64,000 bases of DNA, taken from contig ASMP01000001.1 in assembly GCA_000405225.1 (NCBI GenBank), positions 136,496 through 200,495 of the forward strand, given 5' to 3'. A program made the position numbers and the translations under genes. Below are positions 1-64,000 of the stretch, piece after piece. Within the stretch, counting starts at the first letter, position 1; the number at the start of each line of letters is the position of its first letter. The DNA is from Nanoarchaeota archaeon SCGC AAA011-D5 (GTDB lineage Archaea > Nanobdellota > Nanobdellia > Pacearchaeales > GW2011-AR1). Under the pieces are notes generated by a model. That model worked only from the letters and a program-made list of their open reading frames with translations. It searched no databases and had not been told where the DNA came from.

Positions 1-7
1 GGCATTC

Positions 8-199
8 ATGTTAAGCAAAAAAAATACCGCGGTTTTTTATTATGACTTTTGCAAGGAAAGTGAAATTAAAAATATTGTTAATAAGATAGAGTTAGCAGCC
101 AAAAAATCCGGAAGGAAAATTAAAATATTAAAAATTAAAAAAGCCGGTGAGATTGCCCCTTACAAATACAGAATTCGCGTGGATTTCAAAGTGCTTTAA
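8..199 (+). CDS. hypothetical small Lys-rich protein; frame is open to the window edge so it may be the 3' part of a longer gene
   Basis: 63-aa ORF from track, no recognisable motif, convergent with the ATPase gene. Confidence 0.25.
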   Translation: MLSKKNTAVFYYDFCKESEIKNIVNKIELAAKKSGRKIKILKIKKAGEIAPYKYRIRVDFKVL

Positions 200-213
200 G
201 GTGGTTTTTGGTT

Positions 214-1527
214 TTAAAGCCTTTTTTCTTCCCTGATAGCTGTCGGAGCCTCTCCGCCATGCCATGTGAATCTGGGACGCACTCGTATTGAATAAATTCT
301 CTCTGAATTATCATCTAGAATAATCGCACTTCCCTTCAAACTCGGAAGGTCGTCCATCTGTTTTTTTATGCTTTCCAGTATGTAGGACTGCATTATGTAA
401 TTAAGTGCCTCAACGTCCGGCTTAGAGGTCACACGATGGGCTATCACCACATCTGACTGAGTCATTACGTCACGATGGATTTGGCCTGGCTGCTGGGTAG
501 CCAAAACAAGGGAAATTCCCGGCTGCCTTCCCTCTCTAAGAAGCTGAATCAGGGCATCTGTTGCAGCTGTTTTTTCTGAAAGAGGCAGGAATTCGTGAGC
601 TTCATCAATGAATATCCAGACCAAAGGATTTTCTCTCTTCAGTTCTCCTGAAAAGTATTCAAGGCCGCGTGAAACAGAATCAATTTCTTCTTCTTTTCTT
701 GAAGCCATTCTTTGGTTGAATATTTTTCTTGAGATAAGGCTTATTGCCAGAGCCCTTATGTTAAAGGCTCCGACAGCATTGTAGACGCTTAAATCTAGGA
801 CAGTGGTTGTTCCTGCGCTTATCAGATTTTCAACCTTTGTGGCTTCCATGTCTTTTTTTGCAAATATGCCCCAGGTATCGGCTGCCTCGAATAAACTAGT
901 TGCGGCATCTCTTGTCTCAGAAGAAGTTTTATCGTCTTTTCCCAATGAATCAAGAACGTCGTCTAAATCATAACCTCCCTGCTCTTTTAGCTTTGTAATG
1001 GTCCTTTGTATGAGAACAGAGACAGGATTGACAATGCCAAGCCCAAAGGTAAGAATCCAGTCCTCAGCTGTTAACTCTGCTACATCCAAAGCAAAAGAAT
1101 CGTCTGCAGGAATCCCTTTTTCCAGATATGAATCATAATGGCCGAATGGAACAAAAATCTTTACAGGAAGGTTCTTTTGCTTCAGGCCCCATTCCTGCAA
1201 AAGATCTTTATCTTTTTCATTTTTAAATTTCATAGTCCAGTATATTCCCATCGTGTCAAATATCAGGGAACATATGTTCTCCCTGATTTCTTTTGGAAGA
1301 GATGAAAGCTCTTCTGCGATGACTCCAAGAGTGTAAGATTTTCCAGAGCCCCTCTTCCCAGCCACAAGAACGACATGGCTTCTTGCTACATCCATAAAAA
1401 TTTTGTTGCTAAGAGAAGTGTATTGACCCATGCGAACATATCCTTTTCCAAGATATATGAGACCGCGGTCACCAAAAGCTTTTTTATCCGAAGCCTCCCT
1501 GCCAACGACAATGTCATAAGCCATCAA
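214..1527 (-). CDS. HerA/FtsK-like P-loop ATPase (DUF87 / COG0433 type)
   Basis: Walker A GKRGSGKSYT, Walker B-like VWIFIDEAHEF, LATQQPGQIHRDV region; size typical of archaeal DUF87 ATPases. Confidence 0.75.
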   Translation of the reverse strand: MMAYDIVVGREASDKKAFGDRGLIYLGKGYVRMGQYTSLSNKIFMDVARSHVVLVAGKRGSGKSYTLGVIAEELSSLPKEIRENICSLIFDTMGIYWTMKFKNEKDKDLLQEWGLKQKNLPVKIFVPFGHYDSYLEKGIPADDSFALDVAELTAEDWILTFGLGIVNPVSVLIQRTITKLKEQGGYDLDDVLDSLGKDDKTSSETRDAATSLFEAADTWGIFAKKDMEATKVENLISAGTTTVLDLSVYNAVGAFNIRALAISLISRKIFNQRMASRKEEEIDSVSRGLEYFSGELKRENPLVWIFIDEAHEFLPLSEKTAATDALIQLLREGRQPGISLVLATQQPGQIHRDVMTQSDVVIAHRVTSKPDVEALNYIMQSYILESIKKQMDDLPSLKGSAIILDDNSERIYSIRVRPRFTWHGGEAPTAIREEKRL

Positions 1528-1591
1528 AAGAAAAAGCGGAAGATGTTTATAAAATTACTTCTGCAAGAGAGTGTTAATCATTTTCTATATT

Positions 1592-2149
1592 TTAAATAAC
1601 TCTTGGGTCTCCGTGTTCTTGTTTGTTCTTTAATATGCGCCTGAATTCATGATAATGAGAAGATATGGTTTCAAGTCTTATTCTTCCTAATTTTATCGGA
1701 TTCCAAATTGCTACCGAAGGAAGTGAATATTTTCCATCATACTTTTTTATTGTTATTCTCGATTCCCAGTAGTCTGTCCATTTCTTTTTTATTGCTTCTT
1801 CTGACTTGCCTTTGTTTCGAAACAGATGAGCCTCTTCGACAACATAAGCCTTATCAGATGGCAGAAGTCTGAAGCTAAGGAGAACCAGACGATCTTCTCT
1901 TACTAAATGATATGCAAGGGAACCCCAGATACCTGGAAATTCACGATTGTTTATCCAAGAATCAGGCAAAGGATCAAGAAGTGTGCTTACAACACTTTCA
2001 TGGGCTTCATCAGGAAGATTGAGCCCACCTATTTGGTCTATAAAAAGACTTACTGGCCGTATCCCCCTTAACCCATATCTTTCTCCCGTTTTCATTCCTT
2101 TATATGACTTCGGTGTTGTATAATGATATACTATAGGAAGATTATTCAT
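1592..2149 (-). CDS. hypothetical protein, same-strand neighbour between rfcL and the HerA-like ATPase
   Basis: 185-aa ORF, normal composition, short intergenic gaps to both neighbours; no motif recognised. Confidence 0.5.
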   Translation of the reverse strand: MNNLPIVYHYTTPKSYKGMKTGERYGLRGIRPVSLFIDQIGGLNLPDEAHESVVSTLLDPLPDSWINNREFPGIWGSLAYHLVREDRLVLLSFRLLPSDKAYVVEEAHLFRNKGKSEEAIKKKWTDYWESRITIKKYDGKYSLPSVAIWNPIKLGRIRLETISSHYHEFRRILKNKQEHGDPRVI

Positions 2150-2183
2150 GTTGTAAATTAAGAATATAAAGATTTTTTAAATT

Positions 2184-3383
2184 TTATTGGGTTGGATTAT
2201 GGTCTTTACTAAGATACTCCACTTCTTCCTCAGAAAGCCTGAGTTCTTTCTGGACTTCAGGGCTCAGGAGGAAATGTTTTATCATTGCAAACTCGGCCAT
2301 TGCTCTTTTTTCCCCTATGTGGACATATTGTGCATATTTGGCTGCAATGGCCTTCTTTTTTTCTATCCTCTTATTGCTGAGCCATATCTTTAAAATTCTT
2401 GTTGGCTTTTTATAGCTTGTAAATCCTGTTTTGATATTCTTTTTTGAACTGGAAATTCCGTAACTCAGCAATGCATTTTCATAAATGAGAAAACGCCAGT
2501 ACTGCTGCCTGTAAATCCTTTTTTTGAAGATATCCACCCTGCTCAGCATATCTATCGCTCTTGCAAGCTCTTCTCCGGAATACTCTATTGGAAGATTTTC
2601 TTCAACCCATAGCATTATCTCTTCCAGAGGCATATTCACAGAATCAAAAAGCTGCAACATGCTTTCTGTCGGCTTTCCCTTGAAAATCATCCTCAAGGCA
2701 GAGAAAATATCCATACCCTTGTTTCTTTCATCGAAGATTATTTCCTCTGGTTTTGGCATGCCTGAAGCCGTCTGTAGGTCATTTATTGCAGCCCTTAAGT
2801 CTCCGCGGGCCTTTACGGCGATATTTGTAAGGACATCTATATCAAGGAATTTTTTTTCTTTTCTCAGGATTGATATCATGGCGTTTTTTATCGTTTTGTA
2901 GTCTATCTCTTTTAACTGAATGAGGTCTGATTTTTTTCTCAGCCCGGTAAACTTCCTGTTCCAGATGTCATTTGCAGTGATTATCATAGGATATGCGGAA
3001 GATTCCACCAAGGCGAGGAGCTCAAGGAGGCCTCCTCTGTCTGTTTCTGAAATCCCGTCAACTTCGTCAACGAGAATTATCTTGTTCTTTTTTGTCAGGG
3101 ATTTTTGCTCTGTTGCAGGCTTTAATATCTCCAAGAGTTTTTCTCTGTTCCTGAGATCAGAAGCATTCAATTCAAAAAGCTCTGCTTTATTTTCATTTGC
3201 AGTAGCATATGCGAGGCTTGTTTTCCCTGTTCCAGGAGGCCCGTGGATTATCACAGCCCTGTTTCCACCACCTATGCCGAATTTTTTCAAGAACTCTTTC
3301 AGAAAAAAAACAGCCTGCTCCTGGCCCTCTACTTCTGAAAAATTCTTTGGCCTGTATTTTTCTGTCCAGGTTATTTCTGCCAT
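2184..3383 (-). CDS. rfcL: replication factor C large subunit
   Basis: TEKYRPKNFSEVEGQ box, Walker A GPPGTGKTS, ILVDEVDG; start moved to MAEITW (3383) so it does not overlap rfcS. Confidence 0.85.
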   Translation of the reverse strand: MAEITWTEKYRPKNFSEVEGQEQAVFFLKEFLKKFGIGGGNRAVIIHGPPGTGKTSLAYATANENKAELFELNASDLRNREKLLEILKPATEQKSLTKKNKIILVDEVDGISETDRGGLLELLALVESSAYPMIITANDIWNRKFTGLRKKSDLIQLKEIDYKTIKNAMISILRKEKKFLDIDVLTNIAVKARGDLRAAINDLQTASGMPKPEEIIFDERNKGMDIFSALRMIFKGKPTESMLQLFDSVNMPLEEIMLWVEENLPIEYSGEELARAIDMLSRVDIFKKRIYRQQYWRFLIYENALLSYGISSSKKNIKTGFTSYKKPTRILKIWLSNKRIEKKKAIAAKYAQYVHIGEKRAMAEFAMIKHFLLSPEVQKELRLSEEEVEYLSKDHNPTQ

Positions 3384-3408
3384 TTTAACTAAAACTGCGA
3401 TATTTTCA

Positions 3409-4368
3409 TTATTTTCCCAAGCCCGCAAGCACAAAACTTGCCAGAAGGGATTGCAACTGAATGAAGGGGTCAGAGCCCTCGACCATTCTGAACTCTGCCT
3501 CGCCTGTTTTTTCTATAAGCTTCACCTTTATTTCAGGCTCTACAGGGAGATTCCAGATTTCTTTCTGGACAGATTTTATCACATCCTGACCGGAAATGCT
3601 CTCCCTGAGCATCACATCCAGGAGTTTCTCTCTTGATTTCTGGAAATCTCCAGAGATTGCGTAGTCTAATACAACCCGTATATCTTTTGGCTTTGCGCTG
3701 GAAATAATAGTTGACACAAGGTCATAATTTATTGACGGAGATATGGATGCTGTTGATTGCAGGATGTTTATCATTCTTCTGCAGTCTCCCTCGCTCCCCT
3801 CATAAATTATCTCAAGGGCATCAGGGTTTATTGTTAATTTTTCCCCTTCTGCTATTTTTTTAATTACTTTTTCTATGTCTTTTTTTTCCAGAATCTTGAA
3901 CCTAAAAATTGCACAACGAGATTGTATGGGGTCTATGACTTTGGTGGAATAATTGCAGGAAAGGATGAATCTGCATGTCGTCGAATAATTCTCCATAGTT
4001 CTCCTCAGGGCCTGCTGCGCTTCAGGAGTCAGGGCATCGGCTTCATCCAGAAAGATTATTTTGAAAGGGACGTTTCCTATAGACTTTGTCCTCGCAAAAT
4101 TTTTGACTTTCTCCCTTACAACATTAATCCCGCGCTCATCAGAGGCATTCAGTTCCAGATAATTTTCATGCCAGTATTTACCAAAAATTTCCTTGACAAT
4201 TACCAAGGCCAGAGTTGACTTTCCTGTTCCTGGGGGCCCTGCAAAAAGGAGATGAGGTATGTTAAGGGAATTCGTGAGGGATTCGACTTTCTTGACCGTA
4301 TTATCCTGCCCGACAATTTCTGAGAATTTTGAAGGTCTGTATTTTTCTGTCCAGATTTCAGAAGCCAT
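3409..4368 (-). CDS. rfcS: replication factor C small subunit
   Basis: TEKYRPSKFSEIVGQ, GPPGTGKST, IIFLDEADALT, SRC motif PIQSRCAIFRF. Confidence 0.9.
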   Translation of the reverse strand: MASEIWTEKYRPSKFSEIVGQDNTVKKVESLTNSLNIPHLLFAGPPGTGKSTLALVIVKEIFGKYWHENYLELNASDERGINVVREKVKNFARTKSIGNVPFKIIFLDEADALTPEAQQALRRTMENYSTTCRFILSCNYSTKVIDPIQSRCAIFRFKILEKKDIEKVIKKIAEGEKLTINPDALEIIYEGSEGDCRRMINILQSTASISPSINYDLVSTIISSAKPKDIRVVLDYAISGDFQKSREKLLDVMLRESISGQDVIKSVQKEIWNLPVEPEIKVKLIEKTGEAEFRMVEGSDPFIQLQSLLASFVLAGLGK

Positions 4369-4480
4369 TTTATATGTTATTTAAGGACAAATTTATTCAA
4401 CTTGTCACACCAATTTTACCTTTGGTGCAAGGCATAATTTTCTAAGAGTGTCTGGCTTATAAATATTGTTGTGCTTTTGC

Positions 4481-4597
4481 TTACACAGACCTTTCACGCC
4501 TTAATTTTCTCTTGCGTTTTTCCTTTCTAAGGCGCTTTCTCTGCCATTTCCACCGCATCTGCCCTTTCTTTTTCCATCGTCGTGATGAGCGTTTCAT
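4481..4597 (-). CDS. rpl41e: ribosomal protein eL41 (38-aa ORF; the 25-aa version from the internal ATG at 4558 matches eL41 length)
   Basis: Not in ORF track. Hand translation MKRSSRRWKKKGQ-MRWKWQRKRLRKEKRKRKLRRERSV; last 25 aa align about 14/25 with eukaryotic eL41 [25 protein letters not shown]. Confidence 0.5.
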   Translation of the reverse strand: MKRSSRRWKKKGQMRWKWQRKRLRKEKRKRKLRRERSV

Positions 4598-4655
4598 AAT
4601 TGATTCTGGCGAAAACTATTTATAAAGATTTCCAATTGCCTATATTTAGCTAAGG

Positions 4656-5087
4656 TTATCTGGTGACTATGTGAAGAAAAAGAAGTCTATCAAGAGCTTT
4701 TTCATCCCTGAATATATAATCTTTTATTTTTGATGCCAGCATTCTTCCATCATTGTCCAATGCCAGTTTAATCTTTTCGGCATCTTTTGACAGAATTGCT
4801 TGATTGATCACTATTATGTGCCCTCCTATGATTTTTGGATTAATTAATACATTCTCTCTTTTTATATTCAGATCATTATCCTCGTCTCTTTTGTTGTTAA
4901 TTTCAACAAAAAATGATTTTTCATTTTTTCTGTGAGCTAATAGTAAAGTTATGAGCTTATGAAAAACATAACTCAAGTTAATATAATCAATACTATCAAT
5001 AATCTTCTCAAATTCTAAGAGATTCCTAAAAATCTCTTCGTGTTCCATTTTTAGATGAGTTACACTATTCATAAAAAATAAAAGCAT
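4656..5087 (-). CDS. hypothetical protein (weak hemerythrin/HHE-like His-Glu pattern)
   Basis: 143-aa ORF; MEHEEIF...HKLITLLLAHRKNEKSFF helical His/Glu pattern only. Confidence 0.35.
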   Translation of the reverse strand: MLLFFMNSVTHLKMEHEEIFRNLLEFEKIIDSIDYINLSYVFHKLITLLLAHRKNEKSFFVEINNKRDEDNDLNIKRENVLINPKIIGGHIIVINQAILSKDAEKIKLALDNDGRMLASKIKDYIFRDEKALDRLLFLHIVTR

Positions 5088-5173
5088 AACTTTTATATAA
5101 AATCTTGTAAACTTTTACCAGTGATAAAAGTAAAAATTGACTTTTTCATAAAATTTTGCAAATTCTGTAACAA

Positions 5174-5782
5174 TTACTTCAAAATCTTACCAGTTTCCAG
5201 ATGCCACAGGTATAAATCAAGCTCCCCGAGGCCCAGATTTGTTTTTTCAGCAATTTTTTCCAGAACAGACTCAATTTCAAGATATTTTTTTTCTGTCAGT
5301 GTTTTTGGCTTTTCAGTTAATCCGTTTCTAACAAGAAAGTCAATTATATGGAAATCTATTATTGCATAATTACTGAAACCTATATTGCGCAGGAAATGAG
5401 ACGCTTCTTTCATTCCGAGGCCCTTTATGTTTTTAACAAGAGATTCCCTGATATTTTCATCTTTAAGGTTTATTTTTTTGAAGTTTTCCCTTGCTTCAAT
5501 GATAAACTTTGCCCTTGAATTTGGAAACCTATGTCCCAAACGAGTCAATAATTTAGATAACTGTTTCTCAGATAAATGCAAGAAACCGTCTCCAATTTCC
5601 TTCTGTATTTTTATTCCGCCTCGCGCATTGAAATTTGCAGTAAGAAGGCAGAAGCAGAGCTCCTTGAAAATTTCCTCATTGGATTTTGCACCCAAGTCCC
5701 CAAATTCTTTCATTCTTTGGGAAATTATTTTGCTAATAGAAGAAACTTTCAGCTGCTCAATTTTGAAAATTATCTCTTTCAT
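5174..5782 (-). CDS. ogg: 8-oxoguanine DNA glycosylase/lyase, archaeal Ogg2-like HhH-GPD enzyme
   Basis: GLGMKEASHFLRNIG hairpin-helix with Lys and downstream AIIDFHI Asp; about 200 aa; 4-nt overlap with nth. Confidence 0.65.
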   Translation of the reverse strand: MKEIIFKIEQLKVSSISKIISQRMKEFGDLGAKSNEEIFKELCFCLLTANFNARGGIKIQKEIGDGFLHLSEKQLSKLLTRLGHRFPNSRAKFIIEARENFKKINLKDENIRESLVKNIKGLGMKEASHFLRNIGFSNYAIIDFHIIDFLVRNGLTEKPKTLTEKKYLEIESVLEKIAEKTNLGLGELDLYLWHLETGKILK

Positions 5783-6399
5783 CTTATTTTTCTGATGTTT
5801 TCAATGATTTTATCTTTTTGTTTCCTGCTTGTATGGGTTTTTCCAAAACGCACAAGAGTTAAATTAATTTTGTTCCAGTATTTTTTAGGGAATAGTCTCC
5901 TTAGCTCTTCCTCTACTTTATGGGGGTTTTTATTCCTTGCCCAGCCAAGTTTTCTTGAGATATAAAAAACATGCGTGTCAACAGGAAGCGCATCTTTTCC
6001 CTGTTCGGCTAAAAAAACATTTGCAGTCTTTCTTCCAACACCCGGAAGCGAAAGCAGCGCCTCAAAATCATAAGGAACTTTACCTTTGAAATTTTTAACC
6101 AGATATTGAGAGCATTTAATGATGTTCTTAGCCTTAGTCTTATAAAAGTTTACAGGCCTTATTATCTTGCTGATATTCTTTATCTTTCCTTTAGCCAGCT
6201 TCTGGGGATTCTTGTATTTTTCAAATAATTTTTCTGCTACAGGAATTGTTGTCTCGTCCCTGGTTCTCGCAGAAAGAATTGTTGATATAAGAATTTCATA
6301 GTCATTTTTCCAGTCTTCAGCAGCCAGACGCATGGGTCTTCCAAGCCCGGCAAGTTCTTTTAACTGTTTCATAGCTGTTTTTGTGTCCATTTTAAACAT
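5779..6399 (-). CDS. nth: endonuclease III-like DNA glycosylase without the C-terminal 4-Cys cluster
   Basis: ILSARTRDETT, LPGVGRKTANVFL (catalytic Lys), VDTHV (Asp); C-terminus has no Cys residues. Confidence 0.8.
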   Translation of the reverse strand: MFKMDTKTAMKQLKELAGLGRPMRLAAEDWKNDYEILISTILSARTRDETTIPVAEKLFEKYKNPQKLAKGKIKNISKIIRPVNFYKTKAKNIIKCSQYLVKNFKGKVPYDFEALLSLPGVGRKTANVFLAEQGKDALPVDTHVFYISRKLGWARNKNPHKVEEELRRLFPKKYWNKINLTLVRFGKTHTSRKQKDKIIENIRKIR

Positions 6400-6413
6400 A
6401 ATTTAAATCAAAA

Positions 6414-6426
6414 ACGCCCCGACCGA
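6414..6426 (-). repeat. copy A of the tRNA-Glu 3'-end core (plus-strand acgccccgaccga)
   Basis: 13/13 identity to the 3' end of both tRNA-Glu genes; lies between the toxin gene stop and the nth start. Confidence 0.8.
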
Positions 6427-6448
6427 ACTACGACAGGGCGTAGGACAT

Positions 6449-6772
6449 TTATGTAAATTTAAACAATTTTTCATAATCCTTATGATCCATCCAGTCAAGA
6501 ACTATGGCTAAAACTTCAACTTCATTATTTGTAATGGTATAAAGCAATCTCCAATCCTTTCTAAGATTATAAATCCAAAGATTATTTATATTATATCTCT
6601 GAATTAATTCTTTTGGAATTAGATTCTTTTTTACATTTCTTCCAAAGAAGGCATCTTGTCTTATTTTATTAAGAGCATTTTCTATTTCCTTAAAAAGTCT
6701 TTCATCTTCATCTTTTAGTCTCTCAAATGCTTCCTTCAAATCATTATCTGCGAAGATTACTTTGGATTCCAT
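6449..6772 (-). CDS. RelE/ParE-family toxin
   Basis: C-terminal LWIYNLRKDWRLLYTITNNEVEVLAIVLDWMDHKDYEKLF resembles the RelE/StbE pattern; 16-nt overlap with upstream partner. Confidence 0.6.
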   Translation of the reverse strand: MESKVIFADNDLKEAFERLKDEDERLFKEIENALNKIRQDAFFGRNVKKNLIPKELIQRYNINNLWIYNLRKDWRLLYTITNNEVEVLAIVLDWMDHKDYEKLFKFT

Positions 6773-7065
6773 TCCAGGTTTTTTCTATCTTTGTATTTTT
6801 TATATAATGCTGGATTCCAGATATAAACAACATATCCTTCATTATCATAAGCAATTTTTAATGTGCTTTCAAGGTATTCCATAATCACTTGAAAAGTTTG
6901 CCACATCACTTTTTTTGGTAGTTTATTAAAAAGCTCTGTTTTCTTGTAAGCACCAGAATTATCATCAATGAACTTTTCTACCATTAAAACAGTTTGAAGA
7001 GTTGGGCTTCTGGCTATCTCATTAGTTTCTGCATAAGTTTTCCTGCCCTTTATTTGCGGTTGCAT
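6757..7065 (-). CDS. putative antitoxin/partner of the RelE-like toxin
   Basis: Overlaps toxin start; start set to MQPQIK (7065) because a TTTATAAAG box lies about 25 nt upstream; no family recognised. Confidence 0.4.
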   Translation of the reverse strand: MQPQIKGRKTYAETNEIARSPTLQTVLMVEKFIDDNSGAYKKTELFNKLPKKVMWQTFQVIMEYLESTLKIAYDNEGYVVYIWNPALYKKYKDRKNLEWNPK

Positions 7066-7133
7066 TATAGTATCAATTGATATGACTTTATAAATCTTTT
7101 TCTTTTTCACCTATCTTTAACCTGAAGTTATAG

Positions 7134-7144
7134 CGCCCCGACCG
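7134..7144 (-). repeat. copy B of the tRNA-Glu 3'-end core (cgccccgaccg)
   Basis: 11-nt match at the boundary between the lipoprotein unit and the toxin-antitoxin unit. Confidence 0.6.
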
Positions 7145-7202
7145 TAACCAGTATAAAGTTTTACGGGTTAGGTACAATAAGGTGTAAGAAAGAAGTTTAG
7201 AT

Positions 7203-7733
7203 TTATTTTTTCTTTGTTTTGTTTGCAGAATCTAAATCTTTAAAATAAACTTCAGCAGCAACCAAATATCCTTCTACCCTAATGCTATTAACTTCTTGGA
7301 TATTATACTTTCCACTATTTACTATAGCCTCTAATCTTGGGTTAATCTCCTCTTGTATATTATTCAAGTGATTTTTATCACTATGAATAAAAATAACTCT
7401 TAATCTTGTATTATCACAATCTTCATCTTCAGCTACACTATACTTAACTTCCGCTAAAGTTAAATAAACATCTGAATAAGCAGTCTTAACAGAAATAATA
7501 TTATATCCTCCCCTATTGATAACATTTTCCAGTTTCTCTCTAATCTCCTTTTGTTGATTATTCCAGTGATTTTTATCACTGGTTATTGTCATAATCCTGA
7601 CGTTTTTTCCATCCTTTATAGTTTGACAAAAAACATTTTTTTGTTGTGTTGTTATAGTATCTTGACCACATCCAGAAAAAGCAAGTGCTCCTCCCAGAAC
7701 CAATGCAGCTAAAGTATTCTTTATTTTTCCCAT
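7203..7733 (-). CDS. lipoprotein with an internal two-fold domain repeat
   Basis: Signal peptide plus lipobox-like AFSGCG; repeated segments ITSDKNHWNNQQKEI...GGYNI and IHSDKNHLNNIQEEI...GKYNI. Confidence 0.6.
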   Translation of the reverse strand: MGKIKNTLAALVLGGALAFSGCGQDTITTQQKNVFCQTIKDGKNVRIMTITSDKNHWNNQQKEIREKLENVINRGGYNIISVKTAYSDVYLTLAEVKYSVAEDEDCDNTRLRVIFIHSDKNHLNNIQEEINPRLEAIVNSGKYNIQEVNSIRVEGYLVAAEVYFKDLDSANKTKKK

Positions 7734-7758
7734 AAATTATTTAAAAATTCTCTCTTTT

Positions 7759-7809
7759 TAAACTTTATGGTTTTGTGTTACTTTCAAGTTAAGACACGCC
7801 CCGACCGAG
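7759..7809 (-). repeat. copy C: tRNA-Glu 3'-end core (7796-7809) plus 38-nt trailer/promoter module (7759-7796)
   Basis: Core 14/14 identical; trailer 37/38 identical to 8302-8339 next to the real tRNA. Confidence 0.85.
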
Positions 7810-7865
7810 TGTGTATCAAAAGTGATACAAGCCCCAGATATTTAGAAAAGTTTAGAGAAGTAAAT

Positions 7866-8276
7866 CTAATGAATAATCTCTATATCATCTGGATCAACAA
7901 TTCCCAATCTATCAGAATTAAATAATTCTTCACCTGAAATCCTTCTCTTTAACCTCAATGGAAATCTTATTTTTGTTCCAATTTCAATAGTTGCTGCGAG
8001 ATTGTACGCTGTGTGGGATCCTGAACTTCCAGACATATCGTCTACATCCACCTCAATTGTATAAATCCCCTGTGGTGTTTCGACTCTTAATCCATAATTT
8101 GGATTTCCTAATTTAACTGACTCGTTTCCGAATAATGCTCCACTTGATTCTTCAATTCTTGAAATATTCCCATATTCACTAAGAACTCTTCCTTCCACAA
8201 AATTTTCAGGTTTTATTCCACAACCAACCACACCCAATGTCCCAGCCAAAATAAGGCTTGTTAATATTTTTCTCAT
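7866..8276 (-). CDS. small lipoprotein
   Basis: Signal peptide and LGVVGCG lipobox-like Cys; unrelated in sequence to the neighbouring lipoprotein. Confidence 0.6.
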   Translation of the reverse strand: MRKILTSLILAGTLGVVGCGIKPENFVEGRVLSEYGNISRIEESSGALFGNESVKLGNPNYGLRVETPQGIYTIEVDVDDMSGSSGSHTAYNLAATIEIGTKIRFPLRLKRRISGEELFNSDRLGIVDPDDIEIIH

Positions 8277-8341
8277 AAATTTTTGATGAGTTTCCTATTT
8301 ATAAACTTTATGGTTTTATGTTACTTTCAAGTTAAGACAAA

Positions 8342-8459
8342 CGCCCCGACCGAGATTCGAACTCGGGTCACGGCCGTGCTTCATCGCTTCGCTCTGAATC
8401 AAACGTCAAAGCGTTGCCATTTGAGAGGGCCGCATTCTTGGCCTCTGAACTATCGGGGC
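8342..8459 (-). tRNA. tRNA-Glu(CUC) with a 45-nt intron after position 37
   Basis: Hand-folded: GCCCCGA/TCGGGGC acceptor, D arm GTTC..GAAT, anticodon stem CGGCC/GGCCG, loop CTCTCA[intron]C, T arm CCGAG TTCGAAT CTCGG; exons nearly identical to the intronless UUC isoacceptor. Confidence 0.85.
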
Positions 8460-8460
8460 T

Positions 8461-8505
8461 TTGCTCCGGAGTTCTGGTCATTCAAGACCCATGAACTATC
8501 GGGGC
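8461..8505 (-). other. orphan tRNA-Glu 5' fragment directly upstream of tRNA-Glu(CUC)
   Basis: GCCCCGATAGTTCA (14/14) then a diverged D loop and GAATG, followed by the palindrome CTCCGGAG; no matching 3' half adjacent. Confidence 0.5.
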
Positions 8506-8643
8506 TTTTATATTTTAATGAGAAGAAGATTGATATTTAAATTTTTGTTAGTGTTACAAATTTTAATTTAATCTTAATTGTTTTTATATTTATATAGGCA
8601 TATTTACATCAAAAATTCCTTCTTCTTCAGAAAAAAATCAGGC

Positions 8644-8898
8644 TTACTTCACAAGGGAGACGGCATCGTTGGGCCTGACTTTTTCAGGGACTTTTATGCC
8701 TATGTGGTCGCCTTTCTTTGCCGCTTTTACAGCAGTTCTTTCTATCTGCATGCTTCCGACCTTGACCTCAACGTCAGTTGTGTGGCCCTTTATATGGATC
8801 TTGTCTCCAACCTTTAAGCCAGAGGAAAGCTTTATGGCAGCAACCCCGACATGGCTAAAGTAACCCGAAATTCTTCCGATTTCTTTTTCATCCGCCAT
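8644..8898 (-). CDS. small beta-barrel protein resembling EF-Tu domain 2
   Basis: 84 aa; GDKIHIKGHTTDVEVKVGSMQIERTAVKAAKKGDHIGIKV resembles translation-factor domain II. Confidence 0.5.
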   Translation of the reverse strand: MADEKEIGRISGYFSHVGVAAIKLSSGLKVGDKIHIKGHTTDVEVKVGSMQIERTAVKAAKKGDHIGIKVPEKVRPNDAVSLVK

Positions 8899-9002
8899 GA
8901 TTTACCTAAGAGGCAGGGATATTTAAATTTAGTGTTGGTTATCTGGTTATCCATGTCTTAAATCCTAATAATGCTTAAATATGCAAAACACCTGTAAAAT
9001 TA

Positions 9003-9161
9003 ATGGAAAGTGAAGCCGAATGTAAGAAATGCAAAGGAACAAGAAGAATCAGGGATAAAGACGGAACAGTTCATGTTTGCTATGACTGCCTTGAAAAAGG
9101 CAAGATGGACCAGCACGATAAAAACCCGAAAACAGCAGCAGATTACAGGATAAAATTATAA
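9003..9161 (+). CDS. small zinc-ribbon protein (52 aa)
   Basis: Not in track; hand translation MESEAECKKCKGTRRIRDKDGTVHVCYDCLEKG... with CxxC...CxxC. Confidence 0.4.
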   Translation: MESEAECKKCKGTRRIRDKDGTVHVCYDCLEKGKMDQHDKNPKTAADYRIKL

Positions 9162-9217
9162 TTCCTCTCACAACTTCGCTCATTCTAGTTAGACAATTGC
9201 TTCGCGAAATTGCTCGA

Positions 9218-9290
9218 TAGCCCTGCCAGGATTCGAACCTGGGTCTAAGGCGCCAGAGGCCTTCATACTTGACCGCTATACTACAGGGCT
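9218..9290 (-). tRNA. tRNA-Gln(CUG)
   Basis: Hand-folded 73 nt: A1-U72 acceptor AGCCCTG/CAGGGCT, anticodon stem AAGGC/GCCTT, loop CTCTGGC, T arm CCAGG TTCGAAT CCTGG. Confidence 0.85.
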
Positions 9291-9411
9291 TTTATACAAA
9301 TTAGACAGATTCAGCAAGTTTAAAAGATTTTACAACAAGTATTTTGACGCATACCGCCATAATGTCTAACTCGTTAAATTTATATTCATATTCTTCCATT
9401 ATTATAGCAAG

Positions 9412-9870
9412 ATGATATGGAAAACGCATCTGGCAATAGGGCTTGCCGTTGCACTTTATTTTTTAAGTCATGTAAATAAGCCCATGATATTTTTTCCAGT
9501 CGTTCTGGCCTCCAGTTTTTTTCCAGATATAGATTCAAAGTTTTCTTATATAGGAAAAAAGGCATTATCCAGGCCAGTTCAGTGGACTGTTTCTCACAGG
9601 GGAATAATTCACAGTTATACCCTATGTATTGTCCTTTCACTTCTCATAGCTTTTTTTTATCCTGTTTTTGCTCTCCCGTTTTTTTTGGGATATAGCTCCC
9701 ATCTTTTTGCAGACAGTTTTACCGTTCAAGGAATAAAACCTTTTTGGCCCCTCAAGGCTGTTTCCAAAGGGCCTGTAATCACAGGAGGAAAGATAGACAG
9801 GGTTATTTTTTATACTTTTGTTCTGATAGATGCGGTCTTTCTCGGGACAGTACTTTACAATTTGTTTTAG
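9412..9870 (+). CDS. membrane-bound metal-dependent hydrolase, YdjM/DUF457-like
   Basis: Multi-TM; N-terminal THLAIG, DIDS, HRGIIHS motifs. Confidence 0.6.
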   Translation: MIWKTHLAIGLAVALYFLSHVNKPMIFFPVVLASSFFPDIDSKFSYIGKKALSRPVQWTVSHRGIIHSYTLCIVLSLLIAFFYPVFALPFFLGYSSHLFADSFTVQGIKPFWPLKAVSKGPVITGGKIDRVIFYTFVLIDAVFLGTVLYNLF

Positions 9871-9916
9871 ATTTCAGATTAGAAAAATTTTTATATACAA
9901 ACATCTTTCATCTTGA

Positions 9917-10204
9917 ATGAATATGATATTAATCATTGTAATAGCTGCCCTGCTGCTTATTTATCTTGGACTTAAATGGAATAACATAAGAACGAAAATT
10001 GCCTTCTTTTTTATACTCTTTGGATTCCTGTTCTTGTTATTAATCTTCTTTGTGATCAGCGGACGCCTGGATTATTCAGCAATAGGGCAGACCTCTTCAT
10101 CCATAAAAGGCTATTTTCTGACTGTTAAAGGGCTTGCCGTAAATGTTTTTGAAGCTACAGGAAGGATAATAGGCCGCCTGAATGCGGGGAGCTCAACCGG
10201 TTGA
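9917..10204 (+). CDS. small membrane protein
   Basis: Two hydrophobic helices; first of three consecutive small membrane ORFs. Confidence 0.4.
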   Translation: MNMILIIVIAALLLIYLGLKWNNIRTKIAFFFILFGFLFLLLIFFVISGRLDYSAIGQTSSSIKGYFLTVKGLAVNVFEATGRIIGRLNAGSSTG

Positions 10205-10208
10205 AAAA

Positions 10209-10406
10209 ATGAAAATCCAAATGATTATAATAAAATTCCTGATTCTTGGAGCATTATTCATAATAAGCAACCAGAATCTTCACCTTGGAATTTTGCAGGA
10301 AAGGGAACTTTTTTTTGATACCTATCTGGGATGGGTTACAAACATAGCAAGCCAAATCCTGGATGTCACAGGGTACGTGATAAAATTCCAGTGGCTTCCC
10401 AAGTAA
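10209..10406 (+). CDS. small membrane protein
   Basis: Start set to MKIQMII just after the previous stop; one TM helix. Confidence 0.35.
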   Translation: MKIQMIIIKFLILGALFIISNQNLHLGILQERELFFDTYLGWVTNIASQILDVTGYVIKFQWLPK

Positions 10407-10437
10407 TATTTATAAACCAAAATAACCATCATAGGAT

Positions 10438-10692
10438 ATGGCTGGAAAAACAAGAGCGGTGACGGGAAGAGCCCAAAAAACCTCCCCCTTAAACAATAAA
10501 ATAAGCATTTCATGGAGAAGTTTTATCGTCTTTTTAGTCCTGTTTCTGGTTTCATTCTTGTTATATGTTCTTTCGTCAACCCCTCTTTTTGAGAATCTTT
10601 TTCAATTACTATCTATTATTTTCGGGTTTTTATCCCTGGCACTCCTTATAGTGGTGCTGGTTTTCTTAATTCTCAAATCAGGAAGAAGATAA
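10438..10692 (+). CDS. small membrane protein
   Basis: Basic N-terminus followed by two TM helices. Confidence 0.4.
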   Translation: MAGKTRAVTGRAQKTSPLNNKISISWRSFIVFLVLFLVSFLLYVLSSTPLFENLFQLLSIIFGFLSLALLIVVLVFLILKSGRR

Positions 10693-10756
10693 TTTTAACA
10701 CTCTTTATCTAAAACCTTAAATTTTTATACTATATTTTTGCTCTATTCATATAAAA

Positions 10757-10830
10757 GCCTCGGTAGCTCAGCTGGTAAGAGTGCGTCCTTGGTAAGGACG
10801 AGGTCCCGAGTTCAATTCTCGGCCGAGGCT
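10757..10830 (+). tRNA. tRNA-Thr(GGU)
   Basis: Hand-folded 74 nt: GCCTCGG/CCGAGGC acceptor, anticodon stem CGTCC/GGACG, loop TTGGTAA, T arm CCGAG TTCAATT CTCGG. Confidence 0.9.
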
Positions 10831-10868
10831 CTGCTTAAGTTTATAAAACAGGTATCTTTAAAATAAAA

Positions 10869-11363
10869 ATGGGAAAATCAGGAATAGGAATGGGTTTGGA
10901 ACAGCTGAAAATTGATTATCTAGCATTGCATAAAAAATATGGTCTCCCGGGTTTCAAGGAGATGAACGAGGATTTCTATATAGAGAAGATTGCAGAAAAT
11001 GAGACAGACATACTTATAAGAGAAGTGAGAAGGATGGTTGGGGACAGGCTCATGAACTATATGAGGTTCATTGAAAATCTTCTGAATCCCGTGAATGCTC
11101 CGATGTTTGTCTTCCCTATAATAAAACTTATGGGGCCAGAAGAAAAAGACAAGCTTTCAGATATCTACAAAAAACTCATACAAAACGAGATTAAGTTTGT
11201 GGAGAGGGACCTGGAATTTGACGAAGCCCAGGAAGCAGGGTTTATAAAAGAATCTTATAAGTTATGGCAGGGCATGAAGAAACCTTTGGTTACTATCTTC
11301 GAAAAAGTGGAAAAAAGCTGGGGGGCAAAAACAGAGGAGAACAGCAAAGAGTACCTCGGTTAG
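10869..11363 (+). CDS. hypothetical protein
   Basis: 164-aa ORF with normal composition; no motif recognised. Confidence 0.45.
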   Translation: MGKSGIGMGLEQLKIDYLALHKKYGLPGFKEMNEDFYIEKIAENETDILIREVRRMVGDRLMNYMRFIENLLNPVNAPMFVFPIIKLMGPEEKDKLSDIYKKLIQNEIKFVERDLEFDEAQEAGFIKESYKLWQGMKKPLVTIFEKVEKSWGAKTEENSKEYLG

Positions 11364-11392
11364 GGCAAGTACAAAAGCAACTTTAATGAGAA

Positions 11393-11839
11393 ATGGGAAT
11401 CAAAATTAAAGAAATTGATATATTAGATATATTAACGCTTGAAAAAGCATCTTTTTTAATTTCTAAGTATTCATGGGGAAATAATTACCCTATTAAACCG
11501 ATTGATGAAGTTAGCAAAGCGGAATATTGTATTGGAGCTTATAATAACAACGAACTTATTGGATTTGCAGCTGTTAGTCGTTTTGGTAGTCCTGACGGTA
11601 AGGACAACGGTAAATTGTGGTTAGGATATGCGGTTGTTATTCCTGAATTTCGCCGACATAGCATTTTTCAAAAGTTATACGGTGCCCGTATGAACTGGGC
11701 AAGAGAAAAATCAGAACCTCTTTTCGCCTGCACAGATAACCCCATTATAAAAAAATTTTTACTCTCACGTGGATGGAATCTGTTAAGAAAAACGCGAGAT
11801 GAATCAAATGCTCCATGTCTTGTGTTTAAGCATAAATAA
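11393..11839 (+). CDS. GNAT-family N-acetyltransferase (probable)
   Basis: LIGFAAVS...LGYAVVIPEFRRHSIFQKLY resembles the acetyl-CoA binding beta4-alpha3 segment. Confidence 0.5.
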   Translation: MGIKIKEIDILDILTLEKASFLISKYSWGNNYPIKPIDEVSKAEYCIGAYNNNELIGFAAVSRFGSPDGKDNGKLWLGYAVVIPEFRRHSIFQKLYGARMNWAREKSEPLFACTDNPIIKKFLLSRGWNLLRKTRDESNAPCLVFKHK

Positions 11840-11855
11840 TGTTTAGGTAAATGTT

Positions 11856-12701
11856 ATGGTCACTAAAAAAGAAATAGTTGATTACTATGATTTTAGCACC
11901 CTGGATTATCAGCTATACAGCGGCAGTCGAACTAACATCAGCATGCATTATGGCTTGTGGGATGAAACAACTAAAAATCATAAACAGGCCCTTCTTAACG
12001 AAAACAGAATTTTAGCAGATATTGCTCAGATAAAATCTCCTGATAAAGTTATTGACATTGGATGCGGTTATGGATTGAGTAGTATTTGGCTTGCACAAAA
12101 TCTTGGATGCCATGTTACAGGGATTACTTTTAGCAAAAAACAGGTAGAGTTTGCTAAAAAACTTGCAAAGTCGCGCGGAGTAGCCCACCTTACTAAATTT
12201 ATAGTTGGTGATTTCCACAGCATGCGTTTTCCCGATAAATCTTTTACTGTTGCATTTGTGATAGAAAGCATTAGCCATTCAAAAGAAAAGGCTAAAGCAG
12301 TTTTGGAGATTTATAGGGTTTTAAAAAACAATGGGAGATGTGTTATTGCGGATGGGTTTTTTCACAAAGACCCCACCAAGTTAACTGAGAGAGAACAAGA
12401 TATTGCCGCAAAATGCTTTAAGGGAGTGTATGTGCCTCCTGTTGCAAGAAAGGAAATTTTTGAAAGATATATTAAAAAAAGTGGATTTAAGAATGTAAAA
12501 TTTTATGACAAAACTTCCAATATTCTTCCTACGGCAAGGTATGTTCACCGTTTCGGATTATTACTTTACCCTCTTTCAAGACTATTTGAGTGGCTTGGTA
12601 TAAAAGCTTTAAAGACTTCCCACATGGAAGCATTCATAAATCAGTATTATGCTTTTAATGAATGTATTGGGATTTATGGAATATTTTATGGAAAGAAATA
12701 G
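11856..12701 (+). CDS. class I SAM-dependent methyltransferase
   Basis: Motif I VIDIGCGYGLSS, acidic loop, motif post-II VIADGFF; resembles CFA-synthase/type-11 methyltransferases. Confidence 0.7.
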   Translation: MVTKKEIVDYYDFSTLDYQLYSGSRTNISMHYGLWDETTKNHKQALLNENRILADIAQIKSPDKVIDIGCGYGLSSIWLAQNLGCHVTGITFSKKQVEFAKKLAKSRGVAHLTKFIVGDFHSMRFPDKSFTVAFVIESISHSKEKAKAVLEIYRVLKNNGRCVIADGFFHKDPTKLTEREQDIAAKCFKGVYVPPVARKEIFERYIKKSGFKNVKFYDKTSNILPTARYVHRFGLLLYPLSRLFEWLGIKALKTSHMEAFINQYYAFNECIGIYGIFYGKK

Positions 12702-12709
12702 ACTTTATA

Positions 12710-14365
12710 TTATCTTATCAGCATCTTAAAAACTTCTTCGAGCTCAATTTCAAGAAGGGCAACCGGCATTTTTATTCTCCAATTTTTCAGGATTTTCGGA
12801 TGTATTTCCCCAACAAAACCGAGATTTTTTTCATTCAGGTAAATTTCAGCAGTCCTTCCTTCTATAAACCAGTGCGGGGGATTTTTCGGCTCGCTGAAAG
12901 AAATTTCGGAGTCAAGAGCCAGCATTCTGAAAAAGTATTCAAGCGCCTGTTTTACGTCTGTAAAATTTCCAGGAGCAAAGGCACAAGCCAGCATTTCTTC
13001 TTCAGTCACTTTTTCAGAAACAATCTGGAAAACTTTTCCGATTTCAAATATTTTCTGTGGATACTCTGAATCAACATTCTCTGAAAGATTTTTTAGAAGA
13101 AAATGAGAAAGATTTTGCCGAAGAGCATTGTATTCTGTTTTTGAATCCCTAATGCTTGTAAGAATTGTCTTTTCTGGCAGTCCCATTTTTTCAATCTGGT
13201 CTGTTTTGTTTGTAAGGTGATAATTGGAAACCTCTATCATTCCCAGGCCAGAAAGAATTTCAGAGAATTTTCTTTTGATGGTCTCCCTGGAATCTTCTCC
13301 GCCTATTGTTGAGATATCTGGAATTTCTGGGGAAAGATTTTCATAACCATAAGCAATTGCAACATCTTCAATCAGGTCAACCTCATGAAGTATATCTGTT
13401 CTCCAGGCAGGAATTTCGGCAGTCTTGTTTTTATAATTGTAACCCATTTTCTCGAGAAGCTGTTTGAGCTGTTTTTCATTGATGTTTGTTCCCAAAAGCC
13501 CGTTGGCATTTTCAAGAGAGAGTTTCATTTTTCTTGGTGTTAAATCAGGGGTTTTTTCTTTTTTTATATATCCGTACCTGAGCTCCATTTGGTAAATTTT
13601 CCCACCCATGTCTGCCATGCAGGTCACGATTATATTCAGGCATGTTTTTAAGATTTCGAAGTCAAAACCAGAGCACTCAATAAACACGTCCCTTGTTTCC
13701 TGAGTTATTTTTCCAGTAAGTTTGGAGTTAATTACAGGAGGCATGCTCAGAATCTGCCCTTTGGAATCTGTAAAAATCGGGAATTTAATTTTTCCTGCAA
13801 GAAGATGAGAGTATTTTTTTCCTGCACTGTGCCTCTGCAAAATTTCAAGCCCAGAAATCTCTTTATCCATCTCAAGGGGAATGAATCTTATCTTGTCAGG
13901 CTCTACCGCTTTGAAAGTTATCGGAAGTTCTATCTTTTCCAGAGGATAGATTCCTATTGCAGCTCTTTTTCTTCTTCTTCCTACTGTCATGTGCAATCTT
14001 TCCTGTATATCAATTATTTCTTTTATTTTTTCATCATCGAGTTGCAATCCACGGACAATCGCACATGCAGTATATGGCCTTATGTCTTTCACAGACGAAT
14101 CCACAATGACCCCATAATTTTCTTCTGGCTTGTTTATTTTATAATTCACAAGTCCCGTTTTTTTCCCAAGGAAGGCCAGGAAAGACCTTTTGAATCCGTG
14201 ATATGAGAGTAAATCCGGCCTGTTTGGAAAAACTTCTATGCTTATCTCATCTTTTTCCTCTCTTTCGATTGGGGTTCCGAACATGGGAATCTTATTTTTC
14301 ATTTGCTCATCGAAAGTCCCTATGTCTTTTTCAAACTGTTTTTTGCTGAAAGTTACTATTGCCAT
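12710..14365 (-). CDS. pheT: phenylalanine--tRNA ligase beta subunit (archaeal type)
   Basis: EVFPNRPDLLSYHGFKRS and B3/4-B5-like layout; 551 aa; same operon as pheS. Confidence 0.9.
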   Translation of the reverse strand: MAIVTFSKKQFEKDIGTFDEQMKNKIPMFGTPIEREEKDEISIEVFPNRPDLLSYHGFKRSFLAFLGKKTGLVNYKINKPEENYGVIVDSSVKDIRPYTACAIVRGLQLDDEKIKEIIDIQERLHMTVGRRRKRAAIGIYPLEKIELPITFKAVEPDKIRFIPLEMDKEISGLEILQRHSAGKKYSHLLAGKIKFPIFTDSKGQILSMPPVINSKLTGKITQETRDVFIECSGFDFEILKTCLNIIVTCMADMGGKIYQMELRYGYIKKEKTPDLTPRKMKLSLENANGLLGTNINEKQLKQLLEKMGYNYKNKTAEIPAWRTDILHEVDLIEDVAIAYGYENLSPEIPDISTIGGEDSRETIKRKFSEILSGLGMIEVSNYHLTNKTDQIEKMGLPEKTILTSIRDSKTEYNALRQNLSHFLLKNLSENVDSEYPQKIFEIGKVFQIVSEKVTEEEMLACAFAPGNFTDVKQALEYFFRMLALDSEISFSEPKNPPHWFIEGRTAEIYLNEKNLGFVGEIHPKILKNWRIKMPVALLEIELEEVFKMLIR

Positions 14366-14368
14366 TTT

Positions 14369-14764
14369 TTATTTTCCAATGATTTTTTTAGCTATTTCTG
14401 TATCTTTCTTTAATTCATATTTTTTTGTTGGCCAAAAAGTAGCTAATCCATCATTAAAGTATCTTGGAATTAGGTGTATATGAAAGTGCGGGACATCTAA
14501 TCCAACAATTGACAAAGTTATATAATCTGCTTTCGTTCCATTTTTTACCTTTTCCATCAGCACCTTAGCCTTGACAAAGATTTTTTTTAAAATGTCTTCA
14601 GGAGTGTCCTCCATCCTTTCATAGTGTTTTTTAGGTATCAATAATGTGTGACCATAATTAACAGGATTAATATCTAAGAAAGCAAAGAAATCTGAATCTT
14701 CCCAGATTTTCACGCTTGGAATTTTTCCTTCAGTTATTTTGCAAAAGATGCAGTCTGTTTTCAT
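14369..14764 (-). CDS. HIT-family nucleotide hydrolase/transferase
   Basis: CIFCKI Zn-like N-terminus and histidine triad HFHIHLIP. Confidence 0.85.
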   Translation of the reverse strand: MKTDCIFCKITEGKIPSVKIWEDSDFFAFLDINPVNYGHTLLIPKKHYERMEDTPEDILKKIFVKAKVLMEKVKNGTKADYITLSIVGLDVPHFHIHLIPRYFNDGLATFWPTKKYELKKDTEIAKKIIGK

Positions 14765-15312
14765 TTTAATACCGATTTTAATTTTTTAATCAATTTCTTT
14801 GATTCTTTATCCCAATCTTTAATTGTTTTTACTCCACAATCCCAAGAGTCCAACCCTCTTTTAACAATATAGTTTTCTCTGTAAAAAGAGCTTCTTTTGG
14901 GAATAAGGTTTATTTGAAATCGTGTCGGGTCAATAAGAATCCATTTCTTTCCAATGTAAGTCTCAGCCACGCAATGCCCTCCTTTTCTGGGCCGATTTTT
15001 ATCTATCCCAAATACATATTTAGTAGGAATATCTAAAGCTCTTAGAAAAGTAACTAGCAATAAAGTTGTATCATGACATCCTGTATCTTTTTTATGACTA
15101 ATTATTTCATCTGCCGTCCTAGTAGCAAAAACCTTAAGCACTTTTTTACGATCTTCTTCAGAAGAGATATTTACATCTATCCATTTTAATATTTGGAATA
15201 TTTTTTTTAAGTTATCTCCTTTAAACTTACTTGCAATCTTTTTTATTTTTGGAGTAATTCTTGATTGCTTACCTTCTTTTAACCAATATGAAACATTTTC
15301 TTCCATTTTCAA
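14761..15312 (-). CDS. transglutaminase-like cysteine peptidase-fold protein
   Basis: Candidate Cys-His-Asp triad: DTGCHDTT, GGHCVAETYI, WILIDP. Confidence 0.55.
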   Translation of the reverse strand: MKMEENVSYWLKEGKQSRITPKIKKIASKFKGDNLKKIFQILKWIDVNISSEEDRKKVLKVFATRTADEIISHKKDTGCHDTTLLLVTFLRALDIPTKYVFGIDKNRPRKGGHCVAETYIGKKWILIDPTRFQINLIPKRSSFYRENYIVKRGLDSWDCGVKTIKDWDKESKKLIKKLKSVLK

Positions 15313-16832
15313 GTTTTGAGCCAGAATTTCATTTTCCTTAGCTGGTTTATGTCATTTTTGTACAATTCACGAAGGTCCTTTATGTTGTAGTAATCCATGA
15401 CCATCCTGTCAAAACCAGGGCCCCAAGCCAGGACAGGAACGTTTTTCCCTAAAAGAGGAATAACAACCTCTGGCCTGAAAATTCCTGCTCCGCCCAACTC
15501 AAGCCATGCTTTTTTTTCAGGATACCAGCAATCTATTTCCACGCTTGGTTCTGTATACGGAAAATATCCCGGGCGAAATCTTATTTTTTCAAAACCCATT
15601 TTTGTAAAAAATGCCTTTAAATAGCCAAGAAGATGCCTGAAATTTGCCTTTGAATCTATGACAATTCCTTCTGTCTGATTGAATTCGAAGCCATGGCTCC
15701 AATCAACGGTTTCGTTTCGGAAACATTTTCCTATAGCGAAGAATTTTGCAGGAAGTTCTTCCTGCTTTAATTTTGCCAGGGTCTGTGCAGAAAGAACTGT
15801 TGTGTGTGTTCTGAGAACAAGCCTTTTTGCCTCTTCTTCATCCCATTTGTATCTCCATCCGGTGCTTCCCGGAACCCCTGTCTCGTGTGCTTCTTTTACA
15901 GACTTTACTATTTTCTTATCGGGAAGTTCTTCCTTTTTTTCAAGAAAGAAAGTATCCTGCATTTCCCTGACAGGATGGTCTTGTGCAGTGAATAAAGCAT
16001 CGAAGTTCCAGAAGCTTGAAACAACGAGATCTCCCGACATTTCTTTGAAACCCATTTGAGTCCACACTGTTCTTGCATAGTCTGCAGCCTGATTAACAAA
16101 GTGCCTTTTTCCGCCGCTTATTCTTGATAAAGGAAGGCTTACCTCATATCTTCTGAATTTTTTGCCTTTCCATAGAGGCTCTTTTTTTAGCATTTCAGGA
16201 GTTATCTGCTCTATCAAATCCTTGTTCTTTAATCCCAAGGCCATTATTTCTTTTCCGAGGCTGGTCAGCTCTATGCCCATGGTTTTTTCATCAATTAGTT
16301 CTATTATTCCTTTTCTATTTTTCAGGGATTCGAGCGTATGCTGTTGTTTCTCACTTAAAGAACCATATTCCATTGGAAGGGATTCTATAAAGAGCTCCTC
16401 AGGACTTTTTTTGGAAATTTCTTCTTTTTTTGCGCCAAGAATTATCTTTCCATTTTTCAACTCTATGAATGCCTTTTTCTTTAAAGCCCCCAAAGAAGCC
16501 CTGAACTCTTCTTCTGAAAGACCGCTCTGCTTTTCTGCGTCTTCAATTTTGATAATCCTTTTTTCCTCCAGAAGTGCAAGCAACCTCCTCTCAGGAAGTC
16601 CCTTTCTCCTGTATAATGCCCCATTGACCCCGACATCAATTATTTTTCTCTGCTTCCTGGATATTTTTATCAGGCCTTTATTCTTTAGGTATTCAAGTGA
16701 TCTTATCACAGAGACTTTGTCGAGGTTTGATTTTTTGCAGATTTCCGTAACATTCTTTTCTTCAAGATGCGGTAAAATCCGCTGTTCGTTAGGACTTAAA
16801 GATTCCAGGATTTTGTTGATATTTTCAGCCAT
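15309..16832 (-). CDS. pheS: phenylalanine--tRNA ligase alpha subunit
   Basis: Class II motifs FRPGYFPYTEPSVE and GGAGIFRPEV; N-terminal winged-helix repeats typical of archaeal PheS. Confidence 0.9.
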   Translation of the reverse strand: MAENINKILESLSPNEQRILPHLEEKNVTEICKKSNLDKVSVIRSLEYLKNKGLIKISRKQRKIIDVGVNGALYRRKGLPERRLLALLEEKRIIKIEDAEKQSGLSEEEFRASLGALKKKAFIELKNGKIILGAKKEEISKKSPEELFIESLPMEYGSLSEKQQHTLESLKNRKGIIELIDEKTMGIELTSLGKEIMALGLKNKDLIEQITPEMLKKEPLWKGKKFRRYEVSLPLSRISGGKRHFVNQAADYARTVWTQMGFKEMSGDLVVSSFWNFDALFTAQDHPVREMQDTFFLEKKEELPDKKIVKSVKEAHETGVPGSTGWRYKWDEEEAKRLVLRTHTTVLSAQTLAKLKQEELPAKFFAIGKCFRNETVDWSHGFEFNQTEGIVIDSKANFRHLLGYLKAFFTKMGFEKIRFRPGYFPYTEPSVEIDCWYPEKKAWLELGGAGIFRPEVVIPLLGKNVPVLAWGPGFDRMVMDYYNIKDLRELYKNDINQLRKMKFWLKT

Positions 16833-16841
16833 TTTTTATCA

Positions 16842-17297
16842 TCACAAATTTTTAGTCATCCATGTCGGCATCCCAAGAACAAGGCCAAGACACTTTAAAT
16901 CATGCTTGTCTTTTTCCCTGTCGGTTTTTGAGATGAACCGCATTTTTAGTTTATTTTTATTACAGAGCCTTACATTTTGCCTTACGCGAGCCAGCATATC
17001 CGCCTTCCCCTCTTTTTCTGCTTTGAGAATTTCTTCTATATTTATGCCCACGGTAACATTTTTCTTTTTGGCTGTTTTTGCGAGAACCTGATTAAATCCG
17101 GAGTTTCTCTGTTTAATCCCGTCTTTCCTGCCTTCCTGGTTTATCAGCAGAACACTTATGGCTTCTTTTTCAATGACTTTCCTTGCCAGTTCATCATCAT
17201 CGCTGGCAAATACCACCTCTTTTCCGCTGCTTTTAGACTCTCTTATTTTTTTTCTGGATTCGTTAAAATCCCTGCCAGAAATTAATACATATGCCAT
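16842..17297 (-). CDS. possible RNase P protein component 3 (Rpp30-like), shortened
   Basis: Weak: C-terminal RFISKTDREKDKHDLKCLGLVLGM resembles the Rpp30 tail; only 151 aa. Confidence 0.35.
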   Translation of the reverse strand: MAYVLISGRDFNESRKKIRESKSSGKEVVFASDDDELARKVIEKEAISVLLINQEGRKDGIKQRNSGFNQVLAKTAKKKNVTVGINIEEILKAEKEGKADMLARVRQNVRLCNKNKLKMRFISKTDREKDKHDLKCLGLVLGMPTWMTKNL

Positions 17298-17344
17298 TTC
17301 TTTAAAGAGATAAGGGTATTTATAAAAATTAACCTAAAAGAACC

Positions 17345-18034
17345 TTAGCCATTTATGAGAGTTCCCCTGAAATTTTTGTCTTGGAGAACAGCTTCCAACT
17401 GTTCCAAATCTTTTCCCAGGATGTAAGTCGGAATCCGTGCCCTCATTATAATTCCCGCAGCTGTCTGGTCAAGGACAAAATGCTGCCCTGGTTCATATTT
17501 GTTCTTGTTCGCCATTCTGCAGAATTCCCGCCAGCTTATTCTCAAAATCAGTTTTGCGTCCTTATGCTTGAGAGGATTTTTATTATAAAGGCCTGCGACA
17601 TTGGTCATCGTGATAAAAACTGTCCTGAAATGCCTTGCCAGTTCTGCAGCTGTCGAATCAGAAGTTTGTCTGGGCCTGTATTCCAAAGCACCACAGAAAA
17701 TAATATCTTGTTTATTTATGTATTTTTTCAGGGTTTCTGTCGTATGCGGAATCCCGATTTCTGGGCTGATTCCAAAGAGATAATTCATGAACCTGGCATT
17801 CATTCTTGTGGCTGAAATCCCTGAAAAGCTCTGGAATTTCTCGTTAAGACCCGCCTTTCTCAGGGCAACGATGTACTTCCTGGCAATGCTTCCTCCTCCA
17901 CAGACAATTACAAACTTGTATTTTTTTGAGTTTTTGAGAATAACTTTTTTGAATCTCTGCAGAAAACTGAAATCCACTTCGTCAGGGATTATTAGACTGC
18001 CTCCAAGATTTAGAACTATCACCTTTTTTTTCAT
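17345..18034 (-). CDS. pyrH: UMP kinase (archaeal type)
   Basis: Amino-acid-kinase fold: VIVLNLGGS, VIVCGGGSIARKY; 229 aa. Confidence 0.7.
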   Translation of the reverse strand: MKKKVIVLNLGGSLIIPDEVDFSFLQRFKKVILKNSKKYKFVIVCGGGSIARKYIVALRKAGLNEKFQSFSGISATRMNARFMNYLFGISPEIGIPHTTETLKKYINKQDIIFCGALEYRPRQTSDSTAAELARHFRTVFITMTNVAGLYNKNPLKHKDAKLILRISWREFCRMANKNKYEPGQHFVLDQTAAGIIMRARIPTYILGKDLEQLEAVLQDKNFRGTLING

Positions 18035-18084
18035 GATTAAGAAAGTACAATAATTCTTATAAACCTTTTTAATTTGATATTAAA

Positions 18085-18681
18085 ATGTCCATTGATTTTT
18101 TAGTAAGACCTTGCCAAAATTTAGAAGAAGCTAAAGCTTCCCAAAAACTTGATGACCGAGTTTGGCAAAATGGATTTCAACATTATGAATGGCTTTTTGC
18201 CCATGACCCAGATTTGCTTTTAGTTGCTGTTGAAAGAGTAAGCAATCTTTTTTTAGGATATGTCGGCGTTGAAAAATTTGATTCTGGAGATTTGAGTGTT
18301 GGTGTTGGGTCTAACTACAATAGGAGTATGCCTTCTTGGAATCATGATCCCGGAGAATGGCATAAAGATGGAGGAGAAGTTTACCATATTGCTGGAGCTG
18401 CAGTTATTCCTGAAGTTGGAAAAGAAGGAGTTTTTAGTAAATTAATTAGGCAGCTTATCACTCAAACGGAAAACAACAAGTCTATTTTAACAGTTGCTAC
18501 AACTTATAATTTAAGACATCCTACTGTTAAAGATCCCTTGAAACTATGGGGTCAATTTGGTTTTAAACCTGTTCCAGAAACTTATGATCCTAACTGGAAT
18601 CATGATGGAGATAATCACCCTAAAAATATTCCTAATGATGGCTCAATTATTTGGACTTATGAGTGTTTAGGCCCATTTTAA
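18085..18681 (+). CDS. hypothetical protein, possibly acyl-CoA N-acyltransferase-like
   Basis: 198-aa ORF; LLLVAVE...GYVGVE...IAGAAVIPEVGKEGVFSKLI only weakly GNAT-like. Confidence 0.3.
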   Translation: MSIDFLVRPCQNLEEAKASQKLDDRVWQNGFQHYEWLFAHDPDLLLVAVERVSNLFLGYVGVEKFDSGDLSVGVGSNYNRSMPSWNHDPGEWHKDGGEVYHIAGAAVIPEVGKEGVFSKLIRQLITQTENNKSILTVATTYNLRHPTVKDPLKLWGQFGFKPVPETYDPNWNHDGDNHPKNIPNDGSIIWTYECLGPF

Positions 18682-18683
18682 TC

Positions 18684-18965
18684 TTATTTTACAGTAAACA
18701 ACTTATCATCTTTAACATCAAAAACATCCAACCTTACTCCAGAATCAAGCCAGCCGTGAGCATAGTTTAGTGCTGCGAAAGCATTAACATAATCTCCTTT
18801 TTTCTCGAAGTGTTTAGCATCGCTTAAGTAGTTAGAAACCATTTCAATTATTTCCTTGGCTTCTTTTCTTTTGCCATTTACTATGTTGTTTTTTGCGATT
18901 TCAATGGCCTTTGCTGTCGTATTCCTGTACCTATTAAGTTTTTCTTTTGTTATTTTGCTTTTCAT
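18684..18965 (-). CDS. DUF357-like small archaeal protein
   Basis: GDYVNAFAALNYAHGWLDSGVRLDVFDV matches the conserved DUF357 C-terminal pattern as I recall it. Confidence 0.55.
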   Translation of the reverse strand: MKSKITKEKLNRYRNTTAKAIEIAKNNIVNGKRKEAKEIIEMVSNYLSDAKHFEKKGDYVNAFAALNYAHGWLDSGVRLDVFDVKDDKLFTVK

Positions 18966-19085
18966 TTAAGAACAGGGAGGTTTTTATTTTTAAATCTACC
19001 CAAACATTCGCTGAAATAACAACTGTCAATTAAACAATCAGACTAACATAAACTTTTTAAACAAGTTCCCTTTTTCCTTTTAGAT

Positions 19086-19361
19086 ATGGTGAACAGAACA
19101 AAAGCCATTATAGCCCTCCTTGTTCTGATAATTGTCGTTCTTGCCGGAATAATTGTCTATACTTTGGTCATAAGGCCCGGTATTACAGGATATACAACCC
19201 ATGCACAGCAACAAGGAGTTGATTTTGCAATTCTTTCAATCATGCAAAGGGCAGCCCAGTGCCAGACTGTTCCCCTTACTTCCGGAAATACAACAATAAA
19301 TCTTGTTGCTATTGAATGCCTTCAGCAGGGCCAGCAACAGCAGACAGAACTTCGGCAATAG
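19086..19361 (+). CDS. small membrane-anchored protein
   Basis: N-terminal TM helix followed by a Gln-rich tail. Confidence 0.4.
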   Translation: MVNRTKAIIALLVLIIVVLAGIIVYTLVIRPGITGYTTHAQQQGVDFAILSIMQRAAQCQTVPLTSGNTTINLVAIECLQQGQQQQTELRQ

Positions 19362-19502
19362 ATGTTTTTTTATCCGTAAAATAAGACTTTTCTTTTTTTC
19401 AGTTTTTTGCTTTACCTCAAATTTCAGAATTGGTGTTTTTAACACTTTTCATAAGAAAGCTCGTAAAAAAGGTTATATTGAAGTGTTGTTAATTTCAAAT
19501 TA

Positions 19503-19925
19503 TCAATCAGTAATCCTACGATATCTACTACCTGAAACCCTGTATTTTTTATTGCCTTTTCCATCTTCCACTTCTTCAAATTCAATTGCTGCTAATCCCT
19601 TTCCATAGTTTATTCTTTTCCCTACAAGCGATGGCACAATACTTTTTCCCTCTTCTAATGAAGAAGCAATTCCTGTTGAATGTAATACCTGCGCTATTTC
19701 CTCTAATGTTTTTATAGATTGCGATCCACAAAGACCCAATAACTTTCTTTTAAGTATTCTGGTTCCTTCCGATAACTTTCTTTTAAGTATTCTGGCTCCT
19801 TCCATTTCTCTTTCTTTTCTAGTTAGAAATCTATCTCCTATTTCTCTTTCTTTTCTAGTTAGAAATCTATCTCCTGCTGCTTTTGCAATAACGCATTCTA
19901 TTTCATCTTGCCCCGTGATTTCCAT
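19503..19925 (-). CDS. hypothetical protein containing two in-frame tandem duplications
   Basis: GDRFLTRKEREI x2 and EG(A/T)RILKRKL x2 in the translation. Confidence 0.45.
   Translation of the reverse strand: MEITGQDEIECVIAKAAGDRFLTRKEREIGDRFLTRKEREMEGARILKRKLSEGTRILKRKLLGLCGSQSIKTLEEIAQVLHSTGIASSLEEGKSIVPSLVGKRINYGKGLAAIEFEEVEDGKGNKKYRVSGSRYRRITD
19741..19878. repeat. two adjacent tandem duplications (about 33 nt x2 and 36 nt x2) inside a CDS
   Basis: aactttcttttaagtattctgg(t/c)tccttcc.at x2, then ttctctttcttttctagttagaaatctatctcct x2; coordinates approximate. Confidence 0.8.
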
Positions 19926-20056
19926 AATATTTGTGCAGATATTCTCATTTATAAACCCTTCGATTATTACTACTTTATAATTTCAACAACCATTACTGGA
20001 TACACTCTAACAAAATCTTAGATAACAAGGCTGATTTTTTTACACCCATATTATAC

Positions 20057-20767
20057 CTAAAACCTAGGGGAAATTTTTCTTATTATAAACTTTATTCCAA
20101 CTGTCTCTGAAATAACTGCTGAAATAACCAGATTCCCCACAGCCGCCTTAAAGAGACCTTCATTAACAGGTATCCTGGAGGCCGCTGCAAATTTTCCCAC
20201 TATTTCTTCAATTTCCTCACGGCTCAGCTTTATTGAGGATGATTTCCTTCCCATCATTCCTATCACAAGAACATTCTCACCAGGACCATTACACTCTATG
20301 ATTTTCACTAAAGGATCTCTTATCAGAACATTGAGCTTTGCAAGATTTATCTCTTCGGGTGTTGGAATAGGTTTCAGGTAGCTGACAGTTTTAGGAAGCG
20401 CTGGTTCTGGAATTCTAAGAACAGGAGGAATTTTTTTTATATGCACTTCCTTTTTTCTATCAAGGATTTTTTCCATTGGCCTTGAGGCCATCTTGAGTTC
20501 TGGCAATAAGCCGTCTTTTCCCATTCCAGAAATCTTTTCAAACTCTTTCTTTATTTTTTCCCTGACGAGTTCTTTTATTTCCTCTTTTTTTATCCTTGGC
20601 TCTGCTGCAGGACTCCCCGGAGCTGGTTTGCTTTTTTCCTTTATGATAAATCCCCTTACCCCTTCTTTTATCTTAAGGCTACTGTAAGCCTCTGTATTCT
20701 CGATTAGCTCTTTCGTAAGCCTTAAAAGAAAACTTGCCCTGAAATCCTTAGATATTTGTTCCGGCAT
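20057..20767 (-). CDS. hypothetical protein; C-terminal part resembles the N-terminal domain of GspE/FlaI-type secretion ATPases but no ATPase domain follows
   Basis: PLVKIIECNGPGENVLVIGMMGRK resembles the ITEIMVNGP..V.V pattern; no P-loop. Confidence 0.4.
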   Translation of the reverse strand: MPEQISKDFRASFLLRLTKELIENTEAYSSLKIKEGVRGFIIKEKSKPAPGSPAAEPRIKKEEIKELVREKIKKEFEKISGMGKDGLLPELKMASRPMEKILDRKKEVHIKKIPPVLRIPEPALPKTVSYLKPIPTPEEINLAKLNVLIRDPLVKIIECNGPGENVLVIGMMGRKSSSIKLSREEIEEIVGKFAAASRIPVNEGLFKAAVGNLVISAVISETVGIKFIIRKISPRF

Positions 20768-21377
20768 TTGTGTCCTTTCCTAATCTCCTGCCTTTTCCCA
20801 TTCCAGATTTTTCAGTAAACCTTATTCCGGATTCATCAACAAACTCTCCGGGCTCTTTTGATTTTTCAAACTCCCCAAACTCCATTGTCATTTTTTGCAG
20901 CGGAGCCCTTCCAACAGGAAGATTTGATTGAACAGGAGAACTTGCCGAAGATGGGAACTGGATTTTATCTTTTCTTTGATTAAGAGGTTGGCTTATTGTC
21001 TGGCCATAACCTATTGGCTCATCTTCAGCCCTGACTTCATGAATCAGGGCCAGACCTTTTCCGATTAAACCTGCCTGCTGGGATATATTCTCTAATTTTT
21101 CCATAATTTTTTTTGCCTCCAGGTTTCCTGAAGAAATCTCATTTTTTGCAAGAGTCTTTGCGGAAATTTCAAACAAATCCAGAAGCCTTGATATCTGCGA
21201 AGACAAAGCCTCAAACTTGGCAGAAAGATTTACCATCACTTTCTGTAATTCTATGGAGTTTTTAATGAGGGTGCTTTCAGCCTTTATGTTTTTTCCAGAA
21301 TTATGGGTGGCCTCGGCAGACCTTTTTTTCCCCTTTTCAGTTTTCTTTCCAGAAGAAACCCTCTTGGCTTTATTCAT
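20748..21377 (-). CDS. hypothetical basic/coiled-coil protein
   Basis: 209-aa ORF overlapping the downstream gene by 20 nt; no motif. Confidence 0.45.
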   Translation of the reverse strand: MNKAKRVSSGKKTEKGKKRSAEATHNSGKNIKAESTLIKNSIELQKVMVNLSAKFEALSSQISRLLDLFEISAKTLAKNEISSGNLEAKKIMEKLENISQQAGLIGKGLALIHEVRAEDEPIGYGQTISQPLNQRKDKIQFPSSASSPVQSNLPVGRAPLQKMTMEFGEFEKSKEPGEFVDESGIRFTEKSGMGKGRRLGKDTNAGTNI

Positions 21378-21418
21378 TTCTTAAGGAGTGATTTATTATT
21401 TATAAATTTACTCTTAAT

Positions 21419-23944
21419 TTAGAAGATATCCAGGGTTTCTTCCACTAACTCGGCATCGCTAGGACGAGTTTCTTCCACATTTTCTTCAATTTTGGTGTAT
21501 TCTGTTCCTGGAATTACAGGAAGTTCATCGTCCAAACCAGCGTATTTTTTTATTTCCATTTCTTTGGATAAGTCTTTTTCATGGCCTTCAAGCACCATCT
21601 TTGTTTCTCCTTTCCCTGGTTCTTCCATCTCTCTCGGTTCTGCTGTTTCCGCCGTTCTTTTTTCTAATCCTGCAATATATTCTGCCATGTCTCCGGCCAC
21701 ATCGGCGTTTACGCTTATGCTGTCTATTCCCCTTTCGACTAAAAATTTGACCATTTCTTTTTTGCTCCCTGCCTGTCCGCAGATGCTTGTTTCGACATTG
21801 TTTTCTTTGCATATTTTTATCACATATGCAAGTTGACTCAAAACAGAAGGGTGTAAATCATCATAAAGGCTCTGGACCTGTTCATTGCCCCTGTCAACAG
21901 CCAGGGTATATTGCGTGAGATCGTTTGTTCCAAAAGACACGAAATCAACTCCGCCTTCTTCGCAGATTTCCCTTATGATTTGGACAGCTGCAGGAGTTTC
22001 TATCATTATTCCTATCTTTGCATTTCTGAAACTTATTTCTTTCAGGATATCCTTTAGTTTTTTCACTTCTTCCAGTGAAATCACCTGGGGAATCAAGATT
22101 CCTATGGATTTTCCTTTTTTATTATCAGAAACACGTTTCATCGCATTCAGTTCTGCTCTGAGAATCTTTGGATTTTTCAGCGAGGACCTGATTCCGTGCA
22201 TTCCGAGCATGGGATTTGCCTCAACTTTTTTAGGAGAGCCCTCAAGATCTTGAAATTCATCGCTCCTTACATCTGAAGTTCTCACCCAGATATCATTGAA
22301 ATAATCAGATATTTTATTGATGCCTCTGAAAATCATCTCCTCGTAATCCCCTATTCTTCCTTTTTCAAGGAAATAATTAGGATGTTTCCCCGATTCTGCA
22401 ATTATTCCCTCAAGCCTTGCAAGACCCACGCTCTTAAGCCCTGTTTTGGATGCACGTTCTGCAAAGCTCGGAAGATCGAGAATTATCTTGAGTTTGGTTC
22501 TTGTTTCATGTTCAACAGGCCTGATTTCTTTCTGGACAGCCTTTGAAACTCTTCCTTTGTAAATTTTTCCGGTGAACCCATCCACAGTTACTATCTCCCC
22601 CTCTTTCAGCTTCCTCGTGGCGTCCTGTGTTCCCACCACAGCAGGAATTCCCATCTCCCTGGAAACAATCGCCGCATGTGCAGTTAGCCCTCCTTCGTCA
22701 GTTATTATAGCCGCAGCCTTCTGCATCGTGACGACCATATCGGGATTAGTCATCTCTGTAACTAAAATATCTCCCTGCTTCACTTTTTTGAAGTCTTCTG
22801 TTCCATGAACTATCTTTATTTTTCCAATACCTATTCCGGGAGAAGCTGCGAGTCCTTTCAAGACCACTTCTCCATTCATTTCTTTCATGTCTTCTGAGGC
22901 AAATCTCTTTTTCAGAGTAGTTATCGGCCTCGTCTGGACTATATATATTTCATTTTTTTCTATTGCAAATTCAATGTCCTGGGGTTTTTGATAATGTTCC
23001 TCAAGCCTCAATGCAATTTCAGCGAGCTTTTTTATTTCATGATCTTTCAAGACCTGTTGCCTTGTTCTTTCTTCCGTGAGCTTCACTATCTCTTGGCTGC
23101 CAGCCGCATTTCTGATTATTGCAATTTTTTTGTTTCCTATCTCTTTTTCCAAGATTTGCAGTCCGCTTTGGGAAATGATATATCTGTCAGGTGTTATTTT
23201 TCCTGAGACAATGCCCTCGCCAAGCCCAAAAACAGCCTCTAGAATTACATCTTCCTTTTTCATGGAAGGATCCTTGGAGAATATGACTCCTGATTTGTCT
23301 GAATCAACCATCCTCTGAACAACTACGGCAAGGCTTGCATCTTCGTGCTCGAATCCTTTATTCTTTCTATAATATGTTGCTCGGGGAGTAAACAGGGAAG
23401 CAAAGCATTTTTTTACAGATTTTAGCAAATCAGCGCCCCCTTTTACATTGAGGAAAGTTTCCTGCTGTCCGGCAAAGCTCGCCTCTGCCAAGTCCTCTGT
23501 TGTGGCACTGCTTCTTACAGCAACAAAAACAGGATCAGGGGTTTTTTTGATTATGTAATGTGCTGGTTTGTCTTTTATATTTGAATCCTCTGCACCAAGA
23601 AACTCATAAGCCTCGAGAATTTCCGCGCTCATCCCCTCCGGGAATTTACCAGACTCTATCAACCCGCGGATTTCCTTTGTTATTTCATCGAGCTTTTCTG
23701 TATCTTCATAATTTATTTTTTCCAGGAGAATTTTTATCTTATCACCGAGCCCTGATGTTTTTATAAAATGGTTGTAAGCCTGCGCTGTGACAACAAAGCC
23801 AGGAGGCACGAGAATTCCAAGGTTGTAAATTTCTGCCAAATTTGCGCCCTTTCCACCGGCAACGCTTCCGGATTTTTTATTTAGCTCAGAAAACCACTTC
23901 ACAAACTCATGTTTTTCTGCCGAAACCTCTTTTTTTATATTCAT
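21419..23944 (-). CDS. ppsA: phosphoenolpyruvate synthase with an acidic C-terminal extension of about 80 aa
   Basis: ATP-grasp N-terminus GGKGANLAE, swivel His motif GGLTAHAAIVSREMGIPAVVG, C-terminal FVSFGTNDLTQY. Confidence 0.9.
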   Translation of the reverse strand: MNIKKEVSAEKHEFVKWFSELNKKSGSVAGGKGANLAEIYNLGILVPPGFVVTAQAYNHFIKTSGLGDKIKILLEKINYEDTEKLDEITKEIRGLIESGKFPEGMSAEILEAYEFLGAEDSNIKDKPAHYIIKKTPDPVFVAVRSSATTEDLAEASFAGQQETFLNVKGGADLLKSVKKCFASLFTPRATYYRKNKGFEHEDASLAVVVQRMVDSDKSGVIFSKDPSMKKEDVILEAVFGLGEGIVSGKITPDRYIISQSGLQILEKEIGNKKIAIIRNAAGSQEIVKLTEERTRQQVLKDHEIKKLAEIALRLEEHYQKPQDIEFAIEKNEIYIVQTRPITTLKKRFASEDMKEMNGEVVLKGLAASPGIGIGKIKIVHGTEDFKKVKQGDILVTEMTNPDMVVTMQKAAAIITDEGGLTAHAAIVSREMGIPAVVGTQDATRKLKEGEIVTVDGFTGKIYKGRVSKAVQKEIRPVEHETRTKLKIILDLPSFAERASKTGLKSVGLARLEGIIAESGKHPNYFLEKGRIGDYEEMIFRGINKISDYFNDIWVRTSDVRSDEFQDLEGSPKKVEANPMLGMHGIRSSLKNPKILRAELNAMKRVSDNKKGKSIGILIPQVISLEEVKKLKDILKEISFRNAKIGIMIETPAAVQIIREICEEGGVDFVSFGTNDLTQYTLAVDRGNEQVQSLYDDLHPSVLSQLAYVIKICKENNVETSICGQAGSKKEMVKFLVERGIDSISVNADVAGDMAEYIAGLEKRTAETAEPREMEEPGKGETKMVLEGHEKDLSKEMEIKKYAGLDDELPVIPGTEYTKIEENVEETRPSDAELVEETLDIF
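21445..21472 (-). repeat. 28-nt sequence shared with the rps6e 3' end (encodes ETRPSDAEL)
   Basis: ctaactcggcatcgctaggacgagtttc is 27/28 identical to 60828-60855. Confidence 0.85.
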
Positions 23945-24020
23945 ATTTAATAAAAAAATGACAGATTAATAAAGGTTTTCTTTAAAAAATATTTATAAAT
24001 ACTTTTTCCTTTGATTTCAA

Positions 24021-24881
24021 ATGGGATTTTTCAGAGCTGGGCTTGTCTTAATCGTGGGCATCTTTCTTTTCTTTTCATTTTTAGCTGCAACTTCTTTTTT
24101 TATCCTTGGCTCTTCACTAAAATATGAAAATGTGCATGAAGGCCTTTATTCAGTGATAAAGGATATTTCTGAGGGAACAAACGGTGTTATTTCGGAAGAA
24201 GTTACAGGAGAATTCAATTTGACAGATGCAGCAAAAGATGCCTTCGCTACTGCCAAAAATTACTGCAAAAGGCAGAACGCAACCTATTACAACTTCAGCT
24301 ATGAAAGGTATGCCGCCAGTATCCCGTGCGAAAAAGTTGTGAATACAACCAGCCCCGAGACATTTGTTAATGAAACTTATAATGATGTGATTTATGACAT
24401 TTATTACAAAGATTATGATTGCGGGTTCTGGAACTGCTTTTCAAAAACAAGTTTTCCTTTTTTCCTTGTTTCAAAAAAAGCCGTGGATTACTGGATGGAA
24501 AAGTTTTACCTTGTACTGATTGTCTGCCTTTTTTTGATAGGCCTTATTTTCCTGCTTGTTGAGCAAAAGGCAAATGCGCCAATAATCATAGGGGCTTTGC
24601 TCGTGATTTCCGCAGTTCCCCTTCTAAAATTAAATGATTTTCTTTATGCAATCGCAGGAAATTTTTCTGTTTTAATCAATTTGTTTTTAAGCAGCACGAG
24701 AGGCGTTTTCCTTTTTTCTTTGATATTCGGGATTCTGCTGGTTGCAACTGGAATAGCTCTAAAATCCTGGATGCCCGATTCAATAAAGAAAAAGCTCTCT
24801 GTCAAGGATGTCAAGGAAATAGTTAAAGAAGAGATAAGCAAGGAAAAACAGGCACAGCAGATAAAGAAGAAAAAGAAGTGA
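24021..24881 (+). CDS. integral membrane protein
   Basis: N-terminal TM, Cys-containing extracytoplasmic segment, three or more C-terminal TM helices, Lys-rich tail. Confidence 0.5.
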   Translation: MGFFRAGLVLIVGIFLFFSFLAATSFFILGSSLKYENVHEGLYSVIKDISEGTNGVISEEVTGEFNLTDAAKDAFATAKNYCKRQNATYYNFSYERYAASIPCEKVVNTTSPETFVNETYNDVIYDIYYKDYDCGFWNCFSKTSFPFFLVSKKAVDYWMEKFYLVLIVCLFLIGLIFLLVEQKANAPIIIGALLVISAVPLLKLNDFLYAIAGNFSVLINLFLSSTRGVFLFSLIFGILLVATGIALKSWMPDSIKKKLSVKDVKEIVKEEISKEKQAQQIKKKKK

Positions 24882-24972
24882 GAGCCCTCTTTTCATTTTA
24901 ATTATAAAATAGTAACAAAATAGCAAGATTTAAATATTAGCATAAGACGTATAATTATTAGATGGTGAAAAA

Positions 24973-25706
24973 ATGGCACAATCTTTACAAAATTTAGTAG
25001 GAGAACTATATAGGCGTACACCTTTCTATGTACATAGACAAGCACTTTTGGTGCAACAAAGTGAAGATAGAGGAAATGATGTTTTTTAATACAAGATTTG
25101 TTACGAAGACGTGGGTATAAAATATTTACTGTAGGCGTAGAAGAATGTACAAGAGAACGTGTTTTATCATCGATTGACGAATTGGCTCATGATAGTAGAG
25201 ATGGTTCTAAAACATTCTTTTACTATGCAGGTCATGGTAGTCATATAGATAGGACTTATGTAAATGGAATTACGACAAGAGGCGAGGGGTATGTTGATTC
25301 GCAAAGAATTGTGCCGTACGCATTATTTGAAAGATTAGCAAACGTAAGAGGTAAAAAAGCAGTGGTTATTGATGCCTGTTATAGCGGAGAATTTACAGAA
25401 TATTTACGAAAAGGTATGGGTCCGCCTTTACTTAAAGACTACGTTGTAATTGCCTCAACCAGAAGAGATGGTGAGGGTATAGTTACTGTTTGGACTACCA
25501 AACCGGAGGAAGTTCCACGTCATTTAATAGACAAATCTGTAAGCAATGTTGTTTTTTGGTTGTATGGTAGAACACCTCACAGAAGAAGAGTTGATTTAAG
25601 CCAAATACCCATACCGATTTTCAATGCTTTACCTGATGTGAGGACAAGGTACCCAAAAACAAATCTCGAAATACAAAGAGTTAGTGACACAGGTTTTATT
25701 TTATAA
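24973..25706 (+). pseudogene. caspase-fold (C14-like) peptidase gene split by a frameshift in a T6 run (25082-25087)
   Basis: His-Cys dyad context FFYYAGHGSHI and AVVIDACYSGEF. Upstream 38-codon ORF (24973-25089) continues into the 25098 ORF if one T is added, giving ...GNDVFLIQDLLRRRGYKIF. Confidence 0.55.
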
Positions 25707-25814
25707 GTCCACCTAATAATTCCCGAGCCGACCCTCTAATAATATCTCTGCCGACAATTGAATATAACACCTTTTCGGATAAAAATGCAGTTTTTATGCA
25801 TTCTTTTACCTCTT

Positions 25815-27842
25815 CTATTTCTCCATCCTTTTCATGAATTCCTTCAGGAATTTCTCGTGCTTTTCGCGGTCTTTTATTTCTTTTATAGAATATGTGTCCA
25901 TGTTCTCTTTTCTGTGCCTTTCTGTTTTTACAATGTTTCTCAGCTTGTCTGTTATTTTTTCACTCATCAGGACTTCGTTATTGGCAATGGATGATATCTT
26001 CTTTGACTGAGACATGAGGTTTCCCATTCCCATGAATTTAAAGGAATCTGGTTCCTGCTTTGCTATGATTGCTCCGTAATTTAGAGAAATTCCAAAGTCC
26101 ACTTTTTGCTTTGAAAGCCTATTATGTGAATCAAGAAGGTCCTTTATCCCTTGCGAGACTTTCAATGCAGAATCTTCGTTCTTGAAGGTTTTTGTCCTTA
26201 TCGGAGCAAATATAAAGAAAATGTTTTCGTTGTCTCTGTATATTGCCGCCTTATGACTTTCTGCAACAGACATCACCTTCTTAAGAATTTCATGGGCGCT
26301 TCCTTCACCGCCAGGAGCATGTTTTAATGAAGCCATATTCTTTACCTTAAGAGTTATCATGCTAACATCTTGTTTGTCGCCTTTTATTGAAAGAGCTAAT
26401 TCTGCCCTGCTGCTTCCCTGTCCATGAGTTTTTACTATTTCTTCTGCACTACCGCCTCCGTCATGGAATTTTTTTTGAGTTCCTGACGCGCCAGAGCCCA
26501 TGTAGCCTATGAAGGTTTTTTGGTATCCGCGCTTAAAAAATATGAAAGCCACAAATCCCAAAATCGCGAGTATGAATATCCATATCGCAGGGAATTTTAA
26601 AAGGCTGCCAATTGAGGTAGAGGCTTTTTTAACATCCACATTGCTTCCTGTCAAGGCCACACTGGCGCCGGTAATTTGCCCATTGGCATTTACCTCCACA
26701 TCATATTCTCCGTCAGGTGCTGTAAGAATCCATCGCTGGCTCTCATCAACCTCCAAATATGCCTGTATATTCAGGGATTGATTCCCTATTTTCACGAGAA
26801 CTGTCCTGTTGTAAGGAACATTTCCAATATTTGTTATAACTATTGTCTTGTTAATGATTTCAACAGTTGCATTTTCCTTTTTAAGAATCTTAAAATCGGA
26901 TTCGGAGATAAGCTTATGCGAAACAGCAACAACTTCCCAGGAAAGAGGTTCCTCGTTGTAATCTATCGGAAATTCAAGGACTTCCTCTGTCGGTTTTTCT
27001 ATTTGTTCCATTATCTTGCTTCCGTTGTTTTTTATCGTCAAGAATGCTGTCGAATTTATTTTAATCCCTGTTTGATCATAGAGAACAGCCCTGACCTTTA
27101 CGCTTGTTCCTGGTTCTATTTCCGGGGTTTCAAAAACTATCTCAAGGCTTGTCGGAACCTGTTTTATGTATATGTTATTATCTATGAAACCGTTGTTAGT
27201 AACGCTTCCTGACAAATCCTGTTCATATATCCTTGTTCTGAGAAGATAGTTTCCGGCTTTTATTTCCTTGGGAAACGGTATGTTTATAGAAAAAAAACCA
27301 TTGTTTACTGTTCCCTGTTGGCTTAAAACAGTGGAATTCCCCTCTAAAACAATAAGTTCTGCGTATCCGTTCGCAGGGTTCCCGTTTTCTCTGAGAGCAT
27401 TTCCAGTGACCAATATGCTTTCTTCCGGGTTAAATTCTGTTTTAGAGATGTTGCTTTGTATGCTTATCAAATCAGAGATTTTGAAATTGTTCGTAGTACC
27501 TGAGTCTGCTGCCAGGAAAGCCTTTATCGAGCATGTTCCTTTAAAATCCCCTATAATTATTCTGTCAAGTATGAGCAGGGATTCTACATTCTTGGGTTCG
27601 TTGGCAGTGAGGCCTATTGGATTTTTATAAAAATTAGTCTTGTTGTTGTTACAGACTAAGTCCATCTGAAAAGAACCAGAAATAGTTGAAGGTGATTTCA
27701 GCGTTACTGAAACAGGAATTGTGTCTCCGAGATTGTAAACAGGATTTGGCTGCTGGTTAATTATGATCTCTGCAGAAGCCAGAGGGATAAGAAAGAAAAT
27801 TGATAAGATAATTGAACTGATAATTCTCCCTTTGTTTTCCAT
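25815..27842 (-). CDS. single-pass membrane protein: large Ig-like ectodomain plus cytoplasmic domain resembling a degenerate class III nucleotide cyclase
   Basis: Signal peptide, TM FPAIWIFILAILGFVAFIFF; cytoplasmic VSMITLKVKNMASL...FGISLNYGAIIAKQ...MGMGNLMSQSKKISSIANNEVLMSEK follows the cyclase-homology layout, but the first metal-binding Asp position reads Lys. Confidence 0.5.
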   Translation of the reverse strand: MENKGRIISSIILSIFFLIPLASAEIIINQQPNPVYNLGDTIPVSVTLKSPSTISGSFQMDLVCNNNKTNFYKNPIGLTANEPKNVESLLILDRIIIGDFKGTCSIKAFLAADSGTTNNFKISDLISIQSNISKTEFNPEESILVTGNALRENGNPANGYAELIVLEGNSTVLSQQGTVNNGFFSINIPFPKEIKAGNYLLRTRIYEQDLSGSVTNNGFIDNNIYIKQVPTSLEIVFETPEIEPGTSVKVRAVLYDQTGIKINSTAFLTIKNNGSKIMEQIEKPTEEVLEFPIDYNEEPLSWEVVAVSHKLISESDFKILKKENATVEIINKTIVITNIGNVPYNRTVLVKIGNQSLNIQAYLEVDESQRWILTAPDGEYDVEVNANGQITGASVALTGSNVDVKKASTSIGSLLKFPAIWIFILAILGFVAFIFFKRGYQKTFIGYMGSGASGTQKKFHDGGGSAEEIVKTHGQGSSRAELALSIKGDKQDVSMITLKVKNMASLKHAPGGEGSAHEILKKVMSVAESHKAAIYRDNENIFFIFAPIRTKTFKNEDSALKVSQGIKDLLDSHNRLSKQKVDFGISLNYGAIIAKQEPDSFKFMGMGNLMSQSKKISSIANNEVLMSEKITDKLRNIVKTERHRKENMDTYSIKEIKDREKHEKFLKEFMKRMEK

Positions 27843-27951
27843 TAATTCTAAAGTAAGAACTTATTTATAAATATTGTTTAAATGGATAATATTAATAACA
27901 TTTTCCAGTATTTTGAAAATCTAGTGTCCTTAAATAAAATTATTGGTAAGT

Positions 27952-28131
27952 TTATGGTTTGGGTCTTGAAAAGAAAGCTACCAAAGCACCAATTACAAAT
28001 ACAATAATTGCTATTATTTGTACGCTATTACCGGTAAGTGGGAGATATGGAGAAGCGGCAACAAGAGTTGTCCCATAAAAAAATATTACTGCAGCTAAAA
28101 TCATAAGAAAAATTCCAAATCCTTTTCCCAT
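27952..28131 (-). CDS. small two-TM membrane protein (59 aa)
   Basis: Not in track; hand translation MGKGFGIFLMILAAVIFFYGTT...IIAIIVFVIGALVAFFSRPKP. Confidence 0.4.
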   Translation of the reverse strand: MGKGFGIFLMILAAVIFFYGTTLVAASPYLPLTGNSVQIIAIIVFVIGALVAFFSRPKP

Positions 28132-28229
28132 ATAATAACTAAAGAGATACTATTTATAAATTTATATGAAAATTTTATCCTTATTCTCGTATGAGATATA
28201 TTTAAAAAATAGAGCGCCTTTAATGAAAA

Positions 28230-29366
28230 ATGGACAAAAAAACGAGGGAAATGAAGGTTACACCCTGGGAAGTTTCGGGAAGCATTGACTACGGAAAGCT
28301 GATCAAGGAATTTGGGATTAAGCCCATGGGGAAACTTCCGGAAATTTTTAATGAAAATGTCCTTTTTCGAAGAAAAACTGTTTTTGCCTACAGAGATTTT
28401 GAAAAAATACTCGAGGCAGTCAAAGGTAAAAAGCCATTTGTCATGATGACTGGATTGATGCCTTCCGGCAAATTCCATCTCGGGCATATGCTTCTTGCCC
28501 TGCAGATGGTTTTTTATCAGAAACTTGGGGCTAAGATCTATATTGCTGTTGCAGACCTTGAGGCATACAATGCCAGGCAGAAAAGTCTTGAAGAGCTCAG
28601 GAAAATTGCGGTAGACCAGTATCTTCTGAATTATTCTGCTCTTGGCCTTGACTTGAACAAATGTGATATCTATTTTCAAAGCGAGAGAAGTCAAGACCCG
28701 GGAAAATCTAATGCATATTACAGGCTGGCTTCTAATTTTTCCAGATATGCCACATTCAACGAGTTTAAGGCTGTTTACGGTGACATAAGCCCTGGAAAAA
28801 TGAACGCTTCCTTATTGCAGGCTGCAGATATGTATCATCCACAGCTTCCAGAGTTTGAAGGAGGTCCTATTGCAACATTTATCCCTGTTGGAATAGACCA
28901 GGATCCCCATATAAGAATTGCAAGAGACATGGCTAACAGAGATAAGGATTACAGGTTTTTGCCTATTGCTTCTACTTATCATCTTTTTTTGCCAGGATTA
29001 AAAGGCGGCGGAAAAATGTCTTCCAGCGATGAGAATTCTTTTATTGCAATGACAGATTCTCCTAAGGAAGTAGAAACAAAGATAAAAAAATATGCCTTTT
29101 CAGGTGGCAAAGACACGAGGGAAGAACACATGAAAAAAGGCGGAAATCCCGACGTGGATGTAAGTTTCCAATATTTGAAAATGTTTTTCGAGCCAGATGA
29201 CGTGAAACTAAGGAAAATTGAAGAAGATTACAGAGCAGGAAAGCTTTTGACAGGAGAGTTGAAAGAATACCTCATAAAAAAGATAAATGCTTTTCTGAAA
29301 GAACACCAAGAAAAAAGAGAAAAAGCCAAAAAGGAGATTGAAAAATTTATTTACAAACAAAAATGA
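28230..29366 (+). CDS. trpS: tryptophan--tRNA ligase (archaeal type)
   Basis: VTPWEVSGSIDYGKLIKEFG N-terminus, HIGH-like KFHLGH, KMSSS. Confidence 0.85.
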   Translation: MDKKTREMKVTPWEVSGSIDYGKLIKEFGIKPMGKLPEIFNENVLFRRKTVFAYRDFEKILEAVKGKKPFVMMTGLMPSGKFHLGHMLLALQMVFYQKLGAKIYIAVADLEAYNARQKSLEELRKIAVDQYLLNYSALGLDLNKCDIYFQSERSQDPGKSNAYYRLASNFSRYATFNEFKAVYGDISPGKMNASLLQAADMYHPQLPEFEGGPIATFIPVGIDQDPHIRIARDMANRDKDYRFLPIASTYHLFLPGLKGGGKMSSSDENSFIAMTDSPKEVETKIKKYAFSGGKDTREEHMKKGGNPDVDVSFQYLKMFFEPDDVKLRKIEEDYRAGKLLTGELKEYLIKKINAFLKEHQEKREKAKKEIEKFIYKQK

Positions 29367-31069
29367 AAATCCTCACACTCCACGTTGATTACATAAATTT
29401 CAAACCCCTTAAAAAAGCGCTGAAGAAAATCGCAGATCTTCCTGAAAAAGAAAAAGAAGGGCAGAAAATTGGAGAAAGCCTGGTTGTTTTGACAGCTGTT
29501 GAAAAAGGAGACACTGTCAAAGAGTCTGTTGGAGAACTGGTAAAAAATATTGAAGACATAGCGAAACAGGTGAAGATAAAATCCATAGTCCTCTATCCCT
29601 ATGCTCATCTTTCAAGCAATCTAGCTTCTCCTGAAACAGCAGAGGAAATCCTCAGAGAAGCTGAAATAGAACTGAAAAAAAATTTTAAGGTTGTCAGAGC
29701 TCCTTTCGGATATTACAAAGAATTTGAGCTGAAGGTAAAAGGCCATCCCTTGAGCGAGCTTAGTAGGGAAATCAGGACAGAAGGAAAGCAGGTTCAAGAA
29801 GAAATATACAATGCTAGCCAATTATTAAGGGAGATTTCAAAATCCAAATTAGACACTTCTAAATTAAAAGACAATGACCACAGAATTATAGGACAAGAGA
29901 TGGATTTATTCAGCTTTAATGAAGTTGCTCCAGGAATGGTTCTTTGGCATAACAATGGGTTAATAATAAAAAATGGGCTTACAGATTTCTGGAGAGAGGA
30001 GCACAAAAAAGCAGGCTATCAGGAAATTTCAACTCCCCAGATGATGGATTCCAAGCTTTGGAAGGTTTCAGGGCACTGGGATAAATACAAGGGGAATAAT
30101 TTTATTTCTGAATATGAAAAAAGGCTATTCTTGCTAAAGCCAATGAATTGTCCAGGCGGGATGCTTGTTTACAAAGCAAGACCAAAAAGCTACAGGGATT
30201 TGCCCCTCAGGGTTGCGGAAATGGGTGTTGTTCATCGTGTTGAACTTTCAGGGGTTTTATCCGGATTGTTTAGATTAATACAATTCACTCAGGATGATGC
30301 ACATCTATTTTGTGCAGATGAGAAGCAAACAAAAGAAGAGATAAAGAAAATTGTTGAATTGATTAATTTCTTCTATAATAAATTTAATCTGAAATTTGAC
30401 CATGTCGAGCTTTCTACAAGACCTGAAAAAAGGATAGGAACAGATGAAACCTGGACAAAAGCCGAGAAATTACTGGAGGATGTTCTAAAGGATTTAAAAA
30501 TCAAGTATAAAGTTAACAAAGGGGAAGGCGCTTTTTACGGCCCAAAGATAGATTTTCATGTTAAAGACTCCTTAGAAAGAACCTGGCAAGTTTCAACAAT
30601 CCAGTTGGATTTTTCCATGCCTGACAGATTTGAGCTGGAATATACTGACAGAGATAACAGCAAAAAACGACCTATCATGCTTCATAGGGTCATTTATGGG
30701 AGCCTTGAAAGATTTATTGCCATCATGCTTGAACATACTAATGGCAGGCTTCCAACATGGCTTGCTCCTGTTCAAGTAAGGGTTTTAAGCTTTACAGACA
30801 GAAACGAGCCTTATGCCAGGAAAGTCATCAAGAAATTGGGAGAAGCAATTCCGGAAATGAGGATGGATGCTGATTTTCGTTCTGTTCCTGTTCCTACAAA
30901 AGTCAGGGATGCAGAGTTAATGAGGATAAATTATATAATTGTTGTAGGCGACAAAGAAGAAAAGGGAAACACGGTTGCTGTAAGAGTCAAGGGTGACAAA
31001 AGAATAAAAACCATGAAGCCTGAAGAATTCGTAAAGTCTTTAAAGAAAGAAATCCAAGAAAAAAGGTAG
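29363..31069 (+). CDS. thrS: threonine--tRNA ligase with archaeal N-terminal editing domain
   Basis: Class II motifs FRLIQFTQDDAH, GPKIDFH, HRVIYGSLERF; C-terminal anticodon-binding domain; 4-nt overlap with trpS. Confidence 0.9.
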   Translation: MKILTLHVDYINFKPLKKALKKIADLPEKEKEGQKIGESLVVLTAVEKGDTVKESVGELVKNIEDIAKQVKIKSIVLYPYAHLSSNLASPETAEEILREAEIELKKNFKVVRAPFGYYKEFELKVKGHPLSELSREIRTEGKQVQEEIYNASQLLREISKSKLDTSKLKDNDHRIIGQEMDLFSFNEVAPGMVLWHNNGLIIKNGLTDFWREEHKKAGYQEISTPQMMDSKLWKVSGHWDKYKGNNFISEYEKRLFLLKPMNCPGGMLVYKARPKSYRDLPLRVAEMGVVHRVELSGVLSGLFRLIQFTQDDAHLFCADEKQTKEEIKKIVELINFFYNKFNLKFDHVELSTRPEKRIGTDETWTKAEKLLEDVLKDLKIKYKVNKGEGAFYGPKIDFHVKDSLERTWQVSTIQLDFSMPDRFELEYTDRDNSKKRPIMLHRVIYGSLERFIAIMLEHTNGRLPTWLAPVQVRVLSFTDRNEPYARKVIKKLGEAIPEMRMDADFRSVPVPTKVRDAELMRINYIIVVGDKEEKGNTVAVRVKGDKRIKTMKPEEFVKSLKKEIQEKR

Positions 31070-31093
31070 ACAAAAATTCCAAACATATTTTAA

Positions 31094-31771
31094 ATGAAAC
31101 CATCACATTACATAGAAAAAGTCAAGAAATTCCCTGCTTACAAGCTGATGATGGAAGAAGATCCCAAGACATACCCGTGCTCTGTATTTTTTTTAAGGGA
31201 TTTTGATGAAGGAAACAATGAAACCCAGGTTGATTTTTATTCTCCTTTGAAAAAGCAGATGATAAGTTTCAAGGTTGATAAAAAGGTTGAAAGAGTGGAG
31301 AACAAGCATGCCAAGACAATAACAAACAAGAAACTTGTTCCACAGCCGTTGCCTGAAAATATAAAAATGGACATTGATGAAATGAAGTCCACCATTTTGG
31401 ACGAGATGCATAACAGGGACATGACCTACGAAATAGAGAAGGTTTTGGCTTTTTTGAATATGACAGACGGAACTCCTGTATGGAATTGCACAACATTTTT
31501 GAAAGGCCTAGGACTAGTTCAGGCACACATAGAAGACAAAAGCGCAAGCGTTTTATTCATGGAAAAGAAGTCTTTGTTTGATTTAATCAAGTTTTCAGGC
31601 GGTGCTCCAGGCATGCCCGGAATGATGGGCGCTCCGGAAAAACCTGCTGGAGGACCTATTGGAGGAGTCACTATTCTACCACCCCAGACAATTCCCTCTG
31701 AGGCAGAAACCAAGCCGAAAACTCAAAAAGCTCCAGAACCCACAAAAAAGAAAGAATCTAAATCTAAGTAA
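31094..31771 (+). CDS. hypothetical protein with Gly/Pro/Met-rich low-complexity tail
   Basis: 225-aa ORF; GAPGMPGMMGAPEKPAGGPIGG tail. Confidence 0.45.
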   Translation: MKPSHYIEKVKKFPAYKLMMEEDPKTYPCSVFFLRDFDEGNNETQVDFYSPLKKQMISFKVDKKVERVENKHAKTITNKKLVPQPLPENIKMDIDEMKSTILDEMHNRDMTYEIEKVLAFLNMTDGTPVWNCTTFLKGLGLVQAHIEDKSASVLFMEKKSLFDLIKFSGGAPGMPGMMGAPEKPAGGPIGGVTILPPQTIPSEAETKPKTQKAPEPTKKKESKSK

Positions 31772-31774
31772 TTC

Positions 31775-32086
31775 TTACCTGATTAGCATAATAAGAAAGA
31801 TAAATACTACAACTATTATAACTAGGAAAATGCCTAAAGTATATGTTAGCAGATAAAGGGCTTCTTTCTTTTTGCCATTTAAGTACCATACAATTGGCCT
31901 TCCAAAGACCAGAGTTCCTGTAAAAGCTGCTGAAAAAACAAAGAGCATAAGCATAAAAATAGGAACAATAATTGACTTTTCATCTCCAAAAGACTGGCTT
32001 AAAAGATGTATGAATGAAGCAACAGTAGTTACATAAAGAGCTGTTCCTAAAGAATTAATTGTGGCATATTTTAATATGTCTTTCAT
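31775..32086 (-). CDS. small three-TM membrane protein
   Basis: Start set to ATG at 32086 (MKDILKY); the track start at 32128 is GTG and abuts repeat D. Confidence 0.45.
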   Translation of the reverse strand: MKDILKYATINSLGTALYVTTVASFIHLLSQSFGDEKSIIVPIFMLMLFVFSAAFTGTLVFGRPIVWYLNGKKKEALYLLTYTLGIFLVIIVVVFIFLIMLIR

Positions 32087-32128
32087 AAAAATGTTACAGA
32101 GTTTTAATTTAAAATCTTTATGAAACAC

Positions 32129-32143
32129 ACGCCCCGACCGAGA
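32129..32143 (-). repeat. copy D of the tRNA-Glu 3'-end core (acgccccgaccgaga)
   Basis: 15/15 identity to 32739-32753 at the real tRNA-Glu(UUC); lies just beyond the MazF gene stop. Confidence 0.85.
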
Positions 32144-32158
32144 GTATAGAGAGCGTAG

Positions 32159-32491
32159 CTATTCTTTCAAGAAAGAAATTACTTTATTTACAATCTCTTT
32201 GAATTTTTCGGGTTTTAGGGAACCAATTTTATATTTTATCAATGATTTTTCAATAGAACCAATTTTATCAATTCTAATAAAACTTTCTCTCTTTAAATTA
32301 CCCCGCTTAAAGTCTTTATTTTCTATTTTTATCTCAACAGATTTCTCATAAGAGGAGCCGGTGATTTGATTAACTATTACGTCCTTGCCTTTAGGAATTT
32401 TAAGAATTAATACAGGTCTTCTTTTCGATTCCTTCAAACTTGAAAAAGGAAAATCTATGACAATTATATCTCCCTTTACAAGTCCTTCCAT
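32159..32491 (-). CDS. mazF: MazF/PemK-family toxin
   Basis: GDIIVIDFPF...KRRPVLIL...VNQITGS...ESFIRIDKIGSI pattern. Confidence 0.75.
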   Translation of the reverse strand: MEGLVKGDIIVIDFPFSSLKESKRRPVLILKIPKGKDVIVNQITGSSYEKSVEIKIENKDFKRGNLKRESFIRIDKIGSIEKSLIKYKIGSLKPEKFKEIVNKVISFLKE

Positions 32492-32694
32492 GCTTCATCC
32501 TCTTCTTTGTTAAGCCATGTTTTAGCAAAAGACTTTTCAGAAAGAATAGCGTCTTCAGGAATAGACTTTTTCAGAATTATTTCATCGTCTTTTCTGATTA
32601 CAATTAGTTTGTCTCCTTCATTAATCCCTTTACGTAGATCTAAAGGAATTACTACTTGTCCTCTTGAACTCATCTTTGTTGTATCAATTATCAT
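32476..32694 (-). CDS. AbrB/MazE/SpoVT-family antitoxin
   Basis: SSRGQVVIPLDLRKGINEGDKLIV swapped-hairpin motif; overlaps toxin start by 16 nt. Confidence 0.75.
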   Translation of the reverse strand: MIIDTTKMSSRGQVVIPLDLRKGINEGDKLIVIRKDDEIILKKSIPEDAILSEKSFAKTWLNKEEDEAWKDL

Positions 32695-32740
32695 AAATAA
32701 GATTAATCTTACTTCTATTTAAATCTTTGTTTTTTAGAAA

Positions 32741-32813
32741 CGCCCCGACCGAGATTCGAACTCGGGTCACGACCGTGAAAGGGTCGCATTCTTGGCCTCT
32801 GAACTATCGGGGC
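32741..32813 (-). tRNA. tRNA-Glu(UUC)
   Basis: Hand-folded 73 nt: GCCCCGA/TCGGGGC, anticodon stem CGACC/GGTCG, loop CTTTCAC, T arm CCGAG TTCGAAT CTCGG. Confidence 0.9.
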
Positions 32814-33024
32814 TCGCTCATTTCATTCGTTCACCCTATACCGCTTAAGCGCAGTCGTCCTAGGGCTTGATTGTTAATTTTCACTAGGAATTCTTTTAAT
32901 TTCAGCCCAAAATAGTTTTTAAAGATAACTAATCGGTGATCTGTAAAGTTAGCGACGCCTATTTTGTTACAAAAAGATATTCGGGTGCCAACACCTTTAA
33001 AAACTTCGACCGAAACAATTTTTC

Positions 33025-33660
33025 ATGAGAATGACACAAGGACTTGGAAGCTCCAACTGGCGCGCCGAGATGTGGGCCGAGATATTTGACAGAGCAAGAA
33101 AGAAGGGCAAAGTTTTCGAAAGGACTCTGGGCGAGCATAATTTTCAGTACGCGCTTATAAATTCTGCAGACAGATACGGAAGAATATCCGTCTCGACAAC
33201 AGGGGCGCAGTATCGCTACAGCGGGCGTTCGGTCACGTTCTGGATAAAGGACGAAGAAAGCGACGAGTTGCACGTTGGCGTATGTTACGGGCCAGGCCTG
33301 AATTTTGTATTTGAAGCCAACACTCCGGCGCCTTTCAGGGATTGTGTAGGGCTGCACGAGCACATAGAATCAAAGTTTCTGGGAAATCCGAAAAGCCACA
33401 CCCTTGCGTGCAGCGCGGAGCTCGGGGAAGTTTTCAGAAGGAAAACGAAGTTTGTCGGCGCCTACGCCAGATGGCTGGTTGAACTGCATGACAATTCTAA
33501 AACCCCTGAAAAGGGATATTTTACCCGTGCCGTGCCGGATTTCATGAGAATCTTAAGAGAAGGAAAATTATCTCCCTTGGAAATGCTGCAAGAATTCAAG
33601 GAGCGAGTAGATTCCATAAAATTTTTAAATGTCGCAGTGTCAAATAGACATCAAAGATGA
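33025..33660 (+). CDS. hypothetical protein in a conspicuously GC-richer segment
   Basis: 211-aa ORF; many GC-rich codons (gcg, cgc, ggc, acg) unlike its neighbours; its stop overlaps the 3' end of tRNA-Ile. Confidence 0.5.
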   Translation: MRMTQGLGSSNWRAEMWAEIFDRARKKGKVFERTLGEHNFQYALINSADRYGRISVSTTGAQYRYSGRSVTFWIKDEESDELHVGVCYGPGLNFVFEANTPAPFRDCVGLHEHIESKFLGNPKSHTLACSAELGEVFRRKTKFVGAYARWLVELHDNSKTPEKGYFTRAVPDFMRILREGKLSPLEMLQEFKERVDSIKFLNVAVSNRHQR

Positions 33661-33831
33661 GCCTGCTCGGATTTGAACCGAGGACCCCTGCCTCTCTTAG
33701 ATGAAAACCTCCTGTTGGTTTCCCACACTTCCAGCTTCCCAAGATTATAATCTTGGTATCTAAAAGATTCTAATCCTTATGAATCAGATTCCTATAAGAG
33801 CAGTGCTCTGACCAGGCTGAGCTACAGGCTC
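33658..33831 (-). tRNA. tRNA-Ile(UAU) with an intron of about 99 nt after position 37
   Basis: Hand-folded: GAGCCTG/CAGGCTC acceptor, A73, D arm GCTC AGCCTGGTCA GAGC, anticodon stem CTGCT/GGCAG, loop CTTATA[intron]A, T arm CTCGG TTCAAAT CCGAG. Confidence 0.7.
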
Positions 33832-33911
33832 GTGAATGACGCAGCTGCGGCGTTCACTTTTTTGGAAGAATTCTTAGATATTTAAAATTATCCTAATACT
33901 GCTAATACTGA

Positions 33912-34121
33912 TTATTTTCCCGGGAACAAAGCCTTGAGCATTTTTCTTAAGTTATCATCTAAAAAACAAATATCTTCTGCAGCTACCTTTTCAATAAACT
34001 TGGTCAAAGCACCCCTGCCGTAAAATCCTGTTTCATTTGCTTTTTTTAACAGCTTTTTTTGTGTTTCAGAATCAAGATATACTTTAATTGGTTTCTTCAT
34101 ATCCCCTCTTTTCTTCATCAA
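33912..34121 (-). CDS. ribbon-helix-helix (CopG-like) DNA-binding protein
   Basis: KPIKVYLDSETQKKLLKKANETGFYGRGALTKFIEKV fits a beta-alpha-alpha layout. Confidence 0.5.
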   Translation of the reverse strand: MMKKRGDMKKPIKVYLDSETQKKLLKKANETGFYGRGALTKFIEKVAAEDICFLDDNLRKMLKALFPGK

Positions 34122-34222
34122 AATAAAGATTTTGTCTCTTATAAATTTTACTTACATCAGAGAAGATGTATTGCAATTGAAAAAGATGAACAGGCCCTAA
34201 AGGGCATGGTTTCAGGCCTTAA

Positions 34223-35344
34223 ATGGTTCCGAACTTTTATGATTGCTCCTCTCATTATTTTAATATGTCAGGCAGAGTATGGTATATCTCGGTCAGTAAG
34301 AAAAAGATTGAGTTTAAAAAATATCCGAAAAAACAGAAACAGGTTAAGAATAAAACATCAAAAACTAAAAATGTGGTTTTTGGTTTCTTATCTTTAGCAG
34401 TTTTGATCTTTTTGATGAATTTAATCTCTGCAGCTGAAATAAATGACACTCTTCACATAAATATCCAGACAACCTATTCAAACGGGACGATTCAGTCCGG
34501 AACCTTCGTTTTCGCATTTAACATCACGGAAAACTCTAGCGCAAGCTGCCTTGGCCCTGTAGCTTATAATCATTCTACCAGCCAGACTACGGACTCAAGG
34601 GGCATTGTTTCCATATATCTCCCCACAATCGGTTCTGGGGCAGGGAACCTCAGCAGCCTGAGTTTTGACAGGCAATATTATCTTTGTTATTACAGAGATG
34701 GAACTCTGAAAGAGGTTTCCCAGTTAGGAAGGGTTCCTTATTCATTCAGGGCAGCCCAGGTAAACTTAAGTAAGGTAGACATAGATTCAAACCTGACTCT
34801 TGGAAATTTCAATGTCAGTGCCACCTCAGGATATTTCACCATTTTGGGAATAAATATTACAACACCACTCGGCCTGTTGCACGTCGTCGGAAAAGGCATC
34901 AATTCCCTTGTCGTGAACTCAACAACAGGCAATGTAGGTATCGGAACAACAGACCCTGTTAAATTCCTTGATATACGAAATCCAATCTCTGGCGAAACAG
35001 AACTTGGAATTTTCTCATCCACTGACAACTCTGCTACTATCGACATCGGCACAAATGACGACGCTGATTGGGAAATTGAGTCCAGGAACACTCTTTCAGA
35101 TGCTCTGGTTATTAAAAAGCAGGACGGTGGAAGTGTAGACGTGTTTGCAATTACCCAGACGGGATTAGTGGGAATAAACACCACAACACCGCAGAACACA
35201 TTAAATGTGTTTGGAGCAATAAATTCAACAACAGGATTTATAGTTAATTCTTCAGTTGGTTTAACAGGAAATTTTAGCGTAGGTTCTTGTTGGTTTGCTT
35301 ATAAAGGAGGAATTGCTTACGGAACTAATTGCACAGCACTTTAA
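34223..35344 (+). CDS. secreted/surface protein rich in N-x-S/T sequons (start uncertain; alternative ATG at 34265)
   Basis: Basic N-terminus, TM/signal VVFGFLSLAVLIFLMNLISA, more than 12 N-x-S/T sites, Gly/Thr/Asn-rich beta-type repeats. Confidence 0.5.
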   Translation: MVPNFYDCSSHYFNMSGRVWYISVSKKKIEFKKYPKKQKQVKNKTSKTKNVVFGFLSLAVLIFLMNLISAAEINDTLHINIQTTYSNGTIQSGTFVFAFNITENSSASCLGPVAYNHSTSQTTDSRGIVSIYLPTIGSGAGNLSSLSFDRQYYLCYYRDGTLKEVSQLGRVPYSFRAAQVNLSKVDIDSNLTLGNFNVSATSGYFTILGINITTPLGLLHVVGKGINSLVVNSTTGNVGIGTTDPVKFLDIRNPISGETELGIFSSTDNSATIDIGTNDDADWEIESRNTLSDALVIKKQDGGSVDVFAITQTGLVGINTTTPQNTLNVFGAINSTTGFIVNSSVGLTGNFSVGSCWFAYKGGIAYGTNCTAL

Positions 35345-35422
35345 GGAAAAACCATTGTGAGAAATTATCATATTGGCTGAAACAGTAATTAATTTTATTA
35401 ACACTTGTTCTTTAAGATTTGT

Positions 35423-36370
35423 ATGAAGATTGATATTTCATCATTGACTGTTTTCCTCATTGCACTTATCATATTTTTTTCCCCGACAGTCGAGGCAGAC
35501 GTGATTTCTGTGAATGCAGGAGGGAGCAACGAAACCGCAGTCACTCCTGACAAATATGTTGAGGGATTTTTTTCCGGGATTCCCGAATCAGCGGCAGAAG
35601 TTACAACACCTTCAGGCGGTGCCGGCGGCGGCGGAGCAGCCACTTCTGCAAACGTTGCATTAACTCCGGCAGAATTTAATATTAATATGGTTGTAAACAC
35701 GACAACTGAAAGAACAATCAGCATCAGAAACCTCGGAACAAGTCCCCTCACGGTGGCTGTTACCGAATCGAACCTTGGAAATCATGTGATTCTTGGAAAT
35801 AAGTCATTAATAATCCCTGCCGGGCAGTCTGTGAACCTGAAAGTTGTTTTCGTTGCCCTCAGCGAACCGGGAATTTTTGCAGGCACTATCAATATAGGGG
35901 GAAAAACAGTCCTTGTTTCACTGAACGTAAAAACACAGCTCCTCTTGTTTGACTCAAATATAATCGTGCTGAACAGGAATTACCAAGTTCTTCAGGGAGA
36001 CGACTTAAGGACCAGGGTGACTCTTACCCCTCTCGGAGATCCTGAAAGACTCGACGTTGGTTTATTTTTTACAATAAGGGATTATTCAGGCAAAATTTAC
36101 TTGACAAAATCAGAGACAATGCTCGTTGAGGAGCTGACAGAAGTAAATAGAAATTTTGATACAGGATCCCTTCCTTTAGGGAAATATGTTGTCGGTCTTG
36201 AACTCAAGTATCCTAACGGAGTTGCTCCTTCCAGCGCGCATTTCGAGGTGTTGGAGAAAAAAGTAAGTACTCTAGGCAGTGTAATACCTTACCTATTAAG
36301 CTTTATTTTATTGATATTCATAATTATCCTGCTCCTGCTGATACGGAAAAGAATAAAGGAAAAAGAATAA
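35423..36370 (+). CDS. surface protein with signal peptide and C-terminal TM anchor
   Basis: Start set to ATG MKIDISS; GGAGGGGA linker; C-terminal YLLSFILLIFIIILLLLIRKRIKEKE. Confidence 0.5.
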   Translation: MKIDISSLTVFLIALIIFFSPTVEADVISVNAGGSNETAVTPDKYVEGFFSGIPESAAEVTTPSGGAGGGGAATSANVALTPAEFNINMVVNTTTERTISIRNLGTSPLTVAVTESNLGNHVILGNKSLIIPAGQSVNLKVVFVALSEPGIFAGTINIGGKTVLVSLNVKTQLLLFDSNIIVLNRNYQVLQGDDLRTRVTLTPLGDPERLDVGLFFTIRDYSGKIYLTKSETMLVEELTEVNRNFDTGSLPLGKYVVGLELKYPNGVAPSSAHFEVLEKKVSTLGSVIPYLLSFILLIFIIILLLLIRKRIKEKE

Positions 36371-36414
36371 ATCATAAAAGAAATATCTATAAACGATTCT
36401 TTAATCTAATTTCC

Positions 36415-37602
36415 ATGTTAATTGGGCTTGTCGGCAAACCAAGTTCAGGAAAGAGCACATTTTTCAAAGCAGCGACCCTGGCGGAGGTTGAAATCGCTTC
36501 CTATCCTTTCACCACAATAAAACCGAACCACGGCGTTGGCTATGTAAAGGTTGACTGTATTGAGCGAGAGTTCAGCGTAAAATGCCAGCCAGCTCATGGT
36601 TTCTGCATCGAGGGAAAAAGGTTTGTTCCTGTTGAGCTGATGGATGTAGCTGGTCTTGTACCAGGAGCGAGTGAGGGAAAAGGCCTTGGAAACCAGTTTC
36701 TGGATGATTTGAGGCAGGCAGACGTTTTCATACACATAGTGGATGTCTCTGGAACTACAGATGAAGAAGGAAAGCCTGTTGAAAACCATGACGTGTCAAA
36801 AGACATTCTTTTTCTGGAAAACGAATTGAATAGGTGGTTTTACAACTTAATGGTAAAAGCTTGGAAGGGCTTTGTGAAAAAAACAGCCCAGGAGGAAGGA
36901 GGCAACTTTTCCGAGGCTGTGGCAAAGCAGTTTTCCGGGTTGAAGGTAAGGGAAGAGCATGTGAAGAAAGTCCTTTCGAGGCTGAGACTCCCGGAAAAAC
37001 CCATGAACTGGAACGAAGACCAGCTTTTTTGGTTTGCATCAGAATTGAGAACAGAAAGCAAGCCGACAATAATCGCCGCAAACAAAGTTGACCTTGAAAA
37101 AGCCCATCCTAATTACCAGTTTTTAAAGATGAGATTTCCGGGCCTGATAATAATTCCATGCTCTGCAGATTCAGAGCTCGCCCTTAGGGAAGCTGCAAAA
37201 ATAAGGCTGATAAATTACATTCCAGGGGAGAGGGATTTCAAGATTACGGGAGAACTCAGCGACGAACAGAAAGAAGCTCTTCTTAGTATCAGGAAATCTG
37301 TTTTGGACAGATTTAAAGAAGGCACAGGAGTCCAGGAAGTCTTGAATTATGCGGTTTTTAACTTTTTGAATTATATCGCAGTTTTTCCGGCAGGAGCACA
37401 CAAGCTTGCGGACAGCAAGGGAAGAATTCTGCCAGACTGCTTCCTTCTTCCTTCTGGCTCCACTGCGCTGGATTTTGCATACCATCTCCATACAGATTTT
37501 GGAAATAATTTCATAAAAGCAATAGATGCGAGAACAAAAAAAATCCTGGGAAAAAATCACGAGTTGAAGCACAGGGATGCTTTGGAAATAGTTACCAGAT
37601 AA
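36415..37602 (+). CDS. ychF: Obg-family GTPase/ATPase, YchF-like with C-terminal TGS-like domain
   Basis: G1 GKPSSGKSTFF, YPFTTIKPN, G3 DVAGLV, G4 AANKVD. Confidence 0.8.
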   Translation: MLIGLVGKPSSGKSTFFKAATLAEVEIASYPFTTIKPNHGVGYVKVDCIEREFSVKCQPAHGFCIEGKRFVPVELMDVAGLVPGASEGKGLGNQFLDDLRQADVFIHIVDVSGTTDEEGKPVENHDVSKDILFLENELNRWFYNLMVKAWKGFVKKTAQEEGGNFSEAVAKQFSGLKVREEHVKKVLSRLRLPEKPMNWNEDQLFWFASELRTESKPTIIAANKVDLEKAHPNYQFLKMRFPGLIIIPCSADSELALREAAKIRLINYIPGERDFKITGELSDEQKEALLSIRKSVLDRFKEGTGVQEVLNYAVFNFLNYIAVFPAGAHKLADSKGRILPDCFLLPSGSTALDFAYHLHTDFGNNFIKAIDARTKKILGKNHELKHRDALEIVTR

Positions 37603-37702
37603 TTTTTCAGGATAAATCCTGTTTTAGCCAGCAAAATATAAAAGTGCAAAAGTGTTTAGCCCGGCAATCAGGAGACACCATTATAATACCTGATAAAAAA
37701 CC

Positions 37703-38215
37703 ATGCCAAAACTAAGGCATCTTATAAAAAAAGGGAAATATGTCACAACCAGAAAAGGAAATTTTGTCAGGAATCTTTCGGAAAAAATTGTCAGAGAGAT
37801 TAGGCCTTATGCGAGAAGAATTGAGGTAGTCGGAAGCATAAGAAGAAAGGAAGAAAATCCTGTCGATATTGATGTCGTCCTCATTCCAAAGAACGAGGGA
37901 AGCAAGGATAAAATTGAGGCCATTATGGAAAAGAGAGGGAAAAGAATTTTAGGCGGAGACAGGAAAGCCTATTTTAGAATTGAAGGAGTTGAGGTTGAAC
38001 TTTATTACACTCTGTCTGAAGAATGGGGCGCAGCCCTTCTTGCTTACTCTAGCAGATTCGGTGCAGGCATCGGTTTGAGGGTTGTCGCAAAGAAAAAAGG
38101 ATTTAAACTTAACCAGCACGGGCTTTTCAGAAAGGGAAAGAGGGTCGCCGGAAAAACAGAAAGTGAGATTTATCATGCTCTTGGAAGGCCATGGAAACCG
38201 CCTGAGAAAAGATGA
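37703..38215 (+). CDS. minimal DNA polymerase X-like nucleotidyltransferase (palm plus thumb only)
   Basis: VGSIRRKEENPVDIDVVLIP (GS-x9-DxD) and ...YSSRFGAGIGLRVVAKKKGFKLNQHGLF...EIYHALGRPWKPPEKR resemble the Pol beta palm/thumb; only 170 aa. Confidence 0.6.
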   Translation: MPKLRHLIKKGKYVTTRKGNFVRNLSEKIVREIRPYARRIEVVGSIRRKEENPVDIDVVLIPKNEGSKDKIEAIMEKRGKRILGGDRKAYFRIEGVEVELYYTLSEEWGAALLAYSSRFGAGIGLRVVAKKKGFKLNQHGLFRKGKRVAGKTESEIYHALGRPWKPPEKR

Positions 38216-38421
38216 AGATTAAAATTAAAGTCATGCCAAATTCAAAGAGACAGGAAGTTATTAAAAATGAAGAAGGGTACAGAGTTTATTTGAAATCAGC
38301 ACCAGAAAAAAATAAAGCAAACGCCGAGCTTGTTAGCCTGTTAAGCAAGTATTTTAATAAGCCCGTTAGAATAAAATCTGGATTCGCATCAAAAAATAAA
38401 ACCATTGAAATTGAAAAATGA
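38212..38421 (+). CDS. DUF167 (YggU-like) protein
   Basis: KVMPNSKRQEV...YLKSAPEKNKANAELVSLLSKYF...IKSGFASKNKTIEI. Confidence 0.6.
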   Translation: MKIKIKVMPNSKRQEVIKNEEGYRVYLKSAPEKNKANAELVSLLSKYFNKPVRIKSGFASKNKTIEIEK

Positions 38422-38894
38422 AATATATATATGCAGAAGACATACAGAAAACTTCGGAAGAAATTTCAAGGCTTCTTTTTCCGCATATAAAACTGGAAAG
38501 AATGAAATGTTTTCGTAGTCATGGAAGTTCTTCCAGAGGCACAGTTGCCCGTTGCCACACGATAGGAAAACTGCTTCAGACAGCCATGAATACTGGGGCT
38601 TTCTATGCCCTTGAGTTCATTTCAGAAAGATTTGACAAGCTTCCAGAAGAAGAGAAAATAAAGACGATAATCCACGAGCTTATGCACATCCCGCATACTT
38701 TCGGCGGCGGCTTCAGGCACCATGACCATGTTTGTGAGAGAAACATAAAAGCATGCTACAGGACATATAAAGAAAAAAAGAAAAATCTGGAAAACAGCGA
38801 TATTTTCGGTCTTAAAGAACTTAAATGGAAAAATCAGGACAATCTTAAGCTGATGAAAGATATGGGGAAAAATGCTGAAAAAGATTTCTTTTAA
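38418..38894 (+). CDS. putative HExxH zinc metallopeptidase-like protein
   Basis: IIHELMHIPHTFGGGFRHH. Confidence 0.45.
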   Translation: MKYIYAEDIQKTSEEISRLLFPHIKLERMKCFRSHGSSSRGTVARCHTIGKLLQTAMNTGAFYALEFISERFDKLPEEEKIKTIIHELMHIPHTFGGGFRHHDHVCERNIKACYRTYKEKKKNLENSDIFGLKELKWKNQDNLKLMKDMGKNAEKDFF

Positions 38895-39225
38895 ACTCAG
38901 AGGAAAAAGAATAAACATAATTGCCAAAGAATGCAGTGGACTGAACAGGTTTTTGGGCTTGATGTTCAAAGATAGAGATGATGCAAATGCTTTACTTCTT
39001 GAATTCGAAAAACCAGTCAGTTTTGCAATCCACTCTTTTTTCGTTTTCTTCCCGTTCATTGCAGTATGGATGGACGAAGAAGATAACGTCGTGGAATTCA
39101 AGATTGTAGAGCCCTTCACCCCGTCTGTCAAGGCTAAAAGGCAGTACAAAAAACTCCTTGAAATACCAATGAATGAAAAATATAACAGAAAAATAAACTT
39201 CTCGTCGGTGATTAGAAAGGTTTAA
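38872..39225 (+). CDS. DUF192-like protein
   Basis: FLGLMFKDR...ALLLEF...FAIHSFFVFFPFIAVWMDEEDNVVE...YKKLLEIP pattern. Confidence 0.5.
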   Translation: MLKKISFKLRGKRINIIAKECSGLNRFLGLMFKDRDDANALLLEFEKPVSFAIHSFFVFFPFIAVWMDEEDNVVEFKIVEPFTPSVKAKRQYKKLLEIPMNEKYNRKINFSSVIRKV

Positions 39226-39271
39226 ATATATAAATTAGCTTCATTAATTTAGATAATAAAAGGAGGTGCAA

Positions 39272-39400
39272 ATGGGAAAAGTACTTGTTAAAAAGGTTGT
39301 GAAGAGGAGGCCTGGTTATCTTTACTACGTTGATGGGCAGGGAAATGTATGCGAAGCAAAGATGGCTAGAGGCGGAGGAAAAAGAAAAAAGAAAAGGTAG
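39272..39400 (+). CDS. small basic protein (42 aa) preceded by a strong Shine-Dalgarno-like AGGAGGTG
   Basis: Not in track; MGKVLVKKVVKRRPGYLYYVDGQGNVCEAKMARGGGKRKKKR; aggaggtg lies 4 nt upstream of the ATG. Confidence 0.4.
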   Translation: MGKVLVKKVVKRRPGYLYYVDGQGNVCEAKMARGGGKRKKKR

Positions 39401-39422
39401 AATCTCCTTAATATTTTAATTT

Positions 39423-39869
39423 TTATTTCCTTTTAAGATTTTTATTTACAACTTGATTTAATTTATAGTCTATAGGCCTTGGAAACTTTCTTATTGGCTT
39501 TCTTGATTTTTTATGCGTTAGTTCTGTATCTGTTCTCATAAATATGTTATGGGCTTCAATGACAAGGTTCTCTAACTTTTGACCAAGATTTGGCGTAATG
39601 AGAAGATGTCTCATATCTGTATACTTATCTTTGTCTCTTCTGTGATAAACAGTTATGTGTTCTTTATGATCCAATTCCCAGCACAAATCACTATCTCTTA
39701 TATTTTCCGGAAAAGGAAATTCTTGCTTTCTTGCCTCTCCTTTTTTAGAATAACGAATCTGGATAGTTACACTCTTTGAATCCTCTACGGTTCTTCTAAA
39801 AGTCAAACTTGCATCATAAATGTTCAAAAACTGGTTTTCTGGTATAGTGGTTCTTTTAGTTTCGTTCAT
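39423..39869 (-). CDS. hypothetical protein
   Basis: Start set to MNETKR; basic tail; divergent from kae1. Confidence 0.4.
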   Translation of the reverse strand: MNETKRTTIPENQFLNIYDASLTFRRTVEDSKSVTIQIRYSKKGEARKQEFPFPENIRDSDLCWELDHKEHITVYHRRDKDKYTDMRHLLITPNLGQKLENLVIEAHNIFMRTDTELTHKKSRKPIRKFPRPIDYKLNQVVNKNLKRK

Positions 39870-40008
39870 TATATCTAATTTTTTATGATTGACCCCTTTT
39901 ATAAATATATCTTTCCCAAAAAGATATACAATCATTTTGCTTATACATCACTACAGGACGAATCTAATCCCATTATACTTTTATAAATACAAATTTTCTC
40001 TAGTTCTT

Positions 40009-40992
40009 ATGGCAGTTATTTTGGGAATAGAGAGCACAGCCCACACTTTTGGAGTGGCTGTAGTCAGAAACGGGAAAATTCTTTCTAATGTTAAAAGCAG
40101 TTATAAGACAGGGGAAGGAGGGATAATTCCCATGGATGCTGCAAGACATCACCGGGAAAATAAGGAAAAAATCTATTCTGAATCGCTTCTTTTATCTGGA
40201 ATAAAGGAGGAAGATATCGATGCTATTGCAGTTTCCCAGGGTCCTGGCCTGGCTCCATGCCTTCTTCAGGGAATGGGGTTTGCAAAAGAGCTTTCAGAAA
40301 AATTAAAAAGGCCGATAGTTCCTGTGAATCACTGCATTGCCCATCTTGAGATAGGAAGGATTACAGGAGCGAAAGATCCTGTGATGCTCTATGCATCCGG
40401 TGCAAATACGCAGATAATAGCCTATGCCTCTGAAAAATTCCGTGTTTTTGGCGAAACTCTTGACATTGGCGCAGGAAATTTCATAGATACTTTTGCGAGA
40501 TATGCTGGCATTGGTTTTCCCGGAGGTCCTGAAATTGAAAAACTTGCCTTGGAGTCTGGTTGCAAACTGATTAAACTTCCATACAAGGTGAAGGGAATGG
40601 ATATTGCTCTCTCCGGAATCCTGACAAACTTAAAACAAAAATTAGAATCCGGAGAATACAGGCTTCAGGACCTTGCGTTTTCCCTGCAGGAAACTGTTTT
40701 TGCCATGCTTGTTGAAGTTGCAGAAAGGGCGATGGCGCATACAGAAAAAAAAGAGCTTCTTCTCGGAGGAGGGGTTGCCTGCAATAAAAGACTACAGTCA
40801 ATGTGCAGAACCATGTGCGAGGAAAGGGGGGCAAGACTTTTCTGCCCTGAAAACCAGTTTCTGGTTGATAACGCAGGAATGATAGCCTACCTTGGAGAGA
40901 TAATGTTCAAGTCTGGAATAAAGAAAAATCCAGGAGATGTTGATATCAAACCGAGGGAAAGGACAGATGATGTGAAAGTGACGTGGCGATAA
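40009..40992 (+). CDS. kae1: tRNA N6-adenosine threonylcarbamoyltransferase Kae1
   Basis: ILGIESTAHTFGVAVV, metal-binding VNHCIAHLE, ASGANT, GGGVACN; TTTATAAATA box about 25 nt upstream of the ATG at 40009. Confidence 0.9.
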   Translation: MAVILGIESTAHTFGVAVVRNGKILSNVKSSYKTGEGGIIPMDAARHHRENKEKIYSESLLLSGIKEEDIDAIAVSQGPGLAPCLLQGMGFAKELSEKLKRPIVPVNHCIAHLEIGRITGAKDPVMLYASGANTQIIAYASEKFRVFGETLDIGAGNFIDTFARYAGIGFPGGPEIEKLALESGCKLIKLPYKVKGMDIALSGILTNLKQKLESGEYRLQDLAFSLQETVFAMLVEVAERAMAHTEKKELLLGGGVACNKRLQSMCRTMCEERGARLFCPENQFLVDNAGMIAYLGEIMFKSGIKKNPGDVDIKPRERTDDVKVTWR

Positions 40993-41005
40993 TTTTCTGT
41001 AAATC

Positions 41006-42814
41006 TTAACTAGAGATGACTCCGGTTTTGTATCTTTCAACCTCGGCATTTACCATTCCATGCAATCTCCCCAAAGCTTCTTCTGCCCTTCTTCTGAAAT
41101 CTTCGTGCAATCTTTGATATCTTTCCTCAGCTTTATAAAGAATATTATCTGCTATTTTAGAAATTAGCTTTAATTTTTCATGATAATCTTCTTTTCTACT
41201 TGCAATAATTCTTCCTGCCTTTTCAGAGAATTGAGCGTACAAACTTTGTATATGTGGTATATAATTGTCTGCCTCTAATGTGGCTCTTGTGATGTTTCTG
41301 AAATGATCAAATTTAATTGCTTGGGCAACGGCTTCCGGAAAATATCCTGGATTTGTTAAAGCAGTACCTACTAAGTATTTTGCATATTCCCATCCTCCTT
41401 CTGCGAAAAGTTGTCCTTTTATAGATCTGCCAAGAATTATAAGTCCTTCAAGAGATGATCTCTTTGTTCTGTGGTGTGGACCCTGATTTTTCTGGAGAGT
41501 TCTGCATCTGTCGTAATAATTTCTTGCGTTAAATAATTTACCGAGAAGTCCCTTATACCCTTTTAATAGTTCTTCTTCGCTTAGTTCTGTTTTTGTTTCA
41601 AAATTAAACCCTAATTGGTGTGTGTTGTTCCCAGTTGAATCTCCTCTGAGCCTTCCTTCTCTTTTAAGACGATTGTATAAATCAGTTCCTTTTAGGGCTG
41701 TTAATAGTCCCGCCATTGGAAAGACAATTCCTGCTTCTTGAATAAAATTATATAATTTATCTAAAGAACCTCTTTTTTCTCCATCAGTTCCGACGATAAA
41801 TCCTCCCGAAACTTCTAAACCATATTTTTGAATTCTCCTTGCCGCTTCAAGTTGAGGCATTTGTGTGTTTTGTCTTTTTTGCATATTTTCCAAAACTTCA
41901 TTATCAACAGATTCTATACCAAGGAAGACAGAACTGAACCCTGCTTTTTGCATGCCTTCTAAGATGTCTCTATTATTGTCCCAAGCCAAGTTCATGCTCG
42001 CTTCTGTGAATAGAGAAAAGGGGTATCTTCGTTCTTTCTGCCATTCGGCTATGTGCAGTAGTAGCTGTTTGACATTTTTTCTGTTTCCGATAAAATTATC
42101 ATCGACGATAAAGACAGAGCCTTTGTGCCCTAAATTATAAAGGGCATCAAGTTCTGAAAGCATTTGCTCAGGAGTTTTTGTTCTTGGTTCTCTTCCGAAA
42201 AGTTTTGTTATATCGCAAAAATCACAATTAAATGGACAACCTCTCGAGTATTGAATTGCAGCGGAGAAATAGTTATTTAAGTTTAATAAGTCCCATCTTG
42301 GTAGTGGCGTGTTTGTGATGAGTACTTTCCCTCCTTTTGTTAATTCAACTAATCCTTTTGTCCTTTCAGACACATTTTTCTCTGTCCAGACCCCTTTTTC
42401 TGCCCCCTTTAATAAGTCTTCTAAGAAGGGCCATAGAGTGGCTTCCGCTTCCCCTGCGACAACATAATCTGCCCCTGTTTTTTCAGGGTGCATTGTTGGA
42501 AATGGGCCTCCAGCCACAACTTTTTTCCCTAGGCTATGGGCTCTTTCAACAATTTCTTTATGAGAATTTTCTTGAACAATCATCGCTGAAGTGAATAAAA
42601 AGTCTGTGTTCTCTAGGTGTTCGTCTGTTAAAGGCTCAACGTTTAAGTCTACCAGCCTTTGTGCTTCAAATCTTTCCGGGAGCATAGCCATTACAGTTAG
42701 CAATCCTGTTGGAGGCATCACAGCCTTCTTCCCAACGTGTCTAAGGGATGTTCCGTAGCTCCAAAATGTTTCTGGAAATTTAGGATAGACTGGCAAAACT
42801 TTTATCGTATCCAT
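41006..42814 (-). CDS. B12-binding-domain radical SAM protein with long helical C-terminal domain (DUF4070-like)
   Basis: CX3CX2C in YSRGCPFNCDFCDI; N-terminal Rossmann-like B12-binding region; 602 aa. Confidence 0.85.
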   Translation of the reverse strand: MDTIKVLPVYPKFPETFWSYGTSLRHVGKKAVMPPTGLLTVMAMLPERFEAQRLVDLNVEPLTDEHLENTDFLFTSAMIVQENSHKEIVERAHSLGKKVVAGGPFPTMHPEKTGADYVVAGEAEATLWPFLEDLLKGAEKGVWTEKNVSERTKGLVELTKGGKVLITNTPLPRWDLLNLNNYFSAAIQYSRGCPFNCDFCDITKLFGREPRTKTPEQMLSELDALYNLGHKGSVFIVDDNFIGNRKNVKQLLLHIAEWQKERRYPFSLFTEASMNLAWDNNRDILEGMQKAGFSSVFLGIESVDNEVLENMQKRQNTQMPQLEAARRIQKYGLEVSGGFIVGTDGEKRGSLDKLYNFIQEAGIVFPMAGLLTALKGTDLYNRLKREGRLRGDSTGNNTHQLGFNFETKTELSEEELLKGYKGLLGKLFNARNYYDRCRTLQKNQGPHHRTKRSSLEGLIILGRSIKGQLFAEGGWEYAKYLVGTALTNPGYFPEAVAQAIKFDHFRNITRATLEADNYIPHIQSLYAQFSEKAGRIIASRKEDYHEKLKLISKIADNILYKAEERYQRLHEDFRRRAEEALGRLHGMVNAEVERYKTGVISS

Positions 42815-42846
42815 AAGAAACTTAGATAATAATGGTATTTATTTCT

Positions 42847-42900
42847 ATTGATATAAAGCCGAGAGAAAGGACCGACGATGTTGAAGTTACATGGAGATAG
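42847..42900 (+). pseudogene. relic copy of the kae1 3' end (last 17 codons plus stop)
   Basis: 42/54 nt identical to 40939-40992; translates IDIKPRERTDDVEVTWR* versus VDIKPRERTDDVKVTWR*. Confidence 0.75.
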
Positions 42901-42903
42901 AAA

Positions 42904-43494
42904 TCATACTCCTATTCTAACTGCGAGAATTTGATCCTGATCCTTGGGATCAGTAGTATAAGCCACATTCTCTATAAACAATGAGGCATTATTTTTGTTT
43001 ATTAACCTAAATAGATTTGATAAGAATTCACACTCTTTAATATTTATTCCTCTTGATGGTTGATCTACTAAAATTTCCAACGCATTTATTCCAAAAACTT
43101 TTTCCAATATTTTCCTATCTGGAAATCCTTTGTAAACCTTAGCAACAGTTATATATGAATTATCAACGCCTATCCTTACCAAATCTTCTCTAAGAGATTC
43201 TTCTGTCCTTATCTTTCCAGGATACCATCTTTTAAAATAACTATTTTTGTTGAATGGCCATTGTCTAATTGAAGAAAATGCTTTAAAAAAGGCATTTTTT
43301 GATAGATTTGTCCATAGCAATCCGTTATGTGTCCAATAAACAGGAGATTTCTCCCTTAAGAGTTTGTCTAACGATTCTAATTTTGCTCTTTCGTATTTAA
43401 AATGCATTTTACCTCCTGCCTCTTTTTCATATCTGATTATTTCCTCACGAAGCTCTCGTTCTTTTACTTTCAAATCCATCTTTATCCCAGCCAT
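42904..43494 (-). CDS. hypothetical protein
   Basis: 196-aa ORF; its stop lies 3 nt from the kae1 relic stop; no motif recognised. Confidence 0.45.
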   Translation of the reverse strand: MAGIKMDLKVKERELREEIIRYEKEAGGKMHFKYERAKLESLDKLLREKSPVYWTHNGLLWTNLSKNAFFKAFSSIRQWPFNKNSYFKRWYPGKIRTEESLREDLVRIGVDNSYITVAKVYKGFPDRKILEKVFGINALEILVDQPSRGINIKECEFLSNLFRLINKNNASLFIENVAYTTDPKDQDQILAVRIGV

Positions 43495-43566
43495 TTTAAA
43501 TTTAAAATAATTTATATACTACTCTTAAAATGAAAACTTTAAAAAGCTATTTTTTCTCACTAATTT

Positions 43567-43589
43567 ATCCGATGACCTTATGGGAGGAT
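43567..43589 (+). promoter_or_regulatory. K-turn/K-loop hairpin in the L7Ae mRNA leader
   Basis: ATCC-GAT-GA-CC-TTAT-GG-GA-GGAT: 4-bp C stem, 3-nt bulge, tandem G.A/A.G, short NC stem; 47 nt upstream of the rpl7ae ATG and downstream of a CTTTAAAAAG box. Confidence 0.45.
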
Positions 43590-43635
43590 TTATTCTTCTC
43601 GTAGTCATTAAACACTAAAACAATATAAAAGCAAA

Positions 43636-43944
43636 ATGGCAGACATTTATTCGATAATCGAAAAGGCAAGAAAAACAGGAAAAGTTGAAAAAGGAACTAA
43701 CGAAGTCACAAAAGCCATAGAGAGGGGAACAGCAAAACTCGTGGTCTATGCCACAGATGTTTCTCCCAAGGAAATAGTTCAGCACATCCCTGTCTTGTGC
43801 AGGGAAAAGAAAATCCTTTGTAGGGAAGTTGACAGCAAGCAGAAACTGGGAATTGCCGTTGGAATTCCAGTGTCTGCATCTTCTGTGGCTGTTATTGAGC
43901 CAGGGGATTCTGAAAAAGACATTGCTGGCTTGAATAAAAATTAA
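43636..43944 (+). CDS. rpl7ae: ribosomal protein L7Ae
   Basis: [36 protein letters not shown]. Confidence 0.9.
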
Positions 43945-43965
43945 AACACAAAAAGAAAATTAAAA

Positions 43966-44271
43966 ATGGGCGGAGCAAAACAGCAGTACAAATCAAAACA
44001 AACACAACAGTCACAGGCTTCTAAAGGAAGCGACAGGATTCTTACAGCGGAAGCTGTTCCTGCCCTTGTCGAGGACATAATAGGAAGAACAGGCTTTCGC
44101 GGAGAGATTACGCAGGTAAAAGCCCTGGTAACTTCTGGAAGAGATAAAGGGAGATCTATGAGAAGAAACGTCAAAGGCCCTGTAAGAATAGGAGATTACT
44201 TGATGCTGAGGGAGACAGAAATAGAGGCAAGAAGAATAAAGTCCAAAGTCACAAAAGGGACATACACATAA
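43966..44271 (+). CDS. rps28e: ribosomal protein S28e with an N-terminal extension of about 30 aa
   Basis: [16 protein letters not shown]...[21 protein letters not shown]. Confidence 0.85.
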
Positions 44272-44272
44272 A

Positions 44273-44491
44273 ATGCCTACAAAACTAAATAGTTTAGAGA
44301 TACTTAGTGCCTTTGAAGAGATATTTAGAGCAGGTGTTCAATCTATTAAACTCAGTGGTTTATCTGGAGATGATGCTACGCTATGGGAAAATTGCCTTGA
44401 AAGTGAAGAAGAACACTATTTGATTGATGTGCATGAACCATCTAGAGCAAATCCATATTATTCAATTGAAATTAAATCTAAAAAAAGATAA
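44273..44491 (+). CDS. hypothetical 72-aa protein wedged between rps28e and rpl24e
   Basis: ORF with 1-2 nt spacers to both neighbours; acidic; no motif. Confidence 0.4.
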   Translation: MPTKLNSLEILSAFEEIFRAGVQSIKLSGLSGDDATLWENCLESEEEHYLIDVHEPSRANPYYSIEIKSKKR

Positions 44492-44493
44492 AA

Positions 44494-44667
44494 ATGCCTA
44501 AATGCAGCTATTGCGGGAAACAGTACGAGCCTCCGAGAGGCCTGACTCTTGTTTTCAATGACGGAACTCCCAGATACTTTTGCTCTTCAAAATGCAGGAA
44601 AAATTTTTTCCTTAAAAGAAGAAAAGTCAGATGGATTTCTAAGAAGAAAAGTAGCAAAATTAATTAG
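44494..44667 (+). CDS. rpl24e: ribosomal protein L24e
   Basis: Not in track; MPKCSYCGKQYEPPRGLTLVFNDGTPRYFCSSKCRKNFFLKRRKVRW. Confidence 0.85.
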   Translation: MPKCSYCGKQYEPPRGLTLVFNDGTPRYFCSSKCRKNFFLKRRKVRWISKKKSSKIN

Positions 44668-44777
44668 AATTTATGCCTTGTCCTAGGGTTCCAATAAAAC
44701 ATTGGAGATTTATAAGTTTAAAAACGTTCGTTTTAGCTCTAGATTAAGTTTAAAAAGTATTTTCTGAAATTTCTTTT

Positions 44778-45095
44778 ATGGAATTTTGCATAAATTGTAG
44801 TAGGCCTGTGGAATTGAATGAAAACAAAGAAAAATGTGTCTGTGGTTTTACAAACATAATTACTTCTAAAATATATTTCAGCGAGAAGATAAAAAAACAA
44901 GAAGAAAAAGGAAAAGGCATTCTTATTCCTGAAAAGTTTGGAGAAAAAGGATTTCCGCATATCTGTAAAAAATGTGGATATGAATATGCTGATGTTATAG
45001 ATTTGGGTTCGTCTTGGGCGGATGAATCAAATGTATATTTATTTAAATGTAAAAAATGCACTCACGTTACAAGAGATGCTTATGGAAGCCAATAA
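44778..45095 (+). CDS. tfs: transcription factor S / RNAP subunit M-like double zinc-ribbon protein
   Basis: N-terminal CINC...CVCG and C-terminal CKKCGYEYA...SWADESNVYLFKCKKCTH ribbon with an ADE loop. Confidence 0.55.
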   Translation: MEFCINCSRPVELNENKEKCVCGFTNIITSKIYFSEKIKKQEEKGKGILIPEKFGEKGFPHICKKCGYEYADVIDLGSSWADESNVYLFKCKKCTHVTRDAYGSQ

Positions 45096-45101
45096 TCAAT
45101 T

Positions 45102-45383
45102 TTAACAAAACTCATTTCTCTGTTCCAAAGTTCTGGGGTCTTTCCAGCTTTCAGAGAACTGAACAACAGCTCCTGTTATCGGGTTCATTTTTATGACTTC
45201 CAGGTCTTTGCAGAAAATCTCAAAATCCTGGCAGAGATTTTCTGAGTTGCAGATGGCTTTTGTATGGGAAAAGAGATGAGGATAATTAGATGATGAATTA
45301 GAGGTTGTTAATGCTAATAATAAAGTTGTTAAAAGGATTAAAATGACCATTAATGCTGTTATCAAACTTGTCCTTTTTTTCAT
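45102..45383 (-). CDS. small membrane-anchored Cys-containing protein
   Basis: N-terminal TM followed by a 4-Cys ectodomain. Confidence 0.4.
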   Translation of the reverse strand: MKKRTSLITALMVILILLTTLLLALTTSNSSSNYPHLFSHTKAICNSENLCQDFEIFCKDLEVIKMNPITGAVVQFSESWKDPRTLEQRNEFC

Positions 45384-45602
45384 AAAATTGTCATTATTTT
45401 CTTGTTTTTAAAGATATGTGTTTTTTCCTGAAATTTTGATGAAAAATTGCATTTGCCGTCGATAAATGGCGAGAAAAGTTTATAAAGCATCTTTCCTTTT
45501 TTCATAATAATAGGGTAAAAATAATAGAACTTTCTGCTCCACTTTTATGTTAAAAAGTAAGGCTGGAGCAGGAAGTGTCTAACCTATTCTTAAGTACACA
45601 AA

Positions 45603-47498
45603 ATGCCAGAAAAATACAGCGCAGAATCAATAAAAGTTCTTGAAGGACTTGAGGGAGTTCGAAAAAGGCCTGCAATGTATGTTGGCTCCACTGGCAAAGA
45701 AGGATTGCATCACTTGATATATGAAGCTGTGGATAATTCTGTGGATGAGGCATTGGCAGGAGTATGCAAAAATATCACTGTTTCTATCAACAAAGACGGT
45801 TCTGCCACAATAGAAGATGATGGAAGAGGAATACCTGTCGATATACACCCCATATACAAAGTTCCCGCTGTCCAGATAGCTCTTACAAAGCTCCATGCAG
45901 GGGGAAAATTTGACAAGAAATCCTATGAGATTTCTGGGGGACTTCATGGAGTAGGTATATCTGTTGTAAATGCCCTTTCAAAGAAGTTAATAGTGGAAAT
46001 AAAAAGAGATGGAAAAATATACCGGCAGGAATATTCAAGAGGGGATGTAAAGACCAAGCTGGAAGTAGCTGGAAAATATTCTGAAAACGGCTCTGGCACA
46101 AAAGTAATTTTCTGGCCAGACGAAACCATTTTTTCAACTGTCAATTTTGACTACAAAGTCTTGGAAACAAGATTTAGGGAAATAACATTTCTCAATCCCG
46201 GTCTTAAGATAAACTTAATAGATGAAATAAAAGGAAAAGATGAGGAATTTTTCTCATCTGGAGGACTAATGGAGTTTGTCAAGTGGATGAATGAATCTAA
46301 AGAAGTTCTTCACAAGCCAATATATTTCAAAAAAGATGTGGACAAAACGATAATAGAAGTTGCCATACAATATAATGATGGTTATCAGGAAAATATTTTT
46401 GGATTTGTCAACACAATAAATACGGTAGAGGGTGGGACGCATGTTTCTGGTTTTAAGACTGCTGTTACAAGAGTCATAAATGATTATGCAAAGAAAACAG
46501 GAATGCTGAAAAATGGTTCCAGCGAGGAAAGTTTAACAGGAGAAGATGTAAGAGAAGGATTGACGGCTATAATAAGCCTAAAAATATCTGAGCCTCAGTT
46601 TGAAGGACAGACAAAAACTAAATTGGGCAATTCTGAAGTAAAGGGATTGGTTGACTCTGCTGTGACTGCCTCGCTTTCCCAATTCTTTGAGGAAAACCCC
46701 GTTATTGCAAAGAAAATAACTCTTAAGGCGCTTGAATCTGCAAAGGCAAGGCTTGCAGCCAAAAAGGCAAAGGACCTGATAAGAAGAAAGAATGCATTTT
46801 CATTGGGCGGACTTCCAGGCAAGCTTGCAGATTGCTCAAGCAAGAAGACAGAGAATACCGAACTTTATATTGTTGAGGGAGAGAGCGCTGCAGGTTCGAG
46901 CAAAATGGCAAGAGACAAGGAAAACCAGGCAATACTCCCACTTAAGGGAAAAATATTGAATGTTGAAAAATCAAATCCTATCAAGGCACTTTCAAGCGAG
47001 GAAATTGCAAACATAATAACTGTAGCAGGAACAGGAGTTGGAGACCAGTTTGATGTCTCTAATTTAAGATATGGTAAAATAATAATCATGACAGATGCAG
47101 ATGTTGACGGAGAACACATTAAGACACTGCTACTGACATTTTTCTTCAGGTTTATGCCTAGGCTGATAGAAAATGGAAACATCTATGTCGCTCTTCCCCC
47201 ATTGTACAGAATAAGAAAAGGACAAAAGGATGAATATGTTTATTCTGACGAAGAGCTAAAAAAAGCAATTGAAAAGACAGACGCGACTAATGTAACAAGA
47301 TTTAAGGGTCTTGGAGAGATGAATTCCCAGCAGCTTTGGGACACTACAATGGATCCAAAAACAAGAAAACTGAAAAAGATATTCATAGAGGATGCAATTG
47401 AAGCTGACAAAGTATTTTCAATGCTTATGGGCGATGATGTTCCTGCAAGAAAACAGTTCATCCAGGAAAACGCAAAGGAGGCTAATCTCGATATATGA
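45603..47498 (+). CDS. gyrB: DNA gyrase subunit B
   Basis: LEGLEGVRKRPAMYVGST, HHLIYEAVDNSVDEA, Toprim ELYIVEGESAAGS, PLKGKILNVEK, IIIMTDADVDGEHI. Confidence 0.95.
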   Translation: MPEKYSAESIKVLEGLEGVRKRPAMYVGSTGKEGLHHLIYEAVDNSVDEALAGVCKNITVSINKDGSATIEDDGRGIPVDIHPIYKVPAVQIALTKLHAGGKFDKKSYEISGGLHGVGISVVNALSKKLIVEIKRDGKIYRQEYSRGDVKTKLEVAGKYSENGSGTKVIFWPDETIFSTVNFDYKVLETRFREITFLNPGLKINLIDEIKGKDEEFFSSGGLMEFVKWMNESKEVLHKPIYFKKDVDKTIIEVAIQYNDGYQENIFGFVNTINTVEGGTHVSGFKTAVTRVINDYAKKTGMLKNGSSEESLTGEDVREGLTAIISLKISEPQFEGQTKTKLGNSEVKGLVDSAVTASLSQFFEENPVIAKKITLKALESAKARLAAKKAKDLIRRKNAFSLGGLPGKLADCSSKKTENTELYIVEGESAAGSSKMARDKENQAILPLKGKILNVEKSNPIKALSSEEIANIITVAGTGVGDQFDVSNLRYGKIIIMTDADVDGEHIKTLLLTFFFRFMPRLIENGNIYVALPPLYRIRKGQKDEYVYSDEELKKAIEKTDATNVTRFKGLGEMNSQQLWDTTMDPKTRKLKKIFIEDAIEADKVFSMLMGDDVPARKQFIQENAKEANLDI

Positions 47499-47510
47499 TG
47501 TCTTGATTAT

Positions 47511-47531
47511 CCATGCTTCGTCCAAGCATGG
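47511..47531. repeat. perfect 8-bp-stem hairpin CCATGCTT-cgtcc-AAGCATGG just after gyrB
   Basis: Read directly; sits between the gyrB stop and the relic copy of its last codons. Confidence 0.7.
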
Positions 47532-47539
47532 CCAAATCA

Positions 47540-47560
47540 GAGGCTAATTTAGATATATAA
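47540..47560 (+). repeat. relic copy of the last gyrB codons (EANLDI*)
   Basis: gaggctaatttagatatataa versus gaggctaatctcgatatatga (47478-47498); with the upstream codons it reads AKSEANLDI* versus AKEANLDI*. Confidence 0.6.
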
Positions 47561-47568
47561 CAGGTAAA

Positions 47569-47952
47569 ATGTCAGAGCCAGAGGAAGAAATTCATCAAAA
47601 AGTTTGGGGAAATGAAAGATGGTTAGTGAATACAATAGACTACTGCGGGAAAATTTTAACCCTGAATGAAGGGTATAGGTGTAGCATTCATTACCATAAG
47701 AAAAAGGATGAAACTTTTTATCTTTCAGAAGGGAGAGTTTTATTGGAAATAGATGGGGAAAAAAGGGTTATGCAAAAAGGAGATGCCCAGAGAATTCCCC
47801 CATTAACAAAACACAGATTTAGCGGCTTGGAAACATCTATAATAATTGAATTTTCAACACATCATGAAGAGGAAGACACTTATAGGGAAACAGAAAGCGA
47901 AAAAATTCCTGAGGAAGAATTCAGGAAACTATTAAAAAAACTTGGTATATAA
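47569..47952 (+). CDS. cupin-domain protein
   Basis: WGNERWL...GKILTLNEGYRCSIHYHKKKDETFYLSEGRVLLEIDGE...KHRF two-motif cupin pattern. Confidence 0.65.
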   Translation: MSEPEEEIHQKVWGNERWLVNTIDYCGKILTLNEGYRCSIHYHKKKDETFYLSEGRVLLEIDGEKRVMQKGDAQRIPPLTKHRFSGLETSIIIEFSTHHEEEDTYRETESEKIPEEEFRKLLKKLGI

Positions 47953-47953
47953 A

Positions 47954-48133
47954 ATGAAAGTAAAAATAACCTGTCCAAAATGCGGGTCATCTAATGTAAG
48001 CATAATTTCTGACGTTTCTAATCTGGAAAACCCAACACCGATGTACAAATGCAATAAGTGTATGTATAAGCACAGGCTGTTCCCAAGATTTGAAAGTGAT
48101 AAAAACAGGGAATCAGAAGAGGGAGAAGAATAA
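47954..48133 (+). CDS. small zinc-ribbon protein
   Basis: Start set to ATG MKVKITCPKCGSS...YKCNKCMY; acidic tail. Confidence 0.45.
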   Translation: MKVKITCPKCGSSNVSIISDVSNLENPTPMYKCNKCMYKHRLFPRFESDKNRESEEGEE

Positions 48134-48134
48134 A

Positions 48135-48401
48135 ATGGGGAAACTGACAACGCCTGACTGGATTTTGAAAGGCGGGAAGAAGCCTGTAAAGAAAAAAGAA
48201 AAAGGAATTTTCAAAATAAGAAAATGTCCTAAATGTGGAAGTGATAAAGTCAGCGTTGTATTGGGGGCAGAGGAAGGCAATGGAAATGGAGAATGGGAAT
48301 GTAAGAAATGCAAGTGGTCAGGAAAAAATATTTCCATGGACTATGTTTCAGAGGAGGAATTTATGAAGTATCTGGATGAAAAAGGGGAGGAGGTTGCGTA
48401 A
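48135..48401 (+). CDS. small zinc-ribbon protein (resembles the preceding ORF)
   Basis: Start set to MGKLTT; [14 protein letters not shown]...[10 protein letters not shown]. Confidence 0.45.
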
Positions 48402-48403
48402 AA

Positions 48404-50857
48404 ATGGCAGAAGAAAAAGAAAAACCAAATGAAGAAAAGAAAGAAAGCGAAAGAGGAATAATAGACACCGAAGTATCTGGAGAGATGAAGAAGGCATATC
48501 TTGATTATGCCATGTCTGTGATAGTTGCTCGCGCCCTTCCTGCCGTCGAGGACGGCCTGAAACCTGTCCAGAGAAGAATTTTATTTTCAATGAATTTGAT
48601 GGGGCTTAAGCCTAACACGCAGACAAAAAAGAGCGCGAGAATAGTTGGAGACGTGATAGGTAAGTATCATCCACACGGAGATGTAGCTGTTTATGATGCA
48701 ATGGTCAGGATGGCTCAGAATTTTTCATTGAGATATCCTTTAGTATATGGACAAGGAAATTTTGGGAGCGTCGACGGAGATCCTCCTGCTGCTTATAGAT
48801 ATACAGAAGCAAAGTTAGAGGAAATATCTATGGAATTGTTGCAGGACATAGAAAAAGAGACAGTTAAGTTTACTCCTAACTTTGATAACTCACTGAAGGA
48901 ACCACTTCTTCTTCCAGGCAAGCTTCCTGCGTTGCTACTGAACGGAGCATCTGGTATTGCTGTTGGAATGGCCACAAATCTTCCCCCCCATAATTTAATA
49001 GAAGTATGTGATGCAATTATTGCCTGCATAAAAAATCCTGAAATTACAATAGAACAACTTACCGAGATAGTAACAGGTCCTGATTTTCCTACTGGCGGAA
49101 TATTACAAGGAGACATGAACGAGATGTACAAGACAGGAAGGGGTAAGCTGATAGTGAGAGGAAAGATTTCTGTTGAGGATGTGAAGAATAAAGAATTAGT
49201 TGTGATAACAGAAATTCCTTATATGCTAAACAAATCTTCTCTTGTAGAACAAATAGCAGAATTGATTCAGGCCAAAAAGATAAAAGATATATCTGATTTA
49301 AGGGATGAATCGTCAAAAGGAAAAATAAGAATTGTTCTTGAGCTTAGAAAAGGAGTTGATTCTAAGTTTGTCATAAATGCACTTCATAAATACACGAGGC
49401 TTCAGGATTCATTCAATGCAAACTTTTTGGCTCTGGTCGGAGGCCAGCCAAGAGTTTTGAACCTAAAGCAAATTCTCGAAGAGTATGTTAAATATCGAAA
49501 ATTAATTGTAACAAAAAGGACAAGTTTTGAGTTAAGGAAAGCAAAGGAGAGGCAGGAAATAGTAGGGGGACTTCTGATAGCTCTAAAGCACATAGATGAA
49601 GTTATAGCACTTATTAAAAAATCCAAGACCGTTGCAGAAGCTTCAGAAGGTTTGTCTAAAAAATTTGGTCTTACTCATAAACAATCACAGGCTGTTTTGG
49701 ATACCAAGCTTCAGCAATTGACTTCTCTCGAAAGGGAAAAGCTTCAGAAAGAGGCTGAAGAGCTGAAGAATAAAATTGAAGAGTATGAAAAAATATTAGC
49801 TGACATAAAGGAAGTCCTGAAGATAATTCTTAAGGAAGTTCATGAACTTAAGAGCAAATATGGAGATGCAAGAAGGACACAGGTTCTTAAGAGAATAAGC
49901 GAGATTTCAGAGAAAGACTTGGTTCAGGAAAAAGAAGTTGTTGTTACAATAACTGACAAGGGATACTGCAAGAGGATGGACATAAAGACTTACAAGGAGC
50001 AGAAGAGAGGCGGAAAGGGAGTGATAGGAAGCAATCTTGCAACAGGAGACTTCACAAAACAACTAATTCCCTGCTCGACTCATGATTATTTGATGTTTTT
50101 TACTGGAGCAGGAAAAATTCTTTGGTTAAAGGCATATGACATACCTGAAGCAGAAAGATATGGAAAAGGGAAGGCCTTGATTAATCTTCTGAATTTGAAA
50201 GATGACAGAATAACCAATGTCATAGCTGTCAAGAAATTTGAAGATTCTTTATTTATTGCAACAAAGAACGGACAGGTCAAGAAGATATCCATGTCTCATT
50301 TTTCAAAACCAAGAGCTTCAGGGGTTAGAGTAATAAATCTCCCAGCTGATAATTCAGACAGCGTGATAGATGTCCAGGTTGTCAAAAAAAGCCAGGAAGT
50401 TTTGCTTGCTACAAAGAAAGGACAGGCAATAAGATTTAACAGCGACGACGTAAGAGAGATGGGAAGGGCAAGCTATGGAGTAACAGGAATAAAATTAGAC
50501 AAGGGAGATGAAGTAGTGAGTTTGGAAGTATTGAGCACAGCAACTATCTTGACAATGACAAAGAATGGCTATGGAAAGAGAACAGCTGTGGAAGATTACA
50601 GGAAAACGGCAAGGGCAGGAAAGGGAGTAATCAATGTTAAAGTGTCTCAAAAAACGGGCGATGTTGTAAACACAGTATCTGTCAATGATACCGACAATAT
50701 AATAATTACAACATCAAAAGGAATGGTTATAAGAACAACTTTAAAGAACATAAGGGTAATGGGAAGGGCAACACAGGGAGTAAGAATAGTAAAGCTTCAT
50801 GAGGGAGACAGCGTCACTGATTTGATAAAGGTCCTGGAAGCAGGAAATGGGGAATAA
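48404..50857 (+). CDS. gyrA: DNA gyrase subunit A
   Basis: [31 protein letters not shown], active-site [11 protein letters not shown]-terminal beta-pinwheel repeats. Confidence 0.95.
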
Positions 50858-51025
50858 TATTAATATTGAAGACAGAAGGTAAGATTAAATTAGGAGAGTA
50901 AGTATTAATTCTTAAATAGTTACAGAATAGAGGGAATGTTAAGTATTCGGGAGATGAATAAGGTGTTAAGGGGCGGGAGTTAGGAGTTTAATAATATTTT
51001 TAAGTAAGGTTAGTTTAGGTTATTT

Positions 51026-53485
51026 ATGCACGAATTACAAAAGATTAACACTCTTGGACTTGAAAATATTAACTATGCTATTGTTGAGAAAACTCGCCCT
51101 ATGATGTATAAGGCGATGAAATATTGGGGCAAAAAACCAAGTAACATTTTCAAAGATTATATTAAACATTATTCTAATAAAAATGAGATAGTTCTTGACG
51201 CTTTTGCGGGTAGCGGTGTTTGTCCTTTGGAAGCAATACAAACAGGCAGAAAGGCAGTAGCAGTTGATTTAAATCCAATTTCGGGTTTTATAACAAAGAT
51301 GTTGGCTACCCCCTTAAATATCTCAAAATTTAGGGAAGAATGGGTTAAAGTTAAAGCAGACTTTTGTAAGTTTGAAAAAGGAGCAGAATTATTTTTAACA
51401 ACTTGCCCAAAGTGTAAAAAACAGGCAAGGATAATTAATGTTCATTATGATGGAAGCCCAACAGAAATAAGATATAAATGTTCTTGTGAAAAAAAGAACG
51501 GAACCAAAAAAATAGATGATAATGATTTAACATTAATAGAGAAAGCAAATAAAACTAAAATAAGTTTTTGGTATCCAAAGGACAAATTTCCGAATACAGA
51601 CACTTTTGATGGGGCAAAAAAGAATGTAGGGGATTATTTCTATAATCTATGGACTAAAAGAAGTTTGTATTCTCTTGCGTATATGTTTAATAGAATTAAT
51701 GATATAAAAGATGAGAAATTAAAAGAGTTTTTCAAATTTGCATTTATTTCTATGCTTCATCTATCAACTAAAATGGTTTCTGCAAGAAGAGAAAAAAGTG
51801 AAAGACCAGATAGCGGAAGTTGGGGCAGACCTGCATATTTATTTCCAAAAAGGCATTTAGAACAAAATCCCTTTTTACTATTTGAGAGAGCAATAGACGA
51901 TAGACAAGGTATCGTAAAGGCAAAAGAAAGTTCAAATGAACTTTTAGATAATAAAACAAAATTTGCAAAGAATTTTGAAGATTTAAAAGATAATGATAAA
52001 AATTTGTTAATTTTGAAAAGAAACTCTATTGAACTATCTAAATTTATTCCAAATGAGAGTATAGATTTTGTTTTAACAGACCCGCCATACGGGGGATTAA
52101 TAAAATATTTTGATTTGAGTTCTATTTGGTCTATATGGTTAAAGGGTGAAGAGCAAAATAAAGAGTTTGATATTCCCTATGATGAAGAAATAACTCTTGA
52201 TAAAAAAAGAGATTTTGATTATTATGATAAAATGTTGTATAAAGCATTTTCAGAAGTTAATAAAATATTAAAGACTAATAGATACTTAATAGTTACATTC
52301 CATAATTCACAGCCAAGAATATTTAATTCAATTATGAAGTCTTGCGTTAATGCGGGATTTGTTCTTGAAGAAATCTTATTTCAACAAAATAAAAGGGCTT
52401 CTGAAAGTGGTGTTGCCAATCCGTGGGGGACAGCAATAAGCGATTTTTATTTAAGATTTAGAAAACCAACAAAAGAAGAGAAGAAGATTGAGGGATTAAA
52501 TAGAGATGGATTTGAAAAACTTGTTGTTAATTCTGCTAAAATTGTTCTTGCAAAAAGGGGACAGCCCAGCGAATTATACAATATTTTAAGCGGGGTTTAT
52601 ATGGAATTATACAAATACGGACAATATCTTAAAGCAGATACAACAGAAGATATTGCAGACATCTTAAAAAAAAGAATTGGAAAAGAATTTGTTTTAGTTG
52701 AAGCAGATGAAGAAAACATAAAAAAGGGAAAAAGATGGTGGTTTAGTGAAGAGGAAAAAAGAAAGCATAAATTAGAAACTCCCCTGTCTGATAGAATTGA
52801 AACTGCAATAATCCAAACATTCCACGATAAAATAAAAATTTCCTATGATGATATACTACAAACACTTTTTGTAGAATTTCCAAATTCATATACGCCTGAT
52901 AATAGTAGTATAAACAATTTAATAAAAGAATATGGAACTAAACAGAAAGATGGAACTTGGATGTTAAAGAGTAGTTTCAAAAAAGACGAAAGTAAGCATA
53001 TTGTTATTGAAAGAATTTTAGCAGAGATAGGAAAAAAACTTGGCTATAAAATTTGGTGTCCTGATAAGGGAAGAGATAATAGACTTCAAGAATTATGTGA
53101 AAGTCGTCTCGGTTTTGACTTTGAGGGCAAAGAAAGGGTTGAAAAAATAGATATTCTTTGGTTTAAAGAGGATAAGATTTATTATGCTTTTGAAGTTGAA
53201 AATTCTACTTCAATAACCTCTGCTTTAGAGAGATGTTCTAATTTACCAAATGGGGAAGATACTAAAAAAATGATTTTGATACCAAGTGAGAGAGCAAAAT
53301 TTCTTAATAGAAAAATAAAAGAACCTATGTTTAAAGAGAGATTTATTTTAGATAAATGGCGTGTTGCTTCTTATGAAGAATTAGAAAAACTATCAAATAA
53401 GAAAAGTATAAGTGAAGAAGACTTTGATTTGATTTTTTCACAAGCCCTAAAAATAAAAGAGGGCATCCAATCTAAACTTTTCTGA
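51026..53485 (+). CDS. Zn-ribbon adenine-type DNA methyltransferase (COG1743-like) fused to a C-terminal nuclease-like domain
   Basis: KYWGKKPSNI...VLDAFAGSGVCPLEA...AVDLNPIS (motif X/I), CPKCKK...CSCEKK ribbon, TDPPYGGLIKYFDLSSIWSIWL (motif IV); C-terminal IDILWF...YAFEVENSTS PD-(D/E)xK-like segment. Confidence 0.7.
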   Translation: MHELQKINTLGLENINYAIVEKTRPMMYKAMKYWGKKPSNIFKDYIKHYSNKNEIVLDAFAGSGVCPLEAIQTGRKAVAVDLNPISGFITKMLATPLNISKFREEWVKVKADFCKFEKGAELFLTTCPKCKKQARIINVHYDGSPTEIRYKCSCEKKNGTKKIDDNDLTLIEKANKTKISFWYPKDKFPNTDTFDGAKKNVGDYFYNLWTKRSLYSLAYMFNRINDIKDEKLKEFFKFAFISMLHLSTKMVSARREKSERPDSGSWGRPAYLFPKRHLEQNPFLLFERAIDDRQGIVKAKESSNELLDNKTKFAKNFEDLKDNDKNLLILKRNSIELSKFIPNESIDFVLTDPPYGGLIKYFDLSSIWSIWLKGEEQNKEFDIPYDEEITLDKKRDFDYYDKMLYKAFSEVNKILKTNRYLIVTFHNSQPRIFNSIMKSCVNAGFVLEEILFQQNKRASESGVANPWGTAISDFYLRFRKPTKEEKKIEGLNRDGFEKLVVNSAKIVLAKRGQPSELYNILSGVYMELYKYGQYLKADTTEDIADILKKRIGKEFVLVEADEENIKKGKRWWFSEEEKRKHKLETPLSDRIETAIIQTFHDKIKISYDDILQTLFVEFPNSYTPDNSSINNLIKEYGTKQKDGTWMLKSSFKKDESKHIVIERILAEIGKKLGYKIWCPDKGRDNRLQELCESRLGFDFEGKERVEKIDILWFKEDKIYYAFEVENSTSITSALERCSNLPNGEDTKKMILIPSERAKFLNRKIKEPMFKERFILDKWRVASYEELEKLSNKKSISEEDFDLIFSQALKIKEGIQSKLF

Positions 53486-54293
53486 AATTAAGGATATATT
53501 GATGATGATGATTTATTTTGTAAGCATAGGGGTAACCAAAAGGATATAATGGTTTGCTATTTTGCATTAAGACCACAGACCCAGAAAATTCAAAACCTAT
53601 TTTTTGCATTAACTTAATAACATCTCCGTGAGCATTAGTTTCTTTTTTCTTGACTGTGAAATCGCTTATAATTATTGAGCAGTATTTATTTTCTCTTAAT
53701 CTTTTATAAACTTCTTTCATAATTTTCCCAAATAAGACTAAAAAATCACTATAAGATTTTTGATTTCCTACATCATCAGGATATTCGGAATAATATTCAA
53801 CCCCCTGCCTCCTTTGACTACCATCTGACCTTATGCCCATTCCCTTGTTTCTTAAAATATTGTGATAAGGCGGAGATGTTATACAATAATCAATTTTATC
53901 TATTTCAGGAATTTTCTTTAAGGAATTTCCTTTAATTATTTTAATATGCCCATTTATTTTTACCCCTAACTTTTTTAATCTTCTTTTTGCAAGTTCGCAA
54001 TATTTTTTACTTAAATCTATTCCTATGGCTTTTCTGTCTTCTAATGCAGAAGCGATTAAAGTTGTCCCACTACCCATAAAAGGGTCTAAAACCAGCATAT
54101 CCCTCTTCGTAAATAATCTTATTAATTTTCTTATGTCTTTTATAAGAAATGGAGCAGGATGTTCAAATGCGTCTTTATCTTCCGCACATCTTTCACTAAT
54201 CCAAACACTTTTAGTTAGTTGTAACCATTCCTTTCCTGTCAGATTATTTATTTTATTTCTTTTGTCGTATTTTCCTTTCATTTTTCTTAACAT
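53472..54293 (-). CDS. SPPY-type (N4-cytosine-like) DNA methyltransferase, motif I before motif IV
   Basis: HPAPFLIKDI...VLDPFMGSGTT and CITSPPYHNI; start uncertain (ATG at 54320, 54293 or 54281); 14-nt convergent overlap with the 819-aa gene. Confidence 0.75.
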   Translation of the reverse strand: MLRKMKGKYDKRNKINNLTGKEWLQLTKSVWISERCAEDKDAFEHPAPFLIKDIRKLIRLFTKRDMLVLDPFMGSGTTLIASALEDRKAIGIDLSKKYCELAKRRLKKLGVKINGHIKIIKGNSLKKIPEIDKIDYCITSPPYHNILRNKGMGIRSDGSQRRQGVEYYSEYPDDVGNQKSYSDFLVLFGKIMKEVYKRLRENKYCSIIISDFTVKKKETNAHGDVIKLMQKIGFEFSGSVVLMQNSKPLYPFGYPYAYKINHHHQYILNFRKV

Positions 54294-54420
54294 AATTTTT
54301 AGTAAATTTAGAAAGAACATCTGTTGCAGTGGTATCTAATTCAAGACAAATCATCTTGAACTTTTTCCAAACATCATCTTCTATGTAAAAATTATGGGGT
54401 CTTTTCTTATCCCTTTTCAT
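54253..54420 (-). CDS. ribbon-helix-helix protein (55 aa), candidate controller of the methylase
   Basis: Not in track; MKRDKKRPHNFYIEDDVWKKFKMICLELDTTATDVLSKFTKNYVKK...; overlaps the methylase start. Confidence 0.5.
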   Translation of the reverse strand: MKRDKKRPHNFYIEDDVWKKFKMICLELDTTATDVLSKFTKNYVKKNERKIRQKK

Positions 54421-54490
54421 ATATAATCAAAAGAATGGTAATTTATAAAACTTCTCTCCCTCTCTCCGTCTCTCCAAAGTAGTTATAGAA

Positions 54491-54628
54491 TTATTTGCCT
54501 TTCTTCAAATTCTCTTTAATGATTTTCTCTAACCAATCAGAAATATCTATCTTCTGCCTTATGCAGAATATTTTAACGTCTTCCCATAGTTGAGGACTAA
54601 CCTTAATGCTTGTTGTCTTCCTTTCCAT
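54491..54628 (-). CDS. ribbon-helix-helix protein (45 aa)
   Basis: Not in track; MERKTTSIKVSPQLWEDVKIFCIRQKIDISDWLEKIIKENLKKGK. Confidence 0.5.
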   Translation of the reverse strand: MERKTTSIKVSPQLWEDVKIFCIRQKIDISDWLEKIIKENLKKGK

Positions 54629-54726
54629 AGAGTATTATGGTATTATTGCTTTATAAACATTTATATTCAGTATTATATACTACCCAATTACTATAAGTTT
54701 AAATACTATCAGTATTATAGTAGTAT

Positions 54727-55014
54727 ATGGATAGCACACAAGACATTAAGCAATTCTCAAATACAAGAGAGCAAAGGGCAAGAGCCATATTAGAGATAGG
54801 AAACCCTGAAACTCTTGACGAATTTACCTATTTAGTTCCCTCTCAAAATTCAGACAGAAAATATAGGGTTACGCATATAGACGCTTATAGTTGCGAATGT
54901 GAAGACTTTAAGAGAAGATGTCAGGGAAAAAATCTTTATTGTAAGCACATAAAGGCAATAATTCTATTCCAAAGAATTAAGCAGAAATATGAAGTCAAGC
55001 CAGAAGTAGAGTAA
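54727..55014 (+). CDS. SWIM zinc-finger protein
   Basis: YSCECEDFKRRCQGKNLYCKHIKA (CxC...CxH). Confidence 0.55.
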   Translation: MDSTQDIKQFSNTREQRARAILEIGNPETLDEFTYLVPSQNSDRKYRVTHIDAYSCECEDFKRRCQGKNLYCKHIKAIILFQRIKQKYEVKPEVE

Positions 55015-55911
55015 GAAATAGAGTTAATCATAGACACGCCACAAAAGGACTTATGCCCTGAATGTAATTCTGAAAATCTGATTAAATCAGGGATTAGAAA
55101 AACAAAGATAGGCACAAAGCAAAGATATGAATGTAGGAATTGTCATAAGAGGTTTGTATTAAGTCCAATAAAGAACATAAAAGGCAACACTAAATTAGTT
55201 TGTCTTGCTATGGATTGTTATTATCGTGGTTTGTCTTATAGAGATATAAGCCATCAATTTAATCAGTTCTATGGTTTAAAGATTTCACACGTTACAATAA
55301 GGGAATGGGTTTTGAGATTTTCAAGAGTTATGGAAAAATACTCTGAAACAATAAAGCCACAGATTAAAGGAACTTGGAACGCAGACGAAACTTTGGTTTT
55401 AACAAAGCGTGGAAAGAATAAGCAAAATACCAACTTTGATTATGTCTGGAATGTTATGGATAATAAAAGCAAATTCCTTTTAGCGTCTGAATGTTCAGGG
55501 CGTTCAAGAAGTTCAAAAGACGCACAGAAAGTTATGACAGAAGCATATCAACAAAACGGAAAAATCCCATTTCAGATAATTGTTGATGGTTACGCTGGTT
55601 ATCAAGATGGAGTTAGAAAGACATTTAGGAATTGGGGTAACGAAAGAAAGGTTAAATTTACATCAATTAAAGGGCATAGGAAAGAGATAAACAATAACGC
55701 AATAGAAAGCCATCACTCACATCAAAAGGAATTTCAGAAAGTAAGGCGTGGAATAACAAAGGTTCAGGATTATCAAGATGGCTTTAAGGTATTCCATAAC
55801 TTTGTAAGAAAGAACGCAAGACAGGGCTTAACTCCTGCGGATAAGGTTGGAGTTGGAGTAAAAGGAAACGCTTGGGAAACTATGCTCTTGAAAGGGTTGA
55901 AATCATCTTAA
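55015..55911 (+). mobile_element. IS6-family-like DDE transposase with N-terminal zinc ribbon; first ATG only at 55210, inside the conserved HTH
   Basis: CPEC...CRNC ribbon, HTH LSYRDISHQF...HVTIREWV, DDE context WNADETLV / IIVDGYAGY / NNNAIESHHSHQKE. In frame with the SWIM ORF across the TAA at 55012-55014. No terminal inverted repeats found. Confidence 0.65.
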
Positions 55912-56041
55912 CTTTCTTAACCTTCTTATTATGTTTCTTATTTCTACAATATCCCTACGATTAATTTTTTCTGAATGAGCAATCCTATTTCTTCTTTCAA
56001 TAAATAGTCTTTTTAATATTTCTCTTTCAATATCTTTCCTA

Positions 56042-56401
56042 TTACTTCTTTTTCTTATTACCATTATCTATTCCAAAACTCATATCTAAAATAGTAGTCA
56101 ATTCCCGATTGGAAATTTTCTCTTCTACGAGTTCATTATTTAATTTTTCAGTTTTATCTTCAAGTTCTTTCATTAAATCTGAATATTCTTTTTTTATTAC
56201 TTCTTCTGCATAATAATTACCAATTATATAAATCGCAGGGAGCACTATGACTTCTATGCTTAAAAACAAAACAGCATTATCTGGATAAAAACGACTTAAC
56301 CCAATAAATGTTACTGCTGTAAGAGTTGCAATTATGGTAACCCAAATTCTTATTCTAAGCATTCCCATAATTTCAATAATCTCTTTAATATATTTAAACA
56401 T
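56042..56401 (-). CDS. two-TM membrane protein with coiled-coil tail
   Basis: 119-aa ORF with hydrophobic helices followed by a charged helical C-terminus. Confidence 0.4.
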   Translation of the reverse strand: MFKYIKEIIEIMGMLRIRIWVTIIATLTAVTFIGLSRFYPDNAVLFLSIEVIVLPAIYIIGNYYAEEVIKKEYSDLMKELEDKTEKLNNELVEEKISNRELTTILDMSFGIDNGNKKKK

Positions 56402-56521
56402 TACTTATAACTCCCGCAACTTAACAGAAGAGGAGAAAACGACTATAACTCCCTAATTCCTAACACACTACAGAATAGAAAGATTTATTAACACTTCATT
56501 TACTGAATAATATTAAGTAAA

Positions 56522-56881
56522 ATGGATAGAAAAAATATTATAATTGCATTATCACATCATCAAGATATACAAAAAGATGTTGATGCTTTAGTATTTAGAA
56601 TAGCTGGAATTGGAAAAAGAAATCCAATGATTGACAGACTTCAAGAAGTAATTGATGCTGAGGAAAAAGTAATCAACTTTATTAAAGATTCTAAAGAAAT
56701 TTGGGAAGATACAAATAGAGTGAGATTATATGCTTCCGCGTCTCTAAAAGATTATCTTATTTCTTTTAAAGAATATGAAAGATTATGGGCTTCAAGAAAA
56801 AACGAAGGAACTCCAGAAAAAGATTGGTATAAAATGCAGGATGAATTAGTTAAATATATTCGCAATTATTCTTTTAGATAA
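56522..56881 (+). CDS. hypothetical protein
   Basis: 119-aa ORF; no motif. Confidence 0.4.
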   Translation: MDRKNIIIALSHHQDIQKDVDALVFRIAGIGKRNPMIDRLQEVIDAEEKVINFIKDSKEIWEDTNRVRLYASASLKDYLISFKEYERLWASRKNEGTPEKDWYKMQDELVKYIRNYSFR

Positions 56882-57019
56882 AATTGAATAAAATCTTTCT
56901 TTAATATATCAATAAGTGAGTGTGAGAATATTGGCTTGACAAGAATTAAAATAAGGTAACAAAACAATGTGCGAGTGGAATGAGCGAACGTAATATATAA
57001 TAAAATTACAATAAACTAT

Positions 57020-58201
57020 TTAAAACTCAATATCCCCGCAAGCCACATAGACACTTGCGTTTTCTACTGACTTATGGACGTTTATTGCAAGAGGAAGTTC
57101 GTCTTCAAGTTGGTCAAAGGTTACATTAATAGTTGTTTCTGATTCTCCGTTTAAGACATTTGTAAGAGGGTAAATCACGCCTCCAACATCTGGACAGCTT
57201 CCCATATGTATATGGGCTGGCTGGGAAACATTTTCAGAGAAACCCGTCATGTTAAGGGTTACAAAAACTTGTCCATCTTCTTCTGTTAGAGTTGCTGTTC
57301 CAAATTCACCAGAGCTGTTTTGTTCTAAAAGGTTTATTGTTGTCTGGTTGATTTCTGTTTCATTTTCTTCTTCATCTTCATTGTCTTCATCATCTCCAGT
57401 TTCATCATCATCCTCTCCTGCAACAAGGAAAGCCCACCAAGGCTTGCTTATTCCGATAAATTCTCCTGTCTCGGGATCAACCTGCCCTTCAACCTTCATT
57501 TTAAGCTTGAAAACTCCTAAGAATCTTCCGTGCTTGTTTGTTTTGATATTATATACAACATGGGGAATATTTCTGTCATCTGTGACTTCTCTTAATTCAA
57601 CTGTGAAGTTCAAAGCTCTAAGCCTTTTCAGGGCAATCTCTGACGCCTGGTGAGGCATTATCTTTATGTCTGTGACATTGCCATCTTTCAATCTGGCTTT
57701 TAGCCTGTATTCGGTTTCATTGGTTTCCTCTTCAAATTTAATTTCATCTTCTGCTTCAACCTCAATTTCCTCCCCCTTTATTTCATATCTTACCCTTTCC
57801 CTAATCTCCCCATTGACTGTCCTGTTCTCTATTCTTATCTTTATTTCTGTCTTTGTTCCGTCAGCACATTCTATTTTTCTTTTGACAGATTCAACTCTTT
57901 TTCCGTCTTCTATCTTTAATTCCCTTTCAATTCTTATTGTGCAATTTCCTTCCTTTATTTCCTCCCTTTCTCTTTCCCTGACTCGTGACTTATTTTCATC
58001 ATCTTCCCTCTCTGTTTCATTTTCATCATCGTCCAGCCCACTATCCTCGTCATCATCGACAGAATTATCTTTTATGGAATCGTTTCTTCCACTATTGCTT
58101 CCAGATTTATCATCATCCTCATCTGCAAAAACTAGGGGAGCATGCAGTAAAATTCCAAATACAAGGAATGCTAAAACAAAAAGGAAAATCACCTTTTTCA
58201 T
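57020..58201 (-). CDS. secreted highly acidic protein with a CHRD-like C-terminal domain
   Basis: Signal peptide; long D/E-rich tracts; C-terminal GTATLTEEDGQVFVTLNMTG...PAHIHMGSCPDVGGVIYPL resembles the CHRD AHIH.G pattern (weak). Confidence 0.45.
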   Translation of the reverse strand: MKKVIFLFVLAFLVFGILLHAPLVFADEDDDKSGSNSGRNDSIKDNSVDDDEDSGLDDDENETEREDDENKSRVREREREEIKEGNCTIRIERELKIEDGKRVESVKRKIECADGTKTEIKIRIENRTVNGEIRERVRYEIKGEEIEVEAEDEIKFEEETNETEYRLKARLKDGNVTDIKIMPHQASEIALKRLRALNFTVELREVTDDRNIPHVVYNIKTNKHGRFLGVFKLKMKVEGQVDPETGEFIGISKPWWAFLVAGEDDDETGDDEDNEDEEENETEINQTTINLLEQNSSGEFGTATLTEEDGQVFVTLNMTGFSENVSQPAHIHMGSCPDVGGVIYPLTNVLNGESETTINVTFDQLEDELPLAINVHKSVENASVYVACGDIEF

Positions 58202-58223
58202 CTTTCATAGAACAAAAAAAGAT

Positions 58224-59441
58224 TTATAAAACTTCGCCCAAACCCACCAAACGCCAGTGCCCCTCAATGTTCCTGGCTATGCCTGCATTGTCCCCCTTCA
58301 TGGCGACTATCGGTATATTAAGGGAGAATTCTGTTTCGTTTTTCGAGATTCTTTCAACGACTCCGACAGTTATCGTTGTATTTATGCTCAGCATCATCAG
58401 TTCTTTTGTTTTTAGTGGCTCCACTTTTTTCCTGTCTCTCAGCCCAAAAACCTCGTCAAAGAGTATTGTTTTTAGTTTAACTCCATGCTGTATTTCTGGA
58501 AGCCTACCCTTAAGGGAAACGACGCATCCTGTGAGCGAATCTGCCTTTGTCAGAAAAGGATCCAAAGATGTTTCTATAGAGATGCTGGCTCCTGGAACAA
58601 CTTCTCCAACTTTCCTGTTCCCTTTATGGAGTGAGAGAATCTCTGTAGTAAGGGTTTTATATATTAAAGAGTTGTGCTTTCTCGTGCTTATTCCCGGCTT
58701 TATCTCAATTTCATCTCCAATTTTTAATTTCCCTCTTTTTAGGATTCCTCCGAGAACTCCTCCCCTCATTTCCTGAACCTTTATCCCTGGCCTGTTTACG
58801 TCGAAACTCCTTGCAACGAGGAAGAAAGGGTCTGATTCTGTATCTCTCTCTGGGATTTCTATCCCGGCCAGCGCCATAAAAACCTTGTCTAGATTTATTT
58901 CCTGCTGTGCAGATACAGGAATAACCGGAGAATTTTCAGCCATCGTTCCCATAAGAAAATTTTTTATTTCATCATGGTTTTTTAACGCTTCTTCCTTGCT
59001 GACTAGGTCTATTTTATTCTGAATTACTATGACGTCTTTTATCTTTTTTGCCTGAAGAGCCATCAGGTGCTCCCTTGTCTGCGGCTTTATTCCTTCGTTT
59101 GCGGCAATGACAAGGATTGCGGCGTCAATGATGGCTGCTCCGGACAGCATCGTTGCCATCAGCATCTCATGACCAGGAGCATCGATGAAACTGACATATC
59201 TCAATGGCTCACATTTTTGCCCAGGCATCTCTTTATTGGAAAACATATTGCCGCATTTGTAAATCACCGTCTCTGCATAACCGAGCTTGATGGTAATCCC
59301 CCTCTTCAGCTCTTCGGAATGAGTGTCTGTGAATTTTCCAGTGAGCTTGCTGAGCAGTGTTGTTTTTCCGTGGTCTATGTGGCCCACAACGCCTACATTC
59401 AGTTCTGGAAGTTCCTGAACTAGCTCCTGTGTTTTATTCAT
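58224..59441 (-). CDS. eif2g: translation initiation factor aIF2 gamma subunit
   Basis: VGVVGHIDHGKTTL, FIDAPGHE, IQNKIDL, domains II/III. Confidence 0.9.
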   Translation of the reverse strand: MNKTQELVQELPELNVGVVGHIDHGKTTLLSKLTGKFTDTHSEELKRGITIKLGYAETVIYKCGNMFSNKEMPGQKCEPLRYVSFIDAPGHEMLMATMLSGAAIIDAAILVIAANEGIKPQTREHLMALQAKKIKDVIVIQNKIDLVSKEEALKNHDEIKNFLMGTMAENSPVIPVSAQQEINLDKVFMALAGIEIPERDTESDPFFLVARSFDVNRPGIKVQEMRGGVLGGILKRGKLKIGDEIEIKPGISTRKHNSLIYKTLTTEILSLHKGNRKVGEVVPGASISIETSLDPFLTKADSLTGCVVSLKGRLPEIQHGVKLKTILFDEVFGLRDRKKVEPLKTKELMMLSINTTITVGVVERISKNETEFSLNIPIVAMKGDNAGIARNIEGHWRLVGLGEVL

Positions 59442-59478
59442 TTAAATTTTAAAAGAAGATGGTTAAAAAAGGTTTGGA

Positions 59479-60294
59479 TTAGTAAAGAGCATTAACCCCT
59501 GCAATATCTCCAGTATTCAAATCTCTTTTCTTTGTTTCTCCAAAACTTGCAAAAGCATACATGGTCTCTTCTGTGCAACTACTTGACGGATGTCCCATTC
59601 CTACAGAATGTCCAAGTTCATGTGTTGCAATATTTTCAAAATCCATTTTTCCTGCTTGTCCTGAAGAAGACCAGTCAAAGTCAACATCATCATAAATCTG
59701 ATCCCATTCCACTAATTTCCTGTTTTGAATAGGTCCAGAGAAAATTCCCCAGACAATTGTTACTGCAATTGCTCCAGAACTGCTAACATCTGCAAAAATT
59801 ACTTCATTTTTACCATTTAAATTCCCAATATTTGCCCTATCAACAGTTCCTATAATTTCATCACCAAGAATACCAACACCAGCTGCAGTTTCCCATTTAT
59901 TAATATCAAGAGCTAAATTGCTTCTTACAAATCCAGTATCTAATCCTGCATTATTAAAGGAATCTACAAGATAAGGCTCAATAGTTTTCCACTTTGACCC
60001 CTTTGCTAAAAATGCATAACAAGTAGAGCCTCCACCGCCCCTACTGGCCAAAGGAGGTTTTGCATTTTCTCTTTTGTCATGTATGAACATAAAACCTTGC
60101 ACAAGCCTTCCATCACCATCCCTTGCTGTCCCAAGGCTAAAGACACCATCAGAAATCTGAACTGCGTGTGCTGGGATTTCAAAAGAATTGCCTGCTGGAT
60201 TTTCAGTAGAAACGAAGCCAGGCTTTGCAATGACAAACATACTTACAGATAATATAAAGATTCCAAGAAACACCAATAATCTTTCCTTTTTCAT
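59479..60294 (-). CDS. secreted metzincin (matrixin-like) zinc metalloprotease
   Basis: HELGHSVGMGH plus downstream Met-turn candidate TMYA; start set to MKKERLL with signal peptide. Confidence 0.7.
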   Translation of the reverse strand: MKKERLLVFLGIFILSVSMFVIAKPGFVSTENPAGNSFEIPAHAVQISDGVFSLGTARDGDGRLVQGFMFIHDKRENAKPPLASRGGGGSTCYAFLAKGSKWKTIEPYLVDSFNNAGLDTGFVRSNLALDINKWETAAGVGILGDEIIGTVDRANIGNLNGKNEVIFADVSSSGAIAVTIVWGIFSGPIQNRKLVEWDQIYDDVDFDWSSSGQAGKMDFENIATHELGHSVGMGHPSSSCTEETMYAFASFGETKKRDLNTGDIAGVNALY

Positions 60295-60329
60295 CTTATT
60301 TTTATATATTAAAGCCTTTAAATATTTTA

Positions 60330-60695
60330 TTATCTTTTTTGAGTTTGAGCTCTTTGCTCTGGCTCCGAATCCGTGCATTGCTGAAATGAGCCAAGTGTCA
60401 TTATTCCATCTATTTCTAACCTATATGATTTACCAATTTCAAGCTTATTTTCCTCTATCCATTCGGGATTTCCCAATAATAGGTAATTAGGGACTTCATC
60501 CCCTCTTTCTTTCATGGTCTTTTCATCAAAATAAAAAAACGCCTCTCCATCAAGACCTCTCCTGTAACCCTGATAGGTTTCACATCCCGTTGAATAAGTT
60601 TTTGTTTTTCTAAAGACAAACGGCATTGAAAGAATTCCTGCAAGTGCTAAAGTTCCAACAATTGTTCCCATAATTATCTTTTTCTTAAGCCCCAT
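60330..60695 (-). CDS. membrane-anchored hypothetical protein
   Basis: N-terminal TM; 121 aa. Confidence 0.4.
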   Translation of the reverse strand: MGLKKKIIMGTIVGTLALAGILSMPFVFRKTKTYSTGCETYQGYRRGLDGEAFFYFDEKTMKERGDEVPNYLLLGNPEWIEENKLEIGKSYRLEIDGIMTLGSFQQCTDSEPEQRAQTQKR

Positions 60696-60765
60696 AAATT
60701 TCCTCAGAAATTTTTAGTTTATAAACTTTTTCCTTGTTACTGACAAAAAAGCAGAAAAATAAACT

Positions 60766-61278
60766 TTACTTTGGCTCGGCATCGCTAGGGGGAGTTTCCT
60801 TTAAATTGACGTCGCTACGGCGATTTTCTAACTCGGCATCGCTGGGACGAGTTTCCTTTTCCCTGTTTTGCTCTGGAAAAACCTCTGAAAGCGGCTTGAT
60901 CCCCTGTTTCAGAACATTCAGGTTAATCTGGACTATCTCTGGAGAGATTGTCTTGCCACGAACGGTTCTTTTTAGCCTAAGACCCTTTGGCTTTGGATTT
61001 GAAATCTTTTTTTTGCCTTCCCGCCTTGTACGCCTACGCATAGCTTTCCCATAACTAAGAAGAATTCTTTTGAGCCCTGTCTCTGGAACATTCTCGTGGC
61101 TGGTGAATCCCGATTTATCGCTGGTTCCTCTAATTTCGAGCTCATATCCTTCCAGGTCCGGAAGCAAATCCCTGCCCAGAATCTTATCGTGAAGTTCTTT
61201 TCCAACAAGCCCTTCTGCTTCCAGCTCCAATTTGTAGGTCTTTCCTGTTTTCTCTGAGATGTTTATTTTGAACGGCAT
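60766..61278 (-). CDS. rps6e: ribosomal protein S6e with a repeat-containing C-terminal tail
   Basis: MPFKINISEKTGKTYKLE...IRGTSDKSGF...; tail KETRPSDAEL-ENRRSDVNL-KETPPSDAEPK. Confidence 0.85.
   Translation of the reverse strand: MPFKINISEKTGKTYKLELEAEGLVGKELHDKILGRDLLPDLEGYELEIRGTSDKSGFTSHENVPETGLKRILLSYGKAMRRRTRREGKKKISNPKPKGLRLKRTVRGKTISPEIVQINLNVLKQGIKPLSEVFPEQNREKETRPSDAELENRRSDVNLKETPPSDAEPK
60773..60855 (-). repeat. three tandem units of about 27-30 nt at the rps6e 3' end, one nearly identical to the ppsA 3' end
   Basis: ggctcggcatcgctagggggagtttcc / attgacgtcgctacggcgattttc / ctaactcggcatcgctgggacgagtttc. Confidence 0.8.
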
Positions 61279-61401
61279 GATAAGTTAGTGTTTTAGAAGG
61301 TTTTTAAAGTTTTCAGAGCCTGAGATTGTCGCATAATCGGGACTTGAATATTAATGTCGCATGAAAGGACTTATGCTAAGAAAACCTTATTATAACCATT
61401 A

Positions 61402-61926
61402 TTAAAATTTCTCATAAACAACTCTTATTGATGTAGCATGATGAAAATAATGAAAAGGAGTATAATCAATCATCTTTGGATGAATCTTTATTAAGAGATT
61501 AAAAAGAGCAATCTTCATCTTCATATATAAATTAGTTCTATTTGTTAAGAATTTAATTTTTATAACTTTCCCTTTTATATCTGAATCAAAATCCCCGCTA
61601 TCAATCAAAGTTATCAAAGTAGTTACCCAATATTCTTTCTTATGGTCTATGCTATCCCAAGTTTCTCTGCCATAAGGGACTACAACATCAATCTTTCCAC
61701 TAACCTTTGTTATTCTAAAAAGTTCTTCCATAACTTTTAACGGGTCTTTCATATGTTCTAATGTATTCTCAAATAAAACATAATCATAAGTATTACTTTT
61801 TATTTTCAGTGGCTTTTCTAAATCTGCGATTATATTAGCCCCAAACTTTTTGTGATTATCTAAATTATCCCATCCCTTCAAGACCTTTCTTCCAGCTCCA
61901 ACATTAATTCTTTTAATTTTACTCAT
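61402..61926 (-). CDS. small SAM-dependent methyltransferase-like protein
   Basis: INVGAGRKVLKGWDNLD (motif I-like) and FENTLEHM...VSGKIDVVVP. Confidence 0.5.
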   Translation of the reverse strand: MSKIKRINVGAGRKVLKGWDNLDNHKKFGANIIADLEKPLKIKSNTYDYVLFENTLEHMKDPLKVMEELFRITKVSGKIDVVVPYGRETWDSIDHKKEYWVTTLITLIDSGDFDSDIKGKVIKIKFLTNRTNLYMKMKIALFNLLIKIHPKMIDYTPFHYFHHATSIRVVYEKF

Positions 61927-61976
61927 GATACAATATTATGACATGTTATTTTTAAGACTTGCTATCTATTTGTATC

Positions 61977-62201
61977 ATGAAGAAGAGGAAGCCGTTAGAA
62001 ATAAAAAAGAGAATTTTGCAGGTTTTAAAAGAAAATAGAGAATTATCTTTAAGAGAGTTTGACATAAAAGTTAATACTGGTTACAAAACAATAAGAGACC
62101 AAATAGAAGAATTAGAGTTTTTTGATTTGGTAGAGGTAATAAAACATAAGAAAAGTGATAAGACTGGAAGACCCTATACAAGTATTAGATTAAAACAATA
62201 A
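61977..62201 (+). CDS. winged-helix DNA-binding protein
   Basis: Start set to ATG MKKRKP; ILQVLKENRELSLREFDIKVNTGYKTIRDQIEELEFFDLVEV. Confidence 0.45.
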   Translation: MKKRKPLEIKKRILQVLKENRELSLREFDIKVNTGYKTIRDQIEELEFFDLVEVIKHKKSDKTGRPYTSIRLKQ

Positions 62202-62233
62202 ACTTATTGCCCTCTTCTTTTGTCATTATTTTG

Positions 62234-63979
62234 TTATTTTCCCCATTCTGCTTTTATTTTTCTCTTTATCTCGGCAATTTCCTGGAGAATTCTGAGCTCA
62301 TTTGATGACAGGAGATCCTTATTTTTCTTGAAATTTCTGAATTGGGATTCTGCTATGTCTGAATAAAGGAAGTTTTTGTTCCCGAGCCTTCTTTCGAAAT
62401 TTATTCCGGGAACAGAGATTGCGAGTTCCTGCCCCTCAGAAGCCACTTCCACTGCCCTGTTTTCTGACTGCATGTTTTTTATTTTTCCAACTCTTTCTCC
62501 GGATTCATCTATCATCTGCAACCTCTGAATGAGTTTTCCAGCTTCGACCCTTACGCCAAAAATAGCGGGATTGGTATTCCTGAACACATGCTCTTTCAGG
62601 ATTTTAAGTTTGCACAAAGGACTAAGTCCAAGAATCCTCTTTTTTTCTATTTCCTTTCTTTTATCTTCCTTTATTTTATGAAGATCTTCCACGAGTTTGT
62701 AAATAACATCGTTCGTGAGAATGCTTACACTATTTTTTATTTCTTCTGCCTCAGAATCAACAGACACATTAAAACCAGCAATGACCGCATCTGTCTCGTT
62801 TATCTGCAGGTTTGCCTTTGCATTTGTGACATCTGTTTTGTTTATGTTTCCTATGCCCGCCTTAAGAACAAGTATGTTCTCCTGGCTGAGAATCTTAAGC
62901 AGGGCTTCCAGGCTTCCTAGGGAATCTGCCTTCACAATTATTCCGTTCTTGTCTGTTTTTATGCTTTCTGAAATCTGCTGTGCAAACAAAGCCTTTATCT
63001 CTTCCTTGTTATTTTTATAAATCTGGAAAGGCATTCCAGGCAAAACATCTTCTTTCTCCACGAGCTGAAGTCTCAAGCCTGTCGCTGCATGCACCTTTTC
63101 CTTTGGCTGAAACTTGAACGACAATGGCAAAATCTCTTCAAGAACTCTTATCCTGGTGATTATGACATTTCCATCAAGACCAGCCACAGCTATCTTGTCA
63201 TTCCTTGAGAGCTCTCCGTCATAGAGAATCGCTTCGATGTATCCTCCCCTCTCCAATTTTTTTACCTCCAACACGATGCCTTTTGCATCTTTTCCAAGAG
63301 CCAGTTTTTCATTCAGGTATTTCTGGCTCAGGCCGCAAAGCACAAGTATCAGTTCCGGAATTCCCTCACCTGTTTTTGCAGAACAGGGAACAAGAGCTAT
63401 CTTTTTTGTGAAGTCTTCTACCTGGTAGTATAAGTCAGAGTCGAAGCCATGAGCCTGCAAAGCACCCATTAAAGTCAGATATTTCTCCTGAAAATCTTGG
63501 GAGGTATTTTTCGCCTGCGTCTCAATGCTTTTTTTCAGTTCAAGTTCATTTTTTTTCCACCCATGAATCTTGTCTATTTTATTCAGGGCAACGATAAACG
63601 GAACCCTGTTTCTCTTGAGGATCTGAATGACCTCTGAGGTCTGGGGCTTTATTCCCTCATTAATGTCAATCATGAGAATTGCCAGGTCTGCCAGAGAACC
63701 TCCGCGCTTTCTCAAGTTGGTGAATGCGGCATGTCCAGGCGTGTCTATGAATAAAAATCCGGGGATATCCAGCTTTATTCCCTGTTGCTCTATCAAAGGA
63801 CAGGAAGCCCTGAGCTGTTCTGCAGGATAAAGAGTAAAAGAAATTTTTTGGGTTATTCCTCCTGCCTCTCCTTCATGGACAGAGCTCTGTCTGAGTCTGT
63901 CAAGAAGGCTTGTCTTTCCGTGGTCTACATGACCAACAACTGTGACAATTGGCTGGCGTATTTTTATTTGAGTTTTCAT
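62234..63979 (-). CDS. infB: translation initiation factor aIF5B
   Basis: VVGHVDHGKTSLLD, FIDTPGHAAF, ALNKIDK; start set to ATG at 63979 (the track start at 64000 is TTG at the window edge). Confidence 0.9.
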   Translation of the reverse strand: MKTQIKIRQPIVTVVGHVDHGKTSLLDRLRQSSVHEGEAGGITQKISFTLYPAEQLRASCPLIEQQGIKLDIPGFLFIDTPGHAAFTNLRKRGGSLADLAILMIDINEGIKPQTSEVIQILKRNRVPFIVALNKIDKIHGWKKNELELKKSIETQAKNTSQDFQEKYLTLMGALQAHGFDSDLYYQVEDFTKKIALVPCSAKTGEGIPELILVLCGLSQKYLNEKLALGKDAKGIVLEVKKLERGGYIEAILYDGELSRNDKIAVAGLDGNVIITRIRVLEEILPLSFKFQPKEKVHAATGLRLQLVEKEDVLPGMPFQIYKNNKEEIKALFAQQISESIKTDKNGIIVKADSLGSLEALLKILSQENILVLKAGIGNINKTDVTNAKANLQINETDAVIAGFNVSVDSEAEEIKNSVSILTNDVIYKLVEDLHKIKEDKRKEIEKKRILGLSPLCKLKILKEHVFRNTNPAIFGVRVEAGKLIQRLQMIDESGERVGKIKNMQSENRAVEVASEGQELAISVPGINFERRLGNKNFLYSDIAESQFRNFKKNKDLLSSNELRILQEIAEIKRKIKAEWGK

Positions 63980-64000
63980 GTTGCATTTTAAATTTTTCAA

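Follow-up and report, generated by a model that had tools for sequence, protein, structure and literature searches.

A candidate reversed-order restriction-modification cassette on a probable IS6-related transposon of a DPANN archaeon

In this work, we analysed a 64-kb stretch of a DPANN archaeal genome (hereafter the window), in which the AT-rich block of genes that follows gyrA is an acquired accessory island. Taking the mobile unit and its contents jointly, we consider it probable that positions 50932-56471 are a single unit transposon of about 5.5 kb from an IS6-related family, and that the cargo of this IS6-like element is a reversed-order Type IIC (combined) restriction-modification (RM) system, in which an 819-residue methylase-nuclease-like fusion is accompanied by a second, companion methylase (M2) and a small putative regulator.

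The island is considered acquired because the gene of the 819-residue protein is missing from all 60 related genomes and because the block interrupts the synteny between gyrA and aIF2-gamma, which in relatives usually lie 0.9-2.3 kb apart. In the closest relative (G009), gyrA and the surface-protein gene are separated by 75 nt, compared with 6.1 kb here. The GC content of the element is 0.305 versus 0.373 across the 547-kb genome; it ranges from 0.27 to 0.34 in 1-kb intervals between 51 and 57 kb and is about 0.37 in the remainder of the window, and just 3.8% of the 1-kb intervals in the genome fall below the value of the element. An earlier note on this DNA had proposed such an AT-rich accessory block, and every gene that it described is present in the list of open reading frames (ORFs). 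Its borders, 50973 and 56417, give way to 50932 and 56471, and while the mobility module it saw within the block is borne out, the note had overlooked that the entire block may be one transposon.

Both ends of the element carry a pair of repeats of the form TGTTARG-N4-5-GGGAG. At the left end (50932..50979, + strand) these lie at 50937-50953 and 50964-50979, with starts 27 nt apart, and at the right end (56408..56471, - strand) they are inverted, at 56408-56426 and 56449-56465, with starts 39 nt apart. Beyond these four, no further copy of the TGTTARG...GGGAG motif exists in the 547-kb genome, in which a reversed-pattern control has zero occurrences. Immediately outside lie the two 8-bp copies of the putative target-site duplication, AGAATAGA, at 50924..50931 and 56472..56479. 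The left copy is part of a 10-bp exact direct repeat, ACAGAATAGA (left copy, 50922-50931), which occurs twice in the window, at 50922 and 56470, against a chance expectation of 0.12. The direct repeat is therefore 10 bp and not 8 bp long, with the 8-bp one contained in register, and the terminal sequences beyond the end repeats differ from each other (GGGAA versus GTAGTG). Nucleotide identity with an uninterrupted homologous gene in a related genome (G005) begins at 56479. After the right AGAATAGA come 4 nt (AAGA) and then TTTATTAA, a TATA-like box that belongs to the gene at 56522-56881. The insertion point lies in promoter-like sequence, with gyrA on one side and the next native gene on the other; the joined target is itself a promoter-like word that recurs in the host genome.

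Three sibling elements found elsewhere (L005, L097 and L099) have the same end layout, perfect 8-bp duplications (TAAAATAA, AGGAATAG and CTAAAACG, respectively), related transposases and different cargo. Their repeat spacings are 27-28 and 39 nt, the right-end spacing of L005 and L097 being identical to that of the window element, and the eight ends of the four elements align in one layout, with a right-end spacer that is 12 nt longer; in L005, the inverted repeat is perfect over 25 nt, and the inner pair is there as well. The elements measure 3.9-5.5 kb and hold 3-7 passenger genes within one end pair. We suggest that the double end repeats could be the transposase-binding sites. A different role is conceivable, in which the block was acquired in some other way and the four repeats are operators of ribbon-helix-helix (RHH) proteins, serving the RM gene and the divergent membrane-protein gene. 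Each inner repeat does immediately precede the start of a gene (51026 and 56401), the left one sitting just before the TATA-like box that the RM gene has; the transposase of the window is broken; and L001, which at 86% nucleotide identity is the closest RM cassette, retains degenerate left repeats although both a transposase and a right end are missing from it. We nevertheless regard the operator role as very unlikely, given that three other elements combine the same two-plus-two layout and spacings with perfect duplications around other cargo, and that an exact 10-bp direct repeat brackets the repeats of the window. The make-up of L001 indicates that RM cassettes also move or persist apart from the transposon.

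The transposase gene itself (54727..55911, + strand) is IS6-like and encodes SWIM, zinc ribbon, helix-turn-helix and DDE segments in that order. What had been described as a module of separate SWIM and IS6 ORFs is one gene, because the SWIM ORF (54727-55014, + strand) and the DDE ORF (55210-55911, + strand) share a frame and are parted by a single TAA at 55012-55014. The broken product is 38% identical, over its full length, to an intact 421-residue transposase (P0046), and matches PF13610 with 35.5 bits (cut-off 27), SWIM with 20.2 bits and the NCBIfam model transpos_IS6 with 86.6 bits, which is under the equivalog cut-off of 125. Its relatives are annotated as IS1/IS6 family transposases, and the family comprises over 600 clusters. 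Because of the premature TAA, the window copy is probably immobile unless helped in trans.

The RM gene (51026..53485, + strand) encodes the 819-residue fusion, in which an alpha-order N6_N4 methylase is followed by tandem winged helices and an NmeDI_C nuclease-like domain. The earlier note had read its N-terminal half as a COG1743-like zinc-ribbon methylase; VLDAFAGSG, DLNP and TDPPYGG are all present, along with IDILWF and YAFEVENSTS further on, and the core is related to DUF1156 and PglXI models. Motif I (FAGSG) spans residues 60-64, the Cys4 zinc ribbon 127-154 and motif IV (DPPY) 352-355; the half matches PF01555, and the PADLOC model MTase_II covers residues 32-454 (1.6e-42). Across an alignment of 41 sequences, D58, G62 and G64 of motif I and D352, P353, P354 and Y355 of motif IV are invariant. 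The nuclease-like C-terminal half of about 300 residues that had been proposed shrinks to the last 170 or so, as residues from about 493 to 647 form two winged helices, confirmed by fold searches.

The NmeDI_C domain occupies residues 649-790, approximately, and includes H658, D709, E723, E725 and R736. Its Pfam assignment (PF27126) was read from the precomputed record of relatives, P0001 and 43 others (E at most 1e-5), through which the window protein is placed; P0001 is 91% identical to it overall and 94% over residues 470-819. In the 41 sequences, with identities down to 31%, H658, D709, E725, T728 and R736 are invariant and E723, N726 and S738 nearly so. The domain also matches plasmid proteins annotated as type II restriction endonucleases (E 4e-19), which share the H, ID.LW, FEVE.ST and R residues. 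The "restriction endonuclease" label of these plasmid homologues is itself putative. Because a relative with 91% identity carries PF27126, D709...E723-x-E725 is conserved and the plasmid proteins annotated in this way are homologous, the sequence supports a methylase fused to a C-terminus of restriction-nuclease type, and the protein probably both methylates and cuts DNA.

Structural comparison lends weak support to a nuclease fold. In the AlphaFold model (pLDDT 85), the region around D709, E723 and E725 follows the order helix, strand, two strands, helix, strand, and the fold check proposed for the C-terminal half thus returned a fitting secondary structure and fitting conserved residues, with nuclease matches from Foldseek and hhalign below significance. 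Foldseek found no significant nuclease in the PDB (best MUS81-EME1, E 0.41, and N.BspD6I, 0.48) or in a viral library (best a phage restriction endonuclease, 0.054, with Mrr-type proteins at 0.29-0.42), hhalign against Hjc gave P 0.05, and a profile of the domain matched neither PDB sequences nor a Pfam set without PF27126.

The missing match to a solved nuclease would be expected if the protein were a DNA methyltransferase only, with a C-terminal domain that is a dead or DNA-binding nuclease relic, and the cassette a set of two methylases and a regulator with an epigenetic or anti-restriction role. This would also suit the glutamate that the family has at the canonical lysine position (E-x-E, not E-x-K), the name "DNA methyltransferase" that its members have at NCBI, and the existence of a 601-residue nuclease-less variant. 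We judge it unlikely, as the invariant and nearly invariant residues of the domain fit a site under selection, and the Pfam family to which the domain is assigned bears the name of a restriction enzyme that has been characterised. Nucleases can also work with E-x-E, as BamHI does. Further, a second methylase that is dedicated to the system and tightly conserved along with it is a hallmark of a toxic partner, and M2 is not found beside the nuclease-less variant.

The fusion is not unique but belongs to a widespread archaeal and bacterial family, found in 58 species genomes in one scan, including that of the cultured Haemophilus paracuniculus; the domain occurs in 1599 protein clusters, and our search for a characterised member of the fusion family found none. 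The suggestion of a new type of single-chain enzyme is not supported, and a Type IIC enzyme with this domain order, BtgZI, has been described before (PMC4081073). An M2-type partner is present at 23 of the 58 family loci: the closer relatives of the fusion are paired with the same permuted SPPY methylase, and this two-gene module is kept from DPANN archaea to H. paracuniculus. The family context bears on whether the nuclease could instead be modification-dependent (Type IV-like), attacking methylated foreign DNA while the fused methylase has another role. The alphaproteobacterial plasmid homologues stand alone, with no methylase adjoining, which is the usual context of modification-dependent enzymes. 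Within the fusion family, by contrast, the nuclease-like domain is always fused to an intact methylase, to which the closer subfamily adds a second, and NmeDI, for its part, is one of the classical Type II enzymes, sensitive to methylation and provided with a cognate methylase (PMC2095814), so that we consider a Type IV-like activity extremely unlikely.

M2 (longest ORF 282 residues, 53472..54320, - strand) matches PF01555 (E 5e-30), is 64-85% identical to the partner methylases of three other cassettes, and, to go by these relatives, likely starts at M14 (54281), or else at M10 (54293). Motif I (DPFMGSG) precedes SPPY, a permutation relative to the beta-class structure TTHA0409, and the ORF is convergent with that of the fusion, overlapping it by exactly 14 nt; coordinates and comparison agree with the permuted, convergent SPPY methylase of the earlier note. 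The start of M2 is overlapped by RHH1 (55 residues, 54253..54420, - strand), an RHH-like protein kept beside M2 in L001 (59% identity) and L005 (43%), whose profile matches the RHH protein 56B of SIRV1 (5.6e-4) and ParG (0.027). RHH2 (45 residues, 54491..54628, - strand), divergent from the transposase gene, is paralogue-like, with 22% identity to RHH1, the same W..K..C pattern and a weak RHH_4 match (E 0.11). Two RHH genes had been reported with the methylase: the small ORFs exist, their RHH nature is suggested by sub-threshold matches, and RHH1 is part of the conserved cassette, whereas RHH2 was not found in any other cassette. From its position alone, RHH1 is the probable controller of the cassette. 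The RHH1-M2 promoter region (54441..54480, - strand), a candidate operator, has on the gene strand three GGAGAG(A) repeats adjoining a TTTTATAAATT box, and the AATTTATAAAACTT-CTCTCC...CTCTCC block is kept in three cassettes. We also considered an Xre-type helix-turn-helix C-protein with C-boxes and rejected it, as the small conserved protein matches RHH proteins alone (ParG, SIRV 56B and RHH_10). Inside the element, towards its right end, two overlapping small ORFs (55903..56401, - strand) encode a 119-residue membrane protein (56042-56401) and a 53-residue basic peptide (55903-56064) that contains an R-x4-H stretch. Weak matches (E 0.007-0.04) link the ORFs to C-terminal portions of three HEPN families, and the two may be one frameshift-split gene.

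Combined, these features allow us to put forward a working model. The 819-residue protein would recognise a probably asymmetric site through the zinc-ribbon/helical insert and the winged helices, methylate adenine on one strand, and use a single PD-(D/E)xK-variant site to cut DNA that lacks the modification, probably close to the recognition site and after two molecules pair. M2, with N4-cytosine or N6-adenine specificity, would protect the host, and its co-conservation with the fusion is observed; RHH1, encoded before it, could act through the conserved GGAGAG repeats. The cassette may defend against viruses, and may stabilise the transposon by post-segregational killing.

Among mobile elements, the closest comparison is with the long IS6/IS26 clades that have an N-terminal zinc finger, with which a DDE_Tnp_IS240 transposase, 8-bp duplications and terminal inverted repeats are shared (PMC7986276). 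IS6 members have one 14-bp repeat per end, whereas the elements described here have two, and a SWIM segment at the transposase N-terminus. The DDE transposase and 8-bp duplication of IS6 are thus both present, but the short, passenger-free form is not: the norm is 0.8-1.8 kb without passenger genes, against 3.9-5.5 kb with cargo, and just one IS6 member that carries a passenger gene appears in the review (PMC7986276).

In its core and zinc ribbon, the methylase is a relative of the COG1743/DUF1156 methylases of BREX type 3 (PglXI) and DISARM (PADLOC PglXI, E 3.7e-46; DUF1156 models, E 1e-9 to 1e-11). Identity with these was rejected, as the PglXI profile is matched only at 325-607 of 919 (283 positions) and NCBIfam DUF1156_antiphage reaches 43 bits where its cut-off is 1000; the element also lacks genes for BREX or DISARM partners. 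Canonical Type IIG enzymes (MmeI/Eco57I/BpuSI) were also set aside on domain order, which here runs from motif I through the insert, DPPY and winged helices to the nuclease-like domain. Eco57I-type proteins have an N-terminal nuclease, a gamma-class NPPY methylase and a specificity domain, unlike the PF01555-type methylase with DPPY of the fusion. Eco57I/M.Eco57I and other Type IIG/IIC systems likewise combine a bifunctional RM chain with a separate methylase that completes host protection (PMC4081073).

R.NmeDI of Neisseria meningitidis, likened here through the Pfam family NmeDI_C recorded for the C-terminal domain of close relatives of the fusion, has been proven to be a Type II endonuclease, and it cleaves on either side of its recognition site, some distance away (PMC2095814). 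It is a stand-alone protein of 351 residues, with its C5 methylase encoded separately along with a Vsr gene, whereas in the fusion an amino-methylase precedes the domain on the same chain. BtgZI, a Type IIC enzyme (GCGATG 10/14), has an N-terminal alpha-class methyltransferase and a C-terminal PD-(D/E)xK variant (PMC4081073). The variant has Q for E in BtgZI and E for K in the fusion family (D...E-x-E), which further differs in having a Cys4 zinc ribbon within the insert of the methylase and two winged helices before the nuclease-like domain. At the level of domains, the fusion holds both Type IIC domains in one polypeptide, with intact methylase motifs, and, as likened by description, it shares with BtgZI the single-chain order of methylase then nuclease or nuclease-like domain, the reverse of the usual Type IIC/IIG arrangement.

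The AT-rich block that follows gyrA carries every open reading frame (ORF) that the earlier note had assigned to it, each at its claimed position in the ORF listing. An 819-aa ORF (51026-53485, +; hereafter the fusion) converges, with a 14-nt overlap, on a 282-aa ORF encoding the permuted SPPY methylase M2 (53472-54320, −). Two small ribbon-helix-helix-like ORFs, RHH1 (54253-54420, −) and RHH2 (54491-54628, −), a SWIM ORF (54727-55014, +) and a DDE ORF of IS6 type (55210-55911, +) complete the set. The AT-richness, previously judged by eye, is borne out by calculation: GC is 0.27-0.34 in 1-kb windows between 51 and 57 kb compared with about 0.37 elsewhere, and the element as delimited below has a GC of 0.305 against 0.373 for the 547-kb assembly (1-kb window SD 0.037), with only 3.8% of the genome's 1-kb windows lying lower. 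By gene, the fusion (0.296) and M2 (0.293) contrast with gyrA and the downstream surface-protein gene (0.384 each).

The block is also accessory by gene content. The 819-aa gene was found in none of 60 related genomes searched, 36 of them from the same genus, the nearest thing being a 27%-identical methylase in one genome, and no relative turned out to have the same genes in the same place. Adjacency of gyrA and aIF2-gamma is typical of the genus, with a gap of 0.9-2.3 kb in seven congeners compared with 7.4 kb here, and in the closest relative (G009) a homologue of the window's 393-aa surface protein follows 75 nt after gyrA. Different inserts occupy the interval in two congeners, which is a recurrent insertion hotspot: in one (G006:C3:16200-24400, L027) it holds a RelE-like/RHH pair, a Cas4/RecB-like 271-aa protein and a 517-aa peptidase-like protein, and in the other (G011:C3:2400-8000, L028) it is also filled with other accessory genes. 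The earlier proposal, a mobile accessory island for defence that includes a methylase-nuclease fusion, was the right kind of interpretation; the island's structure had been incompletely described, as the whole block is one transposon. Separately, the gyrA match is split near residue 130 within open frames of 1087-1280 aa in seven relatives (G002, G003, G006, G011, G015, G021 and G023), a pattern that suggests a putative gyrA intein; the 817-aa gyrA of the window is without it.

A repeat search returned an imperfect GC-rich inverted repeat (50964-50987 / 56403-56426), and the motif TGTTARG-N4-5-GGGAG occurs twice on either side of the element, starting at 50937 and 50964 on the forward strand (27 nt apart) and at 56426 and 56465 on the reverse strand (39 nt apart). 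These four copies are the genome's total, and a reversed control pattern had zero matches in the genome. An exact 10-bp direct repeat, ACAGAATAGA, flanks them and has no further copy in the window. The related L005-L007 cassette adjoins an intact 421-aa transposase and is bounded by a perfect 25-nt inverted repeat plus an inner pair, with the same spacings of 27 and 39 nt. Reading the flanks of three sibling elements revealed perfect 8-bp target duplications: TAAAATAA around L005 (5247-10320), whose cargo is a restriction-modification (RM) cassette; AGGAATAG around L097 (1551-5417), with four unknown genes; and CTAAAACG around L099 (3886-8530), with other unknown genes. All eight ends of the four elements are organized alike, the flank being followed by about 5 nt, the outer site, a spacer and the inner site, and the right-end spacer is 12 nt longer than the left in all elements aligned. 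In the register set by the siblings, the window element spans 50932-56471 with the duplication AGAATAGA. The AT-rich island is a transposon; across four elements with related transposases, several genes lie within one pair of ends, and two of the four share the same RM cassette.

The SWIM and IS6 ORFs form a single reading frame with one TAA (55012-55014). Read through, the product aligns full-length with the intact L005-type transposase (38% identity, E 2e-94), and this alignment covers a zinc ribbon lying between the TAA and the next ATG. The transposase family comprises at least 600 clusters at E 1e-10, mostly of about 390-420 aa; its few named relatives come from DPANN (Woesearchaeota, Nanoarchaeota), Marsarchaeota and unclassified archaea, and some are annotated as IS1/IS6 family transposases. 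Elsewhere within the element, RHH2 and the transposase gene are separated by a divergent, very AT-rich spacer (54629-54726) with AGTATTAT repeats. At 55903-56401 (−), a 119-aa membrane-protein ORF overlaps a 53-aa ORF at the A-rich run AAGAAAAAGAAG; the latter has an R-x4-H stretch and weakly matches three HEPN families in their C-terminal part. The two could represent a single membrane-HEPN gene interrupted by a frameshift, or else a slippage site.

The joined flanks of the element read AAATAGTTACAGAATAGAAAGATTTA. This 25-mer occurs uninterrupted once in the metagenome collection (L096, 8732-8756), ahead of an unrelated gene, and we rejected it as a true empty allele because of that context; near-copies (ACAAAATAGAAAGATTTA and longer) stand upstream of many places in the window's own genome. 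Together, these observations identify the target as a lineage-typical promoter word rather than an empty allele. Such a promoter-like word, (A/G)TAGTAACAAAATAGAAAGATTTA, is present at many places in the genome with 1-4 mismatches, including 50914-50931 and 56470-56487 in the window, and, as a conserved promoter consensus of the lineage, is unusually long. The gene at 56522-56881 (+) lies outside the element, and its TATA-like TTTATTAA begins 4 nt beyond the right duplication. Among the relatives only G005 has a homologue, which is uninterrupted; nucleotide identity between the two sets in at 56479, on the final duplicated base. We nevertheless rejected G005 as a strict empty site, because the downstream gene sits in a different neighbourhood there. 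In the four elements, a duplication has an A/T-rich box at a distance of 3-5 nt, which would be compatible with insertion shortly upstream of TATA boxes. The downstream gene itself encodes 119 aa at a very low GC of 0.275, with 79% identity to the homologue in G005 (1 of 60 relatives), and exceeds the Pfam cut-off for a closterovirus coat protein family (25.8 versus 21.3 bits), a match that is probably spurious.

The RM cassettes of the window and L005 share 74% DNA identity, their transposases are 38% identical as proteins and their end sequences have diverged. The closest cassette (L001-L004 and L032) is 86% identical in DNA over window positions 50937-54467, with similarity setting in 5 nt internal to the left end of the window element. 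Degenerate versions of the left repeats persist in it, and its transposase and right end are missing. The cassette therefore occurs both in live-looking elements and as a stranded remnant.

In the fusion itself, PF01555 matches in two pieces (residues 32-83 and about 340-460), and a PADLOC type II methylase model covers residues 32-454 (E 1.6e-42). Matches to the PglXI and DUF1156 models were partial, and membership of BREX or DISARM was rejected, as partner genes are absent and scores sub-threshold. Motif I (FAGSG) is followed by a 260-residue insert with a Cys4 ribbon and then by DPPY, which is the order of the alpha class. Among 41 homologues all methylase motif residues are invariant, as are C127, C130 and C152 of the ribbon, with C154 nearly so. 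The AlphaFold model, of good quality (pLDDT 85, pTM 0.78), shows residues 493-647 as two winged helices, for which the best Foldseek matches in the PDB are tandem winged-helix modules (Rpc5 tWHD2, E 2.8e-3).

Residues 649-790 are modelled as a helix (H658), a strand, an insert, a strand from D709, a strand with E723-V-E725, a helix (T728, R736), a strand and a helix, which is the order of a restriction-endonuclease core; D709, E725, H658, T728 and R736 are invariant in the 41-homologue alignment, and E723 and N726 nearly so. Fold searches with the whole model returned methylase folds only; with residues 485-819, winged helices dominate and the nuclease-type matches are non-significant (E 0.05-0.5), namely MUS81-EME1, N.BspD6I, a cyanophage restriction endonuclease, Mrr-type proteins, ERCC4 and MmcB. 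An hhalign comparison with archaeal Hjc, using a profile built from relatives, was likewise not significant (P 0.05); it aligns D709 with the aspartate of Hjc and E723-x-E725 with its E-x-K. A glutamate in place of this lysine is functional in BamHI. The nuclease-domain profile had zero matches against PDB sequences and a local copy of Pfam; in the precomputed Pfam record, close relatives carry PF27126 (NmeDI_C) at their C-terminus. NmeDI, a characterized Type II endonuclease, cleaves to either side of its site (PMC2095814). The C-terminal domain furthermore matches plasmid proteins of 421-442 aa (E 4e-19), which share its H, ID.LW, FEVE.ST and R positions and are annotated by NCBI as type II restriction endonucleases. 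We rejected these stand-alone proteins as functional support for a restriction enzyme: no methylase adjoins them, so they add homology and not function. Nuclease activity of the 819-aa protein is inferred.

The suggestion that such a fusion might be unique does not hold. Among 1.84 billion proteins, 1599 clusters at the 50% identity level match the nuclease-domain profile at E 0.001, with many full-length members of about 800 aa, and a single scan of species genomes yielded 58 loci, in nearly all of which, unless truncated by a contig end, the methylase, winged-helix and nuclease order is complete. Hosts are archaeal (DPANN, Nitrosopumilus, Methanosarcinales) and bacterial (candidate-phyla-radiation bacteria, Omnitrophota, Acidobacteria, Planctomycetota and the cultured Haemophilus paracuniculus CCUG 43573). 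A full-length M2 homologue lies directly beside the fusion at 23 of the 58 loci: in almost every one where the fusion's methylase half shares about 48% identity or more with that of the window, and at two distant loci (35-36%), in H. paracuniculus (L085) and a Methylococcaceae MAG (L084), the other distant loci being solitary. The pair is convergent in archaeal loci except L038, and tandem there and in all bacterial loci. M2 is 63-85% conserved, compared with about 40% for the winged-helix and nuclease parts of the fusion at equal distance. Its motif I precedes SPPY, with the circular permutation visible in an alignment to the beta-class structure TTHA0409; since its nearest solved relatives include N4-cytosine as well as N6-adenine enzymes, the modified base could be either. 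RHH1, whose ORF overlaps the M2 start, is also conserved in two further cassettes; its profile matches the SIRV1 56B ribbon-helix-helix protein and ParG, under curated thresholds, and a GGAGAG-repeat block beside a TATA-like box upstream of it is common to three cassettes.

In H. paracuniculus (L085, 2985-6325), an 821-aa fusion, 33% identical full-length and without the zinc-ribbon cysteines, stands in tandem with a 287-aa SPPY methylase. On a Nitrosopumilus-like 2.2-Mb contig (L009, 9830-13381), the RM pair adjoins a Gabija-like pair (OLD-family TOPRIM ATPase and UvrD helicase) and is part of a defence island. A 601-aa variant (P0044; L100 / L101, 5001-6806) is 84% identical to the window protein through residue 559 and then stops, with the second winged helix and nuclease missing and no M2 adjoining; its 38.5-kb contig has dense small same-strand ORFs and weak virus-type matches (homing endonuclease, virion structural protein), and P0044 may be a virus- or plasmid-borne methylase protecting against the full enzyme.

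Taken more broadly, we give about even chances to the reading that the element belongs to a large IS6-derived unit-transposon family of DPANN and other archaea, characterized by a SWIM/zinc-ribbon/DDE transposase, two binding sites at each end and 8-bp duplications, which would integrate a few nucleotides ahead of archaeal TATA boxes and shuttle defence cassettes, here a reversed-order single-chain RM family without a characterized member that is common to archaea and to bacteria as far as Pasteurellaceae. We found no description of such a transposon family in DPANN or other archaea in the literature. The elements show a route of defence genes among genome-reduced DPANN archaea, and addictive cargo may keep the transposon in a 0.5-Mb genome. 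As recognition, methylation and cleavage are combined in one chain, family members could yield new specificities for enzyme discovery, and the homologue in cultured H. paracuniculus makes the family directly testable in a tractable organism.

With a PF01555-type methylase first and an NmeDI-type nuclease last, the fusion represents a compact, widespread RM architecture. In nearly all Type IIC enzymes the nuclease is N-terminal and the methylase of gamma class; the one named exception, BtgZI, has an alpha-class methylase at the N-terminus and a PD-(D/E)xK variant at the C-terminus (PMC4081073). The 819-aa family has the domain order described for BtgZI, the one precedent found in the literature, where we found no characterized member of the family itself. 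IS6 elements have 14-bp inverted repeats and 8-bp duplications, only one member is described with a passenger gene, and the long clades have a zinc finger or an extra N-terminal domain (PMC7986276). The window element and its siblings share the IS6 transposase type and the 8-bp duplication, but deviate in their size, their cargo and the double sites at each end.
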